From assembly GCA_030264375.1 (NCBI GenBank), contig JASCQW010000128.1:14453771-14517770 (forward strand): a stretch of 64,000 nucleotides of DNA. Direction: 5' to 3'. The notes beneath the pieces were generated by a model that saw only the letters and a list, made by a program, of their open reading frames with translations, was not told where the DNA came from and did no database searches. Of this stretch, positions 1-64,000 are shown in pieces. The DNA comes from Carcharhinus longimanus (Eukaryota). The first letter of the stretch is position 1. Every line of letters begins with the position of its first letter. The translations under genes were made by a program, and so were the position numbers.

Positions 1-240
1 GACTTGCCCGATCCACACTCTGAATCGACTGTAACTTTAAGAGTGGAGAAAAAAGTTTTCAAAAATATCAGAACAAAGCCCAGGCAACACATTTTTTTTT
101 GCAAATCTCTTGGGAAACCTAAAGGAAGACTTTTTTGGAAGATCCTTGGATATGTCTGTCTCTCAGTGTCTTCCTGATAATGACCTGCTAATGATGATTA
201 TACCAATACTTTAAAGCAATCACCTGACATGATTTTGAAA

Positions 241-1627
241 TGATGTGGAGATGCTGGTGTTGGACTGGGGTAAACACAGTAAGGAGTCTCACAACACCAG
301 GTTAAAGTCCAATGGTTTATTTGTAGCAAACACCACTAGCTTTCGGAACTGGCTGTTTCTTTGTCAGGTGGGTGGGAATTCTGATCACAAACAGGGCAAA
401 TAAAGACACAAATTCAATTTACATGAATAATGATCGGAATGTGACTCTTTACAGTTAATCAAGTCTTAAAGGTACAGACAATGTGAGTGGAGAGAGCATT
501 AAGCACAGGTTAAAAAGATGTCAATTGTTTCCACACAGGAAAGTTGGTGAGATTTTGCAAATCCAGGCAAGTTGTGGGGTTTATAGATAGTGTGACATGA
601 ACCCAAGATCCTGGTTGAGGCCGACCTCATGTGTGCGGAACTTGGCTATCAATCTCTGCGCTGTCATGTGTCATGAAAGCCGCCTTGGAGAACGCTTACC
701 CGAAGATCAGAGGCTGAATGCCGGTGACCGCTGAAGTGTTCCCCAACAGGAAGAGAACGGTCTTGCCTGGTGATTGTTGAGCAGTGTTCATTCATCTGTT
801 GTCGTAGCTTCTGCATGGTCTCCCCAATGTACCATGNNNNNNNNNNNNNNNNNNNNNNNNNNNNNNNNNNNNNNNNNNNNNNNNNNNNNNNNNNNNNNNN
901 NNNNNNNNNNNNNNNNNNNNNNNNNNNNNNNNNNNNATCTGTGGTCGTAGCTTCTGCATGGTCTCCCCAATGTACCATGCCTCGGGTCATCCTTTCCTGC
1001 AGTGTATCTATTCCTGTAGCGTTGTCTACCTGATACACTGCAGGAAAGCATGTCCCGAGGTGTGGTACATTGGGGAGACCATGCAAACGCTACGACAACA
1101 GATGAATGAACACTGCTCGACAATCACCAGGCAAGACTGTTCTCTTCCTGTTAAGGAACACTTCAGCGGTCATGGGCATTCAGCTCTGATGTTCGGGTAA
1201 GCGTTCTCCAAGGCAGCCTTCACGTCACACGACAGCACAGAGTCGCTGAGCAGAGACTGATAGCCAAGTTCCGCACACATGAGGGCGGCCTCAACTGGGA
1301 TCTTGGGTTCATGTCACACTATCTGTAACCCCCACAACTTGCCTGGACTTGTAAAATCTCATTAACTTTCCTGACTGGAAACAATACACATCTTTTTAAC
1401 CTATGCTTAATGCTCCCTCCACTCGCATCTTCTGTATCTTCAAGACTTGATTAGCTGTAAAGACTCACATTCCAATCATTATTAATGTAAATTGAGTTTG
1501 TGTCTTTATATGCGCTGTTTGTGATCAGAACTCCTAACCACCCGACAAAGGAACAGCATTCCAAAAGCTAGTGGCATTGCTACATCTCACACTGGACTTC
1601 AACCTGGTGTTGTGAGCCTTTTTACTG
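241..1627. mobile_element. Penelope-like retroelement remnant in inverted (fold-back) arrangement, GIY-YIG endonuclease region
   Basis: Left arm ~241-1008 (-) and right arm ~1032-1627 (+) are reverse complements. Both encode the GIY-YIG segment WYIGETMQ...LPV.EHFSGH, and the right arm also shows VVYLIHCRKACPEV. Flanking direct repeat TGATTTTGAAAT at 230-241 and 1628-1639. Confidence 0.9.
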
Positions 1628-3275
1628 TGATTTTGAAATACCATGAAAAGTGCTCACCATTTCTTCCATTTTCCAGTGAAAGCAACCACGCTTTACAAGA
1701 TTAAAAGTAAATCGGATATTTAGTAACATTTGATGGACTAGACAAGTGCTTCGTTTCTAGGAGTGAACAGGAAGAGAAAAATTTGTGAATGTCTTACAAG
1801 GATATAAGATTTTGGATCACAGAATAGACCACGGGATGACAGAATAGACCACGAGGTCACCTTTTCAAGATTATTTTGAATGTATTTAGATATTACACAG
1901 TAATATATAAAACCCCATGTTTCTTGTATCTCCGCTATGAGTGACACTTTTCACCTAGAATTCCTATTTAAGATGTGTTAGGTTCTGATTGCAAATGAAG
2001 CTCTAAATTGCTGTTGGCAAGATACTTTGTTGGAGTTGTAACTTCTGACCTAATCTGTGTGATGGAAAAAGAGCACACAGACATAGGCATGCATGCATGC
2101 ATCTCTGTGCACACATATAAAAATCTTACATTGGCGTGTGCTTCTGGTGTACCAGACCCTACTTTGTCCTGTCAAATTTTTGTTACACATTGTTAGTTTC
2201 TTCCAATGGCAAACATGTGTAACAGAATTACCCATCTAGATATGCACAATATGTATCAATGTCTTAACCTCAGTGGTCTGCCATCCTTCAGTACTTCAAG
2301 AGTCAAAAATATAAAAGTAGAGAGGCAATTGCTTTTGGAACTTGCCAGCAATGGCCCATCTGCCAACCTTCCTGATTAGCACCTATTAACTTCTAATTGA
2401 CTTTAGGTTGTGCCAATTGACAACAATTGAGCACTGTGACCTAGAAGGAACAAGTCAGATAAACACAGCCGTATCAGTAATATCTTATATATTGTGAAGT
2501 TTATGTTGTGAAGTTTATTGTGACGTCTCTTTATGAAGTACTTTACCATCTGATTTCCCTTCAGAAATAGAAAGGATTAAGTCTTTTTTTCTCTCGCCAC
2601 TCATATTTACATATCTTGTTGCCTTCAGGTTAACTCCCATCAGGAGAGTTGGATGTTGCATTAACAGTGGTCGAATGGAGATTCATGGTCATCTATTATG
2701 AGGCATGAATTAAGGATCTGCCAAGTTTGAATGATTTGGTTAAAAATATGATCTAAATTGACACAACTCGATCCTTAAAATAATAATAAATGTCTCCACG
2801 ATTATAAGCTGGGAGTGCAATTTATCTTCTTAATCGTAACTCTCCAGTCATTTTATCACAATATTATGAAGTGTTTTCAAGAAACATATTCTTGCTTTTT
2901 TCTTGATTGTCCAACTAGTCATGTTCATGGAAATAAGACTATCAGAAATTTAGCATTTGAATTTGAATCCCTGTTTTTGCATTCATTCAAATTAAGTTGC
3001 TTTCATGGGTGGTATCTCATCCCAAGTTCATTGCTAGGTCGTAAGATAGATCATTTAAGAGTTGCTGCAGTTTGTAAGAATGGGGCAACATCCTGGTCAA
3101 AGTTCATTTGACCTGCTAGCTATTTAATTGGAATTGCGTGGAAAGTTGGCTGAGGGGGAAAATGGGGGGAAAAAAACTGATTCAAATATTGTGTAAGCAA
3201 AAAACCCATGTAAGGTCTGGGGCCGGAATTTGCTGGCAACATGATGTGTCATAGAATCCCTAGGTGGAGCTTATT

Positions 3276-3571
3276 GAATCATAGAATCCCTACAGTGCAG
3301 AGAGAGGCCATTTGGCCCATTGAGCCTGCACCGACAACAATCCCACCCAGGCCCTATCCCTGCAACTCCCCTAACTTGTCCCCCTGACACAATTTAGCAT
3401 GGCCAATCCACCTAACCCTCACATCTTTGGACTGTGGGAGGAAACTGGAGCACCCAGAGGAAACCCACTCGGACACGGGGAGATTGTGCAGACTCCACAT
3501 AGACAGTGACCCGAAGCTGGAATTGAACCCGGGTCCCTGGCGCTGTGAGGCAACAGTGTGCCATCATGCTG
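3276..3571 (-). mobile_element. HE1-like tRNA-derived V-SINE, CR1-type tail
   Basis: tRNA-like head with B box (GGTTCAATTCC on -), V-domain ggtttcctctgggtgctccagtttcctcccacagtccaaagatgtg, tail ending gattctatgattc. Confidence 0.85.
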
Positions 3572-4976
3572 TTCTTATTGAGACCAGCTTTATATTCCAC
3601 ATTTTATTAACTGCCGTAGTGGGATTTGAATCCATGTCCCCTAGCTTTCAGGCTGGACCTCTGGATTACCACTCCAGTGGCATTACCATTATTCCACCAT
3701 TTTACCTCATAAGAGGCTATTTGGCCCATCAAGTTTGCTACGACTCCTTGACATAGTCACTTACTCAGGCTGTCTCCCATGTCCTATCCATGGTATAATA
3801 ACATTGCCAGAATTTCCTGGAAATGATGCAAGGGGACTTGACACTTAATTAAACTTGATGAAAATTCCTAAGATCCCTCTCTCTCTGCTGCATGTGAGCG
3901 AGCTTGTTGAATTCCAATGTTGTCATTCTACACATCCCTCCTGCATTACTTCTCCTATCAAGATCAATGGTAATATGCAATAGTGGAACTAATTCTACTG
4001 TAAGCTCCAGTGTGACTTAAGGCATTGGTGACCTGGCAGTGGCTTGTTTTATTGTTCTAAAATCAACTTCCCTTGACAAGGGACCTTTTTACTGGTACAA
4101 TGGCAAAATAGTGTGATGCAAGGAATCTGACAAATAAACAGAAAATGCTGGAAATACTCTGCAGGCCAGGCAGCATCTGCGGTGAAAAATAACACATTAA
4201 AGTTTCAGGTTGACGATTTTCTGTCCTTTCACTGAACTTTGCCGGTTTATTCAGTGCATATAAAAATAATAAACCTCCAGACATTTTAGCTAGCTGTAAA
4301 GTTCCTTCTTCAATTGAATTGAACCTTTGAAACCCATTTAATGTTTCAGTCCACTCAGTTGGTCACTTAGCAATGTTGCGGGCTAACTTGAACGTAGAGT
4401 GTCTACCCAAAAGTATATTTCTTTTGAAATTCATATTGATAAATACATTTATGGCAATTCATTGGGGCAGTACATTTGTAAGTATTGTATTGCAGGAATA
4501 AATTGGTCTATTTAAAGAGTTAAGATAACTATTTGAAACCTTGCAGCTGCTCTGAATTTAAAGATGGGATAACTGCGAGATGTATATTAAATAATTACTT
4601 CCTACCGTACCTTTCATTGACATTTTAATATATTTAAACTGCAAAGCACAGGACTTGTGCTTTGAAATGAATTGATTCACCAACATCTGAAAACAATTAC
4701 AATTTAGAAGCTTTCAATTAGCTCAGGTACTTGCAGCCTCACTCGGGCTGCCCATGTTACACCAAGGAATTACTTCACAAAACAGCATGATTAACCTGAT
4801 AAATATAGATCTATTGTAAATTCTCCAAACAGGGCTTTCCAGTTGAGTGCAGACTTTTATAACGTGGCTCTAGAAATGCATGAATCAGGTGTATGTCATC
4901 AAAATCAGAGTTGATGGCAAATATGTGTCAATAGCCAGTGCTGCTCAGCTCCCGGATTCCCTGTCTGTCATATATT

Positions 4977-5246
4977 TTAAGTTTATTTATTAGTGTCACA
5001 AGTATTATGTTAAATCTGCCATGAAGTTGGTGTGAAAATCCCCAAGTCGCCTGTTCGGGTATTCTGAGGGAGAATTTAGCATGGCCAATGCACCTAACAA
5101 CACATCTTTCGGACTGTGGGAGGAAACCCATGCAGAATGGGCAGAATGTGCACATGCCATACAGAGAGTCCACCCAGGCCAGGAATCAAACCTGGGTTCC
5201 AGACGCTGTGTGGTGGCAGTGCTAACCATGTGCCACTGTGCTGCCC
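4977..5246 (-). mobile_element. HE1-like V-SINE, alternative (tgtgacactaataaataaac) tail
   Basis: Head gggcagcacagtggcac...ggttagcactgc, V-domain, tail ...cttgtgacactaataaataaactt. Confidence 0.85.
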
Positions 5247-7983
5247 ACCATTCTCCAACAAATTATGGCCTTAATACACCACTGGAAGGGCCAACAAAGC
5301 ACATGTCAATATCCATTTCTTGACAAATGAACAACACAAGGTACAAATGCCATGAAAATGTATCAATAGGACACTTGGATTGTGTGAAAATGTTGAACTT
5401 TTCTATTCAAACTAATACAGAAAATGTTGGAAGATCTCAGCAGATCTGACGGCGTCTGTGGGGAGAAAATAGAGCCAAAGTTTTGAGTCTAGATGGCACT
5501 TCATCAGAAATTTTCGTTCTCTTCTCTCCAAAAACAAGCTTGATCAGTTTTTTCCATGAGTATTGAGCAGTGACTAAATTTTACCTTAAGGACTTGCAAA
5601 GCTTTTAAGGTTTGATTTAATTTTGTTTTCAATATAACTTTTTGATTGTTTTTTCCTCCTTGTAAATTGCTTATTGCAATTCATGCTCTCCAGCTGTAGA
5701 AGTGGACAAGTGCAAATTATCAACAATGGGAATTAGCATCCTTGCAGCTTCAGGATTAGTAAGAGATATCGTTTGGGGAGCAGAGTGGGTCAGACGTGAT
5801 TTATGCTCTCTCGTTCTTGCTCCTTTTCCAAGATGAATCAATTCTACATTTAATAGAGCTTTTAAAACTTCAGTGTGGGGACCATTTGAAAATATTGGCA
5901 CACTTCTTTGGACTCCCTGCGAATACTGATGTGCCATCATAGGATCTTTGATTCTAACTTGCAAACGTTTTGCCTGTTCATCTACAACTGTAAACCTTCT
6001 TTAACATGAGTACAGAGCGTATGTAAAAGTTGAAGTCACAAACCACCTGCATTCTTTCTGGAGACCCTCCTGTTGTAGCCGAGTGGAAATGTTTCCATCT
6101 GAGGAAAAGAGATTTGAATTATGGTTAATCTTGTGACTCAAACCCATGTTCTTTTGGTTGAAAACTCAATGGCTTAAGTGATGTTTCCACATTAAGGATG
6201 TTGCATTAATGCAAGTTGTTGCTGTTGAAGTATAACGGTGTAGATTCAGTGTACGTTCACTGACACTGAGAATTTTTTTATTTTTGGGTAATGGACATCT
6301 CTGGCAGGCCAGAGTTATGGCCCATCCCAAATTACACTTGAGAAAGTGATGTAGCATCGAACTGCTGTTGCGTAATGAGCTGGTGATGATGGATGAACAC
6401 TCATATATGTCCAAGTAAAGATGGTTTTAACTTGGTGGAATTGGAATTGTTGCTGTTCCCATTTGCCTGCTGGAGCTGTCCTTCTAAAATCTAGTTGCTG
6501 AAACATGCAAAGTGGCATAATATTAATAACTTTCTAACATGTACAATTCATGGAGCTACTACCGAAAAGCTTATCATGACTGACAAACATAATCGGCCAC
6601 ATTGAATGTTTCCAAATTGTACAAAGCTCTATGTTCAGTAACAATTGTCTGCTTTTCCAGTTCTGTGAAAGCCTTTTGAACATTGCACAATTGCATTGCA
6701 GAATCTACAAAGTTACTAAACAGAACCATAACATTCAAATATGCAATGTTTAATTGAAGGAATTGTAACCTGCAAATCAGAACAAGGGAAAGCTGGCTGG
6801 ATCTGACACACATTGAATTCTTTCCCCTCAGGAAATGCCTCGAGAAGCATTTCAAACACATGCACCTTGCTGACCTAGGAAGTAATAATTTTGTGATCTT
6901 TACCGGTGCAGTTGTTGAACTTATAGTCATCGCTGGGTGCTTCCTGCATTGGTCTTGGAAGAGGAAGGAAGGATGCGGTAGTGTCCTCAGGGGGAGGGGG
7001 TTGAAATCAGTGCTTACTTAATTCAAATGCAGATACAAGAACGAGTTTATTAATTCCAGGTTGTACAGAGATTATTATCACACTTGTTTATTGGCAATGT
7101 GGATATGTTTTTGTTGTATCATTTGTGAGGAAAATGAACATTTCAGAACTAAGCATGTAATACAAGTTTAAAAATATGTTTAGAACATTGTCCACTTCTG
7201 ATGATGTATATTAATACCACAACCTTCTGAAAGATGGTCCACACTGGTTCCAGCAAGTAAAAGTGCTTTATGTTCATGCCAACTAAGAAGCTAATTAGAG
7301 TACCAACAATGGCTTTTGAATAACTATTTGAAATTCATGATTTTTCTTTCCAAATTTAACTTCAGATTGTAGAAATAATTCCAGTGCCATACCCCATTTT
7401 GTCCACTGTCAGAGGGATTCTCGGCCTTGTGACTCCACTCCTACTACTGATGATCAAGCCACGGGCCCAGCCCAACAGCAAAACCTCCAAAATGGAGATT
7501 GGACCACAGAGCTGGTGATTGGATTCAGTGTCGTGCTTAGTATGACTTGATCCCAACAGCTTGGTTTCTGTCTCTCATTGGGAGCTGCAAGAAGCAGGAG
7601 TGAAGGGATGTCTGCAGCTTGAGAAAAGTGACTGACTGAGAAACCACACATCTCAAACTTTCACACTCCGTTCTCTCTCCCCCTGATCTGTGTCACTGGA
7701 GATCAACATTTCACACTTGGCTCAATTGACTGCCATTCTTTAATGCAATGTTAAACATTTTCTTTATCAGTTGGAGCTGTAGCTGATGTCAGTTACAATA
7801 AACCTTAATTAAAGTGAAGCTTAAAAACAAGAGAATAGTTGTTCAGGAGCATCTACTGTTCTTCATGATGAAATCATCTCAGGTTCTATATGTTTAATTC
7901 AGTCATTTCCTCAAGAGACTTGCAAGATCTAACAAAACTGAACATACTTAGTTCAGAGATTTTATGTGGTACTGAGTATTTTA

Positions 7984-8088
7984 GGGATGCCGGCGTTGGA
8001 CTGGGGTAAACACAGTACATAAGAACATAAGAAATAGGAGCAGGAGTAGGCCAACTAGCCCTTCGAGCCTGCCCCGCCATTCAATAAG
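7984..8088 (-). mobile_element. Penelope-like tail fused to CR1 LINE 3' end (runs into gap)
   Basis: gatgccggcgttggactggggtaaacacagta followed by cataagaacataagaaataggagcaggagtaggcc (reverse of a CR1 3' tandem tail). Confidence 0.7.
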
Positions 8089-8188
8089 NNNNNNNNNNNN
8101 NNNNNNNNNNNNNNNNNNNNNNNNNNNNNNNNNNNNNNNNNNNNNNNNNNNNNNNNNNNNNNNNNNNNNNNNNNNNNNNNNNNNNNNN

Positions 8189-8403
8189 ATGTCTGTGTGG
8201 AGTTTGCACATTCACCCCGTGTCAGCGTGGGTTTCCTCTGGGTGCTCCGGCTTCCTCTCGAAAGATGGGCAGGCTAGGTGCATTAGCCATGCTAAGTTCT
8301 CCCTCAGCGCACCCAATCAGGTGCTGGAAGTACTGGATGTTCGCAGTAACTTCATTGCAGTGTTAATGTAAGCCTATTTGTGACACTAATAAATAAACTT
8401 TAA
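8189..8403 (+). mobile_element. HE1-like V-SINE (5' part in gap), alternative tail
   Basis: gtctgtgtggagtttgcacattc...ggtttcctctgggtgctccgg...tgtgacactaataaataaacttt. Confidence 0.85.
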
Positions 8404-8410
8404 AAGAAGC

Positions 8411-8631
8411 CACCCAGGCCCTATTCCCACACATTTAGCCTGCCAACCTAGGGTCAAATTGGGTGGCCAATCAACCTGATGTGCACAGCTTTGGACTGTG
8501 GGAGGAAACCAGAGCACGCGGAGAAAATCCATGCAGAGATGGGGAGAATGTACAGAGTCGACACAGACAGTGACTGAGCCCAAAATTGAACCTGGCGCTG
8601 TGAGGCAGCAGTGCTAACAACCATGCCGCCC
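8411..8631 (-). mobile_element. HE1-like V-SINE, truncated
   Basis: Reverse of head (ggttgttagcactgctgcctcacagcgccagg) and V-domain. Confidence 0.8.
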
Positions 8632-9331
8632 TAATATTGCTTTTATCTCAGTCTTTAAAAAAGTATCCTTTGATAAACAATCCTTCATTCCGCAACAGCA
8701 CACAATAAGTGCAGATTTAAATTGGATTATAAAATTTTAATTTGTATGGGTGTAACAAAAATACAAACCTATCAAATCCTCTTTGTGCATAGGAATGAAA
8801 ACATTTGTACTTTTTTGACTTTTCCAGTCGTGATTTCAGTCCTGCCTTAATTTGGAAACCAATAAGATATTTCAGAGATACATTTCAGACAGGGACAACT
8901 TCAATGTTTCCCAATTAACTTTTTCTGACCTATAATTTACAAAACTAATACATTGCTCCAAGTCACAACAAAAGATTTAATGATTTTTGGGTTATTTTGG
9001 AAATCACATTTTTCAAATTGATACCAACCTGAGCAATTGGGATGGTGGTCCTGATCACCTATTAATCTTGAAGCTTTGGTTTGCATAATCAATTAATGTG
9101 TACACTTCAAGATTAAATATTGAAGTTATCAATACCTTTTTTTAAAGTTTGTTCCCTTCTTACAGGATGTCGGTGTCACCAGCTGGGCTCACATTTATTG
9201 CCCAACTCTAGTTGCCCTTCAGAAGATGGTGGTGAGCTGTCTTCTTGAACAGTGCATTTCCTGTAGGGGGAATGGGGAGTGAATGGCGGAGGTGGGTGGG
9301 CAGTGGATGGGCCATTTAGCTTGCTAATTGC

Positions 9332-9826
9332 TTGATTTGATTTGATTTGATTTGTTTTTGTTGCATGTATTAGTATACAGTGAAAAGTATTGTTCCTTGT
9401 TACAGACAAAGCATACCGTTCATAGAGAAGGAAACGAGAGAGTGCAGAATGTAGTGTTACAGTTGTAGCTAGGGTGTAGAGAAACTTAATGCAAGATTGG
9501 TCCATTCAAAAATTTGATGGCAGCAGGGAAGAAGATGTTCTTGAGTTGGTTGGTACGTGACTTCAGACTTTTGTATCTTTGTCCCGATGGGATAAGGTGG
9601 GGGAGAGAATGTCTGGGATGAATGGGGTCTGTCATTATGTTGGCTGCTTTCCCGAGGCAGTGGGAAGTGTAGACAGAGTCAATAGATGAGAGGCTGGTTT
9701 GCGTGATGGGGCTGGACATTGTTCACAACCCTTTATAGCTTTTTGCGGTCTTGGACAGAGCAGGAGCCATACAAAGCTGTGATACAACTAGAAGCAATGC
9801 TTTCTATTGTGCATCTGTAGAAGTTG
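9332..9826 (-). mobile_element. Rex1/Babar LINE 3' fragment
   Basis: Residual frame ...KAANIMTDPIHPRHSL...PSGQRYKSLKSRTNQLKNIFFPAAIKFLN; (TCAAA)n tail. Confidence 0.85.
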
Positions 9827-9925
9827 AACCCAGGCACTCTGACACATGGAAATTCTCTTTTGATCTTCGGTAAGCATGGGGCAGTCTCAATTCAAAAACT
9901 TACCGATTGGTGTTTCTGATTATCA

Positions 9926-10566
9926 TGATGTGGAGTTGCCGGCATTGGACTGGGGTAAGCACAGTAGGTAATCTCACAACACCAGGTTAAAGTCCAATTT
10001 ATTTGGTAGCACGAGCTTTCGGAGCAATGCTCCTTCATCAGGTGAGTGACGAGTTCTGTTCACAAACAGCTATATAGACACAAATTCAATTTACAAGATA
10101 ATGGTTGGAATGCGAGTCTTTACAGGTAATCAAGTCTTTACAGGTGCAGATAATATGAGTGGAGAGAGGGTTAAGCACAGGTTAAAGGAATGTGTATTAT
10201 TTCCAGATAGGACAGTTAGTGAGATTTTGCAAGCCCAGGCAAGTCGTGGGGGTTACAGATAGTGTGACATGAACCCAAGGCCATCCTCGTATGTGGAACT
10301 TGGCTATCAGTCTCTGCTCAGCGACTCTGCACTGTCGTGTGTCATGAAGGCTGCCTTGGAGAACGCTAACCCGAAGATCAGAGGCCGAATGCCCATGACC
10401 ACTGAAGTGTTCCCCAACAGGAAGAGAACAGTCTTGCCTGGTGATTGTCGAGTTGTGTTCATTCATCCGTTGTCGTAGCGTCTGCATGGTCTCCCCAATG
10501 TACCATGCCTCGGGACATCCTTTCCTGCAGCGTATCAGGTAGACAACATTGGCCAAGTTGCAAGTG
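9926..10566 (-). mobile_element. Penelope-like element 3' fragment with GIY-YIG ORF and pseudo-LTR end
   Basis: ORF 10197-10556 NVVYLIRCRKGCPEAWYIGETMQTLRQRMNEH...AEQRLIAKF; same terminal sequence (tgatgtggag...ggactggggtaa.cacagta) as 241-1627. Confidence 0.9.
10010..10044 (-). ncRNA. Minimal type I hammerhead ribozyme motif in Penelope-like end (core intact)
   Basis: Minus strand reads CAC-CUGAUGA-A-GGAGC-AUU-GCUCC-GAAA-GCUC-GUG: CUGANGA and GAAA cores, 5-bp stem II, palindromic AGCU stem III, CAC/GUG stem I. Confidence 0.8.
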
Positions 10567-11086
10567 CAGTCTTAGGTAGACCGACGACTTTGCTTACTTT
10601 GTGGCCAGTAAGCCACTTCCTTGTCAAATGCCACTCTTGCTGCTTCTACAAGTTTGAACTGACAAAACGTCTAGATAAGTTTTTGGATAATTGGGTGACT
10701 TCTCCCATGTTCCTCTTCCAGGAGCACTCTACTAAGCTCTTGGCTCAGGTGCAGACAATGCCAACCTGCCCCCAAGCATATGGAAGAACATCAGACCTCC
10801 CCTTCAAGACCCTGGGTGACTGGCCAGAATCCAGATACAATTCCTTTCTTGCAGATGTTGGAGTTGTTTCTGAACATGTCAAAGGACAAAGATTGAATTT
10901 TTATTTTAACTGTAGGAAGTGTTAAAGCTTCATGAAAAGGCATTTGACGGTACAACTGAAGTTATTTTCTGGTGCATTTCTCTATAAAAGGCAACTCATT
11001 GCAATGTTTTAACATCTTGTACACATAAATTGAAATGTGTTTGCTCATCTTTGTTAATTCTCAATGTGTTTTGTTCTATGTTACAG

Positions 11087-11254
11087 ACTCAACCTGTGCC
11101 TAATCCTATTGCGTATTATATGCATCGATCCCCATGGTGGTTCCACAGCTTTGAGGTCCTTACTAACCATTTCATTGAGCTTATCGTGCCTTTCTTCCTG
11201 TTTATTGGGCGCCAGATGTGTGTAATACATGGAATCCTGCAGATCCTATTTCAG
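11087..11254 (+). CDS. LMF1: Internal coding exon of lipase maturation factor 1 (168 bp, 56 codons, phase 0/0)
   Basis: Translation TQPVPNPIAYYMHRSPWWFHSFEVLTNHFIELIVPFFLFIGRQMCVIHGILQILFQ closely matches vertebrate LMF1 as recalled (TQPMPNPVAYYLHHSPWWFHRFETLSNHFIELLVPFFLFLGRRACIIHGVLQILFQ) and not LMF2. Pyrimidine-rich acceptor ...ttctatgttacag (AG 11085-11086) and donor cag|gtagga (GT 11255-11256). Confidence 0.95.
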
Positions 11255-12229
11255 GTAGGATTGCAAATTACTACTACTTCTGCTCCATTCTCATGTTATT
11301 GCTACAAAAATCCTCAAAAGGAAAAAACATTGAGATTAAAAGCGTCCCAGTTGGCTGATTGCTGTCACTGCGACATGATAATTTTCAATTGCCCGCCTTA
11401 TTCCTAGGTTTCTTTTCCCATGTAGTTACTCTATTTCTCCAATTTCTCCAACTCCTATTAAATTGTGACTCTTGTACATAGAATTTTCAGCACAGTAACA
11501 AGCCATTCGGGCCACTTGGTGTTGATGTTCTTTGTGTATGTTTCACCCCGCTTTTCCTTTCTCCCGCTAGTACTTATCCAGCTTTCTCCTAAATGTATTA
11601 TTGATATCTGACACAACTACTCCATGTGCTAGTGAGTTTCACATTCTTATCACTCTGAGTAAAGAAGTTTCTCCTGAATTCCTTATTAGATTTATTGATT
11701 ATCTTATATTTATGAAGCATAGCTTTGATTTCCCCCTCAAATGATGGATTTTCTCTAAAAATTGACCTACCCTTCATAATGTTAAAGTTTATATTGGGAA
11801 CTTCTTTAGTCTCTTTTCTTAGAGAAGAATGTTCCAGCTCATGTTATGATCCCATAGTCATCAGTAATCTGTTATTGTCTCATGCAATTGACTGTTCTTT
11901 AATTGTAAATTGATTGAGTACAGACAAGTTGCTATAGCAATGCACCACTCTTAAGCCTGTTCTTCTTCTTGCCTAATATCCATACATTGCAGACTATCCA
12001 GCAGGAACAACAATGGATGACAATCAGGAACCACAATCCTTGTTGATTTTAACCCCCACTTCCTCTACCCATTAAAGGGAATTAAGACCTGTTCTGCTAT
12101 CTGACTGGGACACTTGCTGAGATCAGTTAGTTTGCACAGACTGGTGATTAAATTTGTAACTTTGGAGGCTGTGAGTGCTATTTCTGTCCTGGGAATATCA
12201 TTATGCAATAGGCAAGCAGGAGGTCTTCT

Positions 12230-12510
12230 GGCTCGATATTGATTTGAGCCCTGACTGCCCTCTTGAGTCTCATCAGGGCATTATTCTGAAGAAGAACAGG
12301 AGTATCCTGGCCAATGTTTGTTCCTCAACTGTCATTAAAAACATAATGGATAGCCTAGTCATTATCAGATTGTGCGTGGGAGGTTTCTATGTGCAAATTG
12401 GTTGTTGTGTTTCCTGCATTACAATGGTGACCAGATTTCAAAAGGTGTTCAGTTGGCTGGATATATCTTGAAGTTGTGAAAGGTGAGTGTGAACGCAAGC
12501 CTTTCGTTTT
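12230..12510 (+). mobile_element. SacSINE1/Deu-SINE-like fragment
   Basis: gaagaagaacaggagtatcctggccaatgttt...gtgcaaattggttg...gtgaaagg...gcaagcctttc, Deu-domain and L2-type tail. Confidence 0.7.
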
Positions 12511-13140
12511 AGACAGCACGAAATTTACAACATCTCAACTTTCTGCTGAATAACAACAGCAGTTAGATGAAATTTGCCAGCTGCGTAAAGACGCTGCCTC
12601 TTTTTCTCTTCCTTTTGCTCCAAGTAACGTTTTACATCCAAACAGTGTCAAATTACTGATGGTCAGGGCAGAAAGGAATCAAACTGTATCCAGAATTTCT
12701 GTACCAAGAATCTCAGATATTTACTTGTGTTCCATTTTTGTATTAAAGGACTGCTTGCTTATCCCATCTGTGGTCGCATGTTTTGGTTATGAAGGAAGCC
12801 ATTTTCAAACCAAATCCATAAAGTTTGCCATCAGCTGTTCAATAGCAGATACATTTGGGATATCTGAACTGACTGAAGTTTAGTCACTTGTTTCAGTTCC
12901 ACAAAAATATTTTCTGCATGGGATTGCAGACATTATAGGAACATTAGGAGCTGGAGTCAGCTGTTCAACCTGCTCCTCCATATAATTATATCACGATCAA
13001 TCTTGATCTCAACTCTATTTAGCTGCCATTGCCAATTCTGCTTGATATCTTTACCCAAGAAGATCTCAGTATTGGAAGCTTCAGTTGACATGCCCATCAT
13101 CAACAACTTTTTGGAGAGATTTTCTAACAAGTTATAGATA

Positions 13141-13481
13141 GGGGCAGCAGGATGACACAGTGGTTAGCACTGTTGCCTCACAGCTCCAGAGACCCGGGTT
13201 CAATTCCCGGCTTGAGTCACTGATTGTGTAGAGTTTGGATGTTCTCCCCGTGTCTGCATGGATTACCCCCGGATGCTCTGGTTTCTTCCCACAGTCCAAA
13301 ACTGTGCACGTTAGGTTGATTGGCCATGTTAAATTGCTCCTTACTATTAAGGGGAATGTCAGGGGAATTAGTTGGGTAAATATGTGGGGTTACGTGTTAG
13401 GGCCAGGGTAGGATTGTTGTCGGGTTCAGTCTTGATGGCCAAATGGCCGCCTTCTGCTCTACATGGTTTCTATGATTTCTA
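13141..13481 (+). mobile_element. Full-length HE1-like V-SINE inside an older minus-strand CR1 tail (~12935-13620)
   Basis: A/B boxes (cagtggttagc, ggttcaattcc), V-domain, tail ggccaaatggccgccttctgc...tctatgatttcta. Confidence 0.88.
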
Positions 13482-14427
13482 CTATGTATCCTTGTCTTGA
13501 CTTCCTCAGCAGAGGGAAGGATCCTAATGAATCCTTTTTAATCATTTTAAATACCTCAATCAGATCACCCCTCAATCTTCTGTACATAAAGGATTACAAG
13601 TATTTAACTCCTATTGATTGTTCTGAATAAAGATTGCCTTATCACCTTGTATTTCTATTTTAAGCATTTCGTTGCATTATTAAGAACCACATTTTACAAG
13701 TTCTTGCTTCTAAGACACAACTGAATGTGGCGGAGCATACTTGAAAATATAGATGTGGCAGTCTGATTAGTGGCTCCATGACTTTCTGTCCAAAATCGTA
13801 CAAGCAGTGAATCAAGTGCACCAGTTTCTATGCCCAAATTCCCCTGATGCACTTCCATTCCACGATGCCTTGTTAACTCATTAAACAGAACCCCAAATGA
13901 ACTGATTTGTGCTGAGGTTGCTGCTGCAGCTGTAACTTCCAACAATTATTTATAAAATTGACCCAAGTTCAGAGTCAGGCAGGATCGATGATGAAGACAT
14001 TAAGCGTCTAGTTGCTAATGCATTGCCAGCAGCCATTTCTACCCTCAGACTTCTGGAATTTGCAACTTTTTTTCATACCTATCCAACAGGTTGGGGTACT
14101 CAGAACTTAAGGTAATGATTTTTTTTTGTTTTGCTTTGATGCACTGTACGTTGTCTCAAAACATTGCCAGAAAATCCTCAATGCATAGATCATGGATAAG
14201 GTCCTACCTTTAGGTCTATTTTCATGTTCAGCTCAAAAGAGGATTGAATCTGTTGCTTATTTCAGTTAGGTTTCCACGTACAGTGCCATTTAGATGGCTA
14301 TATTTACCAGTCCCTTGAGATGAGCCTACCATTTTATGGAAAGAACCACATTTGCTTATCTGTGCCCACTGGAGTTTGGTCCAATCAATAGAGCATTATT
14401 GGATGCTTTAAGGTGCACCTTCCTGAG

Positions 14428-14965
14428 CTCTGGCTCAGTTGGCAGCATTACTAGGATTACATAGGATATACAGCTCAGAAATGGGTCATTCAGTCCATGC
14501 TGGTGTTAATATTCCACTTGAATCTTCTCTCTTTTTTAATCTAAATCTATCATTGTATGCATCTATTCCCTTACCCTGGTATCACCATTCTTACAAAGAG
14601 CATTCTTGCCTCTGAGTTAGAAGGTTGTGGTCAAGTTCCGTGCTAGCATTTGACCACAAAAATCAAGACTGACGCTTTGTGTAATGAGGGACTGCTGCAT
14701 TGTCAGAGATATCTTTCAGGTGAGATTTAAACCAAGGCCTTGTCTGCTCCCTCTGGTGGAGTTATTCCCAGTGTACTGGTCAATGTTTATTCATTGATCA
14801 ACATTAATAAAATAGGTTATCATATTGTTGCTCTAGCATTTTACTCTACATAAATTAGCTGCTACATTTCTTACAGCACAATGGTGACTATGCTTCAGTG
14901 GTTGTAAAGCACTTTCAGACTTCTTAATGCAGTGAAAGACAATGCGTAATGCAAATCCTCCTTTT
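14428..14965 (+). mobile_element. SacSINE1/Deu-SINE-like element interrupted by a short CR1-tail fragment (~14455-14585)
   Basis: tggctcagttggcagca...cttgcctctgagttagaaggttgtgg...ttaaaccaaggcc...gtgaaagac...atgcaaatcc. Confidence 0.75.
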
Positions 14966-17212
14966 TGTACTTGGGAGGGAAAACAGGGCATGCTGTTCTT
15001 CACCTAGCTGTCCTGTTATCTCACTGGTCATGTGATCCAGTCTTTCAGGAAAAATCCAGGTCATTCTGCAAATCCGGAATTTAGATTGAAAGCCATTGTT
15101 GGCAGTGTTGCAAATGGGCTTTATCAAAGGTTAAACCCTTGTGATAATCTGAGAGAAAATTATAATTGTGTGCGATCTGACTTGTTTACCTTACAAACTA
15201 TATATCCAGCAGCACCTGTGACACAAACTCTGTCAAAAAAAACCAGAGTTGTCTCAAATTTCATGCACAGACGATCATTATTGCTTCAGAGTTTCTGGGC
15301 ATTGAGCAAGAAATGTCAGAACACTTACTTCACTGTCCCTGTGAAATTTGCCAGCTTCTTTCCAAATTCTCAATGGTCAGCCTGCTTTCTGTCTGTTGTT
15401 GGCTTGAAAAGAATATATCTGATGATTCACAGTGAGCAAAACCATCAGAGATCTATTAGTCATATCCATAACCTTCATATTTTACAATGTCACATTTAAA
15501 GGTTTCATCTGTGAGCATTTAAATGCACTTCAACAATTTCCAGCTATTGCTAATCAATGTAATATTCATGGAGCCTTCACAACGCAACAATTTCTAGTAA
15601 ATCTCTCATTATTTTGAGGTGATTATATCCAAAATTCCACCTGTCTCCTCTGTTAATAATAATACAGAGCAGCTTCACTGGATACTTGCCATTTCTGGGT
15701 GATTATTTGAGGTTTGATTTAGAAACCTGGGAGATGAGACATCCAAATATTACCTTTAGAATTGAGAAGAGAAATATTCAGTTGTGCTTTTATTATTCCC
15801 AGGTGGCCCGCAAATATCTTAACAAGTGATGTTTGGAGTGGATACTTTTGAAGGCTAGTGGCTATCACAGGGATCATTGGTTAGGCTTTGTTAATGTGTA
15901 TTTGCAAAGTAAAGAACTGTAATTTCACGAAACATGACCTTGGCACATAACTCACACCTGCAGCATCATTGAAGAAAAGAGAACTCGCAAGGCTAACTCT
16001 TCAACAAACATGCCCTGGGGCAACCTGTCACTCATACTGGTTTCACTGCACTTGGTGTAACTTTCCCTTTCTCTATCTATGTGGTCAAGATAGTCTTTTA
16101 TTGTAATAAACGTACAACTGACGTAGTGAAGACATAACATAGGATGAAGCGGCTTCAGCGTTAACTGTGAATAAGGGAAATGTGCTTCTAACTATTGCAA
16201 CTGAGGTGGCTGGCAGGGGGAGGAGAATAGGAAATCCAAGTGTCAGGAACTTCAGGACTAAAGCAGTGACTGATGGATTATGCCATGTTGACATCTCTGT
16301 ATACTGTTACATCCAGCCAACATAGCCTGGAGATAAAAAGCTACCCTTTCACATTGTAATTTTCTGCAAGACTCGGCCCATACTTTGATAAGCGCGTAAC
16401 TTGTATTTGTTTCCCCCCCTCCCCCATTGTTGACCGACATCTAATAATCTAGTTAGGCCAAACTTAATTCTGAGGGAATTAATCATCAAGAGGATCTCTT
16501 GGTGTTTCCGCAGCTTGGACCTTGGGGTCTGCACATTCAGAATTTCATTGGTGGATTTAAAAAACTGTTTGCGGTTTGGTATGACCCGAGGGGCACCCCA
16601 AAGTGAATGCAGTGAAGTTCTAGGGAAGCAATCATGTCTCATGCATCTTTCCACTGCTGAAAGCATTCAGTAAATGTTTTTGAGAATTCTGTGAAGCTGT
16701 ACTCAATTCCATAGGGAATTAGCTAAAGATGGACAATGCATTTATACAGATAATAAACAACTTATGGATTTAGTTCTTTTGGTATCAACTTAGAATTTTA
16801 ATATGTTACATCTCCTTATTTTGGTGGGAGGACAGCATCAGTCCTTCTCTCCTCCTGTTACATTCAAGAGATTTATGGATCTGATAGCATTGAAAGGAGT
16901 TAAGTGAAATTGCTTTCGAAGATGTACAAATGTATGTAAAAGCCTCTCCTGTGAAGAAGTCCACAACACATAGTCTGTGTTGCTGTCTGGGACCAGACTA
17001 TCAAAATATTTGAATTTCTGAGTTTTTTGCTTTGCAATGTTCCAGCTGGTTGGTGGTAAATGCAGTTAGCTTGGTGAAGTGTAAAAGATGTGCACTTGTT
17101 AAATGGAGGCCCTATTTCTCATTGCAAACTTAGCTTGGCAGAGTCTCCAAGCTGGAGGTCCAGCATGATAAGCTGTGGATGCTAGAGAATGGCCATGGGG
17201 CAGTGTTTTCAT

Positions 17213-18938
17213 GGGTGGAATTCTCCAGCCTGCCAGCGGCTGCTATAGGGAAGGGAGTGTGTGGGGAATCGATGGGAGCCAAAAAGCCAAAAACCCTCAG
17301 TGTACAAACATGTTGCAGTTCTCCCAATGGCAGCTTAATGCTAGCTTGCTCTTCCCACCAATGGTGGCATGAATACTATTTGCATTCGGTTATATCCTAT
17401 GAATGCTTATTAAAACAGCTGCCAGCATCTGCCAGGCTTTCCAATCTTGCGTTGTGTCAGTGAGAAATTGCATTGGCATCAAACCCAATTGATAAAGAGC
17501 GGCATGCACAAGGTACCATCAGTTTGCCACAGACTTTGAGGTGAGTGCAACACTTTCATAGTGCTGTGCTCCTCCTGATGCACTGTTCATCACTCTGCTG
17601 GTTCCTGCCTTTCAGCTCCATGTCATACTGTCTTCATGAACAGCTCCATGCTGCTGGACCCATAGATATGCCTGTGTCAGCAAGGAAGATCCATACTGCA
17701 CCTGGAGTTGGTGAAGAACCCCCTCCCCCAAACCGATGCCACAAACCAGCACACTCATATGACCTGGACACCCTACTGTGGGACTCATACAGTCACTGCA
17801 ACAAAGGTTGAACCAGGTTTAGAGTGCAAGGTGAGGCTGGGAGAAAGGGCGGATCGTGGTGGTAGCTGAAGGAGGTGGGGGAGAAGGTTGAGGACTCACA
17901 GTGACAGGTAGAGGGGCATGAAATGGATGAAGAAGGAGGAAGGAAGAGGGGAGGGAAGCTGGACCTCGATAAGGTTGCATAAACAAGGGGATCAAACAGG
18001 TAAGCATATTGTTTACAGAAAGGGGATGCACAAAGACTCTGGATGTGGTGGGTAGAGATCTAAGTGGGGCATGGGCACTGTGAAATCCTATGCATAGCAC
18101 TGTTTGCCTCATTTATGCAAAGATTTCATTTTAAGATACTTCTGCCTATGTAATTAACTCTGTTAAGCTTAAAAAATTAACTAACACTTTACATCTTAAA
18201 ACTCAGACGGCATGCTGGGTTAGCGAGAAATTGACTGCAGTTTTGAAGGGTACAATTCAAGCAAAACAGGCTTTTCATAAGCCAAACAAGTTTTTCATAA
18301 ACAACATCTGCAAGGCCTGTTTCTCCAAGGTGGCGACAGCATGTGCAAAACAATTTCAATAAAAAGATAACGAATATATATATTGTGGTTTCAGCTCTGT
18401 GTTTGCAACTTTGTTTTGGAGTTGTGTGCAATTGGTATAGGCCTGGCAGAAAAAGTCAGTCTCTCTCTCCAGCTTTCCTCTTCCTTTTCGCTTTTGTAAT
18501 GATTTAATTTTAAGTTCTGTTCAATAAAAGAAATTCATTTCAAAATCGTATCAATGCTGTGTTCGTCTGTTCAAAGGAATGAATGGATCCTACAAGTACT
18601 TCATAGGGGTGGCACAAGGCGGGGGGTACAGTTAAATTGAGATACAGACTTTGTATCGAGACTGCTAGCCTTTCTCCTCTGGGGTGCTGATATCCTGTCG
18701 GGTCTGGTGAAGACAGGTGGACTGGAGAGAATCATACGATTGTGCTGGACTGGTGTTTAATTAGGTGCTGGGACCTTCAATTCCATCAGATGAAAGTGGC
18801 TGGTGAATCTGCTGCCAGGCCCCAGGTGACTTGTATGGGAATTGGCCTGTGCATAATTAATGAGGTTTTAAGCTCAGAGCCTGGTGCAGGTTTCTGCCAT
18901 TCTGGTCATGCTTATCTTAAAATGGGAGAATTCCACCC
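17213..18938. mobile_element. Non-autonomous TIR DNA transposon (PIF/Harbinger-like, inference)
   Basis: Perfect 14-bp terminal inverted repeat GGGTGGAATTCTCC (17213-17226) / GGAGAATTCCACCC (18925-18938); flanks CAT/TAT; no transposase ORF inside. Confidence 0.6.
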
Positions 18939-19705
18939 TATGTGTCTGGCTGCAGCAGTGCTGCAACAAAGAATCAATCATAGAGTCATGCTGCTCGGAA
19001 AAGCCTTCTAACCCCTCATTGTGCCATCTTTTTGAGAGAGCTATCCAATTATTCCCATGCTCTTGCTCTTTCCCTTTCCCACAGCCCCAATAAAAGGCCC
19101 TTCGCCAGGTCCAGACTGTCAACCACTATTGTTTTGCCAGTAATTTCTCATGGAGGGTATAACTCATTCAGTGTTTACTGCTGACTTGGCTATACCACTG
19201 GCTTTCAATCTGTAAGGAGGGGGCAAGGCAGGGATCTGCATCACTCTTGTTTTTGAACAACATGCTCCATGCTGGGTCTGAGTCCAAAGCTATAACTTAA
19301 ATCATACCCACCTAGATAGTGGGGAAAAAACTGGCTTGGGAGCAATGTCCCCTCCCTTGTAAAATGTCATTGTTGTGTGCGGCTCATTTTTCCAACATGC
19401 CGAATTTTGTTGTGTGGCAAGGCAAGCTGAGCATTTTGGGCAAAAACCTCCTGTGCGATATTTCCTGGCTGCTGTGTAGCCATGCATGTGTGCAGCCGAG
19501 CAGAGGTGGTGAGGTGGTGCCAGACATAGATAGAGGTGTCGCTTCAGTTGTTTTATCTGCCTCTATGGCATCAATAGGTCTAGATTGAAAACATTAGTGT
19601 CATCTAGTGACCTCTTCAAGTCTTACAATTTCTCACAATTTCATTGTAATATGTATTGTACATGTTATGTGGAAGAGGATATGAGGATAGGATGGGCAAA
19701 GTGGA

Positions 19706-20077
19706 TTTTTTTTTAATTGGTACATTTCAGTACTTTATTTCTAATCAGAAAGTCAATTCATGGTCCCCACGTGAAGGACAAACCAGATCCAAGCTGACAA
19801 GACAAGGCATTACGTCTTGGGCTCATTCAAACAAGGTCTAAGCTGACAGGATGAGGCATTGCACTCCCCTCCCAGGCTTGATCTAATGCTTCATCTTAGC
19901 CAAAAGGCCCAGATGGCTTTGAAAAATTGCATCAGGTAAAGCCACGCTTTAACCTCATTGGGTACCCTGATCCTTACTCTCCCCTAGCCTGGGCAAACCA
20001 CAGTTGCAGGCGTCAGCACATCCCCAGCGTAATAGGCTAGCCTCATCTCCTGCCAGATCATGTTTCACCACTGCCAG
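19706..20077 (-). mobile_element. Chimeric U1/U2 snRNA-derived poly(A) retroposon (SINEU-like candidate)
   Basis: Minus strand carries U1-like CTGGCAGTGGTGAAACATGATC, GGATGTGCTGACGCCTGC and GTGGTTTGCCCAGG, then exact U2 5' 17-mer GGCCTTTTGGCTAAGAT, a body with an internal repeat, AATAAA and A9. It splits a CR1 3' tail. Confidence 0.75.
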
Positions 20078-22208
20078 TTTGAGTTAGAAAATCAGCTACA
20101 ATACTGTTGATCGACAGACCAGGCTCAAGGGCTGAATGACCACTGAACTGACACTCAGAGAGATGACAGAGCCCAGGACTTTGCTAGGCCCCTGACCAAT
20201 GATGTGCCCCTGCGTCCATTCATCCCAGAGCTAGTAGAGTTGTGAGCACCAGGAAGGGATGTCAATATCCCTCCTCAGACTGCAAAGCTGACTGGAGGAG
20301 CACCACCTCCTTTTGCCCTGAAGTGATGGTGCCATCACTCAAATGCAATGAGGCCAACACTGCATGGATGGCATCCACAATCAAGACCATGGTGCGTGAG
20401 GTGTACTCCATGGTGGAGGTGTCCATTCCATGGTTCAGTTTATGATCTCCATGGCTGAGGGCATGAGTTCCATTGTGCAGGGTGTCAACTGCATGGTGCA
20501 GGCACAGGTGGGAATCCATTAGTGTCTGTGCCAGATGATGGTGGGGCTGGCCCTCTATCCAATGGAAGAGCCCGGGTGCTCCTGTGCACCTGAAGGGAAG
20601 AGGATCGGCAGGAGCACAGCCTGAGGCCATCCACTGGAGAGACCCTGGGAGGGTGTCCAGCCCATCTGACATTTGCCTCCAAGCTAGTGATACACCTCCA
20701 GCTATGCTCACTGAAGAGGGCAGCACTCTAACACCTGTGCAGCCTGAAAGCAGGTCCTGGACCCCTCAGGGGGTGCCCTGTAAGGTCATCTCAGACAACA
20801 GGGTATGGAAGTCCGCAGGTTGCCTCAACCTCAACTATGGTTCTTGGGATACACGTAAATATAGCAGGAGGGTGAGGAAAAGTAAGAAACAATGGACAGT
20901 TAGTGGGCACGGGTGAACCTTGACAATAGTACAGATAAGTCTCACCGTTGTAATATTGTATTAAACATCACCTAGTTCACCCATACTGATCCTCTGCACT
21001 ATCAGGTCATGACACCAAGCTCTGCAAATTTGGTGCTTCATCCCTGTGCAGCGTGGGAATGGCAGCACTATGTCTGACCCACTCTGATGACATAGTCAAG
21101 CTGTGCTGCTGCTGGCACGGGCCCCTGGCCTGCCTCCCCCATCCATAGGTGGTGACATGGAAATATACCTGTGGCTCTGCTCCCGGAGAGACATGGATCC
21201 AGTCTCCCCCTCCCTCCGCAGGGCAGTGTCCTGGCCACGTGTAGCAGCACATGGATGTCACTGCTGCTGACCAATCACCATCAGTAGAATACCTAACTCA
21301 ACTGGCTCCAGAATCATAAACTGAAAGGAAGAGAACATCAAATTGAGTGCTGAGGATTCCTGACAGGGCCCCGAGCCTCAGGCCTCTCAGCACCTAAGTA
21401 GGTGTCTTTCCACTAAGCCTCACTCCCTCCTCTCTCACACAAGAGCCACTTCCCCACACTCGCCCCTTTCAAATCTGCTTGAATGAATGACTTTGACCCT
21501 TGAGAGTCTCAGCGGGCTCGAAACTAAATTAAATAAACTGAAGGACAAAACAATAAGGACAGCCCCTGAAAGGGGTACCGCCCGAAGCAAAGCACAAACA
21601 AAACTTAAAATATGAAATCAAAGGAGTGCTTCAAAAGGATTTTTAAAAAACTGGGCTCAAATCAGTGACACACTGGTGTATTGCTGTGCTGACTTAATTG
21701 GTCAGGCAACTGGCTTTCTCTTATGGCAGGTGAAGCACACCTGATTTGTGTCAAGATTGCAATTAGCAAGTCAACTTCATCCCAAGAGGGCACCCCCATT
21801 CCCCCCAGCTCACAAGAGCTGTGGATTTAACCAGCCATCTAACTGGAATAGCCAGTTTCCTGACACTCACACCTCCATAACCAGTCCGTGATCTTCCATA
21901 CAGTTCATCCCCTTTGTCATCACAGTGCTACCAGAGTAGGGGTTCATTTTCACTGCAGTCGTCCTCCCCCAAGTGAGAGGATATTCAGGCCTCATGAGGC
22001 AGAGAAGCACCCTCTGTCAGAGTCCTCCAGTAGACTTTCATGGGACCCAACTCAAGAACCTCACAGTTGTTCCCAGTGCTGACCGTCTGTATTCACCTGC
22101 TCCCACTCACTTCTGGAAGGGCAATCCCTCAGTGGCCTAACAAGGAGGGCACAGGAGGTGGCACCTGCATGCAAGCCACCAGACTCCTTTCAACCTAGAG
22201 GGTAGCCA

Positions 22209-22308
22209 TGATGTGGAGTTGCTGGCGTTGGATTGAGGTAGGCACATGCACTCACCTGATGAAGGAGCGGCGCTACGAAAGCTCGTTGGATTTTAACCTT
22301 ACTTACTG
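22209..22308. mobile_element. ~100-bp Penelope-like mini-derivative (tail plus inverted hammerhead-bearing end)
   Basis: Begins tgatgtggagttgctggcgttgga (as at 241 and 9926), then switches to the opposite-orientation hammerhead plus gttggattttaacct...cttactg end. Confidence 0.75.
22253..22287 (+). ncRNA. Minimal hammerhead ribozyme motif, slightly degenerate
   Basis: CAC-CUGAUGA-A-GGAGC-GGC-GCUAC-GAAA-GCUC-GUU; cores intact, one mismatch in stem II and one in stem I. Confidence 0.65.
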
Positions 22309-24469
22309 AACCTAGCAGGTCACAGACATGAAAGGCCGCTAAGACTTGTGATCTGTCCCTCCCTCCTGCACAAATGAGAGGAGAGCACAAGGTTCTCATT
22401 TCTATACAGCTGTTGTAAATCACGTCAGCGCCATGTCACACCGATGCCCAATGAATATTCGGTGAACAGGGAAGAGCTGGAGAGAGGTGATGCGTTCAAA
22501 TGAATTTGCTGGCCTTCAATGACCTTTTGTTTTCAATCCTTAGCTGGCAAGTGGGATTAATTTTCAATCTCACTGGCAAGAATCTCTTTCTTCGAATCTC
22601 ACTGAATTCCCCAAACACATCGGCAATCTCACTGACTGCGAATACGATCTCAAAATTGCACTCCCAGAGTCTAATTTGTGATGACCTGATGCAGCTCACT
22701 GAATTTGCGAGAGTTTATTTCCCTATCTATTTAAGGGAAAACCAGAATTTTTAGCCAGAGATGAAATTGTAATACATTCTGTTGTAAACCATTATGGAGA
22801 ATTCATTCATTCCATCAGTTATAACAGGAATATCTTTCCCAGTTCTGAGAAATGTTTTACTGTTTGGGATTCCAAGTTAGCCAAGGTGATATAATTCTTC
22901 CTCGACTGCATTGTATCGTGTGTCCTTTAATCCTAAATATAGCGAATAAAAACTATAGGATGTTCTTCTAAAATGTATTGAGTGACGTAAGAACAGTAAC
23001 TGACTCGAATATATGCCTTAAGGGGTTGATCATGGTGATTGTTAAGAACTAAATTGATGAGTTAAATTGTACAAAAACATCAGGAAGTGAGAGATTTCTT
23101 CTGGTTTAATGCAGCACTGACTCAGCAACTGTTTGACAGCCAAATTTCTCCCTTTCCCCGAACTGTGTGGTTTGTAGTACAAAGCAAATGATTTGTTAGT
23201 CACTGATTAACATTTCATGCACTATGGGTTAGATGTTCTGATGCTAGTTAAAGGTGCCAGCCATGAACAGCTGCCAATGCAAAACTCTTTGAGACCAGTT
23301 CATTTGAAAATTGAGTGTGATTTTGCAACACAGCTTTGAACTTGCGATGGGAGCTAGCCCACTGGCGAAGGTAGCGAATCTCATTGGCAGTGAAAATCTA
23401 AACGGCTGTGACTCCCTAAGTTGAGTGAGTGACTGCCATGTTGCAGTTTTTACACAGGTTCGAGTTTAGATTTTGCCAACCTTATTGCCAAGGCGATGAA
23501 CTAAGAGCTCTTAGATGAGAATGTACCCANNNNNNNNNNTGCAAGTATGACTGGTGAAGTAGATGTGTCACTGCAGAAGGATGATTGAGAGATGGATTGC
23601 TCTCTTCATCTCTCCAGGCCATCCTACTGCCTTTCAGGAGCTGATGGTCAAACTTACTGACCTGTACAATACCAACTGGACAGTATTGTAAGATGATGTG
23701 CCAGGATAAGACTAACAGTAGTACTGCTTATCATGTCAAAGACCAAACATTTCACCTGAAACTATTGCTTGTTTTCACATATATGGCACGCCTGAGGTCA
23801 GCCTTGCAGCCGCAGTACACACATTTCGGTAATAAAGCAAGGCACTCACTCGAGATGCAGTGCCTGATTAATAGTCTTTTCACACTTGCATCTTACAAAT
23901 GTTTCACACATCCTATCATTGGAGTATAACCTAGCTTCATGATGCAAAGCCCCTTACTGTCTACTGACGGACCTATGTTTCTTCCCCTCATCCTCTCCGG
24001 AACCAGTATTACATGCCATGAAGACAATAGAGAAGCATTTAGCTAATTGTCATAGATTAGTGTCATATATGAGAGATTCAATAAGATGTTATATTTTGGG
24101 ACTGTCTCTAATTTAGGGTAAAATATAAGAATGAGTGGGGCAGGGGAAAATTGTGGGGGGGGGCGGGGGCAGCTTTTTTTATTAAGAGGAAGATGCAAGG
24201 TGTTCATACCTGTAATCCTTACCCAAAGCATTTGTGCTGATGTTAAATAGAATGTTCATCTCCAAACCCCCAGGAAGACATTAAGAATGTGTAACTAGTT
24301 ATACGTTAAACTATCTATTTCGTTTCAAGATGGAGCAAATTTGGGAGTTTAAAGGATAGCTAATTAGCATTTCTACCTGAATAAAAGGCCTATGTAATTC
24401 AGTTGCCATGAAGATGGACTTTGAGAGGAGGAAGCATTTGTCGCATGCCATTGTAGAATTAACGTCATG

Positions 24470-24872
24470 CTACTGGAGATTAGAAGAGTGAGGGATGACT
24501 TGATCGAAGTATATAAAATCCTAAATGGTCTAGACAAGGTGGATGTGGAAAGGATGTTTTCTCTTGTGGGTGAGTCCAGAACTAGGGAGCACTGCTTTAA
24601 AATATGGGGTCACCCATTTTTTTTGCTGAGCGTTGTGTGACTTTAGAACTCTCTGCCTCGAAAGGCAGTGGAGATGGGGGGGTGCGTTGGGTCATTGAAT
24701 ATTTTTAAGGTGGAGGTAGGTAGATTCGTGTTAGACAAGGAAACCAAAGATTATTGAGGGGTGAATGGGAATATGCAACTTGAAACATAAACAGATCAGC
24801 CATGATATGATTAAATGGCAGAGCAGGTTTGAGAGGCTGAATGGCCTAGACTTGCTCCTTTTTTTTGTATGT
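24470..24872 (+). mobile_element. CR1 LINE 3' fragment
   Basis: LEIRRVRDDLIEVYKILNGLDKVDVERMFSLVGESRTR frame followed by tail gatcagccatgat...ggctgaatggcct. Confidence 0.85.
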
Positions 24873-26089
24873 TTTGTCTGTAAAATTCCCCACCAACTCC
24901 TGGCCACCTGGCTGGATTGCCGAGGGGAATCTTAAAAGGAGAGATCAGCATTCCCACTTGAAACAGGCGCTTTATTAGAATATTACATCCTGAAACTTGA
25001 AGGGACAGCATTTTGAAATAGTATTTATTTATCCTGCACTTTAGTAATCTCCTTCTTAANNNNNNNNNNTCAACACTACTGTCTTCCCACCTGAGCTACT
25101 TCAGGCTTCACCTTTCTAAGCTCTGCTCTATTCAGCCACATTACACAGAGGCGATCAAGGCTACAAGGATTCGAGAAGCGGAAACAAAAGGGATGCAGTT
25201 GGCCGAAATGTGAGAACCTGAAGTCCACACCTCGCAACAAGAGACGAAACATGCTGGCAGCATTTCACTCAGAATAACGGGGAAGCAGCCAGTGGGAGCA
25301 GAGCCACATGAGAGCTGATTTGTTTTTTAATGAACTTAATTTTCAGTCAGGTAACTGGAAATTCTCTCGCTCACCTCTGGCCTGTTCCTGGCTACCAGCT
25401 CTCTACTTCTATGACTCCCTTGACAGGCCACTGTGATGTGGGGGTGAAATCATGGCCTTGAACCCACATCCTACCGTTCCAACAGCACACTGAAGCACCA
25501 GTGCATTCGTCCTGCTGTGTTCATTCAACTGTATTCGTTGATAGCTTTGTATAATAATTTATTGGTGATTAAAATGTTGCTGAACTGAAACACAGTTATG
25601 AACTACTAACTAAATGTACAAAACCTTTGGGAGTTCAGTACATTAACCAGATTCTTTTGGGGTGCTGTTAGTCCTCAAAATACACCCAGAAGTGGCCTTG
25701 ACATAAGCTAATTAAAACAAGTTGTTTTGTTACTGTTTAAGTCATTCATTATTAATTATTTTCTCCTGTGGATTTTTTTTTGTTTGCTTTACAGTGCATG
25801 AATCTTGCTGGTTTGTAGTTGTTCATTTAAAAAATAAGTAAATGTCAACAGTGGAAACTTTACTCTGAAGGTATGTTCTTTATTCAAGAGTTGAAAAACC
25901 TCTCAGTGTGTAAGAAATGTTTCATAAACTTCATTAAGTTTTTCTTTCACCTTATTCTTCTGCCATGTACTGTGATTAAAGTTCTATGGGTGCTGACAAG
26001 TCCTCTGGTACCTTCTGAAACTGGTCAATATTTGAAGAGGCCATTCAGCTCAATGCTAACTTAATTCAATGTTCTTTTCATCCACTTTG

Positions 26090-26705
26090 CTTACACAAGC
26101 TCTCTTTCATTTACCATATTCACTTTCTGACTCTCTTCACTCTCACAGACTTGCTTTCTCTCTTGCTATCTCACACACAGTCCAATTTCTTCCTCTCCAT
26201 CTACCGCTATCTCTCCCTGAGCACCTTCCCACACATTCTTCACTTTCTTTCTCTGCACATTCACACACACTCACTTTCTCTCTCAGACTCCGTAGCTGGA
26301 ATTTTTTGGTGCAGCCAGCAGCGGTGTCAGTACGGCCAGGACCAGAAAATTTGTAGAACAGCCAAATGTCCATTGACTTTAGGTGGGAATTTCTGATTTT
26401 GCCACTGTCTGGATTGGAACATCCTGGCCTTCGTATTCTCCCCTTCTGCTTCCTCTCTCAGTTTTGCTGTCTCCCACTGTATTCAAATAGTCTTGTTATC
26501 TCTCCCTTTGCACTCCCATGCATGCTCTTCCTTTTCTCTTTTTGCACTCACACTCATTTCACTTTCTCTCCCTCAGACATGTCAGCTTCTCTATCTCTCA
26601 TACTCTTCATTTTCTCTACTTTCTCCACACTCTCTCTTTCTATCCTTCTGATGCTCTCACACGTGCTCTCTCATGCTCTGCTCTCTCAAACTCCCTTTCT
26701 ATCTC
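26090..26705. repeat. CT/CA-rich low-complexity tract with a short MITE-like insert (~26293-26429)
   Basis: Pyrimidine-rich ctctc/cacac runs; insert bounded by gctggaattt...aacatcctggcc. Confidence 0.7.
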
Positions 26706-27987
26706 AGGTGCAGTTTCTTTGACCTCAGCGGAGGAACTAAATTAAATAATTACCAACAAGATTTCACCTTTTGTAAGTTTGATTTTAACATGAATCAGAA
26801 CCAGTGCAACTTAAACATGAATTAACTGGCAAATGGGGATTAAGGGTTATGGGGAGAAAGCAGGAAAGTGGAACTGAGCCACTTCAGATCAGCCATGATC
26901 TTATTGAATGGNNNNNNNNNNNNNNNNNNNNNNNNNNNNNNNNNNNNNNNNNNNNNNNNNNNNNNNNNNNNNNNNNNNNNNNNNNNNNNNNNNNNNNNNN
27001 NNNNNNNNNNNNNNNNNNNNNNNNNNNNNNNNNNNNNNNNNNNNNNNNNNNNNNNNNNNNNNNNNNNNNNNNNNNNNNNNNNNNNNNNNNNNNNNNNNNN
27101 NNNNNNNNNNNNNNNNNNNNNNNNNNNNNNNNNNNNNNNNNNNNNNNNNNNNNNNNNNNNNNNNNNNNNNNNNNNNNNNNNNNNNNNNNNNNNNNNNNNN
27201 NNNNNNNNNNNNNNNNNNNNNNNNNNNNNNNNNNNNNNNNNNNNNNNNNNNNNNNNNAACAAGAACAGAAAATGCTGGAAAATCTCAGCCGGTCTGACAG
27301 CATTTGTGGTGAGAGAATGGACCCAATGTTTCAAACCTGGATGACCCTTTGTCAGAGCTGGCTTCTTTCATAACCTCTTTGCTGTTGGTACTGCTTATAC
27401 GTCAATGGTTGCTAGGTCACGTGATCAGTATTTCTCCTTATCCAAGAAAATTATAACGGTTCAGTTTCCAATTGGTGCAAATGCTTAAAAGGTCTTTTCA
27501 AACATTCTTGGACACAGATTCCACAGACCTTTTTAAGAAATTACGAAATGTTCTTTACTGTACTGCCTCTGGATCAAAGGTCATTGCATAAGCTTCGTTT
27601 CTCTCACTTCACTCACTATTGTATGCGCCTCTGTCCTCTCTCAGATGTGTGCACAAATAAGGCAATTAGGACTGGAAGCTCTAGATGTTTTTTCTTTACC
27701 ACAACCCAATAACACTGAGATTAAGTATGGTGCTTTACCACCACTGACAGAGACCGGCTGGTTCACCTTGGACCTGCTGTGCAAATTTGTGTAGAACACT
27801 AACCAATGCAAATTATGTGCTGACTGTTCTGAGTGACCCTAAATGATATCTTTCACAATTTATCCCACAAAAATACATATATGTTACTTACCTAAAAGTT
27901 ATTCGTAGTGACAAATATTCTGGCAACTAAGTTATCAAATAAGTTTGCCCTGGCTTAACCTAGGAATCTTTTACAGGCTAATGTAAA

Positions 27988-28133
27988 CATGATAAATTGT
28001 CCCTTAGAGTCGGGGGGGATCAGGAAGGTAAATATGTGGGGTTACGGGGATAGGGTCTGGGTGGGATTGTTGTCAGTGCAAGCTCAATGGGCAGAATAGC
28101 CTCCTTCTGCGCGGTCGGCATTCTATGATTCTA
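27988..28133 (+). mobile_element. 3' half of HE1-like SINE
   Basis: taaattgtcccttag...gtggggttacggggatagggtctgggtgggattgttgtc...attctatgattcta. Confidence 0.8.
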
Positions 28134-28890
28134 CCCATCATTTATTTTTTAAGATTTGGGCATTTGCTGACATATGAAGAATTAGGCAGTAAATTAATTG
28201 TCAAAAACGTTTTGACACAAACTAGCTGCCTCTGTTTGTATGATGTTCGCAAATCCTGCAAAAGACACGTAAGTTGTTAGAAGATTATTTGTCTTTTTTA
28301 CACACCCCAGATGTGGAGAAAATAGCGATTTGTGCCACCAAAAGTCAAACCTTAAACTGTTAAAAGTGTTTCACAAAACCTCAGTATAACATAATGAAGC
28401 TGACACATAGTTTTGCTCATCAGTTGGATTTATTTTAATCGTTAAACAAATAAATTCTTCCTTCTTGTAAATCAACATTATTAACTCCGTTTCAAGAAGG
28501 CATTGAGGTCGAGCACAAAGAGCAAAAAATAATTCAATTGTTCCAATTCACCCCATCTGACCTCCCAGAGTAAGTGAAGGTAAGGATTTCTCATTTCATA
28601 ATGATGCCAGACTTGTTATGGGCAATAATCATTTGCCACATTAACCTTGAAAACTTCATGTGTTTGCTGAATGCTTACTGTTCACTGATACATCCCAGCC
28701 CCATAATGCTAGTTGCCAGTGTTTGTAAATGGAACTCATTCGTCACGCTATGCTCAGAAAGTCGTGAATTGTGCAGTTATGGGATGAGGTCCAATAAATC
28801 TGATCGGCAGAGTTGCCAACTTTTAGCCAAGTCAAAAGCTGAACAGTGAGTGAGAGTAAAAGTGAGAGCATGGTTTAAGCATTGCAACTT

Positions 28891-29167
28891 GGGTGGCACT
28901 GTTGCACAGTGGATAGCACTGTTGCCTCTCAGCGCCAGGGACCTGGGTTTGATTCCTGGCTTGGGTAACTGTGCGGANNNNNNNNNNNNNNNNNNNNNNN
29001 NNNNNNNNNNNNNNNNNNNNNNNNNNNNNNNNNNNNNNNNNNNNNNNNNNNNNNNNNNNNNNNNNNNNNNNNNNNNNGTGCAAACTCCACACAGTCACCC
29101 AAGCCAAAGGTGGCAAGCAAGTCCCTGGCGCTGTGTGACAGCAATGCTAACCACTGTGCCACCATGC
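28891..29167. mobile_element. Two oppositely oriented HE1 SINE heads on either side of a 100-N gap
   Basis: Plus-strand head 28891-28977 and minus-strand head 29078-29167. Confidence 0.75.
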
Positions 29168-29169
29168 AT

Positions 29170-29570
29170 GGAGAGACTGGAGAAGTTAGGATAGCTCTTT
29201 TTGCAGCACAGATAGTTGGGCAGAAATTTAATAGAGATAATCAAAATCATGATGGTATTGTTAGAGTGAATGAGGAAAAACTGTTTCCATTGGTAAAAGC
29301 AGAGGACAGAGTTTTAAAGTAATTTGTAAAAAAGCCGGAGATGAGTTGAAATGAAATGTATTCGCACAGGGAGCTATTATGCTCTAGAAAGCATTGTCTA
29401 TAAAGGTAGTGAGAGCAGATTCAATTGTGACTTTTAGAAAGGAATTAGATAAATACTTGAAAGGGAGAAAATTACAGAGTGATGGAATGAGAACGAGAGT
29501 GGGATTGATTTTTCATTGAACTGGCACAGGTGCCATGGTTCAAATGATTTCTTGTGTGGTAAGGTTTTAT
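29170..29570 (+). mobile_element. Old CR1 LINE 3' fragment
   Basis: ERLEKLG... and VNEEKLFPLV frame remnants; gaattagataaatacttgaaaggg. Confidence 0.65.
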
Positions 29571-30044
29571 AATGCAATATGAGAATGTGAAAAATTGTAA
29601 TTGAACGGAATGTTTTTGATTTGTTGTTGAGCTAATTTTGCAATTTAGAACACAATGTAAATTTGGATTACATCACTGTGACTTCCTCCCACTTATTGGT
29701 TGTTCCACACATAGTGAGCTGAATCTGTCAAGTGCTGAGCTGGAGAATAGAAATATGTTTAAAACATAAGGTTACTAAATAGAACTATAAGGTAATAGGC
29801 AAATTTGTTTAAGACATTGTCAACCCTTATCATAATTAATATTCTAACCAAGGATTTGCTGCAGGGTATCACTCAAAAACATTTGAAAAGAAGGCCCATT
29901 ATGCAGTCTAGTAAAGTGAAAGGCCATTTCTCCCTCTGCAATAAATGTTCCATCCCTTGTTGAGTCACTAACTCTTCTATTTCTAGAAGTCGCTATTTCT
30001 TATTTGTTTCCAGGACTCTCCCATTTCCCCTCTCCTTCTCACTT

Positions 30045-30770
30045 CTTGTAACAAAGAGGTCCTTCAGCCATCATGTCTGCATGTCTGTACCAACCATCAA
30101 GAACCTGTCTCTTTGAATCCCATTTTCTAGCACTTAGTCCATTTCTTTGTATGCTATGGCATTTCAAGTGCTCAACTAAATTCTCCTTAAATGTTGTGAG
30201 GATTCCTGCCTCTGTTACCCTTTCAGACAGTGAGTTCCAGATTCCCACCACCCATTGGATGACAAAGATTTTCCTCAAATCCCCTCTAAATCTGCTGCCT
30301 AGTGCCTTAAATCTATGCCCCACCTTTCTGGTTATTGACCCCCCTCTACTAAAGGGAAAAGTTTTTTACTATCTACCCTATCTCTGTCCCACATAATTTT
30401 GTGCACCTCGATCATGTCCCCCCTTAGCCTACTCTGCTCTAAGGAAAACAACCCCAGCCTCTCTTCATTGCTGAAATGCTCCAGCCCAGGCAACACTCTG
30501 ATGAATCTCCTCTGCATCCTTTTTAGTGCAAACACATCCTTCCTATAGTGGAGCAACCAGACCTGCACAGTACTCTGGTGATATAACGAGCATTCTATAT
30601 AGCTCCATCGTACATCCTATGTTCCGACTATCAAAAGCAAATATCCCACATGCTTTTTTAATCACCTTATCTGCCTGCCGTATGCCTTCAGGGATCTTTG
30701 GATGTGCACACCAAGGTCCCTTTGGTCCTCTGTACTTCCTAACATCCTACCATTCACTGTGTATTCCCTT
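30045..30770 (-). mobile_element. CR1 LINE 3' fragment
   Basis: ORFs 30332-30568 (LGLFSLEQSRLRGDMIEVHKIM) and 30039-30323 (GHRFK...FRGDLRKIF...VVGIWNSL). Confidence 0.9.
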
Positions 30771-32123
30771 GTCGTCTCTCCTTTTTTTTCACACTGCTTG
30801 CTTAGAGAGACATTCTCCAGCTTATATGGGTGTTTTTCTCTCTGTGTGCAGGATGGTCCTCCTTCATCCTTCCCTCTTGAGCTGTTCTGAGTGTTGATGT
30901 GAGCTCTTCTTGCTCAGTTGTTTTGCCTCAGGAATCAATGCTGCCGTGCATTGTTATGTGGGATCATCAGTTGGCAAAAAAAGCACGACTGCAGAATTAG
31001 GACTTCCAGGTATCAGTCTGCAAAAGAGACTCTATTTCTGAAGCAACAACATCAGCTTGGATCTAAAAGTGGCCTTGAGGAACGTATCAGGAAATACAAC
31101 GATGAAGGAACCGTCCTCTCCACAAAACAGGGTGAAAATTGCCAATATTTTGAGAGTAAGTTTAATGGTCAAAAACTTATAGGCAGTATACATCTGAGTT
31201 TCTGACTTGTGCTCCCAGCAAAGTGATTAAACTACCGCATTGTAAAATCAGAAATTAATTGCATTTTTTAACATGCACTTGAGGTCAGGATCTCACCTGC
31301 TTGTAATGCATCTGGAATCATAAACACAATGTCCACGAATTTCCATCCTACACATTTAATTTTAAAATTGTGGGAAGCAAAGAACAATAAAGTTGTTTGA
31401 GCATGTGACCCCAATATTTATATTCACTTGGCATATGTGTGTGTATTTTAACTTTGCTAGTCAAATAATCATCAGGGTTTTATTTTAAAGAGGTGGCAAA
31501 GGTCCTGCTGCTAGGCCAAAATTAAGTGGTTGCTGCCAGGGTCACCTTCCCTATTAGGGATGGCCCTCAAGAGCTGCTGGCCCAATCAAAGGATAGACAG
31601 CTCAGCAGCCTCCACAGCACCATCACTAGTTGTGGTCACTGCTGGAGCTGCATCTGGAGGATGAAGGTGTGTCAATAACCATGCACACTCAAAAGTAATG
31701 TGCTTGAGGTCTGGGTGAGTTTCACATCCTCGCAAGGACATTGGGTTACTGAGGCAGTACAGCATCATTGTTATGTAAGCAGCGGTTGCTGCTGAGAGCC
31801 TCCTTCAATGGACTAAAGAGTGCTCAAAAAAGAGGCAGCCAGAGACTGCTGGGAGGCACCAGGTTTCACATGGTGGTCTCTTCATGAAACAGTGGGCTCC
31901 CCAACAGCTGGCAAAATGCCAGGATGGGCAGAGTCAGCCGCGTTCGTGAAATTTGGGTGAATGGGCTATCTGCTGCCTTTTCCACCCCCAGCTAGAAAAA
32001 TGGCATGGTGATGGGAAGGCAACGGGCATGCCACCTATTGTCTTCCTGCACCATTTTCTCCACCTCCCAGTCTGTCCTTAAAGGGCTGGTAAAAATAAGT
32101 TGACGGAGAGTTTGAATGTTCTC

Positions 32124-32420
32124 CGATGGCACAGTGGTTATCACTACTGCTTCACAGTGCCAGGGACCTGGATTCAATTCCCAGCTTGGGTCACTATCTG
32201 TGCGGTGTCTGCATGTTCTCCCCATATCTGCATGGGTTTCATCCGGGAGCTGTTGTTTCCTCCCACGATCTGAAAGACGTGCTTGTTAGGTGCATTGGCC
32301 ATACTAAAATTCTCCCTCAGTGTACCCGAACAGGCACTGGAATGTGGTGATTAGGGGATTTCATAATAACTTCATTGTGGTATTAATGTAAGCCTACTTG
32401 TGACACTAATAAATAAACTT
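32124..32420 (+). mobile_element. Full-length HE1-like V-SINE, alternative tail
   Basis: gatggcacagtggttatcactactgc...ggattcaattccc...cttgtgacactaataaataaactt. Confidence 0.88.
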
Positions 32421-32619
32421 GTGGCTGGTTTATCTTGGTTGTTGCTTACTGAATACCTACGAAAATGGTTTATAACATGGGTGAAGAGAGTAATTTACGT
32501 GTATGGAGAGACCTTTGCATGAAGAAGCTGTCTTCAGGATCAATTTGACTGATCAGAATGATCACTCTTTGATCGCAATTGGAAAGCCCAGATAATAATG
32601 GCACCGTTCTAATTGTGAG

Positions 32620-32755
32620 TGAACCTATACCATATGGACTGCAGCAGTTCAAGAAAGTAGCTCACCAACATCTTCTCAAAGGGAGATAGGAATTGGCAAT
32701 AAATGTTTGTCTGGCTAATGATGACCAGAGCCCATAAAACGAATTGAAAAAATGT
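32620..32755 (+). mobile_element. LINE (CR1/L2 superclade) ORF2 C-terminus and 3' UTR
   Basis: Reads PIPYGLQQFKKVAHQHLLKGR*, then ggcaataaatg. The same family occurs on - at ~6280-6500, 9150-9265, 32865-33170, 42015-42180, 51659-52035 and 52960-53060. Confidence 0.65.
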
Positions 32756-33175
32756 GACTTACCTCCTGATGCCTCTTAACCTGTCACTTGACAAGGCACA
32801 AGTCAAAAGTGTTAAGAAATGCCCTCTACTTGTCTGGATGAATGCAGCTCCAACAATGCTTGGCTCTTGAGAAGGTCATAGTTGTGGTACTTTCTTGAAC
32901 TGGTCGGTGACACTCAGAGTGTCACCCGGTAACAGTTTGTTTGGAGGGGATCTTGCAGATGATGGTGTTTACATACAGTTGCTGCCCTTTTCTTTCAAGT
33001 TGGAAGAGGTTGAATGTTTGAAGGTGCTATCTAAACAGGCTGATGAGTTGCTGCAGTTACTCATGTAGATATGGTGTACATTGCTGCCAATTTGCATCGG
33101 TAGTGGGAGTGAATCTTTAAGGTGGTGAATGGAGTGTTGATCAAACGGGCTGCTTTGTTCTGGATAGTGTTGAGT

Positions 33176-33598
33176 TTAAAGTTTAAGATTATTTAGTAGT
33201 GTCACAAGTAGACTTACATTAACACTGCAATGAAGCTACTGTGAAAATCCCCTAGTCGCCACATTCCAGTGCCTGTTTGGGTACACTGATGGCGAATTTA
33301 GCATGGCCAATGCACATAACCAGCATGTGTTTCGGACTGTGGATGGAAACCGGAGCACCTGGAGGAAATGCACACAGACATAGGGAGAATGGGCAAGCTC
33401 CACACAGACAGTGACCCGAGGCTGGAATCAAATCCTGGCCCCTTGCACTGTGAGGCAAGGTGCATTGGCCATGCTAAATTCTCCCTCAGTATATCCAAAC
33501 AGGCACCAGAGTGTGGCGATTAGGGGATTTTCACCATAACTTCATTGCACTGTTAATGTAAGCCTACTTGTGACACAAGTAAAATTTTAACATTAAAC
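33176..33598. mobile_element. Fold-back SINE: minus-strand copy (33176-33457) joined directly to a plus-strand 3' half (33458-33598)
   Basis: ~140-bp arms 33180-33318 and 33458-33598 are reverse complements. Confidence 0.85.
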
Positions 33599-33800
33599 TC
33601 TAATATTAACCTCAGTAACTCATGTCCTCAGGTCATGAGGCATAGAAAATAAAAACAAAAATGATTGGTGAAGGCTCTCATTTCCAAATTTTCCAGAAAG
33701 ATGACTGGAAATTCAGCCTGTTCTTTCCATAAATCATAAAAAGAATCAAAATTCTTTCAAATGCCTCCACCTATCAATTTTACGTTCTGTATGAGTAAAC

Positions 33801-34215
33801 CATGGCTCAATGACCAGCACTTTCTGCTCTGACGCTTTAAGTTATGGGTTTGAGAACAAATTTAGGCTGCCACTACACTGCAGTACCAAGAGAATACTAT
33901 ACTGTTGGGAATGTTAAACTGAGATCCAGCACAGAGGGCAAGAAATAATTCAGTTGTTCTAATTCTAACCCCCACCCATCCTCCCAAAGTAATTAAAGGG
34001 GTAGATATCTGCCCCAGTGTCTCAGCCAATATTTGTATTAACTGACACCACAAAAGCACATTATCTGGTCTTTCCCTCATAACTGTATTGGGACCTTACT
34101 GTGCATAAATTGACTGCCACAGATTCCACATTACAACAATGATTCTGCTTCAAGAATAAATCATTGGTTGTAAAGTGTTTTGGGACATCCTGAGGTTGCG
34201 ATTGCACTTTTTTTC
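33801..34215 (+). mobile_element. SacSINE1/Deu-SINE-like element
   Basis: catggctcaatg...tgcagtacc...gttaaactgag...ttatctggtc...aaattgactgcc...ttggttgtaaagtgttttgggacatcctgagg. Confidence 0.7.
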
Positions 34216-35494
34216 TGTACTTTCCGGAGGTCATGGACAGAGCTAGATTGATCTTTACCTACTATTTGGATCTTCAGCTCGGTTTATGAGCTAAGAATTG
34301 ATCAGGTTCTGTTCAAAGGGAAAGGAATCAGAATTTTTCTTTTTCTGACCACTGTCTAAGTAGTGTATAATTTTTAATCTTCCATCCTGTTTTTTTTGGG
34401 AGGGGGTGCAGAGGGTGGGTCAGTGTAAACAGTGGTGAATTGCATAGCTTCAGCATGTTTCATACTTCACTATGTTGCTGTTCCCAGTGACTTGAATTTC
34501 AGATCTCTCTGCAGTCATACTCTTAATCATCTCAGCTGTGTTAGCTGCAATTACTGAAGATGCATTACTTCCTCCTGGAGGCAGAATTTAAAAAATAATG
34601 GTGAAACTCTAAACTACCATCGCTGGGGCTGAAGTGGTTACAGGGCACTAAAGCAAAAGAAACTCGAGCCTTCTGTTCTTTAGTGTGAGCCCAGTTTTCT
34701 TTGAAAGTAGTGGAGGCAAATGTTAGAAGTTTTGCATTAAATTTTTGGCCCCTCAGGTGAGTCGTTGCTGGAGGATATGTCATTGGCTGATACTACATTA
34801 GAGACACTCAGCGATTGGGTCAAAGTGACACAACCAACCCTTAAGGATGGAAACTGGATCCCCTTTTACTTAAGATGGGGAGCTGCACCTGGGTTAGTTC
34901 AGTCGGAGAACCTCCTTCTGAACAACTGACAATTTCGATGCATTATTGTGGTTGTGGACCCAAATGAAGAAAACCCATTTTCTTTGGAGTTGGAAAATAG
35001 CTGCGGTCACTCATTGGCATGCTGGTAACTCACTTCATTGATCAGCACTGTCCAAGCATTTTCTCCATTAAGCTGATCGTTTTAATAAATATCCGGAAGA
35101 CTCAAGTTATCCTCCTGAATTTTGGAGAGCCTTAGAGATTTCCTGGGAAGTCTCACACCTGATCTCTGCATGTACACAAAGATATATTGTGGGAAGCACT
35201 GCATTATTTGCTGGGACTGCAGAGAAATGGTGATAACTCTGGAAAGTCCTTACTGTCCTTAACTCAATGGGTGGGCTGACAGTGTCCATGGTGATTTCTT
35301 TTTGAAGAATGTTTGAACAATATAATATGATGATTGTGGCAAGAAACATACTGGATTTCCATTGTAACTTATCAGAATTAGCCATCAGTCTGACGGAATT
35401 GTACCTCATGGTATTGTGTTCCCTCCGTATATTGATGACCCGAAGAGTGCAGAATCGAGAGGGGAATAAAATTTGGAACTTTGCTTGGTCATAA

Positions 35495-36271
35495 TTTGAT
35501 TTTTGATTTGATTCATTATTGTCACATGTACTGGAATATGGGGAAAAGTATTGTTTCTTGCGCACTGTGCAGACAAAGCATACCATTCATAGAGTATGTA
35601 GGGGAGAAAGAAAGTAAAGGATGTAGAATATAGTGTTACACTCATAGCTAGGGTGCCAAGAAAACTCAGCTTAATATATGGTAAATCCATTCAAAAGTCT
35701 GATGGCAACAGGGAAGAAGCTGTTCTTCAGTCGGTTGGTACGTGACCTCAGACACTTGCATCTTCTTCCCGACAGGAAAAGGCGGAAGAGAGTATATCCT
35801 GGGTGCGTGGGGTCCTTGATTATACTGGCTGCTTTTCTGAGGCAGAAAGTGTAGGCAGAGTCAATGGATGGGAGGCTGGTTTGCATGATGGACTGGGCCA
35901 CACTCCCAATCCTTTGTAGTTTTTTGCGGTTTTGGGCAGAGCAGGAGCCATACCAAGCAGTGGTACATCTGGAAAGAATGCTTTCTATGGTGCATCTGTA
36001 AAAATTGGTGAAAGTCATGGACGACATACCAAATTGCTTAGCCTCTTGGGAAAGTAGAGGTGTTTGTGAGCTGTTTCACCCGATTCTCTATCTCTTCCCT
36101 GTACTTTGTCATCATTGTTTGAGACCTGACCTTTGGAAATGGAGTTGGAGCAGAATTTGGCCATCCAGTCATAAGTGTATAAGGAATTAATAAGGGTCTG
36201 AGGACACGGCCTTGCAGGGCACCAGTGTTAAGGATAATCGTGGAGGAGGTGTTGTTGCCTATCCTTACTGA
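35495..36271 (-). mobile_element. Rex1/Babar LINE 3' fragment
   Basis: ORF 35671-36027 FYRCTIESILSRCTTAWYGSCS...KDPTHPG...SGRR...RTNRLKNSFFPVAIRLLN; TCAAA tail. Confidence 0.9.
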
Positions 36272-36289
36272 TAAGGATCTGTAACTCTT

Positions 36290-36700
36290 ACTGGGATCAG
36301 GGTATGTTTGTCAGAGTAGAGTCCCTGATGGAGTGAATTGCACATAATGGGCTGAGTGTAATAGGGAGTGAGCCGGGAGTGGTGTGTGTTTAGCGCGGAA
36401 CTAGTAAACAACAGGGAAAATTAGGGATGGGGGTGGGGAGATAGTTAAATGACAAGGAAAGGTGGGGGAGCCTGCTAAATTACAAGGAAAGGCAGAGATG
36501 GGGGAATGGTGGTGTGCTGGAGTGCATAGTGGAAAATTATGGGTGCCTCTAAAGCTTGATGATTTAAGAAATGTTTTTAAAATGGTACAGTGGGCTGACC
36601 TGGGAACTAGCAATGCTATGCAATTCACACAGTTGGTGGTGGAGTGAAAGTGGAAAATATGAATATGTGAATGAACCATAAGCACGATCCAAAGAAACAA
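36290..36700 (-). mobile_element. Highly decayed Penelope-like GIY-YIG remnant
   Basis: Minus-strand FHFHSTTNCVNCI resembles the FTC.S.N.VYCI start of PLE endonucleases; weak. Confidence 0.35.
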
Positions 36701-36879
36701 TAACTACGTTCCAAGATCTCTCTATGGCTGTGTGCAAGTAGTGACTTCTGTATAGCTGTGTGTGAGGTGTGCAGGAGACTTTAATAATCTATCTATGTGA
36801 TTGAAATTCTGCTCTTCATATTTAGCAGACAGGACTACAAGTAATTGGAAGGTATAATGCAGCAATAAAAAAAGCACTG

Positions 36880-37600
36880 GTAGACCGAACCTTGAGTGTT
36901 GCATCGGTTGTGGGCACCACATCTTCAGGAAAGCTATATTAGCCTGGGAGGGAGTGCCGGGTAGATTTATTAAAACATGCACCGCAAGTAAATTATAGAG
37001 AGAGATTACAGAAATTAGGATTTGATTGATGTTTTCAAGATACGACGGAGAAATGGCAGGGTGGGTATGGATGGACTGTTGCTGCTGGTTGGGGAATCTT
37101 TAATTGGAGGAAATAGCCTCAAAATTGGAGCCATGTGTTTCAAGGGTGACCCAGAAGCAAAGTCTTGCACATGCTAGAAATCTGAAATAAAAACAGTATG
37201 TGATGAAAACACTGAACAGGTCAGGCAGCAGCTGTGGAGACAGAAAAAAATGTTAACGTTTCAGTTTGATGACTTTTTATGAAAATTGCAGTGCTGATGA
37301 AAACCTGAAGCACCAACTCTGTTTATCTCTCCACAGATGCTGCCAGACCTGTAGGGTGTTTCTGGCAGTCCCTGTTTTTCTTTCAGGAGTATTGTTAGGG
37401 AACACTTTTTACAAGTAATGAGCATTGAAGTTTGAGACTCTTTTCTGCAAACAGCAGTTGATGCGAGATCAATTTGGGAATTTTAAATCTGAGATTGATA
37501 TATTTCTATTAACCAGTGCTATTAAGGGATATGGGGCAAAGTTTACAAATTAGCAGTGTTCTCACTGAATGGTGGAACAGGTCTACTGAGTCCATTTTCG
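36880..37600 (+). mobile_element. Decayed CR1 3' fragment containing a nested hairpin element (37165-37387)
   Basis: agaccgaaccttgagtgttgc...ggcaccacatcttcaggaaag...; CR1 resumes after the insert (gttagggaacacttttt...ttaagggatatgggg). Confidence 0.7.
37165..37387. mobile_element. Palindromic short element (inverted Penelope-type ends) with decayed hammerhead cores
   Basis: caggtcaggcagcagctgtggagac...aacgtttcag versus ctgatgaaaacctgaag...ctccacagatgctgccagacctg. Relatives at 4105-4237, 5405-5510, 27258-27360, 40072-40287 and 55522-55580. Confidence 0.75.
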
Positions 37601-40071
37601 ATGATTAAATAGATGTGACTGTGTATATGGTGTAAATGTGGTGTGCAAGACCACAGTCATCAACCTTTTATATTCTGACCTATGCTGAAGCAATTGCTAC
37701 TTTCTATTGTAAAAATGATTGCAGAGAATGATGTATGGTACACTTCATATGTGGGATGTTCAGATGATTCCAGCCTCTTTAAAATTTAATAACATGCTGA
37801 GGTATTCAGATAATGTACTACAGATGTGTTCTCCACCAAATCATTGATTACTGTTTGACGTGTGAAATATAAAACAAGGAACACTTCCTCACTTGGGGGC
37901 CTCATAATAAACTCCCGATGTATAATATGTACAAATAGCTGCCTAGTAATTAAAAAGGAGAATTTATTTTTTGTTGCACATTCCCAATGATTTGAAGTTG
38001 TTCTGTGTGAGGTAGTAATGTCATTCTTCCAGTGCTGTTTCATTATTTCAGGGTGGGCGTCACTGCTGGAGACATAGAAAACAAACAATGATTCAGGACA
38101 ATGGTTGCAATTATGAGTTGACTTTGGGCAGAAGGGCAGCGAGATGAATTAGAAGCTCATGTTGCTTCAGAAATGAGGCCTTGGCCTCTCTTAAATTCCA
38201 TAGTTGACTTCCACCTCTTGACAACATCGTCCTGGGCCAGCTTTCACATATGTCCTGAATACACCCAGCTCTGGCTGGATATATTCCTGGAGATTTCATT
38301 GCATGAACTCCTGCCTCCAGCCACTTTGTCTTGCCTGCATTCACCTGTACTGTCAGTCCTCACCGTGGGCCACCTTCCTGTGCTAATTGAAAAGCAACTT
38401 CGTTAACTGATGGGACGATTCATCACTGTTGGTCAACAGCCTTCTCTTTGCCCGTGATCAGTAATTTTATAACTACTGAATAAAATTATTCAAATAACAT
38501 TTTAAAATGCACAACTCCTTTAATGCCCCTCTTGGGCTGCTTGTAGTCATGTCGTGGAGATTAATCTTTAATTCCTAGAGAATCCCGGACAATTCTGGAA
38601 GTTGGCAATCCTACCTCTGTTTCAGCAGACTGCTTGTCCAATGTTCAATCTTCGGCAAACTGCAGTTTTTTCATCTAAATATTGACCTGACTGAGGCCAT
38701 GGCCTTCAACCTGACCAGCTCTACCACCCTCCCTGACGGCTGTCTCCAGTTTCACCTGACTGTTCACAACTCCGCTATGAGTTGACTTTTTTGACTTTCT
38801 ACCTTTTATGATCCCAGTCAATGTTACTAAAGGACGGGGAGATTTCAGAATGGAATCCTGGCACAATAACTTGTGCTTTTCTTTTAAGAAAACATACATG
38901 AACAAAATCAAAGGACTGCCAATTAGCTTTTAGAACAGTTTGACTGTAATACAATACTCCCTCCCCTCCCCTATCTTCACAAATATACACAGATTCCCTT
39001 CTATCCACAGGCTGACCATGATCAGACACACTTCACTCGAAAAGCAAGTGTCAGATGCCATCCATTCAAACTTCTGTAGACTTCTCCTCAAATCTCCCCT
39101 AGTGATTCGTACATCATGAGCCAACTTGCCTTACTGGACTCTGGCTTCCACGTGAGGGAGTCCAAACTCCACTCTTGAGAAGACATGCTTCAGAAACTTC
39201 TTAAAAACAATGCTTTCCCTCAGTTGTCCCCAACAAGGATCCACTTCCAGGTTTTACCACTCTTTCTTTCAGTATTCCTTTGTTTGAAACTTTCAAGCTT
39301 TCTAACAAACTTGAGAGATCCAACCACTAATTGCTTTACAGTAGCTTCAACTGTTGCTTCACATGCTGTAGTAAAATATCTCAAAACTTATCACTTCCAA
39401 TATCTTTAGTTTTTCACTAGGCAACTTAATCAATTGCTTCAATTTCAATTCTGTCTTTAACTCCACTGAACAGCATCCCGTTCCAGTTTATATCCATTTT
39501 ATATTCCAGTTCATTTGGCTTCAGACTTCCTGGGATGTTTCTTTTCATTCTCTAATTTCCGTAACTAGCTGCTCTTTAGTTTCTGGTGTGTTTTTTGCAG
39601 CTCCCTTGTCCTGCTTCTGCGTCTCATTGAGCTGTTTTCTCTCTCGCTTCTAAACTCCATCTGCTATGCATACAGCTAAAACACAATCAGAAGGTCTGTC
39701 TCTGCTAAAGTGGCCTCTGGTTGCTAAGCAACATCTCATTCTTTCCCCAAGCTCTTGTTTACTTTTCCCATTGTAAACTGTCTCCCTACACAATAGAAAC
39801 ATAGTTTAAACTAAAACCAAAAATCCCCATACTTGCAGACATCTTTGTCTAACATGAATCTAACTAGAGTTGTACCCTTTCCTACACAAACACTAAAGTA
39901 AATCCACTTGAATCAATACCATATTTCTAACATTTAACAATACAATTACATATCACTTAAATGTACCTCTTCTTCCTGACACACCACAAAGGCAACCTAG
40001 TTCCTCCAAAACATCACCGGTCCCCATCCTACAAAAGCCCTCATCCTTGTCCTTGTTATCCCCAGTCTGGA

Positions 40072-40287
40072 ATAAAAGAAAAATAATATGGATGCTGGAA
40101 ATCTGAAGTAAGAAGAGAAAATGCTGGAAGTGGTTAGGAGGTCTGGTTGGAGAGATAAACAGTGTTAACATTTTGAGTTGGATATGACCCTTCAGAACTC
40201 TTCCTTTCTGAAAAAATGTTAACTATCTTTCTCGCTCTACAGATGCTGTTAAACCTGCTGAGAATTCCCAGCACTTTTTGTTCTTAC
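40072..40287. mobile_element. Palindromic short element, same family as 37165-37387
   Basis: gaaaatgctggaa...gttaacattttgag versus tgttaac...acagatgctg...acctgctgagaattcccagcactttt. Confidence 0.75.
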
Positions 40288-40491
40288 TCCCAGACCAGGC
40301 CATTCCAGCTCTTGATTTCCCATCCTTCTAAAGTCATAAAAGACACTTTCAAGGTGTAATTCTTTCTTTCTAAGATGATCTGCAACAAAGCACGTAGAAA
40401 TAGTGCTTTCTGTTGTTTGCATTTCAAACTTGCAGTGTTGTGTTGAGGAACTGATCAGTAAGGTTGAAGTTTGTATGTCAGTTGTATCTTG

Positions 40492-40815
40492 TTAGTAGCA
40501 ACCTCAGTTCTGAGTCAGAAGGTTGTGGTTTATAGTCCCACACCAGGATGTGCGCACAATCTAGGCTGATGCTTCAGTGTGGTACTGAGGAAGTGTTGCT
40601 CTGTCAGAGTGCCATTTTTCAAATGAAGCAATAATTATCTAGTCATTACCACATTGCTAATTGTGGGACCTTACTCTGTGCAAATTAGCCATTGAGTTAA
40701 CTACACTAAAAGAGTGACCACACTTCAAAAATACCTAATTAACTATAATGAACTTTGGGATGTTCAATGGTCATGAAAGATTCTACGTAAATGCAAACAT
40801 GTCTGTCTTTCTGTC
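40492..40815 (+). mobile_element. SacSINE1/Deu-SINE-like element
   Basis: tctgagtcagaaggttgtgg...ctaggctga...gtggtactgagg...cacttcaaaa...gtaaatgcaa. Confidence 0.75.
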
Positions 40816-41074
40816 TTCATAGTGACCCATTTTGCAAAAGTTTACAAATTTCAAAGCTCGTGAGTTGCACCTGTTTGACTCACTGTTCAGTGAATGTCGA
40901 TCTGTATTTGCAGCAGAAAGATAAGTGAGTATGTAGAGGAAAGACATCCGAAAACATACTTGGACAAGATTCAAAAGCCTATTTCAACAATAGGCACCCT
41001 CTGCAAAGTCAGAGAGGGAGAAAAAGCCAGACTAAAATGAACTGAAAGGAAAATCCAGTGTGGAGATATGATGC

Positions 41075-41430
41075 GTAAGAAATAGGAATAGGGGTAGGAT
41101 CCTTCAGCTCTCCTCTGTCATTTAATAAGATCTTGGCTAATCTCAATGTGACTTTAATTCCACTTTGCTGCTTGCTCCCCTAACCCTTGACTCCCTTGTA
41201 AATAAAAAATCTATCTATCTTGGCCTTGAATATATTCAATGACCCACCCTCCACTGGTCTCTAGGGAAGAGAATTCCAAAGATTAACAACCCTCCAAGAA
41301 AATAAATTTCTACTCAACTCTATCTAAAATGGGAGATCCCTTACTTTGAAACTTCGCCCCACGGTTCTAGATCCCCCCACAAGGGGAAACATGCTCTCAG
41401 CACCTACACTGTTAATCCCCTTCAGAATCG
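41075..41430 (-). mobile_element. CR1 LINE 3' fragment
   Basis: YTILKGINSVGAESMFPLVGGSRTVGRSFKVRDLPF frame; taagaaatagga tail. Confidence 0.8.
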
Positions 41431-44039
41431 TATATGGTATAACGTCTGGGAGCATTAGCACTGGAATCACACAAAGCTCATCAGAGGTATTGCCAAGTCT
41501 GTGAAAATAAACTTCTAATCCAAGCATGAACTCTTTCACATTTACTGCAACTGTCTTTGAATACTCTAACGATGGTTAATCTGTTGCCAGTTTGCACCCA
41601 TGAATAACAGGGTATTTTTAAAATCCAAATTTGAAAACAAGACTGTTTTATTGTTGCTATTGATCTTTTTGCTGTGATTGAATCACTGAATAGGTTAGAT
41701 GGACTGCAGTGGGATGATTTTAAAATTGGCTATTTTTATCTTGTTCCTGATTCAAGCACAACGCCCTTGGCAATGTGTGCTCGTCCGGACTAAACTGTAT
41801 TGAGGGTGTGGTGTGGCTCACAAGTATCAAGTAATCAGTCGGACAAAGAGTATAATAACTGGGGCGAGGTCATCAAAAAATCCAGTATAATTAGAAAACT
41901 TATCATTTCATACCAAAGTAATATTGGTATTATGATGTGGCAGCTGTAACTTTGACTATAATTTTTTTCCTGACCAGCTATGCTAATAGCAGATACTGAC
42001 TGCCTCAAAATACTAGTTCACAGGATATATGGGTGTCACTGGCAAGAGAGGCGGTCATTGCCCATCCCTAGTTGTCCTTGAGAAGGTGGTGGTGGGCATT
42101 CTTGAACCACTGCATGCGTGCAATGAAGGTATTCCTACACTGCTGCTGTTAGGTAGGAGCTTCTGGAATTTTGATCCAGCATTTTAATAAATAAAGTTGC
42201 TGATTTCTCATTTCATATTATAACCTATTGATAAATTTAATTGTAAAATTAGGTTACCAAGCTGACTAACTGTTTTGGGTGACTTTGGAATCTTTTTGCA
42301 CCCATCTTTTGATGTGTCTGGAAGAAGGAAAGGTCATTAGAGTTCATGTGTTTACAGCTTATGCTTAGAGGACATTTATGTAAAGCCACTCAGACCACAG
42401 GCGTCTGCATGAGGCAGCATTTTACCACAGACGCTGTAGTAGTGTGAGACTATGGCCCAGTAAGGAAATAGGAAGAAGCAGCGTTGTATGCTTTCACAGA
42501 TTCTATGTGATGCTCAATCTGTGACAGATGGCAGGATCTTCCGATCCTGCTGAAGGGGATAAGCGAGATACGCAAGACTTTGGCTAGACCGGAAGATCTT
42601 GCAGGTGAGCCGCCTCCGCTGCTGGAAAACCCTATCATGGCAGGGGTGGGGTGCTGGAAAATTCCCCTCCCCACAATGTCTTTCAAAATTGAATAAAAAA
42701 TCTGGTAGAGAATGAATTAAAGAGGGACTCAGTTTCCTGAACCTTTCTTTTTAAAATAAGCATATAAAATGAATTAGTTGAGATTCTCTGCCAGGGTAAC
42801 AAGTGTGGGCACAGTTACGACATTATTCCTGGTCAAATAATTCACAGATGTTCACTTCTCAACTTTAGTACTGAAGACTTTTCATGCTCAGGTGAGGTGC
42901 TGAAGAGCTGTTAATGTGCCTTGAATGTAACTCCAATGTGACTCGCCACTTCTGGAGGAGGGAGGAATGTTGTAACTACTGTAGGAAGGAGGTGACAATG
43001 GTGAAGTTGAACTCTCAGATTAGAGAGCATAAAACGTGGCCGTAACCACAACACTTCGTACTCGTATAGTATCTTTAGCATAATGAAACATCCCAATACA
43101 CTTCCCAAGGGTAATATCAAACCACATATTGGGGTTAATGCAGTAAACATTAAAGACTGTCTTGGAGGAGGAAAGGAAGGGGAAAAGATTTAGGGCTTCA
43201 GCAACTGAAAACATGGCTGCCAGTAGCAGAGAGATCAAACTCTTGGAGATCTGTGGACTATTGTAGAGTAGGTACACAGTAGGAATATCCAGAAAGTATG
43301 TCAATCCAACTGAGATTGCTTTTGGGATGAACAAAGGTTCAGCATATTGCGCAACTGGCTGACTGTCATGTGGCACAATGCACACTAACAAGCACTTAGA
43401 GAAAAAAGCTCCAGATAATATAGTGTTGTTTTCCACAGTGGCTTAGAGGCCAGATACATTGTATAGTGTAAGACAGAGCCATGCAAGCCAAGAATCCTCC
43501 AGGTTTAATTGGGTCTGGAGGAGCATTGGTTAAGAAATTGCTCTTGATCTCAGTCTGTGTGAGATGTGTTAAATGACACTATTGGCGGCTCTGCATTTAC
43601 TGTCCCGTCCTAAACTGCTCCACCTCTCGTCCTTTAAAATACATCTTACGATCTACCATTATGACAAAGCTTTAAATCAGCGGTACTAATGTCTCTTCTT
43701 GGCGTGATTTTTTTTTTGCATATATTAAGCTGCTGAAACCATGGTTTCCCAAACTTTTCCAGTCACGGAATTCTTTGATCTCCCAAAAGTAAACCCTGAG
43801 AAACATGTTTATTATGTTGAAAAGTTAAACCAGAAAAAGCTGATGGTTTTTGTGCAATAGGTAGAATGTACAAAATCAAATTTATCAAAGTCTTTTCTAT
43901 TTCTTGTAAGTATACACTTCCTAGAATAAAAAAGTTCTCTTATTCAACTGTGTATTGAAGTCTTACCTTTTTGTCATTTTTAACGGAGGAGTAATGCTGC
44001 TTATTTTGCTCACAAATTCACTTAATATTAGGAGAGCTG

Positions 44040-44390
44040 GGCTCTCCTATCAGACATTCACACGTACTTTCTCTCATCTCTCCCTCACACACACTCCCAG
44101 CTCACTCCCTCTCTCTCAAACACACTCACTCACCTCGCACACGCACACATTCTCCCATATTTACATACACAGTCAAATCTCTCCCCACACACAGTCTCTC
44201 ACCCCTCTTTCACACACATGCACACACACTTTTTCGCTCCCTCCCTCATGCACACACTCTCTCTATCTCTCATCTCTCTGTTATACCCACACTCAAACCT
44301 CTCTCGCACCTGTCTCTCACACCAGTCCCTCACACCTGTCCCTCACACATACACTCTCAGTGCTCGCTCTCTCTCTCACACGCACATAAA
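44040..44390. repeat. CA/CT low-complexity microsatellite-like tract
   Basis: Runs of cacaca/ctctct. Confidence 0.85.
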
Positions 44391-44420
44391 ACATGTGCAC
44401 AGGTCTCTCTGTACTTTGCT

Positions 44421-44662
44421 CCATGGCTGCTTCCCCCCCTTGTCCCAGAGCCACAACCTCTCTTATTTCATGGCTACTTCCCCTCCTATCCCAATGCCTG
44501 CTACCTCCCTCACTCCATGACTGCTTTCCCTTCCCCTCCCTCCTCAGGGCTGCTTCCCCTCCTTCCCCATGGCCGCTTCTCCTCCCGCCCCATGGCCACT
44601 TTCCCTTCTGTCCCATGGCTGCCTCCCCTCCTTTCCAAGGGCTACTTCCCCTCCTGCCCCAA
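44421..44662 (+). repeat. Minisatellite, ~23-24-bp unit CCATGGCTGCTTCCCCTCCTNCC, about 10 diverged copies
   Basis: Recurring ccatggctgcttcccc / catggctacttcccc / ccatggccgcttctcc / agggctacttcccc. Confidence 0.8.
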
Positions 44663-45026
44663 GACCCCTACCTCGCTCCGCTATCAGCTCGCTTTTGTTC
44701 TGCCACCCACTGACCATTGCTGCCACAACTTTGGGACTTTGTATGGTCACTTTGCTTCAGTTTCCAGCTTGTCTAATCAGATGCTAATTTCTCAGTGCAT
44801 TGATTATCGATAGGCCGTCTAATGCATCTATTGGTGAAAACCACCTCTGTCTGGTCAGGTTGGAAGAACTGCTTTCTTCAAATTTACAACAGCCAGACCT
44901 ATCCCATACCCCATAAATGTCACCTCTGGAACCCCAGTGTTCCATGGAACCCAGTTTGGGAAACATGGCCTAGGCCATTAGCTATAGAATCCCATTCCTA
45001 AACCTCTCTCTTCCATTCACATGACA

Positions 45027-46180
45027 CACAAGAACATAAGAAATAGAAGCAAGAATTGGCCTCCAGACTGTTTAAGTCTGCCCCACCATTCAATACAATC
45101 ATGGTTGATCTATGCTTCTCAGCTCCTTTTCTGTGCCATTTCCCCACAGCCCTCTATTCCTCAATCTACCAAACATTTATCCACCTCCATTTTAATACTT
45201 CTAATGATCCAGCCCCCTCCTGCGGCAGAGATTTCCAGAGATTCACCACCTACCATACCATCTATCTTGCTAAGCCCCCTCTGGGACATATCTATTTGAA
45301 TAAGTTCATCCCTTGCTCTTCTAAACTCCAAGGAATACAGACCCAGACTATTTAGTCTCTCTTGATAGGATAATCTTCTCATCCCAGGAATTAGCTTGGT
45401 GAATCTTCTTTAGACAGCCTCCAGTGTTACTCTATTCTTTTTTTAGGCAAGGGGACCAAAACCATATGCAACATTCCAGATGAGATCTCACCAACACTCT
45501 GTACAATTATGACAAAACCTCCCTATTTTTAAACTCCAACCCCTTTGTAATAAAGGCCAAAATGTCATTAGTCTTTACTTGTTGGACTTGCTAGCTTTTC
45601 GTGATTCACGCACAAGAACACCTAGATCCCTCTTCATTCACCTGTAGTCTCTCTCTCCATTTAGATAATAATCTGCCTTTTGATTCTTCCTACCAAAATG
45701 CATGACTTCACACTTCCTCACATTAAACTCCATTTGCCAGGTTTTCACCCAGTTACCCAATCTATCCATCCTGTTGCAAAATTAGAATATCCCCATCACA
45801 CCATGCCCTTCCACCAATCTTCGTATCATTGGCAAATTTGGAAACCTTGCATTCTGTTCCTTCCTCCAGGTCATTAACATAAATAATGAACAATTGCGAG
45901 CCAAGAACTGATCCCTGTGGTACTCCACTAGTTACATCTTTCCACTCCGTGAAGGACCCATTTATTCCAACTTTGTTTTCTATGTGACAGCCAGTTTTCA
46001 ATCCATGCTAATACACTTTCTCCAATTCCATGGGCGTTGACTTTATGCACTAGCCTCTTATGCGGCACTTTGTCAAATGCTTTTTGGAAATGTAAATACA
46101 CCACATCTATAGGTTCTCCTCTGTCTACAATCCCTGTTACTTCCTCAGAATTCAAGCAAATTTGTCAAGCATGCTTCTTA
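45027..46180 (-). mobile_element. CR1 LINE fragment with reverse-transcriptase remnants
   Basis: DVVYLHFQKAFDKVPHKRL; VTSGVPQGSVLG..LFIIYVNDL...SKFANDTK; LGLYSLEFRR; aagaacataagaaatag tail. Confidence 0.92.
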
Positions 46181-47643
46181 AAACCTATTTCTTTGGCAAG
46201 GTTTTTTGCCAATTACCTGAATATCTCATGTGTGATGTCATGCCATATTTTGTTTGATAATACTCCTGTGAAGCTCCTTGGATGTGTGCTTTATAAATGC
46301 AAGTTATTGTAAAGAGTTGAGGACAGTAAATCTGTTTACACTCAAGGCCAAAGAGTAGTCCCAGCCTACATCAAATGACAGTGCCTATGCAAAGAGTCAC
46401 TGGATAAACGCAAGTTTTTGCATGTTACAATGGGTCCCATTAATGTGCAAAGCTTGAAATGACACACAGATTTTCATTAGCAGAGCAAATTTGCAGGGAA
46501 ATGACAGAGAGGTGCAAAAACTTTAATTGTCCTTTTATAAATTAGGATAGCAACAGTTGTGATAAAAACATCATATTTTTTCAATATTTTCCCAATACCA
46601 GAGTGATATAATGTAAAACAGATTTCTATGTGTGTGTAAACCTAGAAGATGCACTGGAATTTACTTTATTGATACAACAGACTTGTGTTAATGCATGCAT
46701 CTTATAATGTAATAGTTTACATAAGTATAGTAAATAATGCAAGGTGAGTTGAGAAAATGAATCCATCTTTTAGAATTATGATAGATAATTTTTCCATAAG
46801 TTTGGAGGTGTGATGAAACTATCATATTTTTCAATATTTTCCCATCACTGTGCTATGCTGTGAAATGGGCTTATTTATATATGGATGTAACTAATTTACT
46901 TACTCTAAGGACAGCTTGCAAGGTTAAAACATCAAAAGGATTAAGTGTGAAAGCAAGTATTTTGGATTGGAGATTGGGAACAGTGAGCTGTATGAGTGGA
47001 AATTTGCCTTAGAAGATAAGGAGGGTGACTTGAAGTTTAACTGTTGTAAATGCATAAAGCAAGGTATTAAGTTTCTTTTTTATACAAAAGTAGTAGCCAT
47101 AAAAAAGCATGGAAGATCTGGGAAAAGGAACTTCCAAAGAGATGTAAGAACACTAGTTTTAAAAATGAAAATATATTTAAAGAGAGATTGAAGGCTAGAT
47201 TGGGGATATGATCATGTGATCCAATAGGGCATATGGATTGGAGCAGACCTGTGAAGAAGGTAGTTTGGAGCCAATCTTTGAGAAGACCAGTGTTGTGTCT
47301 GTAAGGTTTTGATACAAACTTTGGCTATTCAGTATTGAATGAGAGATGGATAATCCTGTCTGATATCTCCCTTGTAACAAATGCTAAAATTACTGGATTT
47401 CTTATGGATTAAAATCAATGAGGACTGTTGCCTCAAAGGGGTGTTTATGTCTGATTTTAATGAAGCAGAAACATTTTGGGCAATGTTTGTAGAACTACTG
47501 TTAACTGTGTAAATGTAATCTTGCATATTTAGGTTTTCTTTTGTTTTTTAATAAATGTTGAAATTTAAGATTTAAAATCTCCCAGAGTGATTTAAAATCT
47601 GCACTCCTGACCTCAGTGCAGATACCTTCCCATTATGGAATAC

Positions 47644-48317
47644 TATTAGAGCCCTGGGCCAGAATCCCGAATTGCATTAGGAAGCCAGGCTAGACCTCAA
47701 CATTTTTTTCTATTTTGGCATAAATGTGAGGACAGCATACTTCACTCCAGGGCTAATTCCACTGACAAATTAGGGACCATTTATAGCAGAACAAACTTTA
47801 TTTAATAATACGATTTCAGTATAATGCTAACAAAAAGAAGCATTTTAATTCTTAGCAGTTGAACAATAGTAAAAAAAAAGGCAACAACTCCAGTTTCTAA
47901 CTTACCACTGTTTCAATAAGCAAGGTTCTCTTACAGACTTAAAATTGCACTTTAAGCATAATTAGCAACTATATCTATACTTGCCACAAGGGGTATAGAC
48001 AGCAAGAGATGAATTTTGAGTTTCAGAGCAGCTTGTAAACCTCCGTCTTTAAACAAACCCCAGCCAAAACTGCTACAAACCTACTGTTCCCATTAACTAT
48101 ATTATTGCATGACCCTGTCAATCAACTTAATCAAAAACCCCAGGGGAAATCTTCATCTATAAGCAAAAATCCATTAGCGCTCTCCTATGTAAACAGTAAA
48201 TATTAAAATGAGCAATTATTCTCCTCTCCAGCATCTGAGCTATATTCCTCAAAGACCCACTGACTGTATAAAAAAGCTGAATTTTAAACATAAAAATATA
48301 TATATGTATCCATGACA
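47644..48317 (-). mobile_element. Possible solo LTR
   Basis: Ends in catgaca, tttatt (AATAAA on -) near the left end; left terminus eroded and no TSD confirmed. Confidence 0.35.
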
Positions 48318-48439
48318 ACTACTAACTTCGCAATACAAATTGCAAATCATTGTGATAGCTTGTCCCAAGCTTCTCTTTGAGATTTGGGAAGCCCTGGAAT
48401 TACTACCTATGTATCATAGCTTAGTATAAAGGACAGAAA

Positions 48440-48780
48440 AGAAAAGAGCTTATAAGCGAATTCTCTTGATCAGTATGTTCCTATCCCAGTGAGGTAGGAA
48501 GCAGTGATGATCTGGTTGTGGAGAAAGAGCTTGACAAGTGGATCAAGTATCATTATGGGAACATTTAAGGAACAGTGATCATGGTATTATAGGATTTAGG
48601 TTAGCTTTGGAAAAAGACAAGGAGTAACTGGGAATGGAAATGTTTAATTGGAGGAGGGCCAATTTCACATGGGGTGAGAGTGGATTTAGCTCAACTAAAT
48701 TGGAATCAAAAAATGACAAACAAAACTGCAATGGAAGAATGAGTAACCATTAAAAATGAGATAATTCGGATATAATCCCA
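48440..48780 (+). mobile_element. Decayed CR1 ORF2 (endonuclease/linker) fragment
   Basis: Frame remnants SDH..IGFRLALEKDK and FNWRRANF...RVDLAQLNWNQ. Confidence 0.55.
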
Positions 48781-49472
48781 TGAGGAAGAAGGATAGGAGA
48801 GCCAAAGCCCATGTTCTCTATGAAGAAAGTGAGTAAGGTGAAACAGGAAAAGGGAATGAAGAGCAGATGTCAGATTGATGATGTAAATGAGAACCAGGGT
48901 GAAAATAGAAGGTTCAGAGGTGAAGTGAAAAACAGTACAAGAGATATAAAAGAAAGTCATTTCGAGGTTTCTAGTCAATTGTGCAATATAAATGTTATTC
49001 ATTAGGTTCTTGTATCCTTGGTTAACATTACCAATTTCAACTTGATGGGCTTCAGTTCCTGCTGGTTGAAGTATGTTAGCACACTTGGTTCATACATGCC
49101 ATATGGCATTTTTAACATTTCTCTTGTACATCATTTTACTTCCTTTAATTTCTAGTTTATTATCCTCTTCATCTTCCAGTTAAGATAAGGCAATAATTTA
49201 TGCGCAAGGTGCCAGATTACTTCATGGAGCAGGGAGGGGGAGATGATAGGTTTCTTTGGAACCTCTCTGGTTCCACCACAGTAACTTTATTGGGAATACA
49301 GTTTGTATGTATACATAGGATTTCTGCACACTTCTAATGCTGAATGCCAGAAGTGTGCTTCCCCATCCTGAGAAACCCAAGCCCCATCTCACTCACCTCA
49401 GCCATCGTTTCTGTTTTTCTGAAAGCAGCATTTAGAGCAGGAATGGCACAGCCTATTCTTTCTCCTCACGTC

Positions 49473-49990
49473 AATAACTTGCATTGATGTGGCACCTTTA
49501 TCATTGAAAAATCTTTCATGGCACCTGACAGGAGTGTTTGAAACCAAAGTTCGACACAGAGCTGCAGAAGATGAGATTAGGTCAGGTGGCCAAAAGCTTG
49601 GTCAAAGAGACAAGTTTTAAGGAGCGTATTAAAGAGAGGTGGCAAGGCAGAGAGCTTTAGGGAGGGACAGTTGAAAGAACAACCACCATAGTGGAGTTGA
49701 GGAAATCAGGAATATGTGAGAGACTAGAGTTGGAGAAGCATTCAGAACTGAAAGAGATGCCAGGCCAAAAGACGATTCATTGTCGGGGAGAATGAAGGCC
49801 ATGGAGGCTTTTGAAAAGAAGGAGAAGAATCTTAAAACTGAGGTGTTTCTGGCCTTAGAGCCAATGTCAGTCAGTGAGCACTGGGGTCGTGGGACTTGAA
49901 ATGACTTAGGATATGGACAGCAAAGTTTTGGATGACCTCAAGTTTAAGGAGGGTACATATGATGAGAGGTTGGCCTCGAGAAAATTAGAA
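49473..49990 (-). mobile_element. L2 LINE 3' fragment
   Basis: aataacttgcatt...ggtggccaaaagcttggtcaaagag...ttttaaggagcg...agttttggatgacctcaagttt; short relatives at ~43050-43260, 54270-54360, 55190-55385 and 56610-56720. Confidence 0.7.
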
Positions 49991-51658
49991 TATTCATCCT
50001 ATCCATGTGACACTAGCTAATAAGGTAGGCAGCTGAGGTGTCTGATAAATCATTAGGAAGTGTGCAAAAGCAGTTCAGGGTCACCAGATTTCCTTCATAC
50101 TTGGGATCTGTCCCAACAGTACTGTAAAGACTGGGAGCTTGCCCATGTGTGAGTTGTGCCAGTCTGCAGCACAGTACACTGGACAACTTCCATCTTGAGT
50201 ATCTTAATAATATTCAGCTCTTTTGACTAATTATAAAGTTCTTCACAGACCGGATAAAATAACCAAATGGACCGGATTTGGCCTGGGGTGGGGAGGGGGA
50301 TGGTTGGTCAGGGGTGGGTGGGGGGGGGTCCTTAAGTTATGGACCCCCTGGCTTACAGTATGCCATAAAACAATCAAAGGAGCTGATCTTTATCAGATTA
50401 CCTCGAGTGAGCGGGGCTTGGTTACTTCAGCCTCCTACTGTTTAATACTTGAATTCTTACAGTGCAAAGCACAGCATTTTATTGTCGTCTGTTAAAGATG
50501 GGGACCAGACATTCGAAACATTTATCAAACCCAGTATCATCTGGAGATAGTTTCACGGAAACAGATTGTGACTTTATGGGCAGGATGGGGCATGTTAAAG
50601 GAAATGTCACACATTTGTTTTCAATAGTTTTGAAGGCAGCTGGAGACTTAACCCAGAATGATGACTGTAATTATCAATTACCATATAAATTTTTTTATTT
50701 ATATCTAATTACAGACTACATCGTAAAAACCAACATAAAAGTTTTCCTTTTTTTAAAGAAAAGTATATATATTTAAATGAATCAAACCCAGTTGTTAGAG
50801 GGGGAAAAAGTACCAGTTCTGCTCCCAATAGCTGCCGTATAAACCAAAAGTTTGATTTTAATCAAGTTTATGTCTGTCTTTTCGTGCGAAATATATTTTT
50901 AAAATCCATGGGGAAAGTCATTGGAGGTTTCTTTATTAAATAAGTTGAGAGTTGAAATATATGACCGACTTAAAATAGATACTTCGACAGGAAATTGTAA
51001 GGGAAATTGTAACTAGTGTGGACTTGGTTAATCTGTGTAGATGAAGGTTCTCTTTCATTCAGTTTAATTTCTCCCCGGCCTTGGTAGCAGACTAATGTTC
51101 CCCTGTTTGTTTATTGAGTGTATGAAATGAACGTGTACCCATGTACAAGATGCCTATCTATTGCATGAATCAGCAATGCTGGTGATAAATCCTAAAATGC
51201 CAGGTGAATAGCACAAAAGTGGAGACTTGCACTCCAGGGAAATTTTCTTCCTGCAGTACTTGGGGTGTTGTGTTCAATGCGTCCACTGGAGAAATAAAAA
51301 TAAAATGAACTTGCACTTACATAAGTTCTTTCACAATCTCACAACATCCCAAAGTATTTTTAAAGTTGTAATGTGGAGAAATGTGGCAGCTAGTTTGCAC
51401 ATAGAGATGTCCAAGGAGGTGTAATAGATAGGCATNNNNNNNNNNNNNNNNNNNNNNNNNNNNNNNNNNNNNNNNNNNNNNNNNNNNNNNNNNNNNNNNN
51501 NNNNNNNNNNNNNNNNNNNNNNNNNNNNNNNNNNNNNNNNNNNNNNNNNNNNNNNNNNNNNNNNNNNNNNNNNNNNNNNNNNNNNNNNNNNNNNNNNNNN
51601 NNNNNNNNNNNNNNNNNNNNNNNNNNNNNNNNNNNNNNNNNNNNNNNNNNNNNNNNNN

Positions 51659-52035
51659 TTTATTCATTCATGGGACAGGGGTCGCTGGCTAGGCCAGCAT
51701 TTATTGCCCATCCCTGGTTGCCCTTGAGAAGGTGGCGGTGAGCTTTCTTCTTGAAATACTTCAGTCCCTGAAATGTGGGTACACCCACAGTGCTGCTAGA
51801 GAGGGAGTTCAAGGATGTTGACTCAGTGAAGGGACGGTGATATGTTTCCTAGTCAGGAGGGGAGTGACTTAGAGGGGAACCTGCAGGTGGTGGTGTTCCC
51901 ATGTGTCTCCTGCCCTTGTCCTTCTAGGTGGTAGTAATTGTGGGTTTGGAAGGTGCTGCTTTGTCAGTTCCTGCAGTGCGTCTTGTAAATGGCACACACT
52001 GCTCCCACTATTTGGTGCTGAAAAGAGTGAATGTT
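51659..52035 (-). mobile_element. LINE 3' end (same family as 32620)
   Basis: ttattcattcatggg...gctggctaggccagcatttattgcccatccc...cccttgagaaggtggcggtgagc. Confidence 0.75.
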
Positions 52036-52139
52036 TGTGGAAGGATTGGTTTTAAGCTTTCTGCTTTGACCTGGTATGGTATTTGAACCCTCAAACCTCT
52101 TGCTCAGATGCTAAGGTGTTGCCAACTCAGCCTGGATTC

Positions 52140-52790
52140 ACACAGTGCGGATGGAGGTCTGTGCGGAATCCAACCATTCTCTTTATTCCTCAGTTCAACT
52201 CTCACAACTACAGAGTGCAACACTCCATTCTTGGACTGACTAGATGTTTTTCCAACTTTGTGCTGCTGCTTTAGGATTTCCAGACCACCACTGATCATGC
52301 CTCTTGTTGTAGCTAATTTCACTTGGATCTCATTATTGGATGTAACTTTACTGTTTACCACAGAACAAAGGCACTTGAATTTGTCCACTGCCACCATCTC
52401 GGTGCTTCCAATCTTGACTTTAACATTGCCATTTACAACCGTAGTGTTGGTCTTTGCCTCTTTAGATTCACTGTGCCTTTTGACTAGATTTGCCAGAGTC
52501 TCAAGTTCTTCCTTTGTTCTGGCTTTGAATGTGTGTCTTCTGTACACCATAAATTCCATAAGCTACCACCTCCAATGATGTAGCCACAGCCCCCTGGTGA
52601 TTCTTCCCACACCACCCTCAACATCCTCTCCAACAGCATTAGACAATGTGGGTGACAAAAGATGCCCCCTTCCGACTCCTTTCTCAAACTGGAATTGGTT
52701 TGTGTGCCAGTCACCACTCTGATGATTTCTGAAGCATTTCTGTATATTCTCCTTGTATTAGCCACACTAGATGTTTCAGTACATCAATAT
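52140..52790 (-). mobile_element. RTE-clade LINE reverse-transcriptase remnant
   Basis: Frameshifted ORFs 52484-52765 and 52104-52559: ...LERMLR...IIGGGSLWNL(W)CTEDT...ARTKEELETL...VDKFKCLCSVVNS...NNEIQVKLA, matching the RTE layout IGG..I.NLRYADD...FKYLGS...EI..RLA. Confidence 0.7.
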
Positions 52791-54361
52791 CTGTAAGTGC
52801 CTAAGCATTTACAGTTCTTAACTTCTGCAGGGACAGTTAAGAACACATCTAAAGAAGAAAAAGAGCAGTCAGGAATATACTTGACTTCTTAGTATCCTTG
52901 AATACTTTCCTTGATCGTAACTCCTGAATATCAAGTTGATACAAAATATAAATGTCCCTTTTTTTATTCATGGAACCTGGACATCGGGCAAATCCTGCAC
53001 TTATTTCATACCTGTAATTGCCCTTCAGAAGATAGTGGTGAGACACTTCCTTGAATACAACTGAAAGCTTGTTAGGCTATTTCAGAGGACAGTTAGGAGT
53101 CAGCTCCTGTAGGATACGTATGGGCTGCACCAGGTAAGGATGACTGATTTTCTTCCCTAAACGATTTTGGAAAACATGTAAGTTTTTGTGACAATCTGGT
53201 TGCTTTGTGGTCATTATTTACTGATATTGGCTTTTTATTACAGTAGCAATTTGTATTTATCCAGTACATTTAAGGTAATAAAGTGACCATTTTTAGTCTG
53301 TTGATATTCCTTGTGATATTGCAAATGAAGTGAATCGATATTTTAGCCAGTTTGAAAATGATAACTTTAAGGAACATGTGATTCTGCAACAGGCTTCACT
53401 TCATGAATTAAAAGGATCCCGTGGTACCATTGATAAATGGGAGATAGAAGAGCAATACAAATGAGTGAATCCATGGAAAACATGCAGCCAAGATCAGATC
53501 GGTGGAAAGATTCTTTGGAGTGTGCCCATCAGTTGGCAGTTCCTTTCGATCTGTCCTTTCAGAAATCGTTTGGTGCGCATTGTGTTCTTTGCATTCAAGG
53601 GGCATTAGATGGTTATTGGAACACAAACAATATGCATGGGTATGGGGGAAAGGCAGGAGAATGGCACCAAGTCATACTGCACACATGGAGAGCTGATGCA
53701 AACACAAAGGGCCAAATGGCCTCATTCTGTGCTGTAACAATTCTGCGATTCTGAAATCCTGTTAAATGGCAGTAATTAAGAGTGCTATCCTTTTAAGATG
53801 CCTCACCTGAGTATTGTTGTTTCAGGAAAGTAGACTTTTTAAGGGCACAGAGATTATTGAACTGGGCAGATCTCTCTTGATAAAATCTGCTTTTAAATAA
53901 TTTTGACAAAAGTAAATTGGGTCATGAATAATGTGAATCACCCCATCTCACTATCACTGTTAGCTCCTTTCAGAGAAAAGACTACAATCCCTCAAATGCA
54001 GGACAGTTCTGTTCCTGAATTCATTTGTGCCCTTTTCTATAAGAACATTGAAGAGGAGTTTGATGTATGGGTAAGAATTCAGGGCAGATTTGCCCCAATT
54101 ATTTTAATGTCTTGTATTAGTTTTTAATAAAATTACATCTTTGTATAAGATAATTTTATTCCTTTTTTGTTATTTTATTATATATAGATTTTTAATGAAT
54201 GAGTGATGTTGTCAAAACAAATTTCCATATGGATAATAATGAATTGAATTGTGTATTGAATTGAAAGCACCCCAATGCTCTTCATAGGAGTGTTGTAAAG
54301 CAAAATCTGACACCAGCTACATCAGAGGTTATGAGGGCAAATGGCTAAAAACTTGATAAGA

Positions 54362-55175
54362 AACATCAGAATTAGGATTGGGAGAAGGCCATGTTGCCCC
54401 TGAGCCTGCTGCACTATTTAGTAAGGTCACGGCTGATCCTTGATCTCAACCCTACTTTCCCATCTGATCACTATATTCTTTGATTCCCTTGAGTCTGAAA
54501 TCTGTTGAACTCAGCCTTGAATATGCTCATTGACTGAGTATCCACAGGCCTCTGGAGTGGAGAATTCCAACAATTCATTGCCCCCTGACTCCCATCCATT
54601 GACTCTGTTTACACTTCCCGCTGCCTCGGAAGAGTAGCCAGCATAACTAAGGATCCCACACACCCAGGATATTCTCTCTTCTATCTTCTTCCGTCGGGAA
54701 AAGGATACAAAAGTCTGAGGTCATGTACCAACTGACTCAAGAACAGCTTTTCGCTGCTGCCATCAGACTTTTGAATGAACCTACCTTGCATTAACTTGAT
54801 CTTTCTCTACACCTTAGCTATGACTGTAACACTACATTCTACATTCTCTCCTTTCCTTCTGTATGAATGGTATGTCTTGTCTGTATAGCATGCTAGAAAC
54901 AATACTTATCAATGTATGATAACACATGTGACAACAACAAATCAAATCAAATCTCTGAGTGAAGAAATTTCTCTTTTATTTAAGCTGGACATGGCTGTCC
55001 CTTGTCCTGAGACTATAATCTGTAGTCCTATACTTTTGAACCAGCAGAAACTTCTCCGCATCTGTCCTATCAAGCCCCTTCAGAGTCTTTCATATTTCAA
55101 AGGAATCTTCTCTCATTCTTCTAAACTCCAGAGAATAGTGTGTCATTCAACCTGACCTCTCCTCACAGGATAACA
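54362..55175 (-). mobile_element. CR1 3' fragment interrupted by a Rex1 insertion
   Basis: CR1 ...ggagaattccaacaattcattgccccctga | insert | tctctgagtgaagaaatttctc... Confidence 0.75.
54589..54953 (+). mobile_element. Rex1/Babar LINE 3' fragment
   Basis: LPSIDSVYTSRCLG...KDPTHPG...LLPSGKGYKSLRS.TN.LKNS frame; aaatcaaatcaaatc tail. A second tail fragment lies at 59040-59122. Confidence 0.88.
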
Positions 55176-55699
55176 ATATAGACAGGGAGACGCCAAAGCC
55201 ATGGAGAAACTTGAAAATGAGAATTTTGTAACGTTGCTAAATTGGAAGCCACCAGGTGAATAGTTTTGGTGTGAGCGTGGACGCAGGCAGCAGAGTTTTG
55301 GATGAACTCGAGCTTATGGAGGGTAGAAGGTGGTAGACTAGCCTGAAGTGTGTTGCAGTAGTGAAGTCTTGAGGTAGCAGAGGCGGGGGTGATTGACCTT
55401 GGTTTATTGAGTTGAATTGAAATTGTTTACAATTGCACTTGAACAGATACCTTCTGATTATTAGTCTAGTAACAAAACAACTGTGGTGCCAAATACTTTA
55501 AAATTAGATTGAATTGGCAGCATACAAACAGAAAATACTGAATTTTATTAGCAGGCCAGGCAGCATTGCATTATTTTACTTTGGTCTTAAATTGGCAGCA
55601 ATTGTACTTCTCCTGTTAATTGCTGTTGTAAAGAAACTTCGATTTACAACAACTTGTATTTCAAAAAGGCCTTAAACATAAAATCTTCTACAAAGATCT

Positions 55700-56602
55700 A
55701 AAAGGAGGAGGTATTGGGGTTCTCGAGAAACATTAAGGTAGACAAGTCCCCAGGGCCTGATGGGATATACCCCAGAATACTGAGAGAGGCAAGGGAAGAA
55801 ATTGCTGGGGGCCTTGAGAGAAATCTTTGCATCCTCACTGGCTAAAGGGGAGATACACACAGTAAGAAGTCTCACAACATCAGGTTAAAGTCTAACAGGT
55901 TTATTTGTTAGCAAAAGAACATAAGAACATAAGAAATAGGAGCAGGAGTAGGCCATCTGGCCCTTCGAGCCTGCCCCGCCATTCAANNNNNNNNNNNNNN
56001 NNNNNNNNNNNNNNNNNNNNNNNNNNNNNNNNNNNNNNNNNNNNNNNNNNNNNNNNNNNNNNNNNNNNNNNNNNNNNNNNNNNNNNNNNNNNNNNNNNNN
56101 NNNNNNNNNNNNNNNNNNNNNNNNNNNNNNNNNNNNNNNNNNNNNNNNNNNNNNNNNNNNNNNNNNNNNNNNNNNNNNNNNNNNNNNNNNNNNNNNNNNN
56201 NNNNNNNNNNNNNNNNNNNNNNNNNNNNNNNNNNNNNNNNNNNNNNNNNNNNNNNNNNNNNNNNNNNNNNNNNNNNTCAGAAGCTTTTTCCCAGGATGAA
56301 AGAGTCAATTACTAGGGCGCATAGATTTAAGATGTGAGGGGCAAGGTTTCAAGGTGGTGTACGAAGCAGATTTTTTACATAGAGAGTAGTAGTTGCCTGG
56401 AACTCGTTGCCAGGGAGGTAGTGGAAGCGGATACGGTAATGACTTTTAAGGGGAGTCTTAACAAGTACATGAATAGGATGGGAATAGAGGGATATGATCT
56501 CCAGAAGGGTAGTGGGTTTTAGTGAAGTCAGACAGCATGGTCAGTGCAGGCTTGGAGGGCAGAAGGGCCTGTTCCTGTGCTGTAATTTTCTTTGTTCTTT
56601 GA
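55700..56602 (+). mobile_element. CR1 LINE pieces with nested Penelope end (55856-55917) and reverse CR1 tail (55917-55986), partly in gap
   Basis: IKVDKSPGPDGIYPRILREAREEIAG frame at ~55731-55810; 3' part 56277-56602 ends in ttttctttgttcttt. Confidence 0.8.
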
Positions 56603-57175
56603 TCCTTCAAAGGGACCTTGTAAAGCAAAATTTGACCATGTGCCACATAAGGAATTTTAGGGCACATGATCAAAAATCCTGATCTTGGAGACTTTAAGGA
56701 TTGTTTTAAAGGAGAACAGAAAACTAAAGGTGTTTTAGATATAGAAATGACTTAACGAGCAAATAAATTAATATTTCGTTGAAAACATTGCCCTTTTTCA
56801 CTTTAGATTCCGTTAATTTTGCGGATGCACAATACTGAGCATTCTCTCTTCAGGTTTCCCTGAGTGCAGGCAGGTTCTCAATTTTGTGGCACATCAGGTT
56901 TATGAATTACTTGTAATCAATGTGTGACTGATTGGTTTTGCCTCCAACCTAGGCCATGAAATGGCTGATATTCCTATAGGGTGATAAACAGGTCAAAACC
57001 TAAACATCTGTCTGGGTTCTTTGGAGTGCTTCCTGTAATACGGATGCACTACAGGAGCTTCCCAAGCTTCCTCAGCACCTTCCAAACCCATGGCCACTAC
57101 CATCTATAAGGACAAGGGCAACAGATACCGCGGAACACTGCCATCTAGCCGCTCCAAGTCACTCACCGTCCAGAC

Positions 57176-57489
57176 TTCATAGAATCCGTACAGTGCAAAA
57201 GGAGGCGATTCAGCCCATCGTGTTTGCACCGACCACAATCCCACATAGGCCCTATCCCAATAACCACATGCATTTACCCTAGCTAGTTTCCCTGACACTA
57301 ATGGGCAATTTAGCATGGCCAATCCACTTAACCCACACATCTTTGGGCTGTGGGAGGAAACCAGAGCACCCGGAGGAAAGCCACGCAGACACGGGGAGAA
57401 TGTGCAAACTCCACACAGACAGTGACCCAAGCTGGGAATCGAACCTGGGTCCCTGGTGCTGTGAGGCAACAGTACTAACCACCGTGCCC
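57176..57489 (-). mobile_element. Full-length HE1-like V-SINE, CR1-type tail
   Basis: Clear B box (GGTTCGATTCC on -), V-domain, tail ending gattctatga. Confidence 0.9.
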
Positions 57490-57521
57490 TTGGAAGTATA
57501 TTGTTGTTCCTTCACTGTTGC

Positions 57522-58417
57522 AGAGGATGCCAAGATTTGTGACATAGTGGACAGTGAAGAAAGTTATCTCCGATTGCNNNNNNNNNNNNNNNNNNNNNNN
57601 NNNNNNNNNNNNNNNNNNNNNNNNNNNNNNNNNNNNNNNNNNNNNNNNNNNNNNNNNNNNNNNNNNNNNNNNNNNNNNNNNNNNNNNNNNNNNNNNNNNN
57701 NNNNNNNNNNNNNNNNNNNNNNNNNNNNNNNNNNNNNNNNNNNNNNNNNNNNNNNNNNNNNNNNNNNNNNNNNNNNNNNNNNNNNNNNNNNNNNNNNNNN
57801 NNNNNNNNNNNNNNNNNNNNNNNNNNNNNNNNNNNNNNNNNNNNNNNNNNNNNNNNNNNNNNNNNNNNNNNNNNNNNNNNNNNNNNNNNNNNNNNNNNNN
57901 NNNNNNNNNNNNNNNNNNNNNNNNNNTATTATTAAATTAGAAAGAGTGCAGAAAAGATTTACTAGGATGCTACCGGGACTTGATGTTTTGAGTTATAAGG
58001 AGAGGTTGGATTGACTGGGATTTTTTTCTCTGCAGCATAGAAGGCTGAGGGGTGATCTTATAGAGGTCTATAAAATAATGAGAGGCATAGATCAGGTAGA
58101 TAGTCAATATCTTTTCCCAAAGGTAGGGGAGTCTAAAATGAGAGGGTACAGGTTTAAGGTGAGAGGGGAGAAATACAGAAGTTTCCAGAGGGGCAATTTT
58201 TTCACAGAGTGTGATGGTGTCTGGAACAAGCTGCCAGAGGCAGTAGTAGAGGCAAGTACAATTTTGCCTTTTAAAAAGCATTTCGACAGTTACTTGAGTA
58301 AGATAGATATAGAGGGATGTGGGCCAAATGTGGACAATTGGGACTGGCTTAGGGGTTTAAAAAAAAGAACATGGACAAGTTGGGCTGAAGGGCCTGTTTC
58401 CAAGCTGTAAACCTCTA
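57522..58417 (+). mobile_element. 5'-truncated CR1 LINE with TSD
   Basis: AEDAKICDIVDSEESYLRL (FADDTK-like), LERVQKRFTRMLPGL, RGDLIEVYKIMRGID; TGTTGC at 57516-57521 and 58418-58423. Confidence 0.88.
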
Positions 58418-61400
58418 TGTTGCTAGGTCAAGATCCTGGAACACCTTCCCTAGCAGCATTGTGGGTGTACTGACACCCCAGGGACTGCAGCAGTTCACCA
58501 TCACCTTCTCAAGGGCAATTAGAAATGGGCAATAAATGTCAGTCTAGCCAGCATGCTGTAGATTAGCAAAATAAAGCAATTGTCTGCTGAAGAACTGGGA
58601 TTTTGCTAATGATTAGCTGCTGGGATGCAGTCATGTAAATCCAGTTGATTGCAGCCTCAGAAGAGATTGAGCAATTGAGAGGCAAGATGCCATTGGGCAG
58701 TCTGAGTTGGAGTGACTGTTGAACGGAAATGAAAGGCTGTATCCTCAAAAGAAAGGATCAGAATTCATTGAGAGATTTGTCCTGCTTGCCATTTATTGTA
58801 TGGTTTGAGGTGTGTTCAACAATTTGCTAGCTAATTCATGTTTACCTTATGTTAATTCTGGATGTTAGATTATTAGGTAGATAGATTGTTTGCATTATTG
58901 ATCCTTATAGAGTAAAATTTCATCTGTTGGTTTAAAACCATGGAATACTTTGGCTTTATGTTGTTAGCCAGTCACTGTGATTTCAACTTTCATATACTTA
59001 AACAAAAAAGTTACTGTTCCCTAACACCTGGGAACACCAGGTATGCTTTTGTCTGTATAACATGCAAGAAACAATACTTTTCACTGTATATTAATATATG
59101 TGCCAATAATAAATCAAATCAAGACCATAACAAACTTAAAATAATGATAAACATTCTAAAAGTGCGCATTGCTGGACTGCGAGCCAATATAGTCAGTGAG
59201 CATAGGTGTGATGTGGGTATGGGACTTTGTGAGTTATGGTTTTACCTTAATGAGTGCAACACTGCGTATTTATAATAAATGTGAAATTCTAATCTATGTC
59301 CACATATGATATGAATCAAATCCACATGTGTAATACAGAAACTTGTTTTCTCAGCTTAAGGGCCTGATCAAATTTTCCCCACAGATTTTTGACTTGAAAA
59401 GCATCCTTCCAGTGGGAAACACACCACCAGGAAGACATATTGATAACTTGTTCTAGCCATTTAAACCTTAATGGCTGGAACATCATAGATAACATATGTT
59501 TGAGTTCCTGACGTCCTCTCCCAACAGGTGAAAGCTCTTGTCGAGAGAATCATTTCATAAAATCAGTCTAACTTGCTGTTTAATGTGTTTAAATTAAGCT
59601 GCTGGATTCAAGTATTTTCTCAGTCCACATTAGCATTCCCACAAAGTGATCTGTTCAGTGACATATATAACCCAAAGTTAGATTAGAAATGTGAAAGCCT
59701 TGCACCTATTTCATAGGCATAAAATGGATACTTAAGCATCTGATATGGCAGACAGTCATTCCATGATGGATGTGTCCTGCCTGCATGATTGGTAAAGGTG
59801 CCTGTATTAGCATTCAGAACCATTGTGTGAAATAGCCATGCTGCTATCAATGGACTAATTGACACCAAACTACTAATGCACCTTAAAAGGATGGCTGAAG
59901 ACTTCTTCTGGAAAGGTATGCTTCACTTTTAATTCACTGATTACGAAGATGAAGGATTGCACCTCATGGCTCCATGTTTAAATTTGTGGCCTGCTGTTGG
60001 CCTTGGGATGTTTTATGATATTGAAGATGTTTAAATAATTATAAATTTAAGTTGTTGATATATCTTAGCTGAGAAAGACAGCAAGTGATGTTAATAATTG
60101 AACACTTAATGTGACGTTCCCAACTCACCATTTCAGCTGAGACAATAGCCCATTTGCATGGAAGTTGTTGATGCGTCCTTTGAAGCACTGGGCAGAGGAA
60201 TGTCAATTTGCCATCTGAGGCATTGGTTCATTGATATTGCAGCAGTCTATTCTGGCTTCTTGTGTTGACAGATCGTTTTCCAACAGTAGCACAACCTACT
60301 TTTTTGAAGTTTGGAGCCTCTGCGATGGTGTCAAGAATTGGGTATTCCATCCTGGGCAACACTTTCCTATCAAAATCTAGGTGTAGAGGTTGAGAGTGAA
60401 AGCATAAAAGCAGTGGACTTAACCCAATATAAGAGCTTATCCATAGCTGCAACCTTTATGTACTGAATGTGTATGGCATTAAATTTCCATTTGTAAGAGA
60501 CTTGGTTAATATCCGAGGACAATAACATTCGCACAAATTATGAAAACCTTGCTCAAGAGAATCTAGTGTCGTCAGTTCAGCTTGAGTAAATATAGTGCAT
60601 GTTAACAGAGCACCACAGTATTATTAGAGGGAGGTATTCTGTAATCTTTGCAGCTATCATGCCATTTTCTGTTGTATTTTTGCAACTAAGTTCTTCTCTG
60701 TAAAGCCCAGCTGCCATGTTATTGCGATTTTGGGGGAGCAATTAAAGCAATTTTTAATTAGAACAAATTGTAAATTTGCAAACTTTTAAAGGTAATTTTA
60801 CGGCCCTGCATATTTGTTAGAATACTCCCCCAGTGGCTCTCCGTTCATTCGAAACATCTGGAGCTGGCAAACAGGCAGTAAATCTGAACACCCGTTTCCT
60901 TCAACGCTGATCTAACTGACTGCTTGCCTCAACTAAAGAGGTCAAAGTTTGCAAAAGCAGATGTACTCCGGTAGTAGCAATGCAAGTTGCAGATGCAGAC
61001 ACCACCACTGGTTAATACCCCAGTTATTTACACAGGATCTCACACTGCGACTGACTCAGAGACTACCAGAGAACTGTTACTTTTTTAGTTTTATCCACCG
61101 TGTGCACTTTTGAGGCATTTTATCAGCAATAGAATCATAGAATCTTGCAGCACAGAGGAAGGCCATTTAGAGTTTTGCCCAGAGTGTGTACGTTTGAACA
61201 GTTTTATCAGATCTTAGCTCTCTTTTCCATTCTCTTTTTTAAGAAAACTATTGATAACCTGATTGGTGATCAACTGATCAACCTTGCTTCATAATTCAAT
61301 GGCATGTGACTGACCAACCTTAACGCCATAGCTATAAAGAGGACAGAGACTAGACATGGAAATATATTAGAGTTAATTTTGTGAACAGCGTGTTAAAGTT

Positions 61401-61798
61401 GGAAAAGCAACTAAGGATACTAAAATTGGTTGCAACATCCCTCAGTTAGTGAATGGACCATCTTTCAGGGTTCCTACTTATTGCAATGCAGTGATCCTTG
61501 CTACAAGTGGTTGTGTGTGAAAGCAGGACGAGGACAGAAACAGACTTGCTTCTGATTCCTTCCAGTTGGATAGACTGCCAGTGCTCATTGCCGAGATTTA
61601 TTCATGAAGAATTTTCATCTGAACAAGTTACCAAAGAATGACTATTGCCTGTGGAGCCATGACTCATGACTTGGGACCACAAGGTAGTTTTCTTACTAAT
61701 TCCAGACTACCTTGTGTTTGTTCGAACTGAGACCAAAAGCCTCAGTCTGAGTTTACTATTGGACTATGAGAACCAATCCAGTAGACTTGATTGTTTTG

Positions 61799-62033
61799 TG
61801 TAATAAGTCTTCGGAGGCAGAAGTCCCTTCACCAAAATCCCTTTATTCACAATTCTAACAGCAATACACAAAGTGCTATCAGTCAGCAGGTTACCTTCAG
61901 GAGTGCCAGAAGAATTGACATTCCTGGTTAAATACAAGGAAGAGACTCCCTGATTGGTCCATCAATTGACTTCTTAATCAGGGAGTTCAGATTCCAATAG
62001 GCCAACCTCAGTGGTCTGGCTGAAGTCATTACG
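61799..62033 (-). mobile_element. Solo LTR (235 bp)
   Basis: Termini TGTAAT...ATTACG (CA>CG), flanks TTTTG/CTTTG; minus strand has CCAAT, TATTTAA and AATAAA in promoter-to-poly(A) order. Confidence 0.7.
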
Positions 62034-62160
62034 CTTTGCCAACTGAAAATGTTGGTAACTATATTTAGTGCGCTGCAGTTGGAAAATATTTGTTCAGATG
62101 TTCAAACTGGAGAATTAAGTTTATAGGCCATAGCCTCAAAATTGGTGCCAGTCTGATAGA

Positions 62161-62335
62161 AGAAAGATCTGCATTTACAATAAGCACTTTTCATGACTTT
62201 GAGAAGTCCCAAAATACTTTACAGCTCATGAAGTACTCCAAATGTGTAGGAGTACTTCATTAGGAAATGCGACAGCTAATATTCACAAAGCAAGCTCCCA
62301 TAAACAGCATTGTGGAATAGCCAGGTAATCTGTTA
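62161..62335 (-). mobile_element. SacSINE1/Deu-SINE-like 3' part (another at 51305-51418)
   Basis: agaaagatctgcattta...ttttcatgac...tttacagc...gaagtac...caaagcaagctcccataaacagca. Confidence 0.7.
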
Positions 62336-62494
62336 TGTCTGATCTTGGTGGAACCCTCCCTTTGGGTAGGTTGTGTGAGAGGATTGATTTACCACCCCTC
62401 CCCGCCCCCCAAGAGTGCATTAACCATTGAGAGTGGCTTAAATCTATCTCAAGCTGATGGAACTGAAATGTCCCCCTAATTGTTAGACCTCGCT

Positions 62495-62672
62495 AAATAT
62501 ATTTAAGTCACGGGTAGATAGGTTTTTGATAGACAAGGGAATTAAGGGTTATGGGGAGAAAACGGCAAAGCGGAACTGATCCACTTCAGATCAGCCATGA
62601 TCTTATTGAAAGGCGGGGCAGGCTTGAAGGGCTCGATGGCCTACTCCTGCTCCTACTTCTTATGTTCTTATG
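62495..62672 (+). mobile_element. CR1 3' tail
   Basis: gggaattaagggttatggggagaa...gatcagccatgatcttattg...ggcctactcctgctcctacttcttatgttcttatg; same family at 26830-26911. Confidence 0.85.
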
Positions 62673-62679
62673 AGACAGG

Positions 62680-64000
62680 CTTACTCCTGTATTCAAATCC
62701 TCTTGCTAAGAAGGCCAGCATACAAATAGCTTTCCTCACCTCGTGCTGTAGCTGGATGCCAACTTCCACCATGACACCCAGGTCATATTGCACTTACCCT
62801 TTACCTAAACTGCTACCTTTCAGAAAATTTTTAATTCAACTTTATTTATTAGTGTCACAAAAAGGCTTACATTTACACTGAAATGACGTTACTGTGAAAA
62901 TCCTCCAGTCAGCACACTCCAGCGCCTGTTGGCGTACAGTGAAGAAGAATTTAGCAGAGCCAATGCACCGAATCAGCACTTCTTTGAACTATGGGAGCAA
63001 TTGGAGGAAACACGTGCAAACACAGGAAGATCGTGCAGACTCCACACAGACAATCACCCAAACCGGTAATTGAACCCGGGTCCCTGGTGCTGTGAGACAG
63101 TAGTGTTAACCACTGTGCCATCAGTAATAATCTTCCTTCCTGTTTTTGCCATCAAAGTGGACAACCTCACATTTATCCAGATTATATTGTACTTGCCAAG
63201 TATTTGCTCACTCACCAGCCTGTCCAAGTCACCCTGCAGCCTCTTAGCATTGCCCTCCACAACACACACTGCCACCCAGATTAGTGTCATCTGAAAATTT
63301 GAAGATATTGCATTCAAGTCCTGTGTCCAAATTGTTAATACATATTGTGAATAACTGGAGTCACAGCACTCAACACTGTGGTACTCCGCTAGTACTGACT
63401 GCTACTCTGAAAAGGGCCCACATACTCTCACTCCCTGCTTCCTGTCTGCCAACTAATTCTCTATCCACATCAATACATTTCCCCAGTACCATGCAGCATA
63501 ATTTTCCTCACTAATCTCTTGTATGCGACTTTGTCAAAATCCTTTTGAAAGTCCAGATGCAGAAAGTGCATTGGTTCACCTTGGCAATCAGCTGGTGACG
63601 GACACATCCTCAAAAATTCAAGCTTTGTCAAGCATGAATTCCCTTTATTGAATCCATGCCAACTTGGACAAATCGTGTCACTGCTTTGCAAATGCTCAGT
63701 AACCATACCCTTGATAATTGTCTCCAGCATTTTCCCCACCACCAATGTCAGGCTAACCAGTCTATAATTCCACAGTTTCTCTTTCCCTCCTTTTATAAAA
63801 AGTGGAGTTATATTAGCTACCCTTCAATCCATTGGAACTCCAGAGTCTATAGAATGCTGGAAAATTAATATTTCTAGGGGCACTTCCGAGATTACTCTGG
63901 AATGCAGAGCAGCAGGGCCTGGGATTTATCGGGTTTTAATCTCAGCAATTTCGCCAGTTAAATTTCCTGAATAGTGAGGATTTCATTCAGGTCCTCCTTC
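62680..64000 (-). mobile_element. CR1 LINE with RT remnants, interrupted by a SINE at 62835-63122
   Basis: VGKMLETIIK...HGFNKGNSCLT...LHLDFQKDFDKVAYKRL; AKRLQGDLDRL; runs to the window end. Confidence 0.88.
62835..63122 (-). mobile_element. HE1-like V-SINE, alternative tail
   Basis: ctttatttattagtgtcacaa...gaacccgggtccctggtgctgtgagacagtagtgttaaccactgtgcc. Confidence 0.85.

Follow-up and report, generated by a model that had tools for sequence, protein, structure and literature searches.

What is a 372-base unit that joins pieces of two small nuclear RNAs (snRNAs) and ends in a run of A doing inside an older repeat of a shark genome, and how did it get there? The window analysed here, a 64,000-nucleotide stretch of Carcharhinus longimanus contig JASCQW010000128.1, carries this unit on its minus strand, and a first-pass annotation had described it as a poly(A)-tailed retroposon headed by a U1 and U2 chimera. 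The unit is one old, dead copy of a dispersed, A-tailed retroposon family, here named subfamily A. This family is a non-coding repeat built from U1 and U2 fragments and was probably copied into its sites as RNA by the machinery of a Tx1-type LINE. A Pfam scan of 14 of the 30 window open reading frames of at least 130 amino acids returned no match and no host gene.

snRNA content of the element

U1 and U2 reference genes were extracted from the same genome, and the window copy was scored against 1,000 shuffles. The U1 head, the displaced U1 segment (bases 38-57), U2 bases 5-40 and a match of the body to U2 bases 22-123 all scored above every shuffle (p=0.001 each). The last of these had been overlooked by the first-pass annotation, which treated the body as a separate module; the body is instead decayed U2, and the element is thus a U1/U2 mosaic (Table 1). 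All of the stretches quoted in that annotation were recovered on the minus strand, comprising the U1-like stretches at 20077-20056 and 20044-20002, the displaced piece at 20001-19988, the exact 17-mer of the U2 5' end at 19909-19893, the AATAAA at 19739-19734 and the A9 at 19714-19706.

Table 1. Parts of the subfamily A copy in the window and the flanking repeat (window positions)
Feature	Position	Strand	Remarks
U1 bases 9-38	20049..20077	-	Window copy lacks the first 8 bases; family consensus begins at U1 base 1
U1 bases 50-95 (stem-loop II region)	20003..20048	-	Fused to base 38; bases 39-49 absent
Displaced U1 bases 38-51	19988..20001	-	p=0.001 window copy, p=0.04 consensus
Second U1 paralog, bases 14-34	19966..19985	-	18/21 match, p=0.0005
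Linker	19916..19965	-	No U1/U2 match; partly common to subfamily B (p=0.0005)
U2 bases 5-40, branch-point-pairing hexamer mutated	19880..19915	-	Holds exact 17-mer 19909-19893
54-base internal duplication, first copy	19831..19885	-	p=0.0005 vs second copy; missing from C-type copies
Second duplication unit and remaining body, decayed U2 ~19-111	19740..19830	-	p=0.002
AATAAA, then 15-base stretch	19719..19739	-	5-bp hairpin in consensus; damaged in window copy
A9 tail	19706..19714	-	No target-site duplication detectable
Older interrupted repeat, left part (CR1-like 3' end)	19674..19705	+	Joined-flank search
Older interrupted repeat, right part (CR1-like 3' end)	20078..20137	+	Joined-flank search

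The family consensus (approximately 390 bases, non-coding) is ordered as U1 1-38, U1 50-95, U1 38-51, bases 14-34 of a second U1 paralog, a 50-base linker, U2 5-40, the 54-base duplication, decayed U2 19-111, AATAAA, a short hairpin and an A tail. Its head starts at U1 base 1 and is identical to the own-genome U1 of locus L034 at 80 of 84 aligned bases. Two of the finer features proposed earlier are borne out: the duplicated body unit is the 54-base internal duplication (p=0.0005, first versus second copy), and the U1 echo GGGGAGA..GATCA is an 18/21 match to bases 14-34 of the second U1 paralog (consensus, p=0.0005), a fragment that is near-intact in loci L216 and L233. The TTACCTG and Sm-like echoes, which fall in the linker, are by contrast at chance level (p 0.5-0.8). 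Within the body, the window copy has suffered deletions of 5 and 16 bases, and the U2 branch-point hexamer is missing from all 30 subfamily A copies examined.

Covariance searches with Rfam, proposed as a check of the snRNA assignment, gave a divided answer. For the window copy they returned only U2 at E=1.6 and no U1 match up to E=10; six of ten sister loci gave U1 matches, with E<=0.002 in three and a best value of E=7e-5, and none of these matches reached the gathering score. The description of the U1 head as permuted likewise stands in part. The displaced piece is present, and it is predicted to re-pair with U1 16-28 such that stem I is closed around stem-loop II (fold, z=-3.2); the arrangement is better explained if an older U1 head received an insertion than by a circular permutation.

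A dispersed retroposon family

Many dispersed copies exist in the genome, which disposes of the concern that the unit might be a single pseudogene. A first look yielded 2,913 candidates, and each of the 40 that were scored matches the window unit, the 39 non-self copies at 77-85%. Thirty aligned copies have common boundaries at both ends and differing flanks. Genome-wide counts with three exact patterns were 18, 65 and 98, reversed controls giving 0, and the pattern overlaps (1, 2 and 6) lead to Chapman estimates of approximately 630-930 copies (SE approximately 300; probably an underestimate). Subfamily A is accordingly estimated at some 600-1,000 copies. The 30 best copies diverge from its consensus by 9.8%, and 69 pattern-picked copies by 14%.

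The insertions carry the marks of retroposition to differing degrees. Of the A copies picked by tail or body, 31 of 48 are 5'-truncated, and the 3' ends are fixed at the A tail. Target-site duplications at a score of at least 9 were found in 5 of 82 A copies (0.1 expected) and in 6 of 28 copies of the sister subfamily B (0.8 expected), several of them opening with an A run; the remaining 77 A copies, the window copy among them, show no clear duplication. An LTR or viral origin was rejected, because the element runs from an snRNA 5' end to an A tail and its 5' truncation is frequent. In a single case, a full-length A copy has a 5S rRNA-like sequence (L011:1377-1485) 5 bases upstream of it; Rfam scores this sequence at 44.8 bits, which is above gathering.

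The window copy was inserted as a block into an older repeat, as had been proposed: its joined flanks form one repeat, and 6 of 10 matches span the junction (best E=2.5e-5). This interrupted repeat is presumably CR1, since the frames upstream of the joined-flank matches resemble the CR1 ORF2 end. Window positions 20140-20560, upstream of the CR1 piece, hold another element that is moderately repeated, with contig depth raised in four runs.

One or both junctions of the window insertion are bridged, with approximately 1-6% substitutions, by contigs from three labelled organisms (B, C and G) and from one further run, and all four runs stack thousands of contigs on the element. The family and the window copy are therefore both older than those splits. 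An empty orthologous site was sought in the four runs, and all four carry the insertion. The rate of 7e-10 per generation given in the available part of PMC10587355 is not applicable to absolute dating of the family.

Sister forms and the origin of the body

Sister forms with a common body comprise subfamily B, which is younger and headed by U2, form C, which is U2 only, and forms with a native-order U1 1-50 head. The head of subfamily B is U2 1-40 (39/40 identical). Its consensus of 306 bases is likewise A-tailed and non-coding, its core is 74% identical to that of A, and its copies are 4.7% diverged from their own consensus. Of 30 B copies, 27 retain the hexamer; folding predicts that it pairs with an inverted copy of itself and is thereby sequestered in a hairpin (z=-4.3). 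Among ten copies with a duplication-free junction, eight are U2-only or nearly so, and their U2 match reaches base 169 (p=0.0005), which reveals the origin of the body as U2. In a tree, the A, B and C bodies group together against four U2 genes (support 100/100), the body being closest to the U2 type of locus L046; the branching among the three gives no order of subfamilies.

Heads have been exchanged repeatedly. Of 89 copies selected by the start of the linker, a sample that favours the permuted form, the permuted head is carried by 76 and a U1 1-50 head in native order by 5. An added or replaced U1 or U2 head was found on 7 of 78 pattern-picked copies, and further extra heads occur at L225, L244 and L268. 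At L245:1503-1790, U1 1-90 in native order is fused to the linker on a duplication-free body.

Other snRNA-derived sequences were encountered in the same searches. Locus L050 and seven loci among L051-L059 hold full-length U2 retrocopies with approximately 35 bases of downstream flank in common with the L046 gene, and this common flank suggests that 3'-extended U2 precursors were retroposed. The U1 and U2 sequences on the short contigs L031, L036, L041, L047 and L048 are quite unlike the chromosomal variants, and may represent either paralogs that have diverged or sequence from other organisms contained in the assembly.

A probable Tx1-type partner LINE

A search of the genome with the zf-RVT domain revealed an A-tailed LINE family, the longer relatives of which have endonuclease, reverse transcriptase and zf-RVT domains. 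This is the layout of the Tx1/L1 type, and the clade name Tx1 is a provisional one, assigned by domain layout and tail. No full-length copy was recovered: candidates were rejected, their apparent long open frames being assembly gaps. The nearest named proteins are those of the sharks Cetorhinus, Hemiscyllium and Heterodontus, followed by amphibians at approximately 44%; no crocodilian name occurs among the relatives listed, most of which are unnamed.

Two sets of observations make this LINE the likely partner of the element, in line with the earlier proposal of a poly(A)-type mover (L1 or Tx1). The first is adjacency to subfamily B. B-type sequence lies downstream in 5 of the 30 best zf-RVT loci, in four of them directly behind the LINE tail, and the Tx1 tail precedes 2 of 29 other B loci. 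No Tx1 tail was found beside any of 30 A copies examined, so the link to A runs via its sister subfamily.

The second is the position of LINE copies within snRNA sequence. At L098 (approximately 7200-9030, minus strand; G000:C32:64138130-64148100) the LINE tail directly precedes U2 base 39, and the train continues with a second U2 that has a bare A run at base 39 and then a truncated LINE. The other LINE tails among the 11 inspected adjoin other sequence, and most copies of the LINE lie outside U2. At L223 (approximately 1500-2010, minus strand; G000:C81:91028014-91031126) a Tx1-type 3' end with A8 directly precedes base 38 of a U1 gene that has a gene-type upstream flank; the 5' junction of the LINE falls in an assembly gap. 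L223 was the only match when insertions at U1 37/38 were sought genome-wide. U1 base 38 is also the exact start of the displaced piece in subfamily A. Because a Tx1 element was found inserted there (one locus) and the displaced piece starts there, the A head is most simply read as an insertion of U1 50-95 at this site of an older head.

A LINE sharing the 3' part of the element (approximately 190 nt), which the first-pass annotation had suggested looking for, was not found. The element and the Tx1 tail have only the poly(A)-signal region in common (p=0.005 raw), and a common 3' tail was rejected as the comparison fell to p=0.15 once AATAAA was held fixed.

The family might instead have been moved by another poly(A)-type LINE, of the L1 lineage or elsewhere in Tx1, the Tx1 neighbours then reflecting a liking for A-rich sites. 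Several duplications do begin with an A run, A copies were never seen beside this Tx1, and only the B copy is enclosed by the duplication at L107 and L113, which places its insertion in an A tail that already existed. However, the 30 best zf-RVT loci largely form a single alignable family in their downstream parts, an adjacency of 5 in 30 is far above expectation for a few thousand copies in 2.7 Gb, and the same LINE sits at both snRNA sites (U2 38/39 and U1 37/38). We consider a different mover unlikely.

Relation to known snRNA-derived elements

SINEU elements, described from crocodilians only (Kojima 2015, PMC4494074; statements here follow the available part of that paper), have U1 or U2 heads, U1-then-U2 structures, recurrent head addition and Tx1 mobilisation. 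The shark family shows these features of the class: an snRNA head, a non-coding length below 500 bases with poly(A), amplification from master copies and recurrent heads. The comparison with SINEU-1 to SINEU-3 is by published description. Like the shark family, SINEU-1 and SINEU-2 have U1/U2-derived 5' parts, fewer than 500 bases, an A tail and 5' truncation, as well as recurrent U1/U2 head addition, partial duplications, internal T runs, an inferred Tx1 partner and copies in the thousands or hundreds; SINEU-2 is, like shark subfamily A, U1 followed by U2 (PMC4494074). In the elasmobranch family, unlike these, the heads fit shark U1 paralogs and U1 38-51 is displaced behind 50-95. The 3' half of SINEU-1 is left unassigned in the available text (PMC4494074), whereas the shark body was traced to U2 through the U2-only form. 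A Mariner-N4-like target is reported for 13-90% of crocodilian SINEU copies (PMC4494074). No such preference is seen in the shark family: an all-against-all comparison of 120 flanks gave small clusters only, none of more than five flanks and no dominant transposon target, Mariner-N4 itself not being a query. SINEU-3 is U2-only, with the first 32 bases kept and the next stretch missing (PMC4494074), much as the hexamer is lost in the U2-only C form; it has a 50-base deletion, whereas C-type copies retain decayed U2 to approximately base 169 and internal duplications, with no single-transposon target.

The U2 38/39 position has its own precedent, being the common junction of the Keno (Tx1 clade) and Utopia LINEs (PMC4640811, available part), and the L098 tail directly before U2 base 39 is alike. 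The window element differs from these in being non-coding and dispersed, and the partner LINE in lying mostly outside U2, with one copy before U1 base 38. For U1, the available part of PMC4640811 lists only Dada-U1, a DNA transposon.

Common descent with SINEU-1 or SINEU-2 of crocodilians, whether by horizontal transfer or from a deep ancestor, would account for the same design, the recurrent head addition and the Keno-related partner described for SINEU (PMC4494074). The details point elsewhere. The head fits an own-genome U1 variant (80/84) and the genome's own second U1 paralog, the body most resembles U2 of the L046 type, no dominant target matches the Mariner-N4 preference, and the nearest named LINE proteins are those of sharks and then amphibians. 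Homology with SINEU is improbable, and a separate origin is favoured by the match to shark U1 paralogs and the L046 U2 type, which makes the independent evolution suggested by the first-pass annotation likely.

Its claim of novelty may hold for the host and fails for the architecture. No report of an snRNA-derived SINE from sharks was found in the literature searched, which left most subscription papers outside; the available parts of PMC5381603, PMC5499810, PMC5786205 and PMC8869645 contain no mention of such an element, and the shark genome supplements PMC12361510 and PMC10620051 give no SINE subclasses. The U1-plus-U2 design is already known from SINEU-1 subfamilies and SINEU-2 (PMC4494074, available part), and it is quite possible that Repbase or Dfam holds an entry for the shark family.

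Transcription

Subfamily A contains internal T5 and T6 runs, and its AATAAA lies 15 bases ahead of the tail. Both features would fit transcription by polymerase II, and the T runs disfavour polymerase III. How SINEU is transcribed without an internal promoter is a stated open question (PMC4494074, available part).

In this respect the element could be a conventional SINE that gained from U2 sequence an internal promoter for polymerase III. In the core common to A and B, loose matches to the consensus A box and B box do lie approximately 70 bases apart (positions 186 and 259 in A, 123 and 194 in B). These short patterns were a post hoc observation, T4-T6 runs precede and follow the A box, and this box lies 185 bases inside A, so that no transcript could start from it at U1 base 1. 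We regard an internal promoter as very unlikely, and polymerase II transcription from an outside promoter is tentatively preferred here. No RNA source was listed for the element, which speaks neither for nor against its expression.

At none of the 59 loci examined (30 plus 29) did a family copy follow the complete promoter flank of a U1 or U2 gene; because several of the snRNA genes are on short contigs, this negative is weak. At L253:1475-1837 (plus strand) a B copy carries 19 bases like the upstream flank of a U2 gene and itself stands behind U2 bases 15-38, a hint that a master may have resided at a U2 locus.

Model of origin

Processed and chimeric snRNA pseudogenes, in which a LINE reverse transcriptase fuses snRNA 5' fragments to other RNA (PMC4494074, available part), resemble the element in kind; they are one-off events, whereas the shark family has hundreds of copies with common junctions and subfamily-diagnostic changes. 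That every copy arose independently by template switching, with no master copies, is scarcely credible: heads do vary and are re-added to single copies, and ordinary U1 and U2 retrocopies are present in the genome, yet most copies show the same gap of 11 bases, the same displaced piece and the same duplication and tail, the bodies cluster away from the U2 genes, B copies centre on a single consensus, and the common junctions appear largely to refute it.

We propose instead that the founder was a retroposed U2 without the branch-point-pairing hexamer. Heads would have been added repeatedly, through template switching to abundant U1 and U2 RNA or through insertion into snRNA sequence, and the permuted head of A may have formed when U1 50-95 entered, at base 37/38, an older head of U1 1-50 in native order. 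To reach new sites, the RNA would depend on a Tx1-type LINE, whose endonuclease and reverse transcriptase would do the copying. In the weakest step of the model, polymerase II would transcribe the masters from a promoter outside the element, that of a U1 or U2 gene being the most plausible, with the transcript ending at AATAAA.

A bolder version is possible though doubtful. A Keno-like Tx1 element would cut both U2 38/39 and U1 37/38. By placing cargo there in snRNA genes and snRNA heads it would build the heads, which would account for the permuted U1 and the U2 1-40 head, and set masters under snRNA promoters, giving rise to a SINE lineage of the sharks' own; loss or hairpin-masking of the hexamer, seen in each subfamily, would then reflect selection against interference with splicing.

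Implications

The element reveals no new host function. As far as our literature search reached, snRNA-headed SINEs are in print only from crocodilians. A likely independent shark lineage, with intermediates preserved as U2-only, native-order U1, permuted U1 and U2-headed forms, turns what was an oddity into a repeatable route. The capture of the partner LINE at U2 38/39 and U1 37/38 supplies concrete points to test, and insertions common to shark species are possible presence/absence markers. Should one LINE indeed cut both snRNA sites, it would be the first U1-targeting LINE described, as far as that search reached, and would provide a general recipe for the origin and transcription of promoterless snRNA-headed SINEs.
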